From positions 195,801,243-195,864,088 of the forward strand of contig NC_058133.1 of assembly GCF_016433145.1 (NCBI RefSeq): a stretch of DNA of 62,846 nucleotides, written 5' to 3'. Positions 1-62,846 of this stretch are shown here, in pieces. How positions within the stretch are numbered: the first letter of the stretch is position 1; each line of letters starts with the position of its first letter. The notes below the pieces were generated by a model, which made no database searches, was not told the origin of the DNA, and worked only from the letters and a program-made list of their open reading frames with translations. A program made the translations under genes and the position numbers. This stretch comes from Gracilinanus agilis. Its lineage: Eukaryota.

Positions 1-864
1 AGGGAGAATTGGAGTAAAGGAATAATTAGAGTCTAATGAGGTTAATTAGCTGAATAGGACTTTGGGGATGAAAGGGAAGACTCTTTCTCATCAGACATGA
101 TTTGAGCAAGGCCTAGTACAACTAACATGGTTACCCAAAGGCCGGGAAAACGTTTGTAACTGCATTCAGTATCTAAGCAGAAGACTATTTTCAGACTGAT
201 AAAAGCCTTTTCAGTTTCTTTAGCTCTTTAAAAAGTCTAGTGAATGCATTTTAGTCTTCCTACTTCCTAAAGAGGAGGCGGAAAAAGGGGAATTCTTCCT
301 GGTGTTCCTGACCAGTCACGGGCTGGTCATTAGCATCTCTGCCCCACTCCCAGGCCTAGGATGGTTTCCTCGGGGTTAGTCAACTTGTGCTGACTGAAAT
401 AGAAATGGGGTGGCAGGGCAATGCTCCATACGTAAGGATCCCTGTGGGCCCCATATCAACTTAGCTTTAAAACGTAGCACTACCTGCACTTCATTGTAGT
501 TTTATTCCTGTTGTCCCATTGACATTTTAATCTGGTTCAGCCACACACGAGTATTGTAACACATCTGCCTTAGAAGTTCTTCCCAAGCTCCCTGATTGAC
601 TAGAACTTGTCTCTTACTTACATCTAGGGATGTACATCCCTGAGGCCTTTCCTGCAACAAGAGAGAGAAGGGGTGCTACAAAGGAACTCAGGGATGGAAG
701 CTCCTGGGAAACCATACAGTGAGGGCCTTTCTGGGCCCAGATGGAGGGGAGTATAGTGAAGTGAGAGGGGCATTCCATATGCAGGTGGGAGCATTCTCAG
801 AGCTAGGCCTCCCCAGCCGCCTCCTATTTCCTTCACCCTGAGTCCTGTCCTTCCCCTCCCTCAG

Positions 865-2784
865 GGCAGCAGCAGCTCACTGTCCAGAATGTTTCTGGGA
901 ACAACCTGACCATCAGTGGCCTGAGTCCTACACAGATTCAGTTGCAGATGGAACAGGCGCTGGCAGGAGAGGTCCAGCCTGGGGAGAAGAGGCGTCGAAT
1001 GGCTTGTACTTGCCCCAACTGCAAGGATGGGGAGAAAAGGTAATTCTAAGACAAGGTCTGGAGAGAACCTGGGCCCCCCACCCTGTGTCCCAGAAGGTTG
1101 GAGGCCCACTGGCTTGTTGTGGGTAACAGGACTCCCGGACCACATTTTCTCCATTTTCTTCCATTTTGCTCTGGCCTGGCCCTCTGCCTCATCTTTGCCC
1201 CCCCCCCCCCTGCCCTGCTCTTCCGGCCCTTTCTCCTATCTCATCTTATTCCCCCCATTCCATGCTTCTCCCTTGCTCCCTCCTCACACTTTCCCTTCTT
1301 TTTTTTCTACTTTCCTCCAAACCAATCTCTAGGTCTGGAGAGCAGGGTAAAAAGAAGCATGTGTGCCATATCCCTGACTGTGGAAAGACCTTCCGAAAGA
1401 CCTCATTGCTTCGTGCCCATGTTCGCCTGCATACCGGAGAGCGGCCCTTTGTCTGTAATTGGGTCTATTGTGGAAAGAGGTTTACTCGTAGCGATGAACT
1501 CCAGCGGCACGCACGGACCCATACAGGTCAGATCCCCAGCCTGGCCAATTCCCACCATTCCCATGCACCCCAGTCTTACTGTGCAGGGACCACATCAAGA
1601 GAGAGCCAAAATCTTGGGAGGAAGGGTGATTCAGTACAAAGGATCCAGGATCCACTCCTATCTCTGGCATTTGCCTTTATGACCTTGGGCAAGTCACTTA
1701 CCTTCCTTGTGCCTTAGTTTCTTCAGCTATAAAATGAAAGGGTTTAGCAAGCAGCTAGGTAGTACAGTGGATAGAGCACTGGGCATCTGATTTCAAAATC
1801 TGGCCTAAAGCACTTCCTAGCTGTGTAACCTTGGGCAAGTCACCCCAGTTTGCCTAGCCTCTCTCCCTTCTATCTTAAAGTCGTTACTAGGATAGAAGGT
1901 AAGAGTTTTTAAATAATTAAATGAAATGAAGGGGGTTGTACTTGACCTCAAAGATCTCTTCCAATTTTAATAAATCTATGATCCTATGATTTACTTTGTG
2001 AGGGGGCTGGAATTTGCAGGGGAAACTCTATAATTCATCTCTCTGTGCAGAGCTAACTTCTAGGAGAGTGCATGTACATGAAGTAGTCTTTTGGATAAAT
2101 AGAGGCCTGACCATTGGTAGGAGAGGGCACCAAAGGTGTCAAAGAAATGCACATTCACAAAATAACCTGGCCAGAATTGAGTACCAACTGAATATCTTAA
2201 GGGCTGATGAGATTAGAAAGAGGCAGAGTCAAAACTGGAAACATTTTCCTTCTGTTTTGAAGGAAAGGATATAGACTGGTAGGAAGCAGTTAGGAGGGCC
2301 CCATGCTAGACAGAGAGAATCATCCAGAAGCATGGACTCCAAAATGAACAAATCCTACACAAGGGATTTGGGAATAGATTAATTTGTGACACAAAAAATT
2401 TGTGTTGGGGACAAATAAGGTGAATTGAAGTGGCCTCAATGGCTGGATTGAACAGTTGGATTTGATATGATAAACAGTATTCCCTGAGCAGAGTCTCTAA
2501 AGCCAGTTTAACATCAGGGCCTGAAGTGGGAGCTGCATCTTCATTTGGGTGTTTGGGTCCTCTTCAACCATCTTACAACTTGCCTTTGGGAGATGAGCTC
2601 TATTGAGGAGCAGAATGATTTCCACCCGCACCTCTGGGTCTGGAGGGTAGAGTGCTGGGATGACAGGCCTCTCTTCTCTCCAGGTGACAAGCGTTTCGAG
2701 TGTGCCCAGTGTCAGAAGCGCTTCATGAGGAGTGACCACCTAACCAAGCATTACAAGACCCATCTGGTCACAAAGAATTTGTAA
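865..2784 (+). CDS. SP2: Transcription factor Sp2, last three coding exons (5' part lies outside the window)
   Basis: Exons 865-1039 ([57 protein letters not shown], Btd box), 1333-1526 (C2H2 fingers 1-2, [37 protein letters not shown]) and 2684-2784 (finger 3, [32 protein letters not shown]). All introns are GT-AG and phase-compatible. Confidence 0.97.
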
Positions 2785-5700
2785 AGTCAACAGCAAGCCA
2801 TTGGAGGCCCTGCAGATTCAACTCCAGTTCAGCCTGGGCCCCCTAGTCAGAGACACCATGGCTGATTCCTTGCCCCTTTATTCCCTGACTGCAGCCCTGG
2901 AGAGAGGGGCTTCAGTAACCATGTTTCCTCCTTCCTAAGCCATTTGGCTGCCACAACAGCCCCTCTTTCCTCCCCCATAAACTCCTGGCCCAGATCCCGG
3001 ACATTGGCCATGTACAATGAGACGTTCTAAACCAGGACGAATGGGAACCTTTATTTCCAAAGGAAAAACATGAATTTCACTCCGTCGAGGAGCCAAGTGA
3101 GAATCCCCTTCTTTTCTCCTCTCCCATCCCATAGCACTGATGTGGCCCAGGGCAGGGGAGCCAAAAAGGAGACACATCCCCCTTTGCTGCTGTCCTTCCT
3201 GTGGGGTCTGGCATACCCTACTCCCACCTGAGGGCAGCATGGCAGCAACATAAAGAACACTTGGGACATGGTCCCAGAGCCCCTATTTGAGGGCCACCCA
3301 CAGAGAAAGTGGGAAGGACACCTGCCTCCCCCCCCCAAAAAAAAAAACAAAAAACAAAATACTTTCTTCCAGCACATTCCAACTTTATATTTTAAATATA
3401 TATATAACCACAGACTCCTCCTGATCTTCCCTGTTTTTCTATGAAGAACGTTGCCTTATACTCTACTTCAGATAATGAACACTGTGTATTGTGTGCGCTT
3501 TTAAATAATTTTATTTAATTGCTCCCTTCTTCCTTTCCTTATTTTTCCTCTTCCCCCATTCCTCTTTTTCAGTTTGGGGTTGGTGGGGGTGGGTTTAGGG
3601 GGTTGTTTTTGTTTTTGTTTTGGACAATGATGAACAGAAAAACATTTTTTCTCTCCATAGACTTTTCACTTCTAAATAACGTAAAATTTCAATTTGAATC
3701 CAGAATCTGATTTTTTTAAAGAACCCTCACATACATACAAACATACTGTCCCTCCCCCTTCCACTTTTTTCTCATCCCATACCCCCACTCAGATCCTGTT
3801 TGTGTATAGTGTATATTGTATAATAGACAATATTGTGTCTACTACANNNNNNNNNNNNNNNNNNNNNNNNNNNNNNNNNNNNNNNNNNNNNNNNNNNNNN
3901 NNNNNNNNNNNNNNNNNNNNNNNNNNNNNNNNNNNNNNNNNNNNNNNNNNNNNNNNNNNNNNNNNNNNNNNNNNNNNNNNNNNNNNTTGGTCAGCACAGA
4001 GCTGGCAAAGAATTTTTTCTTGCTAATAAATTTAGTTGCCTAAGGCAAAGTCAGCAGCTTGGCAATGAGGCTTCCTTTTGTCTTTGTCTTGATGGAGCCA
4101 TGAGCTTCAGGAACTGGGAGAAGAGTGCCAGGGGAAAATAGGGCCCAGCCTCCTCATCTTTCTTACCCTCAGCAAGAATTCCCATCTGAACTTGTAGAAA
4201 GTTGGGTATTTCTATTCATGTGTCCAATTAACAGCAAAGTTGACTACTGTTGGAGATCCGTTTGGGTAGATGCTTCCATTTTTTCCTCTGTAAGCCAACT
4301 TTCCCCAGAGAAAAAATTGATACTAGAGAACCAGACCCTTCACAAGCATTGTCATCAGCGCGGTAATGGCAGGAGTGCAAGTCTCCTCTTGGGTGTTTTA
4401 TTTTTAAGAATCACTTGTATGAGAGTATGGAAGGTTATGAAAATAAGGAGCAAGTCTACCTGCATTTCCTTCCCTAGATACACAGAGGAGAGGGGCATTG
4501 GGCAGAGGCCAGAGAAACCCCTGTCAATGAACTTGGCTCCCTAATGGAACAGAGAGGCCCTTAAGGAGCTAGATCAAGGGTCAAGGTATAAGATGTTTTC
4601 CTTGTGGATAAAGACTCTAATTTGCCCAAAGAAGGACACAAACCCTAAAGATGTGCCATAATAGGGATGGGTCACCCTGAGCTATCTACACTCTTGCTCT
4701 ATTCCCTTTATCACCAGTATTTGCTAGTCTTCAACCTAAGAGCATGGAGGCCCAGTGGTATATGTTCATAGCTGTTGAACCCAGCTAGAGTCAGCAGACT
4801 GGTTCAAATCCCAGCCTCAGCTCCCACTAGCTATCTAAACAAAGATAAGCCACTTAATTCTCTGAGACTCAGTTTCCTTATGTGTAAAAGTTATCACTAC
4901 CTGCCTTGCAGGATTTTTTGTAAGGAAAGTACATCATATAAAGGAGACTGCTCTCTTTGTGACACTTAATTGTACCCTGAATTCATGTCCTAAGAGAATG
5001 TCCTCATGAGCTAGAGCCAATACCCATACCTACACCATTTTGTACAGCAGAAAAGAGGCTCCAAGCTCATCAGCAGTGAGGTCTATGACCCCAGCTGAGA
5101 CTGGTTACATGCTCTTCATCTCAATGCTTCCTTCATAATTGGCAGGGAGAGCCACACTGTAGCCACCCGGAGCTCAGGTTGTCCAAACTTGGACAAAAAG
5201 GCATTTCCATTTGGCAGAGAAAACTGTTAGGGACTCAAACATTGGTAGACGGGGGGCATCTGTCTTGTGTCTACCTTATTTTTCAAGACGGTAAGTTGCA
5301 GAATTGTTGTCTTGTCTGTTAAGAAAAGGGAGTTTCCTCACTGGGAACTCTCTTCTTTGATGAAAGCAAAGGTCCAAATACCATTTCCCACCCTCCCCAA
5401 TCCCCCAGCCCAAATGTGCTATACTATTTTGTTTAAAACACTGCCAAACTGTAGTGTCAAGGAACAAAGTAGTCTCTTTTTCGGCCTCAGCAGAAGGCCC
5501 CCGTTCCCAAGACTTTCCCCTAGGCGGCAGGGTTTTTCCCTTTCCCCTTCATTCCCCATAAGACAAGCATTCTTATCAAGAGGGAAAGGTGAAAGCCCTG
5601 CATGTCCTCTACCTGCAGTCTGAAGAGTGGAAACTTTGAGCCACACAGAACAGTCATGGCCAAAAGGCCATGTTTTACATGTTAATGATTCTATTCGGCA

Positions 5701-5886
5701 TGGGGGTGGCCTCGAGAAGACAATTCCCCTCTCTAGCTAGACCTCAGTTTCCCCGCCTGCAAACTTGGTCTAGGTTTCTAAAGCTCTTTCAAGCTCTAAA
5801 ATTCCATGGTCTAGAAAGGATGGAAGGATGTGGTAGGTTTAATCCAATCTTTATTTGAAATGTTCCGGCTTATGTACAAAGAAAGT

Positions 5887-5983
5887 CTATGAAGTCTTTT
5901 GGTCATGAATTTTGATTTCCAAGATAATATCTCCAAGATGAATGCAGAAGTTCCCACCTGCTCTGCAGACGGAGCCCTCCTCT
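5887..5983 (-). CDS. Candidate alternative terminal coding exon of the BEN-domain gene
   Basis: The acceptor gtctctcctgccag|A at 5983 matches the phase-2 donor GA|GTGAGT that overlaps the stop of the 6630-6521 exon. It would add EEGSVCRAGGNFCIHLGDIILEIKIHDQKTS*. A minus-strand AATAAA lies at 5850-5855. Confidence 0.5.
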
Positions 5984-6520
5984 CTGGCAGGAGAGACCAA
6001 CACAACACCTGGATAGAGCTGATCCTTCAAGGCTCCCATTCACTACCCCAAATCAACACTACTCGCTACCTGGCTTCCAGAGTGTATGTGGATATGTAAG
6101 AGCATGGTGTTGGGAAAGAGCCAGAGTGTTGTCCTAAATGGGGAGGGGGGACAGCCCAGTCTATGGCCTCCTAGTCCTCAGCTCTGGTTTCCCTTCCCAA
6201 AGCCATCAGTGTCGAAGGCAATGATGGGACAAGGCAATAATTCCCTCACTTTTTTCCTCTTCTCTGCCCAACTGACCCTGGACCGCACAGCTCACATGAG
6301 ATCCTAGATACTAGGATTTCAGTCCTATGGCTGCCCTCAGTAGGACAGGATTATGCTCAGAAAAACACAAGCCTTAGGGGAAGGATTATCCATTCCCACC
6401 AGTCTTCTGAAGACAGATCCTGATGGTGCAGTGCTTGCCTTGAGGGTGCTTTTTAAAAATATATAGGTATGTATCTGCCAGCAGATTGCAGGACCTGGCC
6501 CACCCCCGACCTCACCCCAC

Positions 6521-6630
6521 TCACTCCATCTTTACAATCATCTTCTTGACTGCCCTCCTTGAGGTCCCACACTTGCTGTTGATGACGGCATTAAAGTTAC
6601 AACCACGGCCACACACCTTGGTGACATATT
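6521..6630 (-). CDS. BEN-domain gene exon: C-terminal part of the BEN domain
   Basis: Acceptor ccttttctgtcttccccag|AA, phase 1. Translation (E)YVTKVCGRGCNFNAVINSKCGTSRRAVKKMIVKME. Confidence 0.85.
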
Positions 6631-9600
6631 CTGGGGAAGACAGAAAAGGAAGCTGTTCAGATCTAGCTCCGAGCCAGGAGAAGGTGGAGGGGGTGGGCAA
6701 GAGTGCACTCCCAGGCTGACACAGCCATTCTGATCTAAGTTTGCAAGGGGAAGATAGCATTCAGTCTCCCAGACTCTCATCGCTGCCTATATTAAACCAA
6801 AATGCCTTGCTCTTCGGCCATGCCAATAGCTGGAACTGTAAGGAGGTCGAGGATCAGAGAGAGCTGGCATAGAAATGGAGAATTATGTCTTTTCCCCATT
6901 CCCTAAGACATGGCCCAGTTCTCTGCTTCATCACTACTAGAACCACAGCTGGAGAAAAGAATCAGGATGGGAAGGAAGAGAGAGATTGACAGATGGGAAT
7001 GCTTTTCAACTCTTCGATCCCATCCATCCCCATTCTCATGGCCCTGCATGTACCATCAGGGTCAGGGTCCTATCCTTAAAAGATTTACATCTTCCTTCAG
7101 TTTTCGTTCTGGATATTCCCATCAGTTATTTCTTCTCAGCTTTCTCGACAACCCTTCCTGCTTCATACTGGATACCACCCTGAACTTGAACTCTCCCCAC
7201 AATGTCCCTCAGCTTTCTATTTATTCTCTAGTTTAATAAACTCCAAAAGCAGAATTGCATCGATTGCCAAGGGACGGATAGTAAAAGAGTCACCATTTTC
7301 AAAAAAACAAGAATGTTAGGGCTTTAGGGCTCGGTAGAAAATAACTTCTCAAACTAAAAACCTAGATCTTCAGGCCAGTCTCCAAGGCCACTACTTTGTG
7401 GCCCCCTGCCAGAGAGAAGCCAACAGCACATACTACTCCACCCCTCCTCCTGCCTCAGTCACAAAACACTACCCTTGAGGGAATTTGCCCAAGTACCTTT
7501 GATGGCATTGACCACAGCAACGGGCAACCGAATGGGTTTCTCCATGGTAGTGTTATTATGGGCAATTCGTTGACCAGTGGCAGAGGAGCGGGCCAGCGTC
7601 TCCCGAGAGAAGAAGTAATCCAACATCCTCCTAGTCATCAGCTTGGGTTTGTCTGTTGACACCTGAGACAGGTCATCCAGCTGGTGGTGAGTAATGTAGA
7701 CCCCTGAGTTGGGGATTAGCTCTAGCTTGGGTCTCCCATTCTCCTGTGGAAGGGGGAAAGGCACTGACTGTTAGCCTGCACTCTAGCAGCCATCCTATTC
7801 AGCCTGATGTCACCGGAGGGTCTCTTCAGGACCCAGCACCCACAAGGTGTCTGGTCCTAGATGTTAAATGACTAACTTCTTCCAGGGCTCAGGATTCATT
7901 TCTCAGGCCCTGGGGAACCCAAACCAGCAGATAGAACTTCTAATTATAAATTTCATCCCAGATTCCCTTCTCATCATTTCAGATGTCTTGCAGGCAGGTT
8001 TGGAAGGAAAAACCTCCTCATCCTAAACCCTCTAGTCTGTAGGCACTTGACTACTCAGCCCATTCGTGAAAGCTGCAGGTTTCTTAGGAAACCCAGACTT
8101 ATCCCCTACCACTGAGTTCTACGTAACACCCACCTCCACAGGTGATGCCCATACAGGGGTTCCATCAGGCAATGTATCCTGAACATTCTCCTCCCACAGA
8201 CAGGTGGCCTCGCTCAGTGTAGCAGGACTGCCCACCCCATCCTCAGAGGTCAACCATGCTGGAAAGCCACTGGGGAGACCTGCTCGAAGCCTACGGACTG
8301 GTGGAGACCGTGGGGCCTCAGCAGGAGTTCCCTTGGGTTCCACGGGTGGTGATGTGGGAAGCTGTGCAGGAAGGCCATTCACCTGGAGAAGGAAGGGGGA
8401 GCAACTCTAAGCAAGGGAAGTAGCAGCATCTCAGCTTCCTGTTGTATCCCTTACAATGAAGGTTGGCAACCTCCCCCAAAGGCGCTGAAAATGTTCCCAC
8501 CAGTGCCAGGCCACTGGTGTCCCTGTCCCCTGTTAAAGGACAAACAAGGCAGATTACCCTTCTGGGAACATGCCCCCCACTTCCCTGAGGGTATCCCACC
8601 CCAGGCTAATTCTAGCTGGTCCCTCTGCTTCCAAAAGAATTGCCAGATCATATCCAAACGGCTGGATTCTCCTTCCTTTCCTCTGCCCTCCTCATCCTCC
8701 GTATGTGGGCAACCAAAGTCAGAAAGAGTTTGTGGGGAAGGTGTGAACTGTTCCCTCCTAAAGAGTAAGACCATCCCATCAACTTGAAAACCAAAATGGA
8801 CCACATAGTCTATGTTCAATGAACAGGCAGAAATGATATGCATTTTAACACTTAGCTCTATTATTTTGTATATTTGAGTGTGGCCTTCAGGAATCTAGGC
8901 ATCTAGATAAATATTTTTGACAGAAGCCTATCCTAGCATCCACCCAATGCCCAAGCTCCATCTGTGTCTCTCTCCCCAGGAGCTACCAGCTCATCAAGGA
9001 CCCACCTGTAGTGCCATGTTGCTCTCTAGTAGCCCCACGAGGCCCTTGAGAAACTGGATGTTCCCTTCATTGACATCTGAGAAGAGAGAGGCCACACCCA
9101 TGGGGATGGCTAAATGAAGACAGATGTGTTTCCAGGAGAAGGCTACAGCTGGATGTTGATAGGACTATAAGGACCTATTAGACTCCGGACTCAACCTCCC
9201 CACTCCCCAAGCATGAGTGCCAATAAGCCCACTCCCTTTCCCAAACTCCTCTTTCTGATGTTCCTTTTGTTATAAATCCTGGACCCACTGGAAGTGTCCT
9301 CCTGGGGAGCCCACTGCTAAGTAATGGGTCCTAGGGAAAAGGAGAGATGATGGTTCATCAGGACAGAGCCACCAGAGGACTTTTGAGGCAAAGATGACAA
9401 AGGGATCATATATAACAAAGTAAGGAGGGAGGACAGAAAAAAGTGGCAACTCTTGGTGAAGGGCTCCTTGGGGAGGGCAGAGCCTGAATCTGGGAAAGTG
9501 GAATAAGGAACGAGGGCTCAAACAAAAGGAGTGAGTGGAAAATGCAGAATTGGTAGAAGAAAATGAGTTTATAGAGAAGTTTGATGCCTGAGTAGGAAAG

Positions 9601-12378
9601 GGGAAATGGTTGAAATGGAAACAAAAGCAAAGCTGGCCAGAGATCACCAAGTCATCCAAAGGCAACTGAGGAGGGGCCAAATCCCCCTGGGAACCCTGGG
9701 GGAACCAGCCAGCCCAGCCTGAGGGATCCCCATCCAGCCACCTCCTGTCCATATCCCAGAGAGGACAGCTCCCGTTACCAAGGCTACTGGTCCCAGAGCT
9801 GAGGCTGGTGTTGGGAGAGGATGCTTTGAGCCCTGCACCACCTCGGGTGCTAGACAGCAGATCATTCTGCTCCTCTAGACTCCGCAGTTGACCCTTGAGC
9901 TGCTGATTTTCCAGCTCCAACTCTCGGATCCTCCTCTCTTGCCGTAGGGCTGCTTCTTCCCTAGAGACCAATAGCCTCCGAAGCTCTGCCATCTGTAATT
10001 CCAACTCCTTGACCAGTTCTGCATACAACCCGGTTACCTTGCCTCCTCCTGCAGCCCAAGGGCAGGCTCCTTCTGAGGCTAGGGGCTCTGTGCTTAAGGC
10101 CAGGGGCTCTGTGCTCAAACGGCTTAGAACAGGTGTGGGGTGGCACAGCCGGGCAATAGTGGGGCGAGCAGCCCTCAGGGGTTCCTGTGTCCTTGGAAAT
10201 CGAGTAGTGTCCTGGAGACCCCCAGGTCGAATGTCCAGGCTGCTGGTGCCACCACTTGGGAAGAAAGGAGCAGCTGGTAGATCTGGGACACTTAGTCCCC
10301 GTGGGAAGGGAGGACCAAGGTTTGGCCCATTGGTAGGCCATGGTCGCTTCCTGTTCTTGGCTTCTTCTTCTGGTGCTAGCAGTGGTGGGGGAGGCCTCCC
10401 CAGAGTCAGAATTCCCCGTGCTTGGACACTAGAAACAAAATACAAACCTAAGCCACTGGTAGCTGTTTCCAAAGCCCCAACCCAGGGAGAAAAGTATGGG
10501 AGAAAGTAGTGTATGATAGGGAAGACCTCCCTTGGATATTTCCACCTCCCGATTTCATCCAAATAAGGTACTAAAATGATTCTAGTTCTAGTTCCTAAGG
10601 CAACTCCTCCAGGATATTAGGGACTTGGATTTCTGGAGACAGGTAGGATGTCCATATCCCGGAATCAACCCCTCAGAAAATATATCAAGCGTAATCTCTC
10701 AGGGTCCAACTAAGAAGCGTGGCCCCAGTACAAGACAAATAGAGCCTGGAAGCTCCAGAAGACAAGGATTCAGGCCTTCACCAGGCCAGTGCCCAACACA
10801 AAGTAATGCTTAATAAAAGCAGTTTACATATAGTACCTCTTTCAAAGTCAATAAACATTTTTTGAATAGATATCCCAGTGTGTAAACCCTAGTGCTGGCT
10901 ACAAAAGGAAAATCAGAAGAGGGAGGTGTGATCCCTGACCTCAGGGACCCTTCAGTCTAAAAGGGGTGAGTGGGGTACCTAAGAAAGAGCAAGACAGATT
11001 TACAAAGCAATCTTCTAAGAGCTACATTTGTATAGGGTCACCACTATAGAAGGGGATGAGATTAAGAAAGGAGGAATAAAGGATCCATGCATCAAGGACA
11101 GGGCTAAGCCTAGTGATAGTCTTCACTGGGTCCCATCTAGGCCTAGGCCAGGTCTTAGAGTCAGACTCCTGGGTCTTCAGGCTTTTAAATTCCATCACCA
11201 GGAACCAGGCTTCTCTGCTGACATACCAAATAAGAATCTTCCCTGCCACTATCCTGATGCCATTGACCTTGGAATGGAAGTAAATGGTTTACCCAAGATT
11301 TAGACTCAATCTACCAATCTCCCCCCTTTCTCCAAACCTCCACAGTACTCAGGGTTTCAAAATTTATTCCTTTTCTCATTCTCTGATAACCATCTTTGGT
11401 GTATTGTATTTTATCATTAGCCTTACCCCTCAACTCTTTTGCCTTTATTTCTAACCATCCCACCGGGCTCTTGACCTCTAAGGGCAGTTACACTTTTCTT
11501 TCTGTCTCTCTCAAATATAGTCCAATCCTCATGATCCTCTCCCCTAGTGCGCTACAGCCCAGGGCTGATCAATGTGGCCACAAGAACAGAAAGTATGTCA
11601 CCTTGAGGTGTGACATCAACATATTGCTTATATCAGTACCAGTGGATTTTACAGGTGGGGATATATACACAGCAAGAAAGTTGGTACAGTAAACTCTCAC
11701 CACACTGACAAAAAGCTGTTTCACAGAAAATCCCAAATAGCATATAATCCATTATTTCCAGCGGAATGAACACTAACTCTGATGTCAGAGAACCCAGGTT
11801 TACATCCCAATGCTGACATTGCCTATGTGACCTTGAGCAATCCTCCCTGGGCCTCAGTTTCCTCATCCGAAAAATGAAGGAGGAATTAGACTGTATGGCT
11901 TCTGTGGTCCCTTCCAGCTCTAGGACCCTTTGAGGCCTTCTAGTGAATATATACATGCATATATATATATACACATATATATGTACACACATATTACACA
12001 TACATACATACATATGTAATTGGCAGAATTTCTCTCCCTGATGGTGTTGGCTCTGAAAATGTATCACCCAGAGTGCACAATGATGGCTGAGAGAAATCTG
12101 CATAAAATGGACTCTGGAGATTGACTATTCACTGTCTCAAAATATCAGCAAGAGGTCCCTTACCTGGCACACTCCAGGGACACTTGTCTTGGTGGCTCTT
12201 GGACCTCCAGTTCCTGATGCTGCTGAAAACTGGGACTGCACAGGGGACCCCCTCCCAGGGCAGCTTCAGGCAAGTCAAAGGTGGGATGAGCATCAGCTGG
12301 CTCTCCATTACCCAGTCCTGAGTCCACAGCCTGGAAGTGGCCTTGTAAAGCCACCCTCTCCCCGGCCCCCTCAGCCAT
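6521..12378 (-). CDS. Unnamed coiled-coil + C-terminal BEN-domain protein (NAC1/NACC-like BEN), about 513 aa, 6 coding exons
   Basis: Minus-strand coding exons 12378-12164, 10428-9779, 9076-9006, 8382-8134, 7743-7497 and 6630-6521. Every junction is GT-AG, the acceptors are pyrimidine-rich, and the phases match (2,1,0,0,1), giving one uninterrupted frame. It encodes a heptad segment (LYAELVKELELQMAELRRLL...LEEQNDLL) and a BEN-like domain (KLELIPNSGVYITHHQLDDL...RRMLDYFFSRETLARSSATGQR...VNAIKEYV...NAVINSKCGTSRRAVKK). Confidence 0.85.
7497..7743 (-). CDS. BEN-domain gene exon: core of the BEN domain
   Basis: Acceptor cctttcccccttccacag|GAG, donor AAAG|GTACTT. Translation ENGRPKLELIPNSGVYITHHQLDDLSQVSTDKPKLMTRRMLDYFFSRETLARSSATGQRIAHNNTTMEKPIRLPVAVVNAIK. 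Confidence 0.9.
8134..8382 (-). CDS. BEN-domain gene exon: Pro-rich linker
   Basis: Acceptor cccccttccttctccag|GTG, donor GAG|GTGGGT. 249 nt, phase 0-0, open frame VNGLPAQ...LPDGTPVWASPVE. Confidence 0.8.
9006..9076 (-). CDS. BEN-domain gene exon: 71-nt exon, too short for the ORF track
   Basis: Acceptor ctctctcttctcag|AT, donor CAG|GTGGGT. Phase 1 to 0 bridges the neighbouring exons exactly. Translation (D)VNEGNIQFLKGLVGLLESNMALQ. Confidence 0.8.
9779..10428 (-). CDS. BEN-domain gene exon: large exon containing the coiled coil
   Basis: Lies inside ORF 9270-10562. Acceptor tttgtattttgtttctag|T (phase 2), donor TTG|GTAACG (phase 1). Heptad-rich E/R/L/Q segment at about 9853-10028. Confidence 0.8.
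12164..12378 (-). CDS. BEN-domain gene: first coding exon (exon 12415-12164, ATG at 12378)
   Basis: Strong acceptor cgtttctctccttctcag| at 12415, cagATGG start, strong donor CAG|GTAAGG. Translation MAEGAGERVALQGHF...PPRQVSLECA. Confidence 0.75.
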
Positions 12379-13468
12379 CTGCTGGCACAGACCTGGGGAC
12401 CAGCCCCCGAGGCACCTGAGAAGGAGAGAAACGATGAATCTTAGCCCAGGTAGGAGGTCAAGACAGGGAAGTCTGCCGCACCACACACGGAACAGAACCC
12501 ATTCTGAGGAGCGTGATCTCAGTCAGCGAGGGGCAAGCACAAGCACCTACCTGGCTTACGGATGCCCCTGTGCCCGGAGGCTCCCCGCAGCCCCTACCGC
12601 CTCCTCCTCGAACCCCGGCTCAGTCCTCGGTCCTACAACTAACTTCATCCCCGGCGCCCTCCTGGCGCCAGCACTCCCTTCCCCCAGCCCGGCTCACCCC
12701 ATTACCCTGCCCCTGTCCCGGCTCTCCCCTTCCCAGACCCCTGAGCTGCGCTCTGCGGTTCCCTCTTCCCCTCCCCTTCCATGGGACGCCTAATCATCCC
12801 GGCTGCCCGGAAGATTGCTACCGCCCCCCACCACCACCGTGCCGTGTCCCCCAAAGTCCTCGGTCTGCTTCCCCCTCCCTTCTCCTCCCCTCCCCTCCCC
12901 AGCCCCAGACTCTGGCAGCCCCTGTACCTTTAACAACACCTCCATGTGCGTATTGACGGCAGTGACTACATTTCCTGGTCTCTTTGTTCCCGCCCCCTTC
13001 GGCGCTCCCCATTGGTGCCGAGGCTCTGTTTTTCCCGTTCCAATTGGCCCCGTTCCCGGAAGACTCAAGCCAATGACCTTTCCGTGTTGTTCCCCCGCTC
13101 CCCCGACCCTGGGCTCTCATTGGATTCCAGGGTGGGGGGCGGGGCCGGCGGGAGGTTAGACAAGTGACAAAACCCTCGGATTAGGGAAAAAGCGAAGGTT
13201 CGGAAGCTGAGTCAGATCTTGTCGCAGAGGTGGGAGAAGGAATTAAAAAAAACAAAAAGAGAGGGGAGTGGGGAAAGTGGGGGAGGGGCGAGGGCCGGCG
13301 GTTCTCGCGTACATGCGAAGAGGCGTCACATGGCCTTGCGGTCGCCATGACGACCCGACTTGGTAGCAAGGCGGGCCTCGCGCTGCGGGCGTCGTGACGT
13401 GTGAAACAGGCTGCGGGCTTGCGGGCAAGATCTCTTACCTCTGCTGCAGGTGTGCGGTCTGAGCGGTC

Positions 13469-16621
<3,153 letters not shown>

Positions 16622-17074
16622 TTGTCTGATGGCTGGTGATTGGATCCTCTCAGCTCACAGCTGGAAACTGGAACAGAGTGGTGAGAAATACAAGGAAAGT
16701 TCCCATCAGGCTCTAAGCAGAGCCCCCTTACTATACATTCAGAGCCTTGCCAGCTTGGTCACCTAAGCACTTTGTTATTAAGTCAACTTTAATTTATTCA
16801 TGGTTAGTAACAGGTAATGAAGAGTACCCAAAAAACAATCCAAAATTGGATAATCCAAAAATCATTTCTGTTTGAGCTTGAGTGTTTACAGGAGGATATG
16901 CACATATGTTTTTGGGCAACAAAGTTACCAGTAACTAACTTCAAATATGTGAAGCTTTGTCATTCATGATGAAGAGAAATTATATTTACTCAGTTTATCC
17001 CTAAAAAAACAGATGTAGAGCCAGTGGCTAGACATCATAGAGAAGTTAGTATCTTCCGTAAGAATATCCTGGAG

Positions 17075-17255
17075 GGGGGGGGGCAGCTGGGTAGCTCAAT
17101 GGATTGAGAGCCAGGCCTAGAGACGGGAGGTCCTAGGTTCAAATCGGGCAGCTGTGGTACCCTGGGCAAGTCACTTGACCCCCATTGCCCACCCTTACCA
17201 CTCTTTCACCTAGGAGCCATACACAGAAGTTAAGGGTTTAAAAAAATGTAAAAAA
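17075..17255 (+). mobile_element. Opossum SINE1-type element
   Basis: tRNA-like head gggcagctgggtagctcaatggattgagagccaggcc, CORE-like body, and tail ending aagggtttaaaa. Confidence 0.85.
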
Positions 17256-17291
17256 AGAATCTCCTAGCAGGGATTCCAGAATGGTGTAAAC

Positions 17292-17496
17292 CAGTGATGG
17301 GCAAACTTTTTTAAAGAGGGGGCCAAAGGAAAGGAAATGCTCATCTGTCAGTCTGTTTTTAAGGCAACTCTTTCGAAGTTTCATTGTCTTGTATCCCACT
17401 CATTGTATTCATCAGATTAGGAATAATGTCACATTTCAGGGCTCTCCCCACCCCCACCCCCCATCTGGCCTGAAGGCTGTAATTTGCCCATCACTG
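17292..17496. mobile_element. Non-autonomous hAT (Charlie-like) DNA transposon / MITE
   Basis: Terminal inverted repeats CAGTGATGGGCAAA...TTTGCCCATCACTG, with a perfect 8-bp TSD GTGTAAAC at 17284-17291 and 17497-17504. Confidence 0.9.
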
Positions 17497-18235
17497 GTGT
17501 AAACAATCAGACTACATGAGCTCTACTTTTTTCCTATTCTAAAATTGACTTGAATCAATAGTAATTATAAAATTGCACGATTATGAAATCATTTTGCCAG
17601 ATCCTGGTGGGGTTAGGTCTAGTAGGCTGGGAGGAATCCAGGATGGTCTTCAGTCTTTACTGTGAGGCAGCTACATGGGAGAAAAAGTTGCTTGCTGCTT
17701 GTACTCATTGATGTTGCCTTGTCTACTTTGTGAACATGTGTATGGTTTCCTGGATAGCCAAACCTGCCTGTGTCTCCCTACCCCAGTTGTAAGCTTCAGA
17801 GTTTGAATCAGCAGGCCACAGCTCATACTCACAGGAGCCTGTTGTTGTAAGAGCCCCTGAGCTAAGAATAGTTTAAAGTTTTTCTGTTTTTAAAAATTCC
17901 TTAGCTCCCAAGCCCTTGGGGCCAGATTTGATCCTCAGGCCACAGTTTGTACCTTGCTGCTCGAGAGGAGCCCATAGTTTCCTTGAGTCTGCACGGCTGC
18001 ACAAGCTGGGGGTAGGAGCCTAATCTGTCTCCCCTTACCCTTCCTTTCAATGCCCATAATACTGTGCCATATTGAGTGGATTCCAGGCAGAACAGTATGT
18101 GAGTGTGTGTCGGTGTGTCTCAATGTGCAATATGGTCTGGTGGTCAGGCCCTGTGTTATCCCTTCTCAGCCTGCCCTAGTCCCTGGATGCCACTCTGGCC
18201 TCTGCTTATGTTCCAGCCTCTTGTACCAGTTCTGT

Positions 18236-18241
18236 AATAAA
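18236..18241 (+). terminator. Probable PNPO polyadenylation signal
   Basis: First AATAAA I found downstream of the PNPO stop, followed by pyrimidine/GU-rich sequence. Confidence 0.55.
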
Positions 18242-21200
18242 GTCTTCAGCTGTGCTGTTTAATGGTCACCTCTCTTGCTATCCAAGCTCTGTGCCCTCCT
18301 GATAGTGGGTGGGGACGCATGAGTCATTCTCCTCCCCTCTCTCCTCTGCTTCCTGCTGGAGTTAAGGAGGGTCAAGGCTAAGGGAACCTCCATCCCTGTC
18401 CAGTAGAGGGAGCTGGCTACCCAGGATTGGTCTCTATCAGGTGGATTCCAGTTCTGGCTGGTCCCCCTCCAGTAGTGTTGGGTCCTGGCCCAGTGAAACT
18501 GCTACCCAGATAACCCCTGGCCTCTCCCAGTTCCAGCACATATTTGCACTCTCAGTTCCTCCTCCTCCCCTTCTTTCCCTTGCTTCTTCATCTCCTCCTT
18601 CCAGACTGTCACCCTATCCCTGAGGGAGAGCTCACTGCAGGGGGCACCCAGGGAGGGCAAGACTGCTGAATAGTACCTCCCAGCAGAGATGGGGCCTTTC
18701 TTCTGGGGGGGGGGGCAGTCAGTGACTGCAGAGGAGAAGGAAGGGTAGGAGTGGTAGAGGGCTGTGACTATCAGTAGGAGCTCAAGCTAGTGGTGGGACT
18801 GGGATGACCCCAGAATCTCTACCCTCCCTGTTACATCAGTAACTAATCTCAGTGAAATAGGCTCCAGGTTGGAGGCCAGTAGAGGGTAGGCCCGGTTTCT
18901 CTCCTCAGGAGTTATCTCCTCTGCTTTCTAAGCTGGCTTTTCCCCAGCACCTCAGAGGAAACAGAAAACGAAGCTTCTGTCACCTGTTCCCACACAGGAC
19001 CTATTCAATCAGGAGAGGATAACTTACCTGCAAGAATTCTATCTTCCTCCCCACCACCACCCAAAAAACCACCAATAGTGAGTGATTTAAATGTATGGGG
19101 TTTTGTCACCCACTAGAAAAAATGAGGTGAGGAGTTTCCCTTGTTAGAATAAAGAGAATGTGATGAGGGACTTCAGGTGTGAATTCAGATAAAGTGTTTG
19201 GCAAGCCTTGGAAGGAAGCAACATGAGTGACCATTGTTATAGAACCCCAAGGTACACAAAGTCTGGGAGAAGAAAAGGAATGTCAAAGCTAGTCTAGCCC
19301 TTCCCCCTACCTCCCTCACTCCCAAGTTCCCCACTGGCCAGGGTGAGGCACCATGACAAAGGTCTCCTTGTACCATAAGCCCCAGTTTGTTTTGAAAATA
19401 AATTTCCTGGGAAACAGTTTCTGAGCAGCTGTTCCCTAGGGGAGGGTGGCCCAGTAGGCATTGAGGTTTGAATATAAGCTGCAGGGTGGCATTGTTTGGT
19501 CAACCTTCCTGCTGTTCTCACTCTCCAAGTTCAAGGGATATGGCTCATTCTTTTTTATCCTTGATTTCTTTCCATTTACACAGGCAAAGCCTGGACCCGA
19601 GGACCTAGTGAGAAAGATTGGAACATATCTCTAGGCAGGGTTCCCTTATAGCCCCTGGAGATGTTGAAAGTGAGAAGTGAAATTTATTATTGAAGGGAAC
19701 CATCTTCCAAGATTTAGCCTTTTTCAATTTGTTGACCTCAGATTTGTTATGAATGGTAGACAGATAACTTTAGCTTCCATTACAGTGGCCCAACTATGCC
19801 CCCATAGGATATGGCTACAGTGAAAGTGGAGTTTGTCAGTAAACTGGAGGATATTAAAACTAGTCCCCTCACAGCCTGATACTTCCTAGGAGGTAGTTTT
19901 AGAGCAAATAAGAGGAGCTACCAATTTACAAAGCAGACAGAAAGTTTCTTTAGAAATCCTGAATATATACACATACACACACTCCAGGCCATGGTTCATG
20001 GGGGCTTTAAAAAAAAGGCAATCACAGGAGTGAAAAGCCCATAAGAAACCATGAAGGGTGAATGAGAGATGCTTCTGTGGTGAGGACAGAACAGCATTTA
20101 GGGCTATTCTCTGAGCCAGAGCTGCACATGCTTGTTTTTTTATATTCCGATTGACCCAGATCTGTAAATAGGAGATGTGGAGCAGGTAAATTATGGGACA
20201 GATTGTGGCAGCTTTCTGGAGTTCTTCTATTCAGTTTTTATTCTTTTCATTTTTTTAAACCCTTACTTTCTGTCTTAGGAATAACTCTTAAGACCGAAGG
20301 ACAAGGGTTAAGCAAATAGGATTAAGTGACTTGCCCAGGTTTTTTTACACAATTAGAAAGTGTCTGAGGCCAGATTTGAACCCAGGTCTTCTTGTAGCCA
20401 GGCTTGCTCTATCCACTGTGCCACCTAGCTGCCCCACTTTTTTTCATCCAGGGCTGATAAATGGTGGCCCCTAACTTTGGGTCAAGCAGGTGGAAGAGAC
20501 CATACCTCTGCCCAGCCTTCAGCTCCAGTGACTGCCATCATAAAGACTTTCCATTTTCAAGTTTCAAGGCATGTTTATTACCAAAAAGAAATTTATGACC
20601 AAACTATAAAAACAAAAAATTCAAGGCCCAAGATGTCATTCGGGGGCTACATATTCTGGTAGGGAGAGTTGATGGGTGGGAGCATCTTCGTTTCCCTGAG
20701 CAGGAATCTTTTGGAGCTGTGTAGCTCCCCCTTTGTCACTGTTTCTCAACATACCTAGAAGACAGTATCTCTGGCAGGAACTTATATTTACCAATCTGTC
20801 TCTTTGGGGTCTTAAATGGAAAGTTAAGAGACCCTCTTCTGGCTACATTTTAAGGCAAAGTTCCAGAAAGTGCAAAAGGAGGTGAAGTAAAGGGTTGAAA
20901 TTCTACTGCCTTGAATGCTGGAGAAGAGACTACATCTTCACTCCATGTAGAAAAAATTCCCACAGGAAAAAGGCTTTGGGTGAAAGTGGAGGAGGGAGCA
21001 GCAATTCAAACTTGACCCTGATCCTTGTTTCTGTGGAATAGGAATGGCACTTCACGGCACTTCACCTTCACCCATCCCTCCCTCCCGGCAGGCACTGCCT
21101 AAAACTATAATGAGGATTGACCCTCTCTTTCTTTCCAGAGACAATCCTTGAACTGAGGAGGACCCTACATGTGGGGGTGAGGACAGGCCCAGTCCTCCCG

Positions 21201-21397
21201 GGCCAACCTTTGCCTAGTATAGAGTTGTGCGTCTATAAATAATAGAGACATTTCCTTGCCCACAGGCATGGAGGCCAACAGAGGACACCCTGCAAAGCCT
21301 GGGCTGTAGGCAGAGAGGCTGGAGTGTCAGTTTTCCTTTTCAGAATCCAGCTGATGGTAGGAAAGAGGGAGGTACCTAGCATCCCCCTTCTCACTCT

Positions 21398-21700
21398 TCA
21401 CTGTCCTTTCCCATCTCCATCATCAAAGAGGCTAGGGTTTTCTGCCAGAGTGGCTCGAACCTTCTTCTTCTCCTTAAATCGGCCAGAATTGGAAACCTTG
21501 ACATGTTTGCCCTTGGTGTTCTTGTCCACAATTTTCTCTAGCCGGGCATTAAAGTCACTGTTAGGACTTTCTCCGTCAGGTCGGGTGGGCTCAGTACCTC
21601 CGTCTAGGTGGGCATAAGTGTCTGGGCTCTCATACAACACCTTGGGAGTTGACTTTTTTTTGCGCAAAAAGGTCAGCTTCCACCAGCCAACGTCTGCCAT
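21398..21700 (-). CDS. PRR15L: Proline-rich protein 15-like, 100 aa, single coding exon
   Basis: [30 protein letters not shown]...[45 protein letters not shown] matches the PRR15L/ATAD4 sequence I recall. Acceptor ccaacag| at 21731; expected syntenic position. Confidence 0.95.
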
Positions 21701-22082
21701 GATTCCCCGGGGCAGAATGCTCAAAGGAGACCTGTTGGTGCCAATGTTAAGGGAAACATACAGACATCAGTCAAAAGATAAGATGGGGTGGCAAAATCCA
21801 AGTCTCTTCCCTTTGCCCCCTTGCCTAACTCAGAATCCCAGTCTATTTTATCATGGGCCTAAAAAATGCCATCCTGAGTATAATGGGAATCTAGAGAAGT
21901 AAGCATTTGAGTGAAAATGCTGAACATTTTCAGAATGCTTTTACTTGTCTTTCAAACTCATAGTGCCATTGCCATGGTGATTTCAACCAGCAGAATTGCT
22001 TTGAGGTCACATTGGCCAGCTGAAAAAAACAGGCCCAGGCAAACAGGAAAAAATAAACAGGGAAACACTTAGAAAAGTAGTT

Positions 22083-23015
22083 GGAGGCGGGCAGCAAGGT
22101 AGCAGAGTGAATAGATCTCCAAGTCTGGAGTCAGAAGTACCAATGTTCAAATGTGACCAGATACTTCCCAGTCATGTGACTTCTAACCCCCATTGGCTAG
22201 CCCTTAGCCCTATCTGCCTTAGAATTGATACTAAGAGAGGCAGCCAAGTGGCTCAGTGGATTGCAAGCAAGGTCCTAAGTTCAAATGTGGCCTCACAGGC
22301 TTCCTAACTCTGTGATCCTGGGCAAGTCGCTTAACTCCCATTGCCTTTCCTTTACCATTCTTCTGCCTTGGAACCAGGACACAGTATCAATTTTTTTTTT
22401 TAAACCCTAGTACTTTCGGTGTATTGTCTCATAGGTGGAAGATTGGTAAGGGTGGGCAATGGGGGTCAAGTGACCTGCCCAGGGTCACACAGCTGGGAAG
22501 TGGCTGAGGCTGGGTTTGAACCTAGGACCTATCAATTTTTTTTTTAAACCCTTACCTTCCTTCTTGGAGTCAATACTGTCTATTGGCTCCAAGACAGAAG
22601 AGTGATAAGGGTAGACAGTGGGGGTCAAGTGACTTGCCCAGGGTCACATAGCTGGGAAGTGTCTGAGGCCAGACTTGAACCCAGGACCTCCCGTCTCTAG
22701 GCCTGGCTCTCAATCCACTGAGCTACCCAGCTGCCCCTCCCCCCAGTATCAATTCTAGGGTAGAAGGTAAGGGTTTTTTAAAAAGAAAAAGAGTGGGGGC
22801 AGCTGGGTAGCTCAGTGGATTGAGAGCCAGGCCTAGAGACGGGAGGTCCTAGGTTCAAATCTGGCCTCAGACACTTCCCAGCTGTGTGACCCTGGGCAAG
22901 TCACTTGACCCCCATTGCCTACCCTTACCACTCTTCTGCCTTGGAGCCAATACACAGTACTGACTCCAAGAAGGAAGGTAAGGGTTTAAAAAAAAAAAAA
23001 AAGAAAAAGAAAAAG
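22083..23015. mobile_element. Cluster of nested and adjacent SINE1-type elements
   Basis: A plus-strand SINE (about 22237) is interrupted by two minus-strand SINEs (TSD cagtatcaatt at 22382 and 22744). Another plus copy follows at about 22795-23000, flanked by aaaagaaaaagagt. Confidence 0.8.
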
Positions 23016-26000
23016 AGTTAAGAAACACAAAGAGAATCAGCTCATATAGGAGTTAGGAACACAGTCATCTAGTCTAGGGGCTCTTACCCCTTATGTATAA
23101 CACAGACTGCTTGGAACAATGTCTGGTGAAGCCTATGGATTCCTCAGGACAGTGTTTTTAAATACATAGGATTACCAAGGAAACCAATTGTTTTGAAATA
23201 TTGTCAATAACAAGTTCATGATCCCCAGGTTAAGAATCTGATGGAGTCCAACACTCATTTTCTAGAGGAGGAAACAGATGCAGAAGAGTGACTTGCCCAG
23301 CATCCCAGCAGGCAGTGGCAGGACTGGGTCCTTTCCAACACAGCTGATGGCCTAACCTGCTGGACACAGGCCCCCAGAGCATCAGGCTTCGTACCAACAG
23401 CTACATGGACAGATGCTAATGTCATAGATCATTTGGGGGGTATAAATTTGTTTCATTTGAAATCCTAAATAAGGGACACAGTTCTGTGGCTACATTGCAG
23501 GCAAGACATAGGGACCAATAAAGTGGCAGGAAGCCTTTTGCACAGGTGTCTGTAAAGTGGCTTTGGAGGCTTGGTGGTAGTCTCCAACCAGTCCCTGCCC
23601 ACCACAGACACCTCTTTCACTTCTCTCTTCCCTCTTATCCTCTGAAGTTTTAGGCCTTTCAGTGGTGACCTCCTCAGCCAAGGGAGGCAGAGACTAGTCT
23701 CAGTGATGGCCCCACCACCAAGATTTCTGACCTCTGAGCTGGGAGTCAGGAGACCCTGGCTTTAGCCCCGTTCTACAACCGACTTTGGGCAAGAGTTCTA
23801 TCATTGTGCCTCAGCTTCTTCCTCTTTCAAATAAGACTCTAACAGAATGATCCCTATTTCCCAATCCAAGTTAAGACTAGATCATTCTCTTAAAGTCTTT
23901 CAATAAATATTTTTCTTTTTTCTTTTTTTTATTTTTTAAACCCTTCCTTTTGTTTTAGTTGCAGTTTTGTTGTTTGTTTTTTTTTTAACTTTTACCTTAT
24001 GTCTTAGAATTGATACTGTGTATTGGTTCCAAGGTAGAAGATTGGTCAGGGCTAGGCAACTGGGGTTAAGAGACTTGCCCAGGGTCACACAACTAGGAAG
24101 TACCTGAGGGCAGATTGGAACCCAGGACCTCCTGATTCTAAGCCTGGATCTTAATCTTCTGAGCCACCTACCTGCCCCCTTAGTATGGATTCCAAGACAC
24201 AAGGACAACAAGGGCTAGGAAGTTGGGGTTAAATGAAAGTGACTTGCCTTGTTTACACAGCTAGGAAGTATCTGAGGCCAGATATGAACCCAGATCCTCT
24301 TGTCTCCAGGCCTGGCTTTCTATTTGCTGTGCTACCTAATTGCCCCCAGTAAACTTTTCTGAATTGTATGAAATGTTCCATGGTAGACACTGGGGAAAAT
24401 ATAAAGACATTTATCTTTAAATCTCCCCCCATACAATGCAGTGTTAGGGCTGGAGTGAAGACTGAATGAACAATAGTCATTCAAGTGTTTGAATTGACCA
24501 CTGTAATGGAATCGAATCCTTTAGCAGAAATGTTCAGCATATAAGCAGTTGTGATTGAAAAAAAAAACAGAGTTTTCCATTAATTTTAATAAGGCATTAG
24601 ATAAAATTGTTGGGAGCTTTTGAAAAGATAGTCAAGGAGCTATTGTGGTTTGGTTTGGTTTTTTTAAGTCTGTCTGCCCATCCTTTTTCAGAGGATACAG
24701 TTAGATCAGGGCAAGGGGATGTGATGGAGAGAATACTAGGCTCTTATTCAGGAAAGATTTGGGTTCTAGCTGTGTGACCTTGTGTTAATCTCTCTGAGCC
24801 TAAGTGCCCTAGAAATGTAAGTTGTATTTGAAAGGACAATGAAAAGTAAATATGGGGAGTGATGATTATTAGATTTTTCCACAAGGACTTTGAAGGGAAT
24901 TGGGAAACTTGGGTTTGTTAAAGGAAGGATTGGCTAGGTTAAGGTTGTCCTGGATGGAGAAGATGATGTGGGGCTGGAGTACAGGGCAGGGGAAGGTGAA
25001 ATGGGGAAAAGGAAAAGGAGACAAAATAAATTGAAAAACAGCCAAGGCAGGAATAGGCAATGAACCAAGAGATAGTGCAGCATGAATCCCAAAGAATCCA
25101 AAGGGAGAAATTGGGACTCTGATATGGAAAACCAGAAAGGGACTGAGGAAGAGCTGAGAGGAAAGCCATATGGTGAGATCAGAAAGGTATATACCAAACT
25201 GAATAAAGCTAATGGGTCATCTCCCCTTAAGACCAGGAGACCCAAGTGTGGGAGATGGAATGAGTCCATTGAAACCCTCCAGCCAGCCATGTTGCCCACC
25301 CTCTCCCCACAGCAGATCCAACAGGTTCCCTTCTGCCTATTTGTCCAAGGTGGGTGTTCCCCACTCTGCCTCCTCCCTTCTCCATCTGTAGACTATGAAG
25401 CCAACATCAGGCACCAGGAGGTAATTTGAGGAGGTCTCAAAGAGCTTAGGGGAGTGGGGGAAGGAAGAAACCAGTTAATTCTTCTTGGGAGTGGCCAAAT
25501 TAATGCTTTCCAATGACAGTTGCCCACCTAGGGAGGAGGGCATACTGAGGGGACAGTCTAGAAAGTATACTTTGGCAAATTGCCCCCAAATCTGGGCATA
25601 GTACAGCCTTGTACGGGACTAGGTGTTCCAGAACGACTCCTGGAAGGAGCCTGAAAGGCAGGAAGGGCAGAGCCACTGTGATCTGTGGATGGGATACTGC
25701 ACACCTTTTTTCTTCCCCAGTCATTGTGGAAGTAGGGGCAAATTTCAGTCTCCCAGTTTTGTCAAACAGACCCAGACTAGGGTAGGAAGATCCAGCTCAC
25801 TGCATCGACTTGTGCCACAAAACAATCCCTGCCCCCATTTCTCTTGGAGGGAGCAGCACCCTCTGTGAAAACCATGACACGGTTGGTACTTTGAGCTCAA
25901 TGCAAAGCTCATATTCATTCGGTTTTGTCCCTGGCAAGAAAGGAGGCAAGGAAAAAAAATTCTCCCTATATTAGTCTGTCTGCAGAAAGGAAGCAAAATC

Positions 26001-27829
26001 ATCTCAGAAACTTCCCTGGGCACTTGGGTTTAAATGTTGCCTGTCCTACAGTATCACCTGTTGTCATGCCTCCTAGAGATGCCCCCATCTACCATGGGAG
26101 TAGCATCTGAGCGCCACGATATAAGCCCAAAATGAGAGGGAAAAAAAAGAAAAAGGATACATTTATGGGGCAACCCTATGCTTTACAAAAGCAATTCACA
26201 AGATTCCTTTAAGTAGTCGACTTTAGTGGGGTGGATGGGATTCCACCAATGTCCTCCTCCTGCCATGGAGGTGGCCCAGGATCCGGAAGCCTGTGCCAGG
26301 CCATAAGCTTTGACAAACTGTATGACAACCATCCAAGAAGCTGTTCCGCTAAGCCCATCTGCAGTGTGACTGACTGGAGGGTGATCAACTTTTTGACCAC
26401 AGTAACTCCAGAAAATCTTCAAATAAAGAGGAGAAGGTCAGCCATCTGCATTTCTGGAAGGAAGCACTCCAGGACAAAAACCCGTTTCCTTACAGCATTA
26501 CCACCGTGAGCTGCATAAGGCACTTGGACTGGAATTCTGGCTACAAAAATGTGACAGCTGTATCCAGGGCACCTTCACAAAGGGCACATCTAACACAGCT
26601 GCACCAGGCGAGGGGCCCAAGTACATATGTCTCCAGGACCCGGATGCCCCAAGTCTGTGTTTCTAAGATATTATGCAACGCTGAGGGGCCCTTCCTGAAA
26701 TGCTGAGAGCAAAGTGAAGGGCTTGGCTTCAGCCCTGGGGCCCTGGAATCCATCTCAGAGTAGAAATTACCCCTATCCAGCTTGCCCAGCTGCTTGCACA
26801 ATCCCAAGGGCTCAGACACAGCCTCCAGGGGAATAGAAGCTCCAAGGGAACCCACCCCCAGAGATAAAGAGCAAGGTGAAGCAGTAGCCTAAGTCCTCCC
26901 CAACCTGCTAGCACTCCCTCCAGCGGGCCAAGAAGGCCACAAATCACGTACCCAATAGCCCTGGCTTCATGGAAGAAATGACTCGGGAAAGGACCCCACC
27001 AAGAGGCTCCAACAGGACCGATCCAGCTTCTGTCCCACCCAGCTGAGTGGCTCGATCTTTATCCCATCCACACCCCCTCAAGCCTAGGCACCAGCTCTTC
27101 TTACGTATCGCTGGCCAGAAGTAATAAGTTAACCATTGACTAATATGAGGCCTCCGAGGGAAGGTGAGGGGGTGGGGCTGGGGCCAGGACGTAGCACCCT
27201 GCGGGATTTGAAGGGCACCCGCGCATTCTTCCTCCACCACCAATCTGCAGCTTCCCCAAGGAGCTCTTCGCCACCATGGACAGTCTGAACAGAGACGTTC
27301 TCCGCAGGGGAATGGCGAGCCCATTCACTCCCCTCTTAGACACCCAAGCCCAGCAAGAGTTAAAAGAGAAACACTTCCCAGTGAAACTCCCAGGGGAAGG
27401 GGCAGGGGCGGAGGGGAACCTGCCAGGGACCTGGAACGACTCCAAGCACCCAGGAGACTGAGCCCTGTGTCTGTCCGCCTGCCCAAGGGGAACGGAGATG
27501 CCCGAGTCCCTTTTCCACCCATTGAAACTCAACTGGGCAGTCTGGAGTCGGGGCTGGGAGATGCTCACGTCCCTAGTTTCCCCTGATCCGCCCACCAACT
27601 CTGCCTGTACCTGTTAATCCAGACTTCTCTGGTGGAGACCTTTCCCAGGGAGGGGGTGAGGACAGGAGAGTGAGAATAGGGGAGGCAGGAGTGTCTCTGA
27701 GGTTGTCAGGCAAGGCTTGGAGCCCAGAACGCAGGAGAGCTGAGTGGAGAGGTGGGCTGGGGCAGGAGCGACCACAGGGGCAGCAGATGCATGTCAGGTG
27801 CTGCAGAAACAGGTGCAAGAGCCAGGTAC

Positions 27830-41329: not shown

Positions 41330-42240
41330 GCCTCGGGACTGGGATGGAGAGAACGTCTGAGGTCACTAGGACTCAAACAACACTTCCAGCTGAGCCTTGT
41401 GGGAGCACCGGGCCGGAAGAGCCCAAGTCTGTGGCTCTCGGATGCAGCCTGCTGGCGGCATTTTGCAACCACAGCTAAAGCCCGGACTAGGTCGGCCCGC
41501 CCCTCCATCCGGCAGCACTCGTCCTGCGCATTTCCATTGGCTCTCCCTCCTCTTCTCCCGCCCCACTCAGTCTCAAGCCATTTAGATCCGGGCGAGGGGC
41601 GGGTCATGCGTCCAACGAGCCCTGATTGGTCGTTGGGAGGAGCCGACGTGGCTTATCGGGAGGGACACGTGGGCCTTACCGACCCCGGTAAACAACTAAC
41701 CCAGCGTAAAAACGGAGGAGGAGGCTTTCTTATAAGGACCGGAAGCGGAAGTGAAGAAACATGCAGGTCTGGGGGAAAAGGGTCTCGTGAGGGTGGAGGA
41801 CTAAGCCCCAAAAGACTTCAATTACCGGCCCACCCCCCCCAACCCCAGCCTGAACCCTACCCCACCCCACATTGCTAATCCTTCCTTTAGGCGTCTCCGC
41901 GGAAGTGGCCAATAGAACCATTAACTGACCCCCTAGAGCGCGAGCTCAGCCTCACTACTCCCCCTCCCCCTCCCTTACACTCTCGCGCGCGTACCCCACC
42001 CTTAGTGAGAAGGTTGCCGAGCAATCGAAAGAGCCTTGGAAAGGGGCGGGGCTTCCCGCCCCTCCCCGACTGGAGCGCCTCCTCTTCAGTCACGTGCTGC
42101 CCCTTCGTTGTTTCCTTCCAGGACCACCAGCACGTGCCCATTGACATCCAGACCAGTAAATTGCTTGGTACGAGGTGGTAGGGCCCGGCCGGGCTGGGCT
42201 TGGTGGGCTGGGGCCTGGGGTTGGGGCCGGTCTGGATAGA
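41330..42240 (+). promoter_or_regulatory. CDK5RAP3 CpG-island promoter
   Basis: CpG-rich. CCAAT boxes at about 41536, 41625 and 41908; tandem ETS/GABP-like CCGGAAGCGGAAGTG at 41739-41753, just before the ATG; GC boxes; E-box CACGTG at about 42090. Confidence 0.8.
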
Positions 42241-45200
42241 ATCCAAGCTGGGATGAAGTTGTGGGGAGAAAGACCATTCTTTAAGACCATCTCCCTAGAT
42301 TCCTATCACCAATTGCTCTGTTTTCTGGTGCATGGTAGCCATGGTTGTGGACAGAACCCTTAAGGCTGGATGTCCAATCTCATCTCAGCTACTCAGTGGC
42401 CATGGAGGGGGCAAGTCACATTGACTCCACAGCATCCTCTGTAAATAAGAAAGATGGTCTGGGTAGCCTAGAAGGTCACTTTTCATCTAGGGCAGGTTAT
42501 GATTCTTGGTATTATAGAAAGAAAGGTCATTTCAACCTCATTTTACAGCTGACTTAAGCAAGAGGGGCAAGTAATTTGCCCCAAGTGGCAGAGCCTGATC
42601 TGACTGAATCCAGAGACCAGCACTGTTTTCATTGTACTATGATACCTCTCTTGCTTTAGGGGAAGAGAGTGACTTTTGTGGTTTACTTTATCACTTGACT
42701 GAACTAGCTTTGTCTCTGGATTCAAAGGGTCTGATTTCAAATCTTGCCTCTGAAGCTTTCTATACGTGTGACCTCACTGAAGTTATTTAATCTCTTGGGT
42801 CATCAGTTTCCTCATTTGTAAAATGAGAGCCTTAGAGTAGATGGCACCTGAGATCCCCTAGCCATCCCTTCTCTGTTCCCTGTGTTGTTTTTTCGTAGTC
42901 TGGTCATGGGTGTTGTTGAGCTTATCTTGAATATAATGGATAGAAAGCCAAGAATCCTGAGTTGATTCTCTTGATGACTGAAGAAAACAAACCAAGTCCC
43001 TTTATAGTCAATATCAAAGACAGAACTTGAACCCAGGTCTTAATGACTTCAAGGCTGTACTCTATTCACTAAGCCTGGAAGCCCAGGATCACAGATAATA
43101 GGAGCTTAGAGCTAAAAATGACCTCTAGAGACCTAGTCCAACCCTAAGATCTAGTCAGTCTTACAGTTGAAGAAACAGCTCCAAAGAGAGATGACATGCC
43201 TAAGATCACATAAGTAGACCTTAAAGTAGGAAAACTACGCATCCTCTCTTAAAAATCAGTACTTGTTTGGCTGTGTAGCACTTCCTTCCTTATCAATGCC
43301 AACTTGAGCTCTTCCTATATCTTTGTATTAATTTTATTACCTTATAAAGATCATAATGAATAGGAAGACAAGTTCCCAAGGCCCATTTAGCCACTAGCTT
43401 TTCTATTAAAACTTCTTTGGGGGGGGGCCTTCTCCTTCTTCACCCTTCAGATAAATTTTTGCTTATTGGAAGGTAAATTGCAAATTTCTGAACTCTCTTG
43501 GGGATCTTTGTTTATTTATGTGGTTTGGGTAACCCCTGGGGGACTCTTACCTGAGTGTTTCTGGTACAGACTGGCTGGTGGACAGGAGGCATTGCAATCT
43601 GAAATGGCAGAGCTTGGTGTTAACTATCCGAGAGAAGATAAATGCAGCCATCCAGGACATGCCAGAAAGCCAGGAGATTGCACAGCTGCTCTCTGGATCT
43701 TGTGAGTGGATCAGGCACTTAGTTTCTTTTTGTTTCTGTTATCTTTTGTTTTTATATCACCTTAATTTCCCACTATATCTCCTCACAGAGCACCACCCTT
43801 AATTTAAAAAAAATTTTTTTAAATTGTATTTTTTCCCTTCCAGAAGTTTTCTGCCTTTCTCATCACCCCTCTTGCCAAGGTAGCAAGCAGTCTGATATAT
43901 GTTATTCTATATATGCCTTCATGCAATACATAGTTCCATATTCATCATGTTGAATTCACTTCTATTCTAACATCACATCAACAAAGTATCATATCCTAGT
44001 CCCCCACTTCTAGAAAGAAGGAATAGAGATGCATTTCCATCTCTTCTTTGGGCCATAGCATTCAGTTTTAATTTTTTGTTGTGGTTCTTTCTAGTTTACA
44101 TTGTTAGAGTCATTATGTACATTGTTTTCCTTTTTCTACTTTTTTTTGCATTGGGTCATATAAATCTTCCTATTCTCTAAATTCTTCCTTGTTATCATTT
44201 CTAACAGTTTTATTCTGTTGCATTTGTGTACCAAGAGATTGAGTAGTTTTCCTTCAACCTTTAGCCACAGGTGTAGGTGAGGAGTGGGCTTTATAAACAC
44301 TAATCAGCTTTCTTTCATGGCTTTCAGACATTCACTACTTCCATTGCCTGCAAATTGTGGACCTCCTCAAAGGCACTGAAGCCTCCACAAAAAATATTTT
44401 TGGCCGCTACTCTTCACAGAGAATGAAGGTGAATGTGGATTAGTGGGGTGGGGACATGCCAACCAATGAATCTGAGTTTAAGAGAGACATCATGGTATAC
44501 TGAAAAATGTCTTTGAATTGGAGTCAGGAAAGAGCTAAGTTTAAATGCAATTTCCTACACTATGTAACCATGAGCGAGTCACTGTATTTTTCTCAGCCAC
44601 AATTTCTTCATTTGTATAATACAGATACCTGTAGTACCTCCTTCATGAAGCTCTTTTTGAGGATGAGATAATGTATGTATGTATGTAAAGCATTTTGTAA
44701 ACTTTCACATACTGTATAAAGGCAGTTATTAAGATTCTCTCTGATGATTTGTGGGCCTAGAAGACTCTATCATCTCTAAGGTCCCTTCCAGCTTTAAATC
44801 TTATGATTCTTTGAAGAATTTTAAAAATGCATTTTAAATGATACTTTTTTTTAATGCCACTAGAATGTTCCCCAGTATCTTTCTCCCCTCCTTCCTAGAG
44901 AGCCATCCCATATAATAACAAAAAATATTTTTAAAGAAAAAAATCACCAAAACTGATCAGTACATCTAAAATGTCTGAAAATATGTGCAAGATACCACAC
45001 CCTTCATGTAAACATGTTAACTTTTCTAAAAAATAAATATTATTAAATGTTAAAAAAAAAAGATACCACACCCTTGGACCTTTCAGATTTTCAAATGAGT
45101 GAGGCAGGGGTAAGTGTTATCATATTTCTTTTTTGGAGCCGTGCTTATTCTTTTTTTTTTTTAATACATTAAAAAAAAATTTTTTTTAAACCCTTAACTT

Positions 45201-48200
45201 GTGTGTATTAGTTCCTTGGTGGAAGATTGGTAAGGGTAGGCAATGGGGGTCAAGTGACTTGCCCAGGGTCACACAGCTGGGAAGTGTCTGAGGCCGGATT
45301 TGAACCTAGGACCTCCTGTCTCTAGGCCTGGCTCTCACTCCACTGAGCTACCCAGCTGCCCCCACCCCCCGTGCTTATTCTTTATAATTTTGCAGATTTC
45401 ACTTCTGATTGTTTTGTGGTTCTGCCCATTCATATTATTGTGACCATTGTACATATCATTTTTTCTGTGCTTTTCTGTATTCATCATGCTCATTATTTCT
45501 TATAGCTCAGTAGTATCTCAATACATTTATGTATTATAATTCGTTTAGCCAGTCTCTGTCTTTGAACAGTAAGATGACCTCTTTTCAGATTTACATATAA
45601 ACATTTCCTGAAAATTATCTCTGCATAGTAAATGCCAATAGAGGCTTCCTTTTTCATTTTGTTTATATTTCAAACTTAGATTGTTTTGGGGATTACTTGC
45701 TTGGCTCCACACTTTAAACTGAGTACATTTAGCCATTGACAGCTAGATGGCTTAGTAGAGCACTGAGTCTGGTATCAGGAAGATCCGAGTTCAAATCCAT
45801 TCTCAGACACTACCTGGGCAAGTCACTTAATCTCTATTTGCCTCTGGAGAAGGAAATAGCACCACTTCATTATCTTTGCCAAGAAAAACCCCATAGACAG
45901 TGTCGGTATGATATGGTCTATGGCAGTGATAGGCAAATTTTTTAGAGGGGGCCAAAGGAAAGGAAATGCTCTTCTTTCAGTCTGTTTCTAAGGCAACTCT
46001 TTCGAAGTTTCATTGTATTGTATCCTACTCATTGTATTTGTCAGATTAGGAATAATGTCTCATAGCCAGATAGAATATTTCAGGGGGCCGCATCTGGCCC
46101 TCGGGCTGTAGTTTGCCCATCTATGGGGTCAGGAAGAGTTGGACCCAAATGAACCACAACAATTTAGCCATTGTTCTGAGTTAATAGAAATAGAATAGGC
46201 CTTTTAAGTGTCTGATTTAGGTACCAGCCTCCCTCTTGGAGCCTCCTGGAAGTTGAGTTGTGACACAGCTACTATTGCTTATCCTTACTCACTTTGCATT
46301 TCTCGTTTCAGGACTGGCAGGAGATCGTGTCCTTATATGAGAAAGATAGCACTTACCTTGGTAAGGTGACCCAACCTCAGGATGCAAATAGGAAAACAGA
46401 CTCTTAAATGTTCCCAAGAGCTTCCATGAAATTCAAGTTGGAAGCATGAGCAATGAGTATATATGGGAAGCAGAAGGGAACTTATAATAGTTTTCCTAAG
46501 TTTGACGTTTTGATAGATTTATATTGCTAGGGAAATGCTGTAGATATTGCTAAACTAGCTTTTAGTGAAATGTTTAATAGGGTCTTGTGTTATATTTTGT
46601 ATAAGATGAAAAATACTGACCAGGTAATAGTACAATTAGGAGATTTGACTAAACAAGAAATAAAATAGAATGTCACTGAGCTATAAGAAATAAATGAATA
46701 TGATGAATACAGAAAAGCATGGAAAGAAAATAATGACTACAGTGATGTAAATGGGAAGAACCGCAAAACTATCCAAAGCGAATTTTTCAAAATCACAAAG
46801 ATAAATGGGTGGACCCAAAGAATTGTTCCTTGTCAACCTGAAAGGAGGTTTCTAATGATTTATGCTCAGCCCTATGATATTTAACAATTTTTTCTCAACA
46901 CTTTTGATAAAGACAGATGGCACATTTATCAGATTTACAAATGGTCCATTGCTACAGACAGAAGCTAACACATAGATGGTAGTTAAGATCCAGTAAACTC
47001 TTGAGAATCTAGGATGTTGGACAGAACCTAATAAGAATTAATATAAAACCTTCACTTGGGTTCCAAAATCAACTGCCCAGGTGGGCATGGGATGAAGATG
47101 AGATAAAGCATGATTAGATGGTAGGCCTTGTCAGAAAGCGATAGGTGTGTTAGTGGACTCAACATGACAACAGTGTGGCACCCCCTAAAGCTCATCAGCC
47201 TTAGGCTTCATTACAAGAGGCAGAGGGTTTAGGACCTGAAAAGCTTTGGTGCTGCTCTCTGCCCTGGATCTTTGTTTTTTTTTTTGTATTTTTACAACTT
47301 TAAGTTTATTTAATTAATTAGTTTGGAATATTTTTCCATGGCATGTTCTTTCCCTCTCCTCCTCCCACCACCCCTCTCCCATAGCCAACGAGCAATTCCA
47401 CTGGGTTTTACATGTGTCATTGATCCAGACCTATTTTCATATTATTAACATTTGCACGAGGGTGATCATGTAGAGTCCACATCCCCAATCATATCCCCAT
47501 CAATCTATGTGATCAAGCAGTTGTTTTTCTTCTGTGTTTCTACTCCCATAGTTCTTTCTCTGGATGTGGATAGTGTTGTTTCTCATAAGTTCCTCTGGAT
47601 TGTCCTGGATCATTGCATTGCTGCTAGTAGAAAAGCTTATTACATTTGATTGTGCCACAGTGTATCAGTTTCTGTGTACAGTGTTCTCCTGGTTCTGCTC
47701 CTTTCACTCTGCATCAGTTCCTGGAGGTCATTCCAGTTCACATGGAATTCCTCCAGTTCACTATTCCTTTGAGCACAATAGTATTCCATCACCAACAGAT
47801 GTCACAATTTGTTCAGCCATTCCCCAATTGAAGGGCATCCCTTCATTTTCCAATTTTTTGCCACCACAAAGAGCACAGTTATAAATATTTTTGTACAAGT
47901 CTTTTTCCTTATGATCTCTTTGGGGTATAAACACAGCATTGGTATGGCAGTCTTTTCTTTTCTTTTCTTTTCTTTTTAATTTTAATTGTAATTTTGAATA
48001 TTTTCCCATAGTTACATGTTTCATGTTCTTTCCCTCTACCCTAAACCTCCCTCCCTCCCTAAGTAGTTGATGCACAATTCCACTGGGTTTTACATGTATC
48101 ATTGATTAAGACCTAATTCCATATTATTGATAGTTGGACTAGAGTTATCATTTAATGTCTACATCCCCAATAATATCTCCATCAGCCCATGTGTTCAAGC

Positions 48201-51200
48201 TGTTGTTTTTCTTCTATGTTTCTACTTCCACTCTTCTTCTGAATGTGGCTCATTTTCTTTCTCATAAGTCCCTCAGCCTTGCTCTGGATCCTTGCATTGC
48301 TGCTAGTAGAGAAGCCTGTTATGTTCGATTGTACCACAGTGTATTAGTCTCTGTGTACAATGTTCTCCTGGATCTGCACCTTTTGCTCTGCATCAATTCC
48401 TGGAGGTCATTCCAGTTCACATGGAATTCCTCCAGCTCATTTTTCCTTTGAGCACAATAGTATTCCATCACCAACAAATACCACAATTTGTTCAGCCATT
48501 CCCCAATCAAAGGACATTCCCGCATTTTCCAATTTTTTGCCACCACAAAGAGCGCAGCTATAAATATTTTTGTACAAGTCATTTACCTTATGATCTCTTT
48601 GGGGTATAAACCCAGCAGTGGTATGGCTGGGTCAAAAGGCAAATAGTCTTTTAAAGCCCTTTAAGCATAGTTCCAAATTGCTATCCAGAATGGTTGGATC
48701 AATTCACAACTCCACCAGCAATGCATTAATGTCCCAATTTTGCCACACCCAACATTCACCACTTTTCTGTCCTGTTAGCTAATCTTCTAGGTGTGAGGTG
48801 GTACCTCAGAGTTGTTTTGATTTGCATTTCTCTAATTATAAGAGATTTAGAACACTTTTTCATGTGTTTGTTGATGGTTTTGATTTCTTTATCTGAAAAT
48901 TGCCTATTCATGTCCCTTGCCCATTTATCAATTGGGGAATGGCTTGATTTTTTGTACAATTGATTTAGCTCCTTAAATATTTGAGTAATTAGACCTTTGT
49001 TCGAGTCTTTTGTTATAAAGATCCTTTCCCAATTTGTTGCTTCCCTTCTAATTTTGGTAGCATTGGTTTTGTTTGTACAAAAACTTTTTAAGTTAATGTA
49101 GTCAAAATTATTTATTTTACATTTTGTAATTTTTTCTAACTCTTGCTTGGTTTTAGAATCTTTCTTTTCCCAGAGGTCTGACAAGTATACTATTCTGTGC
49201 TCACCTAATTTACTTATCATTTCCTTCTTTATATTCAAGTCATTCACCCATTCTGAATTTATATTGGTGTAGGGTGTGAGATGTTGATCTAGACTCAATC
49301 TCTCCCATTTTGTTTTCCAATTTTCCCAGCAGTTTTTTTCAAATAGTGGGTTTTTGTCCCAAAAGCTGGGTTCTTTCGGTTTATCTTAGACTGTCTTGCT
49401 GAGGTCGCTTACCCCAAGTCTATTCCATTGATCCTCCCTTCTGTCTCTTAGCCAGTACCATGTTGTTTTGATGACTACTGCTTTATAGTACAATTTAAGA
49501 TCTGGTACTGCTAGGTCACTTTCCTTCATATTTTTTTTCATTATTTCCCTTGATATTCTTGGTCTTTTGTTCTTCCAAATGAACTTTGTTATAATTTTTT
49601 CTAATTCAGTAAAAAAGTTTTTTGGTAGTTTGATAGGTATAGTACTAAATAAGGAAATTAATTTGAGTAGGATGATCATTTTTATTATGTTAGCTTATCC
49701 TACCCAGGAGCATTCAATGTTTTTCCAAATGTTTAGATCTAGTTTTAATTGTGTGGAAAGGGTTTCATAGTTGTGTTCATATAATTCCTGTGTTTGTCTT
49801 GGCAGATAGATTCCTCAATATTTTATATTGTCTAGGGTGATTTTAAATGGAATTTCTCTCTCTAACTCTCAGGCAGTCTTTTAAAGCCCTTTTGCCCTGG
49901 ATCTTTCTGTTCAGGTTTGGAGGACCACATTTTAGGGAGAATGTTGAGATGTGTGGAGGATGGCCAAAGGAGCATAACTGAGTTGGTGAAGGACCTCAAG
50001 ATCATTTTACATGAAAATTGATTGAAGACATTTGGGGTATTTAACCTGGAGAAGAACAAGTTTAGGGAATGCATGACAGTATTTGCAGGGCTGTTGTAGA
50101 AAAGTAGGATTTGATTTTTGTTCTGGCTGACTTATGATTATTAAGAGGAAGTTGTAGAAAGGCAAATTTTAAAGTAAAACGTTCTAATCATTAGATCATC
50201 TAAACATGGGGTGTGTTGCTTTGAAGGCTAAATGGCCATTTAGTGGATGTTTTAGAGTAGTTCTCATTCAGGTAAATAGAGTAGCCAGACTCAGAGATTC
50301 AGTTTCTATTAACCTGATTATTTATTTTAAAAGGATCTCAGTAGTGGAGGGGGAGCTTATGCTCAGGAAATGCCACTGTCCATAGAACTTGTGTGTGTGT
50401 GTGTGTACGTGTGTGTGTGTACGTGTACATATACATACATGCCTTCACCCACCGGCTGCTAAGCTGCATCTCTGGAATACAGTATGGGCAGTTTCCTCCT
50501 TCTCTATTCTGTTCCCTTAGAATGCCTAGAGGTAGTCTACTCCATTGTGAATCCTGGAGGAAATTTGCCTTATAGTTTGAGTTCTGAACAAGTATTTTTG
50601 CCTCCTTCCCTTTGCTCCAGTGGAGATCTCTAGCCTCCTAGTTCGGAATGTTAGCTATGAGATACCCTCCTTGAAGAAGCAGATCGCCAAGTGTCAGCAA
50701 TTGCAGCAGGAATATAGCCACAAGGAGGAAGAGTGCCAGCTGGGAGCTGTGGAGATGAAGGAGCGCTTCTATAACTCCTGCAAGCAGTATGGCATCACTG
50801 TGAGTGAGATGCAGGCGCAATTCCTGGGTCACAGAGATGCTTGCTTGGGGCCTTCTATCTCACTCTGGAGCCAGAGTTGTAGGAGAACATTGGATGACAT
50901 AGTGTTCCAACTTGTCTAGCTCCAGGGTGTTTTTTTTGTTTTGTTTTGTTTTGTTTTTTAAGATTTCCTCTCTAGTCCTCTTCGCATGCTGTTTTTGACC
51001 CATCTCACTAGACTCCAGGGTTCCCATTAAGCTTTAGCTTCCCACTGCTTCCATATTAGCTCATCTCCCCTACTCTCTCTCCAGGGGCACAGTGTCCGAA
51101 GGGAGTTGCTGGCACTGGTGAAGGAGTTGCCGAGTTTGTTGACTGAAACTGGGGCCAAGGTTGAGTCCCTGTGGGAAGCTATTGAGCTCTACCAGGCCTG

Positions 51201-54200
51201 TGTGGGGTTTGTGTGTGAAAGGTAAATAAAGGGCCCTTTTTCCTTTATTCAGCATATTTCAACAAATGCTTACTAAGTGCTTACTGTTTATAGAGTTCTG
51301 TGTATCTCTGAGAAAAAGATATAAACTTTAGATACGCAAGTTAGATAAGGTATAGTGATGGCTCTCATGAATCTAATAGCCAGTAGTGAATATCACATAT
51401 ATATGACCATATTTGTGACTATGGTCAGATTAGAAAACTGTGGTATAGATTAATATATGGAAAATATTGTGCGTGGTTTGGGTAGTTGAGGGGGGGAAAT
51501 GCTGTCGACTTTGGAAATCAGGAAAGACTTTTTGGAAGAGGTGGTATTTTGGTTGGATTTTAAAAGATGAATATAAATTTATCAAGGAGGAAGGAACGAG
51601 GGAAGGTTATTCAAGCACATAAGGAATGGTGTGAGCAAAGATGCAGAGGTTGGAAAGCCCAGGGCATAAGGGACCCATAGTGTGTAATCCAATTTGGCTA
51701 AAATGTGTAGTACATAAAGGGAAATGGTGTGAGGACCGGGAGGGAGCAGTTGTTCATTCTCCCTGGCTATTGTTTCTTCTTTTCAGCCTACTTTTTAACC
51801 AAAGCTGGGTTTTTCCGTTTCTCACTACCCAAATTTAGCAAAGAAAACAGCCACTATATAGGCCTCTCCCCTAAGAAGAGGCAGTTCCATAGGTAGTGTA
51901 GCTCAGGTGATAATGCCATAACTGACCAGTGGGAAGATAATGATTTATGTGTTGAAGCCCCACTGAGCAGGTGGTTCCCATGCTGAGACACGTGCAGAAG
52001 CGGGGAAACACAACTGTGTATGAATGGAGGACAGGGACAGAGCCTACAGAGGTGGAGCGGCCCAGTTTGGAGGAGCCCCCAGAGCAGGTGGCGGATGATG
52101 CGGTAAGCTTTGGCTTTTGTGTGGAGGCTCCCACCCCACACGGAGTCCATTACTTCTGCCTCTACCAGTAGCCAGAGCCACACAACCTGTTTTCAGTTCC
52201 CTGGAGGAACATGGGGAGGGTCTGAGACTTTAGAAGTACAGATCAGAGAGGTCTGGCTCTTGAGCCCCTATACCAAAGGGGTGGCAGCCTAGGAAAGACT
52301 CTCATCTGGGGAATTATCTTTGGACCAGCCACCCTGCTTGTACTGTATCATCTGTCCCCTATATGTAGAAGTCACAACATCACAATTGTACCTTGTGTTA
52401 GGTCTCAGCAGAAACCCAGCGAAAGGAATGGAGCAGGTAGAACAGTAGATAAGACAGCCTGGTCTGGAATCAGGAAGACCTGGGTTCACATCTGGCCTCA
52501 GATACTTCCTAGCAGAATGACCCTGGGCAAGTCACTTAATCCCAATTGCCTAACCCTGACAACTCTTCTGTCTTAAGACTAGTCAATACTTAGGAAGGGA
52601 AGGATTTAAAAGGAAACAAAAAAAAGGAACAAGACAACAGACCTAGCTCATTTCTTTGCATTTCCATTCCTGTTTTCCAGATTGACTGGGGCAACTTTGG
52701 GATAGAGTCAACTTCAGAGGGGATTAAGTATGGCATCTCTGCTGAGACAGATGAAATTGACTGGGGAATCTCACTGGAGCCCGATTCAAAGGTTAGGTTT
52801 CAGTGCTTGAGAAATCACCTTTTCGTGGCCATATCGGTGACAACTACTTAGATCATAAGAAAAGACACCTGTGTTCCAGACTGTCCCACTGGATACATCC
52901 TTCGCTTCAGGAAATTTTCTATCCAGGATGCAGCAACTTTTGATACTCTCTCTTCTAAACTTTCTACTTCTGTTGTTGGGGAATCTGGGCATATAGTGTA
53001 AGTTGGAATACACAGACCTGGGAGGGGCAAATGGTTCCACCTCAGGGTTGGGATGCTGGAACAAGGGAGAAGAGACCTTTCCTAATGCTGTTAAGACACC
53101 ACTCATTGATTTTTGACACTTAAATTATTCAGAACAAACAACTCCTTCCCCTTCCCCTTCTCCTACTCCTAGAAAAATTTGAAGGGCTGGAGAGAGGATC
53201 AGTGGGTAACTTGTGAAAACCTGAGAGGAGTGGTAGGGGAAGTCCACAGGTGGTGGTGGTAGTGGCTCCAGGTGCCAACTTTGCTAACATGCCCTAGGTT
53301 GTCGAGTCCTGCCATTGTCCAAGTCTGTATTATTGAACTTTTCAAGATAATTAAAACCATGTATTTGGGCCATCCTCATTCTTTTCTTTTTTTTCTTTTT
53401 TTTTTTTTTAAACCCTTGTACTTCGGTGCATTGTCTCATAGGTGGAAGAGTGGCAAGGGTGGGCAATGGGGGTCAAGTGACTTGCCCAGGGTCACACAGC
53501 TGGGAAGTGGCTGAGGCCAGGTTTGAACCCAGGACCTCCTGTCTCTAGGCCTGATTCTCACTCCACTGAGCTACCCAGCTGCCCCTCTTTTCTTTCTTTC
53601 TTTTTTTTTCTTTCTGGTCTATAAAGCCTTTATTCTGTAGGACAGTTTTCCTGACCCTGCATCTTAATGGGATTTTTTGGTTTCTTTCCAGGAAGCTGGT
53701 AATGAAGGAATAAATTGGGGAGATGGAGATGCTGATCCCTTGCAGATAACAGTGGTAGAAGCAGGAACTGAGGGTATGTTCCTCATCCCTTGCTGTCCAG
53801 TTTAAAAGCAGTGAACTTGCAGACTTCTCTGGGGTCAAGATCTGAGGACACAAAGATGCTGCAGTGACTGAAAGTTTCTACTCCTTTGGCTTTATTTTTA
53901 CATTCTTCTTGTGGGAAGAGGGGTTGATTGTGATACAGGGCTTGAAATAAAGCTTAGACACACTTGGCTTTCTCTTTCCCAAGGTCCCTTTGAGACCCAA
54001 GTGTCCATGTGGCCTCCTGAAAGCTGGTCTTGCCAAGTAGTGCCAGGAGTCACTGGGCTCTGAAGTCAGTTCCTGGGAATCATGTGGGGTGAGAGCTAGG
54101 GGGAAAAGTAATGTAGTAACAAGAATCTACCGCCAGAGGACACTGTGGTATGAAACTTGGTCATGCTTCAGAACTGGTGTGAGCCTGGACCTTTTGTTGC

Positions 54201-62846: not shown

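Follow-up and report, generated by a model that had tools for sequence, protein, structure and literature searches.

An intact marsupial BEN-domain gene between SP2 and PNPO and the likely origin of the lncRNA SP2-AS1

The interval between SP2 and PNPO in Gracilinanus agilis contains an intact, constrained BEN-domain gene which, as we consider likely, was disabled in the eutherian ancestor while its antisense transcription survived as the human lncRNA SP2-AS1. This reading starts from a gene model, a pattern of constraint, a conserved synteny, a set of decayed eutherian exons and the lesions shared among them, all of which were observed directly. SP2-AS1 is widely measured and appears in many expression signatures; its likely origin is a dead transcription-factor gene whose promoter was shared with PNPO. 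All coordinates refer to the window, by which we mean the whole stretch of DNA that was analyzed (62,846 nucleotides of contig NC_058133.1).

The BEN gene of the window and its orthologues

The original prediction placed a marsupial BEN gene on the minus strand of the SP2-PNPO interval, and this was borne out. Between the 3' end of SP2 and PNPO, the minus strand of the window carries a 5' non-coding exon and six coding exons, with GT-AG borders throughout and a single open frame of 513 amino acids that includes a match to Pfam PF10523. The orthologue in Monodelphis is LOC103101315. Exon 1 spans 12928..13012 as a minimum extent and is joined to exon A in the koala isoform P0025. Exon A (12164..12415) has its acceptor at 12417-12416 and its ATG at 12378-12376, and contributes 71 codons plus 2 nt before the donor CAG/GTAAGG. 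Exon B (9779..10428) encodes a Pro-rich, disordered region and, after it, a long coiled-coil helix. An alternative donor of the same phase is present at 9842; a gene model using it was dropped because alignment of the orthologues pointed to the conserved donor at 9779, which adds 21 amino acids. Exon C (9006..9076) encodes a short conserved helix (NIQFLKGLVGLLES), exon D (8134..8382) a linker with the conserved LPDGTPVWASPVE motif at its end, exon E (7497..7743) the N-terminal two-thirds of the BEN domain, and exon F (6521..6630) the end of the domain and a TGA stop, from which the 3' UTR continues towards 5830. Monodelphis isoform X2 (P0001) uses an alternative 3' coding exon, which on the minus strand occupies approximately 5830..5985 together with the terminal part of the 3' UTR; the C-terminal tail of this isoform is matched by the minus-strand frame at 6039-5890. 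Two poly(A) signals, at 5855 and 5843, agree with the lower limit of 5800 originally given for the gene.

The gene is tail-to-tail with SP2, whose last three coding exons, encoding zinc fingers, lie on the plus strand at 870..2784 (stop near 2784, poly(A) signal at 4025), and head-to-head with PNPO. The 5' coding region of PNPO (13349..13785, plus strand) was located by tblastn with marsupial PNPO and from the frame listing, with Pfam PNPOx_N on later exons; its translation may start at an ATG at about 13349 or at one at about 13471, and a small intron (about 13520-13656) precedes the remainder of exon 1, which ends at 13785.

The translation of exon E scores 33.1 bits (E=6e-8) against PF10523, for which the cut-off is 23.2 bits, and the same family is annotated in precomputed form on all orthologues found. 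The nearest solved relative is the BEN domain of NAC1 (E=4e-11 over about 110 residues). In the AlphaFold model the N-terminal 190 residues are predicted to be disordered, a helix at residues 198-262 with pLDDT above 90 corresponds to the coiled coil, which has weak Pfam matches only, and the BEN part is modeled as helices at 410-508 with low confidence (pLDDT 46-81). By domain homology, the protein is most likely a nuclear, dimeric, sequence-specific DNA-binding transcriptional regulator.

The family forms an orthologous group of its own, with invertebrate relatives in scallop and Lingula at about 51-52%. Orthologues were found in marsupials, platypus (where the gene is unannotated), birds, reptiles, amphibians, coelacanth and sharks; among the 99 orthologous clusters, which extend from marsupials to sharks and draw on annotated proteomes, none is eutherian. 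Exon E of opossum is 93-98% identical to that of turtle, caecilian and coelacanth, and codons that differ synonymously outnumber those that differ non-synonymously by 37 to 5 and by 38 to 3, the latter pair being exon E against alligator. Judged by this distribution, the gene is at least as old as the jawed-vertebrate ancestor. The alligator locus reads PNPO(-), BEN(+), SP2(-), the same arrangement as in the window. In platypus, exons B-F lie upstream of PNPO, between SP2 and PNPO, and are intact; this intactness covers exons B-F only, as exon A was not found and a CAG/CAA repeat stands at the corresponding place. For a unitary pseudogene, outgroups should have the functional gene at the syntenic position, and the window, alligator and platypus each carry the gene there.

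Decayed exons in eutherians and the date of loss

The SP2-PNPO loci of five eutherians were examined (sloth, dingo, serow, hare and naked mole-rat, a sample of Xenarthra and Boreoeutheria). In sloth, dingo, serow and hare, relics of the BEN gene lie upstream of PNPO, colinear and on the minus strand, and were detected with nhmmer as well as at the protein level. Exon A is recognizable in all four (E-values of 6e-26 in sloth, 3e-25 in dingo, 7e-16 in serow and 1e-9 in hare), exon D in sloth (4e-15) and hare (6e-8), exon E in sloth (1.5e-27) and exon F in sloth (5e-5) and dingo (0.01). The sloth has thus kept relics of exons A, D, E and F, of which exon E carries two stop codons and frameshifts and exon D a stop, and the acceptors of exons D and F are lost. 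Exons D and E are deleted in dingo and serow, exons B and C were not found at any eutherian locus examined (tblastn, nhmmer), and naked mole-rat, the only rodent examined, has no recognizable relic at either the protein or the DNA level. Disabling lesions, namely stops, frameshifts, lost splice sites and whole-exon deletions, are in this way spread across the five loci. All four eutherians that bear relics retain the GT donor of exon A.

Three of the lesions are shared. In sloth, dingo and serow the start codon reads ATA in place of ATG. Sloth, dingo, hare and serow all show a 1-nt deletion in exon A; the spacing between anchors in this exon is 59 nt in sloth, dingo and hare, compared with 60 in opossum and 63 in alligator. 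Finally, sloth and dingo share a 4-nt deletion in exon F, the last exon (38 nt against 42). Exon D deletions in sloth and hare overlap but are unequal, and were not counted as a shared lesion. Because these three lesions cross superorder boundaries, the gene was already disabled in the last ancestor shared by Xenarthra and Boreoeutheria. On this comparison of sequences the loss precedes the Xenarthra/Boreoeutheria split, a date which does not cover all Placentalia if Afrotheria branched first.

The unitary-pseudogene part of the original prediction is hence established by outgroup synteny, relics and shared lesions. The prediction had proposed a search of eutherian SP2-PNPO intervals for decayed BEN exons with shared inactivating mutations, and four of the species examined have them. 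It had also named the observations that would speak against it: an intact eutherian ORF at the locus, or outgroups without the gene at this place together with eutherians lacking any alignable remnant. None of the eutherian loci examined held an intact ORF; what we found instead were colinear, same-strand relics with inactivating mutations, the alligator order of PNPO, BEN and SP2, and the platypus exons B-F.

These data also bear on two other readings of the missing eutherian protein. One takes the BEN gene for a marsupial, or at least non-eutherian, gain that eutherians never had, which would account for databases devoid of any eutherian protein; with orthologues reaching from platypus to sharks, an identical synteny in alligator and decayed exons in four eutherians, we regard this as refuted and give it practically no chance. 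The other is that eutherians retain a working copy that annotation has missed, either at this locus with an altered structure or elsewhere in the genome. The platypus, whose copy is apparently intact yet unannotated, illustrates how this could happen; such a copy is nevertheless very improbable in view of the lesions at all five eutherian loci and of the total lack of matches in many annotated eutherian proteomes for a protein with a BEN domain that elsewhere exceeds 90% conservation. The loss of the gene leaves a deeply conserved vertebrate BEN factor that marsupials and monotremes have kept and that is apparently missing from all placentals.

The shared promoter and SP2-AS1

A bidirectional CpG-island promoter at 12400..13400 serves both the BEN gene on the minus strand and PNPO on the plus strand; it has several CCAAT boxes and a GC box, a GC content of 0.61-0.67 and a CpG observed/expected ratio of 0.5-1.2. 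Its CCAAT/ATTGG and GGGGCGGG motifs are alignable in four eutherians, where identity to opossum is 79-92%. Exon 1 extends to at least 13012 and the first PNPO ATG lies at about 13349, which, with these two positions as stand-ins for the transcription start sites, places the starts less than 1 kb apart within one CpG island, as in a bidirectional pair. The start site of the BEN gene is predicted to lie probably near 13050-13150. Sloth, dingo, serow and hare have preserved the last ~60 nt of exon 1 together with its donor (AAAG/GT at 12928/12927), a conservation which could serve the promoter function of PNPO alone.

In human, the published gene order is SP2, SP2-AS1, PNPO (PMC10045734). SP2-AS1 is placed at chr17:47897330-47941410 and SP2 at 47896150-47928957 (PMC11144322, supplement), and the annotation of a 530-bp differentially methylated region (DMR) names PNPO as well as SP2-AS1 (PMC10403495). 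By these coordinates SP2-AS1 covers the whole SP2-PNPO interval up to the PNPO CpG island. Published order, coordinates and the shared DMR accordingly uphold the expectation that SP2-AS1 is a lncRNA of this interval, its strand being taken from the name "antisense"; on the same terms, and for human only, an annotated lncRNA occupies the syntenic position and orientation that define a lncRNA fossil. The mouse D030028A08Rik is likewise a lncRNA (NR_003293), and its genomic position is not given in the papers that name it. The coding-to-lncRNA conversion originally put forward therefore stands in its first half, the unitary pseudogene, and is probable in its second: from position, name-based strand and the conserved promoter, exon 1 and donor, we infer that SP2-AS1, and perhaps in mouse D030028A08Rik, is the transcript of the BEN relic.

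The course of events that we favor begins with a BEN gene that shared a CCAAT/GC-box CpG-island promoter with PNPO and was read from it in the opposite direction. After the loss in the stem lineage, the relics decayed at different rates between eutherian lineages. The promoter, exon 1 and splice donor stayed conserved, probably through the need of PNPO for them, and with these elements conserved antisense transcription would go on across the dead gene. In human, the transcript that crosses it would be the annotated SP2-AS1.

Another view accepts the pseudogene as real and takes SP2-AS1 to be an unrelated by-product of the bidirectional PNPO promoter, with new exons and no true conversion. Antisense transcripts are common at bidirectional CpG-island promoters, SP2-AS1 is annotated over 44 kb, well past the old BEN gene and across all of SP2, and relic exons have been deleted or lost in several eutherians, all of which would fit. 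Against this view, the ancestral gene used the same promoter, strand and non-coding exon 1, whose donor is intact in four of four eutherians, the GT donor of exon A has been retained just as completely, and a parrot relic that decayed independently is still transcribed and spliced (see below). We therefore think a mere by-product quite unlikely and prefer descent of SP2-AS1 from the BEN gene.

A bird parallel and comparison with known systems

An RNA contig from kakapo contains, in order, PNPO, a frameshifted BEN relic and SP2, and the relic, which decayed independently, still undergoes transcription and splicing. Two short Logan fragments (P0034 and P0037) considered as eutherian relics proved to be avian: the locus L002 has an Sp2 identical to that of kakapo. 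The dated shared lesions and the independent bird parallel together make a clean case for asking why transcription outlives coding capacity. More tentatively, and with the odds clearly against it, the surviving SP2-AS1 might be kept because it acts in cis on the PNPO/SP2 pair and not be promoter noise, the loss of the BEN gene, whose DNA-binding domain is over 90% conserved between coelacanth and marsupials, might be a stem-eutherian event with regulatory consequences, and the same path might have been taken independently in parrots, perhaps also in falcons and songbirds; if true, the locus would be a repeated natural experiment in gene-to-lncRNA conversion.

No paper on the vertebrate BEN factor of the SP2-PNPO locus was found in the accessible literature, and its affinities were judged by comparison with better known BEN proteins. 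The same conserved helices align between its BEN domain and those of NACC1/NACC2 (NAC1). In contrast to the NACC proteins, which have an N-terminal BTB/POZ domain, the protein of the window combines a long coiled coil with an N-terminus predicted to be disordered, is encoded at a different locus, and had no BTB/POZ domain in a Pfam search, which separates it from the BTB-BEN type. In its layout, with one BEN domain at the C-terminus behind a coiled coil, it resembles BEND5, BEND6 and Drosophila Insensitive ("BEN-solo"), which are dimeric sequence-specific repressors; its similarity to these proteins is, however, far lower than that to NAC1, and the match to the Insv structure 4ix7 is weak (E=0.047).

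As a loss, the BEN gene resembles unitary pseudogenes such as GULO in primates, where a single-copy gene was disabled in place, the lesions are common to the descendants and, for the BEN gene as far as annotated proteomes show, no functional copy is left, with the differences that the BEN loss is much older (stem eutherian) and that an annotated lncRNA is still produced from the locus. The classic lncRNA fossil of a coding gene is Xist, which arose from Lnx3; the likeness to SP2-AS1 is one of kind only, and no comparable new RNA function is known for SP2-AS1. Like the lncRNA fossils described by Hezroni et al. (2017; PMC5577775), SP2-AS1 combines a coding gene lost in the eutherian stem, a syntenic lncRNA and remaining exon relics; neither SP2-AS1 nor SP2 or PNPO appears in the available portion of the text and tables of that article. 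Unlike those fossils, transcription at SP2-PNPO is plausibly sustained by a promoter common to an essential neighbor, PNPO, and SP2-AS1 and the BEN gene are in our view likely a new instance in which a protein-coding gene decayed to a lncRNA.

The BEN gene and its neighbours

The BEN gene that the original prediction had placed on the minus strand between SP2 and PNPO was borne out by a model of six coding exons with a product of 513 aa. Translation of the minus strand of window 5000-13800 in three frames was used to locate coding stretches, and revealed a BEN-like stretch at 7770-7462, matched by Pfam BEN (PF10523, E=6e-8), and a long open frame at 10616-9273 containing a coiled-coil stretch, for which Pfam gave only weak coiled-coil matches. 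The window DNA yielded six coding exons, all bordered by canonical AG/GT sites and compatible in phase, namely exon A (12415-12164, ATG at 12378), exon B (10428-9779), exon C (9076-9006), exon D (8382-8134), exon E, which encodes the BEN domain (7743-7497), and exon F (6630-6521, with a TGA stop). Alignment of orthologues fixed the conserved donor of exon B at 9779, not 9842. The two GT donors of this exon (9842/9841 and 9779/9778, minus strand) share a phase and lie 63 nt apart; the downstream one is kept in all orthologues, and the upstream one could yield an isoform shorter by 21 aa. A 5' non-coding exon ending at 12928 (minus strand) is included in a koala isoform (database protein P0025), joined to exon A. 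At the 3' end, minus-strand poly(A) signals lie at 5855 and 5843, and an alternative exon near 5985-5890 (minus strand) accounts for the tail of Monodelphis isoform X2. No N run occurs within window 5000-13800; the four runs in the window (3847-3986, 140 nt, in the SP2 3' UTR region; 30711-31090, 380 nt; 56964-57143, 180 nt; 62071-62202, 132 nt) all fall outside the gene.

On the plus strand, the last three SP2 exons run to a stop near 2784, followed by a poly(A) signal at 4025; the first PNPO ATG lies at about 13349 or 13471, and PNPO exons were recognized by Pfam from about 14.4 kb. From these exon and ATG positions, the BEN gene and PNPO are therefore arranged head-to-head in one CpG island (12400-13400). 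The first coding part of PNPO (13471-13785, plus strand) is split, with the first piece ending near 13519 and coding resuming at 13657 (AFEEEHL...) in a different frame, so that a small intron, about 137 nt long, is implied; the upstream ATG near 13349 fits PNPO of possum and devil, in which the N-terminus is longer.

Among solved structures, the NAC1 BEN domain was the closest by sequence (E=4e-11), and Drosophila Insensitive was a weak match. AlphaFold predicted 190 disordered N-terminal residues, a confident long helix at residues 198-262 corresponding to a coiled coil, a second helix at 288-309, and a helical BEN region of low confidence. From homology, the protein most likely acts as a dimeric regulator that binds DNA in a sequence-specific manner. 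We found no paper on this gene in the accessible literature.

Age and conservation outside eutherians

The closest protein was Monodelphis LOC103101315 (98% over the variable exon B), followed by other marsupials, turtles, tuatara, alligator, amphibians, and coelacanth. When the BEN exon served as the query in an exhaustive HMMER search, identity was 93-98% in turtle, caecilian, and coelacanth, falling to 73% in a shark and to about 51-52% in scallop and Lingula. The C-terminal 144 aa, used as a separate query, matched 99 clusters, which included marsupials, turtles, crocodilians, tuatara, squamates, many birds, frogs, salamanders, caecilians, coelacanth, and sharks; none of the 99 was eutherian (Afrotheria included), monotreme, or from a ray-finned fish. 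Ray-finned fish had no orthologue in the searches, although PNPO from these fish was plentiful and the BEN gene is present in sharks and coelacanth; this absence may be a further independent loss. Within the BEN exon, opossum and alligator differ by 38 synonymous-only codons and 3 with an amino-acid change, and opossum and platypus by 37 and 5, respectively. This predominance of synonymous-only changes reflects strong purifying selection.

In Alligator sinensis, the coding exons occupy 10001-18495 of the locus (L001), the start of the gene is about 1 kb away from PNPO in head-to-head orientation, and the 3' part of the annotated gene overlaps an SP2-like zinc-finger gene on the opposite strand. 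In about a dozen other species, the scaffold carrying the BEN gene and that carrying PNPO are identical in length. In platypus (L007:610-3693, minus strand), exons B-F were found on the strand opposite PNPO and upstream of it, free of stops and frameshifts in the aligned parts and with identities of 92% for the BEN exon and 89% for the last exon. Exon A was not found in L007, and protein searches returned no platypus or echidna protein, so the platypus gene is probably unannotated. A long CAG/CAA repeat lies at about 8660-8960 of L007, where exon A is expected. The presence of the same arrangement beside PNPO in alligator and platypus shows that the gene is ancestral and rules out a marsupial gain.

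Decay in eutherians and birds

Eutherian PNPO proteins were found with a bird PNPO ORF, and five of their loci (sloth L004, hare L005, serow L006, dingo L008, and naked mole-rat L009) were taken with 10-kb flanks; none has a gene called between SP2 and PNPO. Using opossum, turtle, alligator, tuatara, caecilian, and coelacanth BEN proteins as tblastn queries, colinear matches were obtained in sloth on the strand opposite PNPO: exon A (L004 8936-8740), the end of exon D (5720-5619), the BEN exon (5382-5139; 56% identity, E=6e-14), and the last exon (4634-4578). When the opossum exons were compared with the five intervals by nhmmer, every match was likewise minus-strand and colinear, comprising exon A in sloth (6e-26), dingo (3e-25), serow (7e-16), and hare (1e-9), exon D in sloth (4e-15) and hare (6e-8), exon E in sloth (1.5e-27), and exon F in sloth (5e-5) and dingo (0.01). 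Exons B and C gave no nhmmer match in any of the five intervals, nor did any exon in naked mole-rat.

In the sloth relic, the BEN exon has two stop codons and two deletions (2 nt and 3 nt), exon D has one stop and lacks 17 nt, exon F lacks 24 nt, and the acceptors of both D and F are gone. Where sloth has exons D and E in a segment of about 1.3-1.7 kb, dingo (L008:5247-5637) and serow (L006:5596-5872) have only about 280-390 bp, indicating a deletion of both exons that may be common to Laurasiatheria.

Other lesions are shared. The exon A start codon, ATG in opossum and alligator, is ATA in sloth, dingo, and serow, and this part of the exon is lost in hare. The distance between two well-aligned anchors in exon A is 60 nt in opossum and 63 in alligator vs. 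59 in sloth, dingo, and hare (59 minus further losses in serow), in agreement with the frame change that tblastn detected there in both sloth and dingo. In exon F the corresponding distance is 42 nt in opossum, platypus, and alligator vs. 38 in sloth and dingo. Thus three lesions tie Xenarthra to Laurasiatheria, one of which also ties in Glires, and the gene was already disabled in the common ancestor of the three groups sampled. The predicted unitary pseudogene, with decayed exons and shared inactivating mutations upstream of PNPO in sloth, dingo, serow, and hare, is thereby shown.

Decay also occurred in birds: bird contigs are the source of two short fragments in the databases that match the BEN exon at about 73% identity. 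The first (L002; Logan SRR31383118, 1-5475) is intron-less and RNA-like, contains an Sp2 ORF identical to kakapo Sp2 isoform X2, and is laid out as PNPO, BEN relic (1068-2186, plus strand), SP2; the relic has frameshifts and a deletion of roughly 30 aa in the BEN domain. It is an independent, still transcribed pseudogene in a parrot. The second (L003; ERR14654795) is genomic with short introns and holds decayed BEN exons at 2-485 (plus strand) with related lesions; several changes are common to it and the relic from kakapo (D to G in LLDYFF, loss of one Asn, and N to S before AIK). Since two predictions from falcons (P0119 and P0130) also look degraded and songbirds were absent from the matches, the loss may extend more widely within Australaves.

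Promoter conservation and the probable link to SP2-AS1

Alignment of 1.6 kb upstream of PNPO revealed a stretch, matching window 13130-12940, with 79-92% identity among eutherians and 68-82% between opossum and sloth. The stretch takes in three to four CCAAT boxes and one GC box as well as the first non-coding exon, whose donor (AAAG|GT) is intact in all species aligned. The CCAAT/ATTGG cluster and GC box are kept from opossum to eutherians; just before the donor, eutherians have CACGTG (an E-box) vs. CACATG in opossum. The GT donor of exon A is retained in all four eutherians with an exon A relic (GTAAGG in three, GTCAGG in hare). Such conservation is as expected if antisense transcripts continued to be made from the PNPO promoter and spliced once the gene no longer encoded a protein, although PNPO promoter function by itself could explain part of it. 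Independently, the transcribed kakapo-like relic shows that the locus stays transcribed after its coding frame decays.

The link to SP2-AS1 was drawn from published papers rather than sequence, with the strand read from the name. The human order is SP2, SP2-AS1 (a lncRNA), PNPO (PMC10045734), and the annotated spans (SP2-AS1 chr17:47897330-47941410; SP2 47896150-47928957; PMC11144322 supplement) mean that the lncRNA covers the entire 12.5 kb from SP2 to the PNPO side. Annotation assigns one differentially methylated region of 530 bp, located in the CpG island, to PNPO as well as to SP2-AS1 (PMC10403495). In the eutherian loci compared, every relic exon maps to the antisense strand at 1-5.5 kb upstream of PNPO and would therefore fall inside the SP2-AS1 transcription unit. 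The proposed descent of SP2-AS1 from the dead BEN gene is favored by position, promoter, and splice-site conservation, and the identity of the two is likely. For mouse D030028A08Rik, the literature gives its status as a lncRNA. The text and tables of the lncRNA-fossil survey of Hezroni et al. (2017; PMC5577775), so far as accessible, do not include the SP2-AS1 pair. This case is of interest as the lost gene is unusually conserved and its loss is datable by shared lesions, and the last step, the identity of SP2-AS1, is checkable at once from public annotation.

Follow-up and report, generated by a model that had tools for sequence, protein, structure and literature searches.

Drosophila Insensitive and Elba1/Bsg25A and mammalian BEND5 and BEND6 work as dimers that repress or insulate in a sequence-specific manner, and poxviruses and polydnaviruses encode BEN domains as well. 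The BEN-solo factors (Insv, Elba1/2, BEND5 and BEND6) each carry a single C-terminal BEN domain with a coiled coil upstream, the rest of the chain being disordered, and in the NACC proteins a C-terminal BEN domain follows a dimerising BTB/POZ domain. In NACC1, the residues that contact DNA include R400, R401, G419, R421, R468 and R469 (PMC11472053). The total of nine BEN-domain proteins given in reviews is a count of human genes (PMC11472053). The gene described here, LOC123244460 of the marsupial Gracilinanus agilis, encodes a protein with the layout of a BEN-solo factor, in which a leucine zipper takes the place of the NACC BTB/POZ domain.

We analysed a window of 62,846 nt of G. agilis (NC_058133.1, assembly GCF_016433145.1, positions 195,801,243-195,864,088 of the forward strand), in which an intact six-exon gene had been predicted on the minus strand from the sequence alone. 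Splicing the six coding exons yielded a frame of 1542 nt, that is 513 codons and one terminal TGA. Exon 1 (12164-12378, 215 nt) begins at the ATG and encodes a disordered N-terminus; exon 2 (9779-10428, 650 nt) encodes a further disordered region, a KNRKRP motif and the leucine zipper; exon 3 (9006-9076) is only 71 nt long; and exon 4 (8134-8382, 249 nt) carries the end of a conserved helix, then a disordered linker and lastly a conserved LPDGTPVWASPVE motif. The BEN domain is divided between exon 5 (7497-7743, 247 nt; Pfam part 7638-7497), which supplies its N-terminal beta strands and first half, and exon 6 (6521-6630, 110 nt; Pfam part 6630-6569), which supplies the second half with helix alpha5 (NSKCGTSRR) and ends in the TGA stop (6523-6521). 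All five introns run from GT to AG with pyrimidine-rich acceptors, and the phases recomputed from the exon lengths (2, 1, 0, 0, 1) agree with the original prediction that the 71-nt exon bridges phase 1 to phase 0, a fit that far exceeds chance expectation.

The spliced protein was identical at 513 of 513 positions (100%) to residues 1-513 of RefSeq XP_044528895.1, the product of LOC123244460. The gene had been described as hidden, which it is not: NCBI annotates the locus in G. agilis itself and in no fewer than 11 further marsupials, and UniProt holds entries for the orthologs of Monodelphis, Sarcophilus and Vombatus. The BEN gene beside PNPO is annotated but unnamed, and nothing unannotated was found. 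The absence of a name held up, and so did the claim that neither human nor mouse has a named counterpart: the labels of all 107 relatives found read 'uncharacterized' or 'BEN domain-containing protein', and no eutherian is among them. A literature search under six LOC or Xenbase identifiers returned no paper on the family, and the literature on BEN-domain evolution and gene loss held nothing on it.

Where the six-exon model and the RefSeq model of G. agilis part is the 3' end. The RefSeq protein is 544 aa long (513+31), since a GTGAGT donor overlapping the TGA stop ends exon 6 at 6524 and a seventh coding exon is added (5887-5983, minus strand), and an AATAAA lies at 5855. The exon-7 reading frame terminates differently in Monodelphis, so its peptide is poorly conserved, and most other marsupial records stop at the same place as the six-exon model (509-513 aa). 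An alternative 3' splice site (TTTAG; 9077-9109, minus strand), 33 nt upstream of exon 3, inserts eleven in-frame residues, AIPMGVASLFS, which are annotated in isoform X1 of Monodelphis and Sarcophilus and in a variant form in Vombatus. At the other end, the MAEGA... start is common to the marsupial orthologs, and the tetrapod and coelacanth orthologs begin at the same alignment position.

The predicted combination of a coiled coil and a BEN domain was borne out by both profile and structural model. In the full-length RefSeq protein, the BEN profile PF10523 scored 44.2 bits (E=2.3e-11; gathering score 23.2), with profile positions 2-76 of 76 aligned to residues 431-498, and exon 5 alone scored 32.9 bits. 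BEN was the only Pfam domain above threshold in the full-length protein, and a BTB/POZ domain was detected by Pfam in neither the single exons nor the whole protein; upon alignment with NACC, its BTB region likewise had no counterpart. Searching folds with the AF2 model of the whole protein (mean pLDDT 53.8) turned up noise, with nothing at E<=0.001. In the predicted structure of a shorter isoform, built from a more diverse alignment, the BEN domain reached a pLDDT of 91-98, and the top 16 Foldseek matches of this model in the PDB were all BEN structures (target TM 0.68-0.84), among them Insv (4ix7, TM 0.83) and Bsg25A (4x0g, TM 0.82-0.84). The BEN fold, consisting of N-terminal strands and a five-helix bundle, is thus present in the model.

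The closest characterised BEN domains, by sequence and by fold, are those of NACC1/NACC2 (NACC1 BEN-DNA structure 8yzs), with 29-33% identity to NACC1 in structural alignment; the BEN-solo factors, at 14-23%, lie below detection by the family profile. In a PDB sequence search, the family profile matched the NACC1 BEN structure across the whole domain (E=6e-12). NACC1 and the LOC123244460 family have in common a KLEL..G..VYIT motif in the N-terminal beta strands, an arginine pair in alpha2, a G-x-R loop with the minor-groove arginine and a second arginine pair in alpha5. The six NACC1 contact residues listed above align, in that order, with R433, R434, G452, R454, R502 and R503; across 37 orthologs these vary hardly or not at all, with the exception of R434, which is Lys in one shark. 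By analogy with NACC1, each BEN domain would insert alpha5 into the major groove, and Arg454 would enter the minor groove.

Other contacts differ. The base-reading D462 of NACC1 corresponds to an invariant Ser in the family, though R469 and R421 are kept, and of the backbone contacts, S423 is replaced by Ala and R429 by Glu, the alignment around R429 being ambiguous owing to an indel. With D462 changed to Ser, S423 to Ala and no basic residue aligned to R429, CATG specificity is not to be taken for granted, and judging from the invariant Ser the family's motif is probably not the CATG of NACC1. The Asp and Ser found at this position of alpha5 would offer a natural comparison for studying how NACC-type BEN domains choose their motifs.

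Upstream of the BEN domain, the protein is laid out as a disordered N-terminal half, a zipper of ~65 residues, a short conserved helix and a disordered linker. The N-terminal half contains the basic motif KNRKRP (aa 96-101; also written KRKRP), a possible NLS. The zipper, which lies within exon 2 (9852-10037, minus strand; aa 203-264), was modelled by AF2 as a single 66-residue helix (202-267, pLDDT about 96), with L242, L249, L256 and L263 at d positions and I239, N246, L253 and N260 at a positions; the four leucines and both asparagines are invariant in 37 orthologs. It therefore shows heptad leucines over at least four heptads together with Asn at a, the pattern of a parallel leucine-zipper dimer. 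Since GCN4-type parallel dimers have Asn at an a position, and this zipper has it at two, we infer a parallel homodimer, which would offer two BEN domains to DNA and would read a specific, probably dyad-symmetric motif. The sub-threshold Pfam matches of the full-length protein were to coiled-coil families, of which KASH_CCD and TRIM_CC were taken as generic coiled-coil similarity; the same applies to a PDB match to the coiled coil of hepatitis delta antigen, for which homology was rejected. A second conserved helix in the AF2 model (aa 292-313) begins in exon 3 and ends in exon 4.

The original prediction placed the gene between SP2 and PNPO, and both neighbours were located in the window. The last coding exon of an SP-type C2H2 zinc-finger gene (1166-1714, plus strand; Pfam zf-C2H2, 49.5 bits), which is SP2 as assigned by synteny, lies tail-to-tail with the BEN gene, and PNPO starts at an ATG at about 13469 on the plus strand, divergent from the BEN gene ATG at 12378 (minus strand). 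Between the divergent starts lies a CpG island (12250-13750; GC 0.60-0.65, CpG o/e 0.42-0.85), a probable shared bidirectional promoter. The head-to-head order with PNPO was also found in 8 other species, from shark to opossum, and an SP-type neighbour, where the locus extends far enough, in alligator, possum and plover, the alligator contributing synteny only and no splice reconstruction. The PNPO linkage dates to the jawed-vertebrate ancestor. In human, the lncRNA SP2-AS1 is annotated at the same position, with a differentially methylated region shared with PNPO (PMC10403495).

The exon structure proved as stable as the neighbourhood. An independent splice reconstruction from annotated proteins found no change of exon length in Monodelphis, Trichosurus and Sarcophilus, bar one in-frame 12-nt difference in exon 2, with GT-AG at every junction in the four marsupials, and in catshark, plover and caecilian the phases recurred, as did exons of exactly 71 nt and 247 nt; exon 5 is 247 nt long in every species examined. 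In the marsupial alignment, the exons were gap-free and better conserved than the indel-rich introns, with 97-99% identity in exon 6 and 99% identity between exon 2 and that of Monodelphis LOC103101315. Orthologous marsupial exons contained no frameshifts, and dN/dS among marsupials was 0.065-0.108 overall; in the coiled coil and the BEN domain it fell to about 0-0.02, and in the zipper to 0-0.01. On these counts, and on the BEN profile match, the original prediction withstood the refutation tests proposed with it. From sharks to marsupials, the BEN domain has stayed nearly invariant, and helix alpha5 is the most conserved segment in the whole protein. Moreover, a 1730-bp RNA-derived contig of the frog ortholog (SRR5149490) carries an uninterrupted spliced CDS. 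To summarize, LOC123244460 is a functional single-copy protein-coding gene under strong purifying selection.

A profile search collected the 107 orthologs from marsupials, reptiles, birds, amphibians, the coelacanth and sharks; across annotated proteomes and ORF fragments, none came from a placental, a monotreme or a ray-finned fish, and Gallus was not among the matches listed. HMMER, run exhaustively against 1.84 billion representatives, returned only 75 hits, in which the orthologs came first, followed by mollusc, brachiopod and echinoderm proteins and then by NACC1/2, and BEND5/6 were absent from these 75 at E<=0.001. A group of weak matches in the tail, made up of 'ELVPGYGVY...' fragments, was left unassigned. 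The best non-vertebrate matches (E 1.7e-27 to 1e-9) were uncharacterized BEN proteins of Argopecten (XP_069137448), Lingula (LOC106173933), Gigantopelta, Sinanodonta, Mya and Apostichopus, which share the signatures SSAxGxRxAHN and INSKCxTxRR, the latter as (V/I)INSKCATxRR, with the vertebrate family, and those of Lingula and Gigantopelta also have a short zipper and an I/F-x-FL-x-x-L helix upstream. They differ in being shorter (193-432 aa), in having an insertion before alpha5 and in being only 21-37% identical overall. In a tree of the LOC123244460 family, its invertebrate relatives and NACC, the vertebrate family received 95/99 support, separate from NACC at 100/99, and the invertebrate proteins formed a polytomy with NACC. 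The invertebrate proteins and the LOC123244460 family are probably one bilaterian family. The gene tree agrees with the species tree, each genome having a single copy.

Taken together, these data are best explained by an ancient chromatin or transcription factor with a single BEN domain, dimerised by its leucine zipper and binding DNA sequence-specifically, of which no placental, monotreme or ray-finned members are annotated, a reading to which we assign a probability of roughly 0.7. Its role, by analogy with the BEN-solo proteins, would be that of a transcriptional repressor or a chromatin-boundary factor. The most serious competitor, though an unlikely one, is a functional protein that does not bind DNA sequence-specifically, its BEN domain and zipper serving as a scaffold, for instance for corepressor recruitment or non-specific chromatin binding: some BEN domains bind DNA weakly or need partners, a Ser stands where NACC1 has its base-reading Asp, and the helix at aa 292-313 and the conserved WASPVEENGRPK motif have no assigned role. 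Against this stand the retention of the NACC1 DNA-contact arginines at 5/6 positions, their invariance or near-invariance, bar R434, over more than 400 million years, and the fact that it is alpha5 that is conserved above all else. A third vertebrate BEND5/BEND6 paralog, for example a CBF1/Notch-pathway corepressor like BEND6, is considerably less probable still; it would share the architecture of a coiled coil with a C-terminal BEN domain, and BEND6 BEN structures appear among the fold matches at ranks 15-16, but the exhaustive search reached NACC1/2 and neither BEND5 nor BEND6 at E<=0.001, the PDB profile search retrieved NACC1 and no BEND6 even at E<=1, and identity in structural alignment was 14-17% for BEND6 vs 29-33% for NACC1.

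Two readings of the locus itself fare worse. Because some viral proteins carry a BEN domain (PMC11472053), a recent domestication from a transposon or virus could be imagined, and we give it very little credence: the gene keeps its position, its orientation and all five of its intron positions from catshark to opossum, the single-copy gene tree tracks the species tree, and the family signatures extend to the invertebrate relatives, so that the conserved locus, introns and tree refute any recent event of this kind. A mobile-element origin before the bilaterians would leave our reading unchanged. The idea that the frame arose by chance, belongs to a pseudogene or lies in a non-coding antisense transcript of SP2, with no protein function, draws on the fact that the locus overlaps nothing named and that its human position is occupied by the lncRNA SP2-AS1 (PMC10403495); it deserves next to no weight, being refuted by dN/dS of 0.07-0.11 with no frameshifts in four marsupials, by an exon structure that shark, bird and caecilian share, phases included, by a BEN domain nearly invariant across jawed vertebrates, and by the spliced frog mRNA.

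The locus reveals a further BEN family, kept under very strong constraint in most non-placental jawed vertebrates and apparently missing in placentals; on the reading favoured here it would be the tenth BEN gene family of vertebrates, apparently lost in placentals. Loss in placentals, monotremes and ray-finned fishes would account for the missing name, and the lack of an annotated placental counterpart is probably why the gene has been neither named nor studied; should the gene be missing from human, mouse, zebrafish, fly and worm, that would explain why so constrained a gene has gone unstudied. A real loss would offer a clear-cut example of a DNA-binding factor that, for all its deep conservation, was dropped when placentals arose. 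With the mouse apparently lacking the gene, Xenopus (LOC495228, XENTR_v10003673) and the laboratory opossum are suitable for its study, and chicken possibly too, provided that it has the gene. NACC1 and NACC2 lie at other genomic locations. A fuller scenario, which we put forward tentatively and rate at slightly under even odds, is that of a tenth vertebrate BEN family, a bilaterian-age, ultra-conserved, zipper-dimerised NACC-type factor with an alpha5 frozen for more than 400 million years, lost in the placental stem, independently in ray-finned fishes and possibly in monotremes, and decaying in falcons, SP2-AS1 being its transcriptional relic. In falcons, R454 is replaced by His and R502/R503 by Trp-Trp, at positions that are invariant elsewhere, and indels are found in addition.

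Joining six minus-strand segments of the window (12378-12164, 10428-9779, 9076-9006, 8382-8134, 7743-7497 and 6630-6521) yielded 1542 nt that encode 513 codons and one terminal TGA, as expected from the six-exon GT-AG frame of the original prediction, and every intron opens with GT and closes with AG preceded by a pyrimidine tract. The exon lengths (215, 650, 71, 249, 247 and 110 nt for exons 1-6) give intron phases 2, 1, 0, 0 and 1, and so the 71-nt exon does carry phase 1 to phase 0, as had been proposed. None of the four N runs of the window (3847-3986, 30711-31090, 56964-57143 and 62071-62202; 140, 380, 180 and 132 bases) overlaps the gene, the closest being 3847-3986. The gene and its domains were correctly called, but the claim that it was hidden fails, as the locus is already in RefSeq as Gracilinanus agilis XP_044528895.1 (544 aa, "uncharacterized protein LOC123244460"), residues 1-513 of which are 100% identical to the predicted protein. 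When a longer stop-free ORF containing exon 2 in frame was used as a homology query, with only the exon portion scored, the best match was Monodelphis domestica "uncharacterized protein LOC103101315" (99% identity), followed by marsupial, turtle, tuatara, alligator, bird, amphibian and coelacanth proteins.

The two protein lengths reflect a consensus splice donor, GTGAGT (G|GTGAGT), that overlaps the TGA stop (6521-6526), an overlap kept in four marsupials. From this donor the RefSeq model reaches a seventh minus-strand exon (5983-5887), which replaces the stop by a 31-aa tail. Since the stop is where most marsupial records (509-513 aa) terminate, and the exon-7 peptide ends in ...KTS in Gracilinanus versus ...KTFHRLSCI in Monodelphis, the 513-aa form is the conserved one. 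A C-terminal extension is also found in amphibian orthologs (...IRIDWMEGGGQ...). In addition, an alternative in-frame acceptor located 33 nt 5' of the 71-nt exon (9077-9109, minus strand) adds AIPMGVASLFS. Isoform X1, as annotated for Monodelphis and for Sarcophilus, has the identical insert, and Vombatus has a variant of it, indicating that this acceptor is conserved across marsupials.

Splice structures of other species were rebuilt by exact match from annotated proteins. The same six exons were recovered in Monodelphis, Trichosurus and Sarcophilus, the sole length change being an in-frame 12 nt in exon 2, and catshark, plover and caecilian share the six exons and their phases, including the exact 71-nt exon 3 and 247-nt exon 5. 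Across the marsupials compared, exons aligned without gaps whereas introns were rich in indels, with intron identity 7-20 points below that of exons against Trichosurus and Sarcophilus and 2-8 points below against the much closer Monodelphis. Whole-CDS dN/dS (Nei-Gojobori) was 0.065-0.108, and, by region, it reached 0.12-0.17 for the disordered N-terminus but 0-0.01 for the coiled coil and 0-0.02 for the BEN region. Furthermore, a 1730-bp contig assembled from frog run SRR5149490 holds an uninterrupted 491-aa ortholog CDS and is a spliced mRNA. These sequence comparisons show a genuine gene that is constrained.

Its surroundings are conserved as well. The ATG (12378, minus strand) lies 1.09 kb from the start of PNPO (~13469, plus strand), with a CpG island (12250-13750) between the two divergent starts, and the window further contains, on the plus strand, an SP-type C2H2 zinc-finger exon (1166-1714) and CDK5RAP3 (55335-55874). 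PNPO is head-to-head with the gene in Trichosurus, Monodelphis, Sarcophilus, alligator, plover, caecilian and catshark, and the SP-type gene is tail-to-tail with it in possum, alligator and plover, bearing out the predicted position between the two; in plover, CDK5RAP3 and ATAD4/PRR15L also follow at the locus in the order expected. CDS-to-CDS spacing to PNPO is ~0.9-1.6 kb in other tetrapods and ~9.3 kb in catshark. A bidirectional promoter probably serves both genes.

The predicted architecture, a coiled coil plus a BEN domain, was recovered. A Pfam scan of the full-length protein covered the whole BEN profile (PF10523, 44.2 bits; encoded by exons 5 and 6) and found no second domain above threshold, BTB included. 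AlphaFold modeled the N-terminal 200 residues and the linker as disordered, a long helix at 202-267 (pLDDT ~96), a second helix at 292-313 (pLDDT ~86) and, from an alignment of greater diversity, the BEN domain at pLDDT 91-98; the best 16 Foldseek matches were all BEN domains (NACC1, Insv, Bsg25A, BANP and BEND6). The long helix is a classic leucine zipper, with L242, L249, L256 and L263 at d positions and I239, N246, L253 and N260 at a positions, the leucines and asparagines being unchanged across 37 orthologs. Parallel dimeric zippers, GCN4 among them, are marked by asparagine at a positions.

The NACC1 BEN-DNA structure places helix alpha5 in the major groove, with D462 and R469 as base readers and R468 on the backbone; R421 enters the minor groove, and further backbone contacts come from R400, R401, S423, R429 and the main chain of G419-I420 (PMC11472053). 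We mapped these contacts by profile alignment, after verifying on every contact residue how far chain index and residue number are offset. R400/R401 (R433/R434), G419 (G452), R421 (R454) and R468/R469 (R502/R503) are conserved, whereas D462 (S496), S423 (A456) and R429 (E463, an uncertain mapping owing to a nearby indel) differ. From this partial retention we infer that the BEN domain would dock on DNA as in NACC1 with a different base preference. The zipper would bring a pair of BEN domains to a dyad-type site, and, if NACC and the BEN-solo proteins are taken as analogues, the protein may act as a repressor or boundary factor.

A profile built from 15 orthologs matched 107 proteins in the named database, all titled "uncharacterized" or "BEN domain-containing protein", in agreement with the prediction of an unnamed gene. 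Their hosts are marsupials, turtles, crocodilians, tuatara, squamates, many birds, frogs (including Xenopus laevis LOC495228 and X. tropicalis XENTR_v10003673), salamanders, caecilians, coelacanth and six sharks; no placental, monotreme or ray-finned fish protein was among the 107. Gallus and passerines were not among the birds listed, and this absence in birds could reflect real loss or an assembly or annotation gap in a GC-rich microchromosome region. The final ~125 residues are nearly invariant from coelacanth to opossum. No paper mentions the gene under the identifiers searched, and it is an unnamed, unstudied BEN-family member.

An exhaustive HMMER search of 1.84 billion representatives returned only 75 matches: after orthologs and exon fragments came uncharacterized scallop, brachiopod, gastropod, mussel and sea cucumber proteins, then NACC1/NACC2 (1e-6 to 1e-5), and BEND5/6 were absent. 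The invertebrate proteins carry the family signatures SSAxGxRxAHN and INSKCxTxRR, whereas the NACC equivalents differ (NSCGTGIRSSTND and AADMCTNARR). A BEN-domain tree supported the vertebrate family (95/99), NACC (100/99) and a lophotrochozoan group (88/87) without resolving the order among the three, and within the vertebrate family it matched the species tree, with very short branches. The search tail held about ten short ORF fragments (P0165, P0167, P0168, P0171, P0174, P0176, P0180, P0184 and P0187) of the type ELVPGYGVY(L/I)T..QLD…SPTKLIRNL…FF…LA.SSA.G.R, covering only the exon-5 part of the domain at 37-53% identity. Three of them form a separate group in the tree, and the fragments as a whole may represent another unnamed BEN family.

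In three falcons (Falco naumanni, F. biarmicus and F. peregrinus; proteins P0111, P0117, P0125 and P0206) the BEN domain, otherwise invariant in birds, carries R454H, R502W and R503W, all at otherwise invariant arginines that map to NACC1 DNA contacts, and two single-residue deletions, and one isoform is frameshifted ahead of it. Such replacements of Arg by Trp or His are a typical outcome of CpG decay, and the falcon sequences look like relaxed constraint or loss of the putative DNA binding, with lineage-specific decay by CpG-type changes.

Annotated proteomes and ORF fragments, the material covered, point to an apparent loss of the gene in placentals, which together with its conservation elsewhere makes it moderately interesting. 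A human methylation study assigned a single 530-bp region to both PNPO and the lncRNA SP2-AS1 (PMC10403495), in keeping with a non-coding transcript that diverges from the PNPO promoter in the place of the opossum BEN gene; SP2-AS1 might hypothetically be its relic.

The caecilian Rhinatrema bivittatum ortholog (P0017) bears the NCBI title "cyclin-dependent kinase 12-like", a name apparently prompted by tandem copies of a proline-rich repeat (ADVREPPILPPP and variants) that enlarge its exon 4 to 576 nt (12820-13395 of the caecilian locus, L006); the protein lacks a kinase domain and is simply an ortholog. In salamanders, the orthologs carry a different large repeat insertion ahead of the zipper.

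What the first reader, a model, noticed from the sequence alone, without database searches (positions are those of the whole stretch)
6521..7743. BEN domain resembles NAC1/NACC2 but is joined to a coiled coil instead of a BTB domain
The predicted domain KLELIPNSGVYITHHQL...KLMTRRMLDYFFSRETLARSSATGQR...KPIRLPVAVVNAIKEYV...NAVINSKCGTSRRAVKK aligns by eye with the NAC1 BEN domain as I recall it (KLELVTGTNVYITRAQL...[26 protein letters not shown]...KPLDSRVLHAVKYYC...NAIAADMCTNARRVVRK). BEN domains are known DNA-binding and chromatin-repressor modules. The layout (coiled coil plus one C-terminal BEN) is like BEND5, BEND6 and Insensitive, while the sequence is NACC-like. This suggests a distinct BEN subfamily; KNRKRP upstream is a possible NLS.
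Basis: partly seen in the sequence, partly recalled or inferred. Interest (0 to 1): 0.8.

Follow-up and report, generated by a model that had tools for sequence, protein, structure and literature searches.

The report
Unnamed coiled-coil BEN-domain gene
This is an intact marsupial gene for a probable DNA-binding regulator of an unnamed, very old and very conserved BEN-domain family; no placental-mammal member turned up in the protein databases, and no paper in the searchable library describes it.

Summary
Window 7743-7497 and 6630-6521 (minus strand) are the last two exons of an intact six-exon, 513-aa gene (12378-6521). It lies tail-to-tail with an SP-family zinc-finger gene and head-to-head with PNPO.

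The protein has a conserved basic cluster (KNRKRP), a 60-residue leucine-zipper-like coiled coil, a second conserved helix and one C-terminal BEN domain.

- **Closest relatives:** NACC1/NACC2 have the closest solved and named BEN domains (29-34% identity). The new domain forms its own clade, has no BTB domain, and keeps only one of NACC1's three base-reading residues.
- **Distribution:** 104 orthologues, nearly all labelled uncharacterized or hypothetical, occur in marsupials, birds, reptiles, amphibians, coelacanth and sharks. None is from a eutherian, monotreme or ray-finned fish.
- **Deeper relatives:** snail and brachiopod proteins share the same collinear layout.
- **Selection:** the BEN domain is 92% identical between marsupial and coelacanth, and dN/dS against a bird is 0.015-0.034.
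- **Literature:** no paper on it was found.

My reading is a dimeric, sequence-specific DNA-binding regulator of a tenth vertebrate BEN family, with a target site probably different from NACC's ACATGT.

Two other first-stage notes of this scan cover this same stretch of the same genome; none concerns other DNA. Novelty: a new member of a known kind.

The parts
12164..12378 (-). Coding exon 1 (Met1 to residue 71/72) in a G+C-rich promoter region
   Evidence: tblastn of the Monodelphis orthologue P0001; GT-AG model search; GC 0.588 at 12001-14000
9779..10428 (-). Coding exon 2: disordered region, basic cluster and coiled coil
   Evidence: 98% identical to P0001
10341..10358 (-). KNRKRP basic cluster, a probable monopartite nuclear localisation signal
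   Evidence: Position. In 34 orthologues the columns read K(19/34)-x-R(24/34)-K(33/34)-R/K(34/34). NLS function is inferred.
9849..10037 (-). Coiled coil (residues 203-265), leucine-zipper-like
   Evidence: AlphaFold2 helix 198-263, pLDDT 91-97. In the heptad register, Leu is invariant at four d positions and Asn at two a positions.
9006..9076 (-). Coding exon 3: second conserved helix with the motif N-I-Q-F-L-K-G-L-V-G-L-L-E
   Evidence: AlphaFold2 helix 288-309, block pLDDT 65-87. The motif recurs in snail and brachiopod proteins.
8134..8382 (-). Coding exon 4: linker ending in the conserved lead-in to the BEN domain (LWEE..LPDGTPVWASPVE)
7497..7743 (-). Coding exon 5: BEN domain part 1 (two beta strands, helices 1-3, the loop between helices 3 and 4, start of helix 4)
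   Evidence: Pfam BEN E 6e-8; NAC1 alignment; model
6521..6630 (-). Coding exon 6: BEN domain part 2 with recognition helix 5 (6598-6539) and the stop codon
5893..5982 (-). Possible alternative 3' coding exon, used by the predicted Monodelphis isoform X2
   Evidence: tblastn of the P0001 tail, 97% identity. A GTGAGT donor overlaps the stop codon at 6525-6520. Usage was not tested.
12379..13593 (.). G+C-rich interval between the start codon and the first recognisable PNPO coding piece; a probable shared bidirectional promoter
   Evidence: composition; PNPO exons on the plus strand at 13.6-16.6 kb. Promoter function is inferred.

Best explanation
The finding is the C-terminal BEN domain of an intact, expressed, six-exon gene (minus strand, 12378-6521, 513 aa). 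The gene belongs to an unnamed orthologous family of jawed vertebrates, known in databases as LOC103101315 in Monodelphis and XB5788060 in Xenopus.

The most likely mechanism is as follows. The protein enters the nucleus through the KNRKRP basic cluster. It pairs through a parallel leucine-zipper-like coiled coil. It then places two BEN domains on DNA, each inserting helix 5 into the major groove as NACC1, Insensitive and BANP do. It would therefore act as a sequence-specific transcriptional regulator, most probably a repressor like the other single-BEN factors. The second conserved helix (exon 3) would be a partner-binding or second oligomerisation surface.

Two of NACC1's three base-reading residues are replaced, so the target site is probably not NACC's ACATGT.

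Shown here: gene structure, fold, family placement, conservation and synteny. Inferred: nuclear import, dimerisation, DNA binding and repression.
For: - **Gene:** a search over GT-AG boundaries gives one open 513-aa frame. It is 93-98% identical to the Monodelphis protein.
- **Fold:** the AlphaFold2 model of the BEN domain has mean pLDDT 89.7 and pTM 0.83, with two N-terminal strands and five helices. It matches DNA-bound BEN structures at TM about 0.7: Insv 4ix7, NACC1 8yzs and Bsg25A 4x0g.
- **DNA-contact residues:** PMC11472053 lists the NACC1 contacts. In the alignment, Arg400/Arg401, Arg468 and the base-reading Arg469 are kept. Arg472 becomes Lys. Asp462 becomes Ser and Thr465 becomes Gly.
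- **Invariant helix 5:** the residues N-S-K-C..S-R-R are invariant in 34 orthologues.
- **Coiled coil:**
- **Selection:** dN/dS of the two BEN exons is 0.034 and 0.015 against a loon, and 0.066 and 0.082 against a shark. The BEN domain is 100% identical among marsupials and 92% identical to coelacanth.
- **Synteny:** PNPO lies head-to-head in the loon and the sixgill shark and in this window.
- **Transcription hints:** small runs from the window's own organism hold 0.98 and 0.67 of the exon-2 words but only 0.21-0.25 of the whole gene span. Intron-free Logan contigs encode bird and frog orthologues, for example 288 aa on a 984-nt contig.
Against: There is no experimental datum for any member of the family. 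Two of NACC1's three base-reading positions differ, and the loop between helices 3 and 4 differs too (Ser423 aligns with Ala, Arg429 with Glu). DNA binding is therefore inferred from fold and basic residues only, and some BEN domains, such as BEND3 BD1, bind protein instead (PMC8887127). In the full-length model the BEN domain reached only pLDDT 50-80. The kind of the runs used as an RNA hint is not stated by the tool.
Confidence: 0.8

Rival explanations
1. It is a vertebrate-specific offshoot of the NACC lineage: a NACC paralogue that lost its BTB domain and gained a coiled coil, not an independent old family.
For: NACC1/2 are the nearest named BEN domains. The new gene and salmon NACC1 share a phase-1 intron at the same aligned position, after AIK and AVK. 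The AU test does not reject a tree in which the new family and NACC form one clade (p 0.108).
Against: Snail and brachiopod proteins align collinearly over coiled coil, the I-x-F-L-K-x-L helix and the BEN domain. They also share the A-H-N loop and the I-N-S-K-C helix-5 motif with the new family, where NACC has A-A-D-M-C. The best tree puts the new family with the invertebrate proteins, though weakly (66/42). Scallop and brachiopod BEN domains are 42-50% identical to it, against 25-39% for NACC.
Confidence: 0.12
2. The BEN domain here is a protein-binding module rather than a DNA reader, and the protein is a coiled-coil scaffold or adaptor.
For: BEN domains can serve protein recognition, as BEND3 BD1 does with PICH (PMC8887127). 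Asp462 and Thr465 of NACC1 are not kept.
Against: The phosphate-gripping Arg-Arg of helix 2 and the R-R-x-x-K-K of helix 5 are kept, and most are invariant from shark to marsupial. The best structural matches are all DNA-bound BEN domains.
Confidence: 0.1
3. It is a misnamed orthologue of a known gene with the same coiled-coil plus BEN layout (BEND5, BEND6 or BEND7).
For: A protein-language-model search ranks BEND5 clusters second and third (scores 0.93 and 0.92). The layout is the same.
Against: Structure-based identity is only 11-13% to BEND5, 17% to BEND6 and 21-22% to BEND7. None of them is reached by phmmer at E 0.001 in 1.84 billion proteins, nor in the PDB at E 10, although BEND6, BEND3 and BANP chains are in that library. 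From my own knowledge the human BEND genes lie elsewhere, and the SP2-PNPO position holds across sharks, birds and marsupials. Xenopus has a separate reviewed BEND5 as well as this gene.
Confidence: 0.02
4. In this species the gene is a silent or decaying copy.
For: Decaying, still transcribed copies seem to exist in some birds (L001). No read-level evidence was obtained here.
Against: The frame is open and all ten splice sites are canonical. The BEN domain is identical to those of four other marsupial genera. The word shares of small runs follow the exon pattern.
Confidence: 0.03

Closest known systems
NACC1 / NACC2 (BTB-BEN proteins, also called BEND8 and BEND9)
   Same: They have the closest BEN domain by sequence (PDB E 3e-11) and by structure (29-34% identity, TM 0.72-0.74). 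They share the two strands plus five helices, the Arg-Arg of helix 2 and the Arg-Arg of helix 5. They also share a phase-1 intron at the same aligned codon.
   Different: The new protein has a coiled coil where NACC has a BTB/POZ domain. It forms a separate clade. Helix 5 reads I-N-S-K-C-G-T-S-R-R against A-A-D-M-C-T-N-A-R-R, so Asp462 and Thr465 are replaced. The loop between helices 3 and 4 differs. NACC1 has two further introns inside the BEN domain.
BEND5, BEND6 and Drosophila Insensitive (single-BEN factors with an N-terminal coiled coil)
   Same: They have the same layout of coiled coil plus one C-terminal BEN domain and the same fold (Insv TM 0.71-0.75). They are the likely functional model: dimeric, site-specific repressors (PMC8887127, PMC4281564).
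   Different: The BEN sequence is far from theirs (BEND5 11-13%, BEND6 17%, Insv 23% identity). There are no sequence-search hits except a marginal one to Insv (E 0.04).
BANP
   Same: It has a coiled coil plus a single BEN domain. PMC11472053 shows that oligomerisation shapes its site selection, which is a precedent for a role of the coiled coil here.
   Different: Identity is 19-22%. In BANP the BEN domain is central, not C-terminal. Whether the Arg that PMC11472053 links to CpG selection has an equivalent here was not determined.
Uncharacterised lophotrochozoan proteins (Gigantopelta LOC121384526, Lingula LOC106173933, Argopecten XP_069137448)
   Same: [quoted passage not shown] They are probably the invertebrate counterparts of this family.
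   Different: BEN identity is 32-50%, helix 4 is 6-8 residues longer, and their orthology is weakly supported in the tree (66/42).

Membership tests
BEN domain superfamily (Pfam PF10523) | Match to the Pfam BEN profile above the gathering score | tested here: met
   Exon 5 alone scores 33.1 bits against a cut-off of 23.2, E 6.3e-8.
BEN domain superfamily (Pfam PF10523) | Fold of about five alpha-helices with helix 5 as the DNA-reading helix | tested here: met
   The model has pLDDT 89.7 with two strands and five helices. TM is about 0.7 to Insv, NACC1, Bsg25A and BANP bound to DNA.
BEN domain superfamily (Pfam PF10523) | Sequence-specific DNA binding | not testable with these tools
   Only the basic contact residues could be checked: Arg-Arg in helix 2 and R-R-x-x-K-K in helix 5 are kept.
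NACC family (NACC1/NACC2) | N-terminal BTB/POZ domain | tested here: not met
   No orthologue has BTB in its precomputed Pfam field; the field lists BEN, plus a coiled-coil family in one protein and nothing in three. Pfam on the exon-2 ORF finds only weak coiled-coil families. Salmon NACC1 has PF00651 plus BEN.
NACC family (NACC1/NACC2) | BEN domain falls inside the NACC clade | tested here: not met
   NACC clade 100/100 and the new clade 99/99 are separate. The result is the same with a reduced set.
NACC family (NACC1/NACC2) | Base-reading residues Asp462, Thr465 and Arg469, which read ACATGT | tested here: not met
   In the HMMER alignment to 8yzs, Asp462 becomes Ser, Thr465 becomes Gly and Arg469 is kept. 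Residue roles are from PMC11472053.
BEND5/BEND6/Insensitive-type single-BEN factors | Coiled coil followed by one C-terminal BEN domain and no other domain | tested here: met
   This is a layout class, not an orthologous group.
BEND5/BEND6/Insensitive-type single-BEN factors | BEN sequence orthologous to BEND5 or BEND6 | tested here: not met
   Identity is 11-17% in structural alignments. There is no phmmer hit at E 0.001.
Unnamed family LOC103101315 / XB5788060 | One-to-one orthologue with the same exon split of the BEN domain, lying head-to-head with PNPO | tested here: met
   93-98% identity to the Monodelphis protein. The same split at residues 477/478 occurs in the loon and the shark. PNPO is adjacent in the window, the loon and the shark.

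The most novel reading that the evidence does not exclude
The gene represents a tenth, pre-bilaterian-split BEN transcription-factor lineage (coiled coil, I-x-F-L-K-x-L helix, BEN). It may be the ancestral form from which the NACC proteins took their BEN domain by fusion to a BTB domain. It has been kept almost unchanged for over 400 million years in most jawed vertebrates. It was nevertheless lost independently in the eutherian stem, in ray-finned fishes and in several bird lineages. In eutherians its remains may be the lncRNA SP2-AS1 / D030028A08Rik, which from my own knowledge occupies the same slot between SP2 and PNPO.
Probability: 0.3. Interest if true: 0.7.

Novelty: new member of a known kind. 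Interest (0 to 1): 0.55.

Why it matters
Work on BEN domains is framed around the nine human proteins (PMC11472053, PMC8887127). This gene shows a further family that human and mouse appear to lack and that therefore nobody has studied.

Its DNA-reading helix is invariant from sharks to marsupials and differs from NACC's at two base-reading positions. That points to a conserved, still unknown target motif and regulon.

It is also a clean case of a strongly constrained regulator that was dispensable in eutherians, ray-finned fishes and some birds. Gene-loss and lncRNA-origin questions at the SP2-PNPO locus can be tested directly with it. Xenopus and Monodelphis, whose proteins appear in the searches here, and axolotl offer laboratory systems.

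Tried and rejected
- **Reads:** There is therefore no read-level splice evidence; I used word shares of runs instead.
- **Marsupial DNA:** fetching it for a within-marsupial dN/dS failed. P0001, P0002 and P0005 are not on record as the longest products. I used the loon and shark loci instead. The snail locus is also not on record.
- **Short Logan ORFs:** ORFs of 54-150 aa with 73-90% identity were checked as possible eutherian relics. All are nearest to bird, turtle or lizard orthologues.
- **Literature:** searches for the locus names, SP2-AS1, D030028A08Rik, BEND10 and BEN with gene loss gave nothing on this gene. Two gene-loss or lncRNA-fossil papers do not mention it in their main text. Nor does the Kuraku gene-extinction paper. 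For PMC5577775 the four supplementary files held as text also have nothing; for PMC10195156 no supplementary file is held as text.
- **Full-length model:** it gave only a moderate BEN domain. A domain-only run with a more diverse alignment fixed this.
- **Rejected readings:** BEND5 or BEND7 orthology, membership of NACC, and a pseudogene in this species.
Full report
**What is there**

The window is mammalian-type DNA from a didelphid marsupial. The encoded protein is 93-98% identical, exon by exon, to 'uncharacterized protein LOC103101315' of Monodelphis domestica.

- 7743-7497, with acceptor cag|gag and donor aaag|gt.
- 6630-6521, with acceptor ccccag|aa and stop TGA at 6523-6521.

They are joined across a phase-1 intron, so the peptide reads ...NAIK-E-YVTK....

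A search over all GT-AG boundary combinations, scored against the bilby orthologue, gives one open frame of 513 aa in six coding exons: 12378-12164, 10428-9779, 9076-9006, 8382-8134, 7743-7497 and 6630-6521.

An SP-family C2H2 zinc-finger exon lies on the plus strand at 1166-1717. PNPO exons lie on the plus strand at 13.6-16.6 kb. The gene is therefore tail-to-tail with the SP gene and head-to-head with PNPO, across a G+C-rich interval (GC 0.588).

**Is the BEN call real?**

Exon 5 alone passes Pfam's BEN gathering score. The best solved relatives by sequence are the NAC1 BEN chains 8yzs and 7bv9 (E 3e-11 over 109 residues). Drosophila Insensitive follows at E 0.04. BEND6, BEND3 and BANP chains are in the structure library, but none was reached by sequence.

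An AlphaFold2 model of residues 380-509 of the bilby orthologue was built on a 32-sequence alignment. The BEN domain of that orthologue is identical to the window's. The model has mean pLDDT 89.7 and pTM 0.83, with two N-terminal strands and five helices.
- Against the PDB it matches Insv-DNA, NACC1-DNA and Bsg25A-DNA at TM about 0.7, then BANP, BEND6 and BEND3.
- Against reviewed UniProt models the order is: NACC2 (31-34% identity), NACC1 (29%), BEND7 (21-22%), Insv/Elba (17-26%), BEND4 (19-22%), BEND5 (11-13%), BANP (19-22%), BEND6 (17%), BEND2 (16%) and BEND3 (14-16%).

**The rest of the protein**

The full-length model is disordered over residues 1-190. It then has one long helix at 198-263 with pLDDT 91-97 and a second helix at 288-309.

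In a heptad register, the d positions 203, 210, 217, 238, 245, 252 and 259 are invariant (Tyr at 203, Leu at the other six). The a positions are Val, Val/Met, Leu, Ile, Asn, Leu and Asn, and the two Asn are invariant in 34 orthologues. Asn at a positions is the classic mark of parallel, in-register dimeric zippers (established knowledge from GCN4). Residues 224-231 interrupt the hydrophobic pattern.

The KNRKRP cluster lies in a conserved K-x-R-K-R/K column block. Exon 3 encodes the motif N-I-Q-F-L-K-G-L-V-G-L-L-E, in which Phe, two Leu and Glu are nearly invariant.

**Family and distribution**

An exhaustive phmmer search of 1.84 billion representatives with the BEN domain found 57 proteins. 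They fall into these groups:
- clusters of orthologues at 73-100% identity;
- uncharacterised mollusc, brachiopod and sea-cucumber proteins at 31-50%;
- NACC1/NACC2 at 31-40%;
- elasmobranch 'prdm11 isoform' proteins with a C-terminal BEN domain.

No BEND2-7 or BANP protein appears.

A word-indexed search listed 104 orthologues. They come from marsupials, many bird orders, turtles, crocodilians, tuatara, squamates, frogs, salamanders, caecilians, coelacanth and sharks. Nearly all are labelled uncharacterized, hypothetical, unnamed or simply 'BEN domain-containing'; one caecilian entry carries a 'cyclin-dependent kinase 12-like' label. None is from a eutherian, monotreme or ray-finned fish. This is absence from protein sets, not proof that the DNA is absent.

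Short Logan ORFs that might have been relics are all bird-, turtle- or lizard-like.

In trees of the BEN domain the new family is one clade (99/99, 94/96). NACC is another clade (100/100). The backbone is unresolved:
- The new family plus the invertebrate proteins is the best arrangement, but weakly (66/42).
- The new family plus NACC is not rejected (p-AU 0.108).

Outside the BEN domain, the snail protein aligns collinearly from the coiled coil through the I-x-F-L-K-x-L helix to the BEN domain (E 8e-21). The brachiopod protein shows the same elements by eye.

The new family and the invertebrate proteins share the A-H-N loop and the I-N-S-K-C helix-5 motif. NACC has S-S-T-N and A-A-D-M-C there.

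The new gene and salmon NACC1 share a phase-1 intron at the same aligned codon, after AIK and AVK. This supports common descent of the BEN-coding exons.

**Constraint and expression**
- The BEN domain is 100% identical among five marsupial genera and 92% identical to coelacanth.
- Nei-Gojobori dN/dS for the two BEN exons is 0.034 and 0.015 against the loon, and 0.066 and 0.082 against the sixgill shark. Synonymous sites are near saturation.
- The exon split of the BEN domain and the PNPO neighbour are the same in the loon and the shark.
- Small runs from the window's own organism (60-91 million letters) hold 0.67-0.98 of the exon-2 words but only 0.21-0.25 of the words of the whole 5.9-kb span.
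- Many small RNA-labelled runs of a sister organism hold as much of exon 2 as a DNA run does (0.44). This pattern fits spliced transcripts, but the kind of the runs is not stated.
- The read-laying run failed.

**Mechanism**

PMC11472053 gives the NACC1-DNA contacts:
- Asp462, Thr465 and Arg469 of helix 5 read the bases of ACATGT.
- Arg400/Arg401 (helix 2), Asn466, Arg468 and Arg472 (helix 5), and Ser423 and Arg429 (the loop between helices 3 and 4) hold phosphates.

In the HMMER alignment:
- Arg400/401, Arg468 and Arg469 are kept.
- Arg472 becomes Lys and Asn466 becomes Thr.
- Asp462 becomes Ser and Thr465 becomes Gly.
- The loop differs.

I therefore expect the same docking mode with a different site preference. 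With a parallel coiled coil, I expect paired or palindromic sites. Repression is inferred by analogy with Insv, BEND5/6 and NACC (PMC8887127, PMC4281564). None of this has been tested at the bench.

**Known or new?**

The fold, the domain and the layout are all known kinds. The orthologous family has no name, and no paper on it was found in the library. It lies outside the 'nine human BEN proteins' frame of the field. I class it as a new member of a known kind.

Noticed in passing
L001:1068-2186 (Logan contig of run SRR31383118): A bird-like, intron-free 5.5-kb contig strings PNPO, the BEN gene and the SP gene together in the window's order. Its BEN frame is broken into at least three frames, lacks the beta-strand part and has Cys-to-Arg in helix 5. 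It looks like a transcribed, decaying copy. No orthologue from Galliformes, Anseriformes, Passeriformes or parrots is among the 104 proteins, and falcon copies are the most diverged (72-77%).
   Followed up: partly
Proteins P0064, P0066, P0178-P0180 (sharks and rays): Elasmobranch proteins annotated as 'prdm11 isoforms' (679-1014 aa) end in a BEN domain of the same broad group, with helix 5 reading V-N-S-K-C-S-D-S-R-K-K. They form their own clade (98/98). I have not seen a PRDM11-BEN fusion described.
   Followed up: partly
window 5893-5982 (-) and 6520-6525: A consensus donor, GTGAGT, overlaps the stop codon. The predicted Monodelphis isoform X2 splices from it to an exon at 5982-5893, replacing the stop with a 37-aa tail. 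The tail is 97% conserved in the window.
   Followed up: no
window 1166-1717 (+): An SP-family zinc-finger exon (two C2H2 fingers by Pfam). It is the 3' part of the neighbouring gene, SP2 by position.
   Followed up: partly
window 13594-16618 (+): PNPO coding pieces (PNPOx_N and PNP_phzG_C by Pfam). PNPO is divergent from the BEN gene across a G+C-rich interval. The same head-to-head pair occurs in a loon and a sixgill shark.
   Followed up: yes
window 48756-49298 (-): A 180-aa ORF that looks like a LINE-1 ORF2 fragment by eye (motif ...TTLRYHLTP...). It has no Pfam hit at E 0.01.
   Followed up: partly
window 3847-3986, 30711-31090, 56964-57143, 62071-62202: Four runs of N (832 bases in all). 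They were left as they are, and none touches the gene.
   Followed up: no
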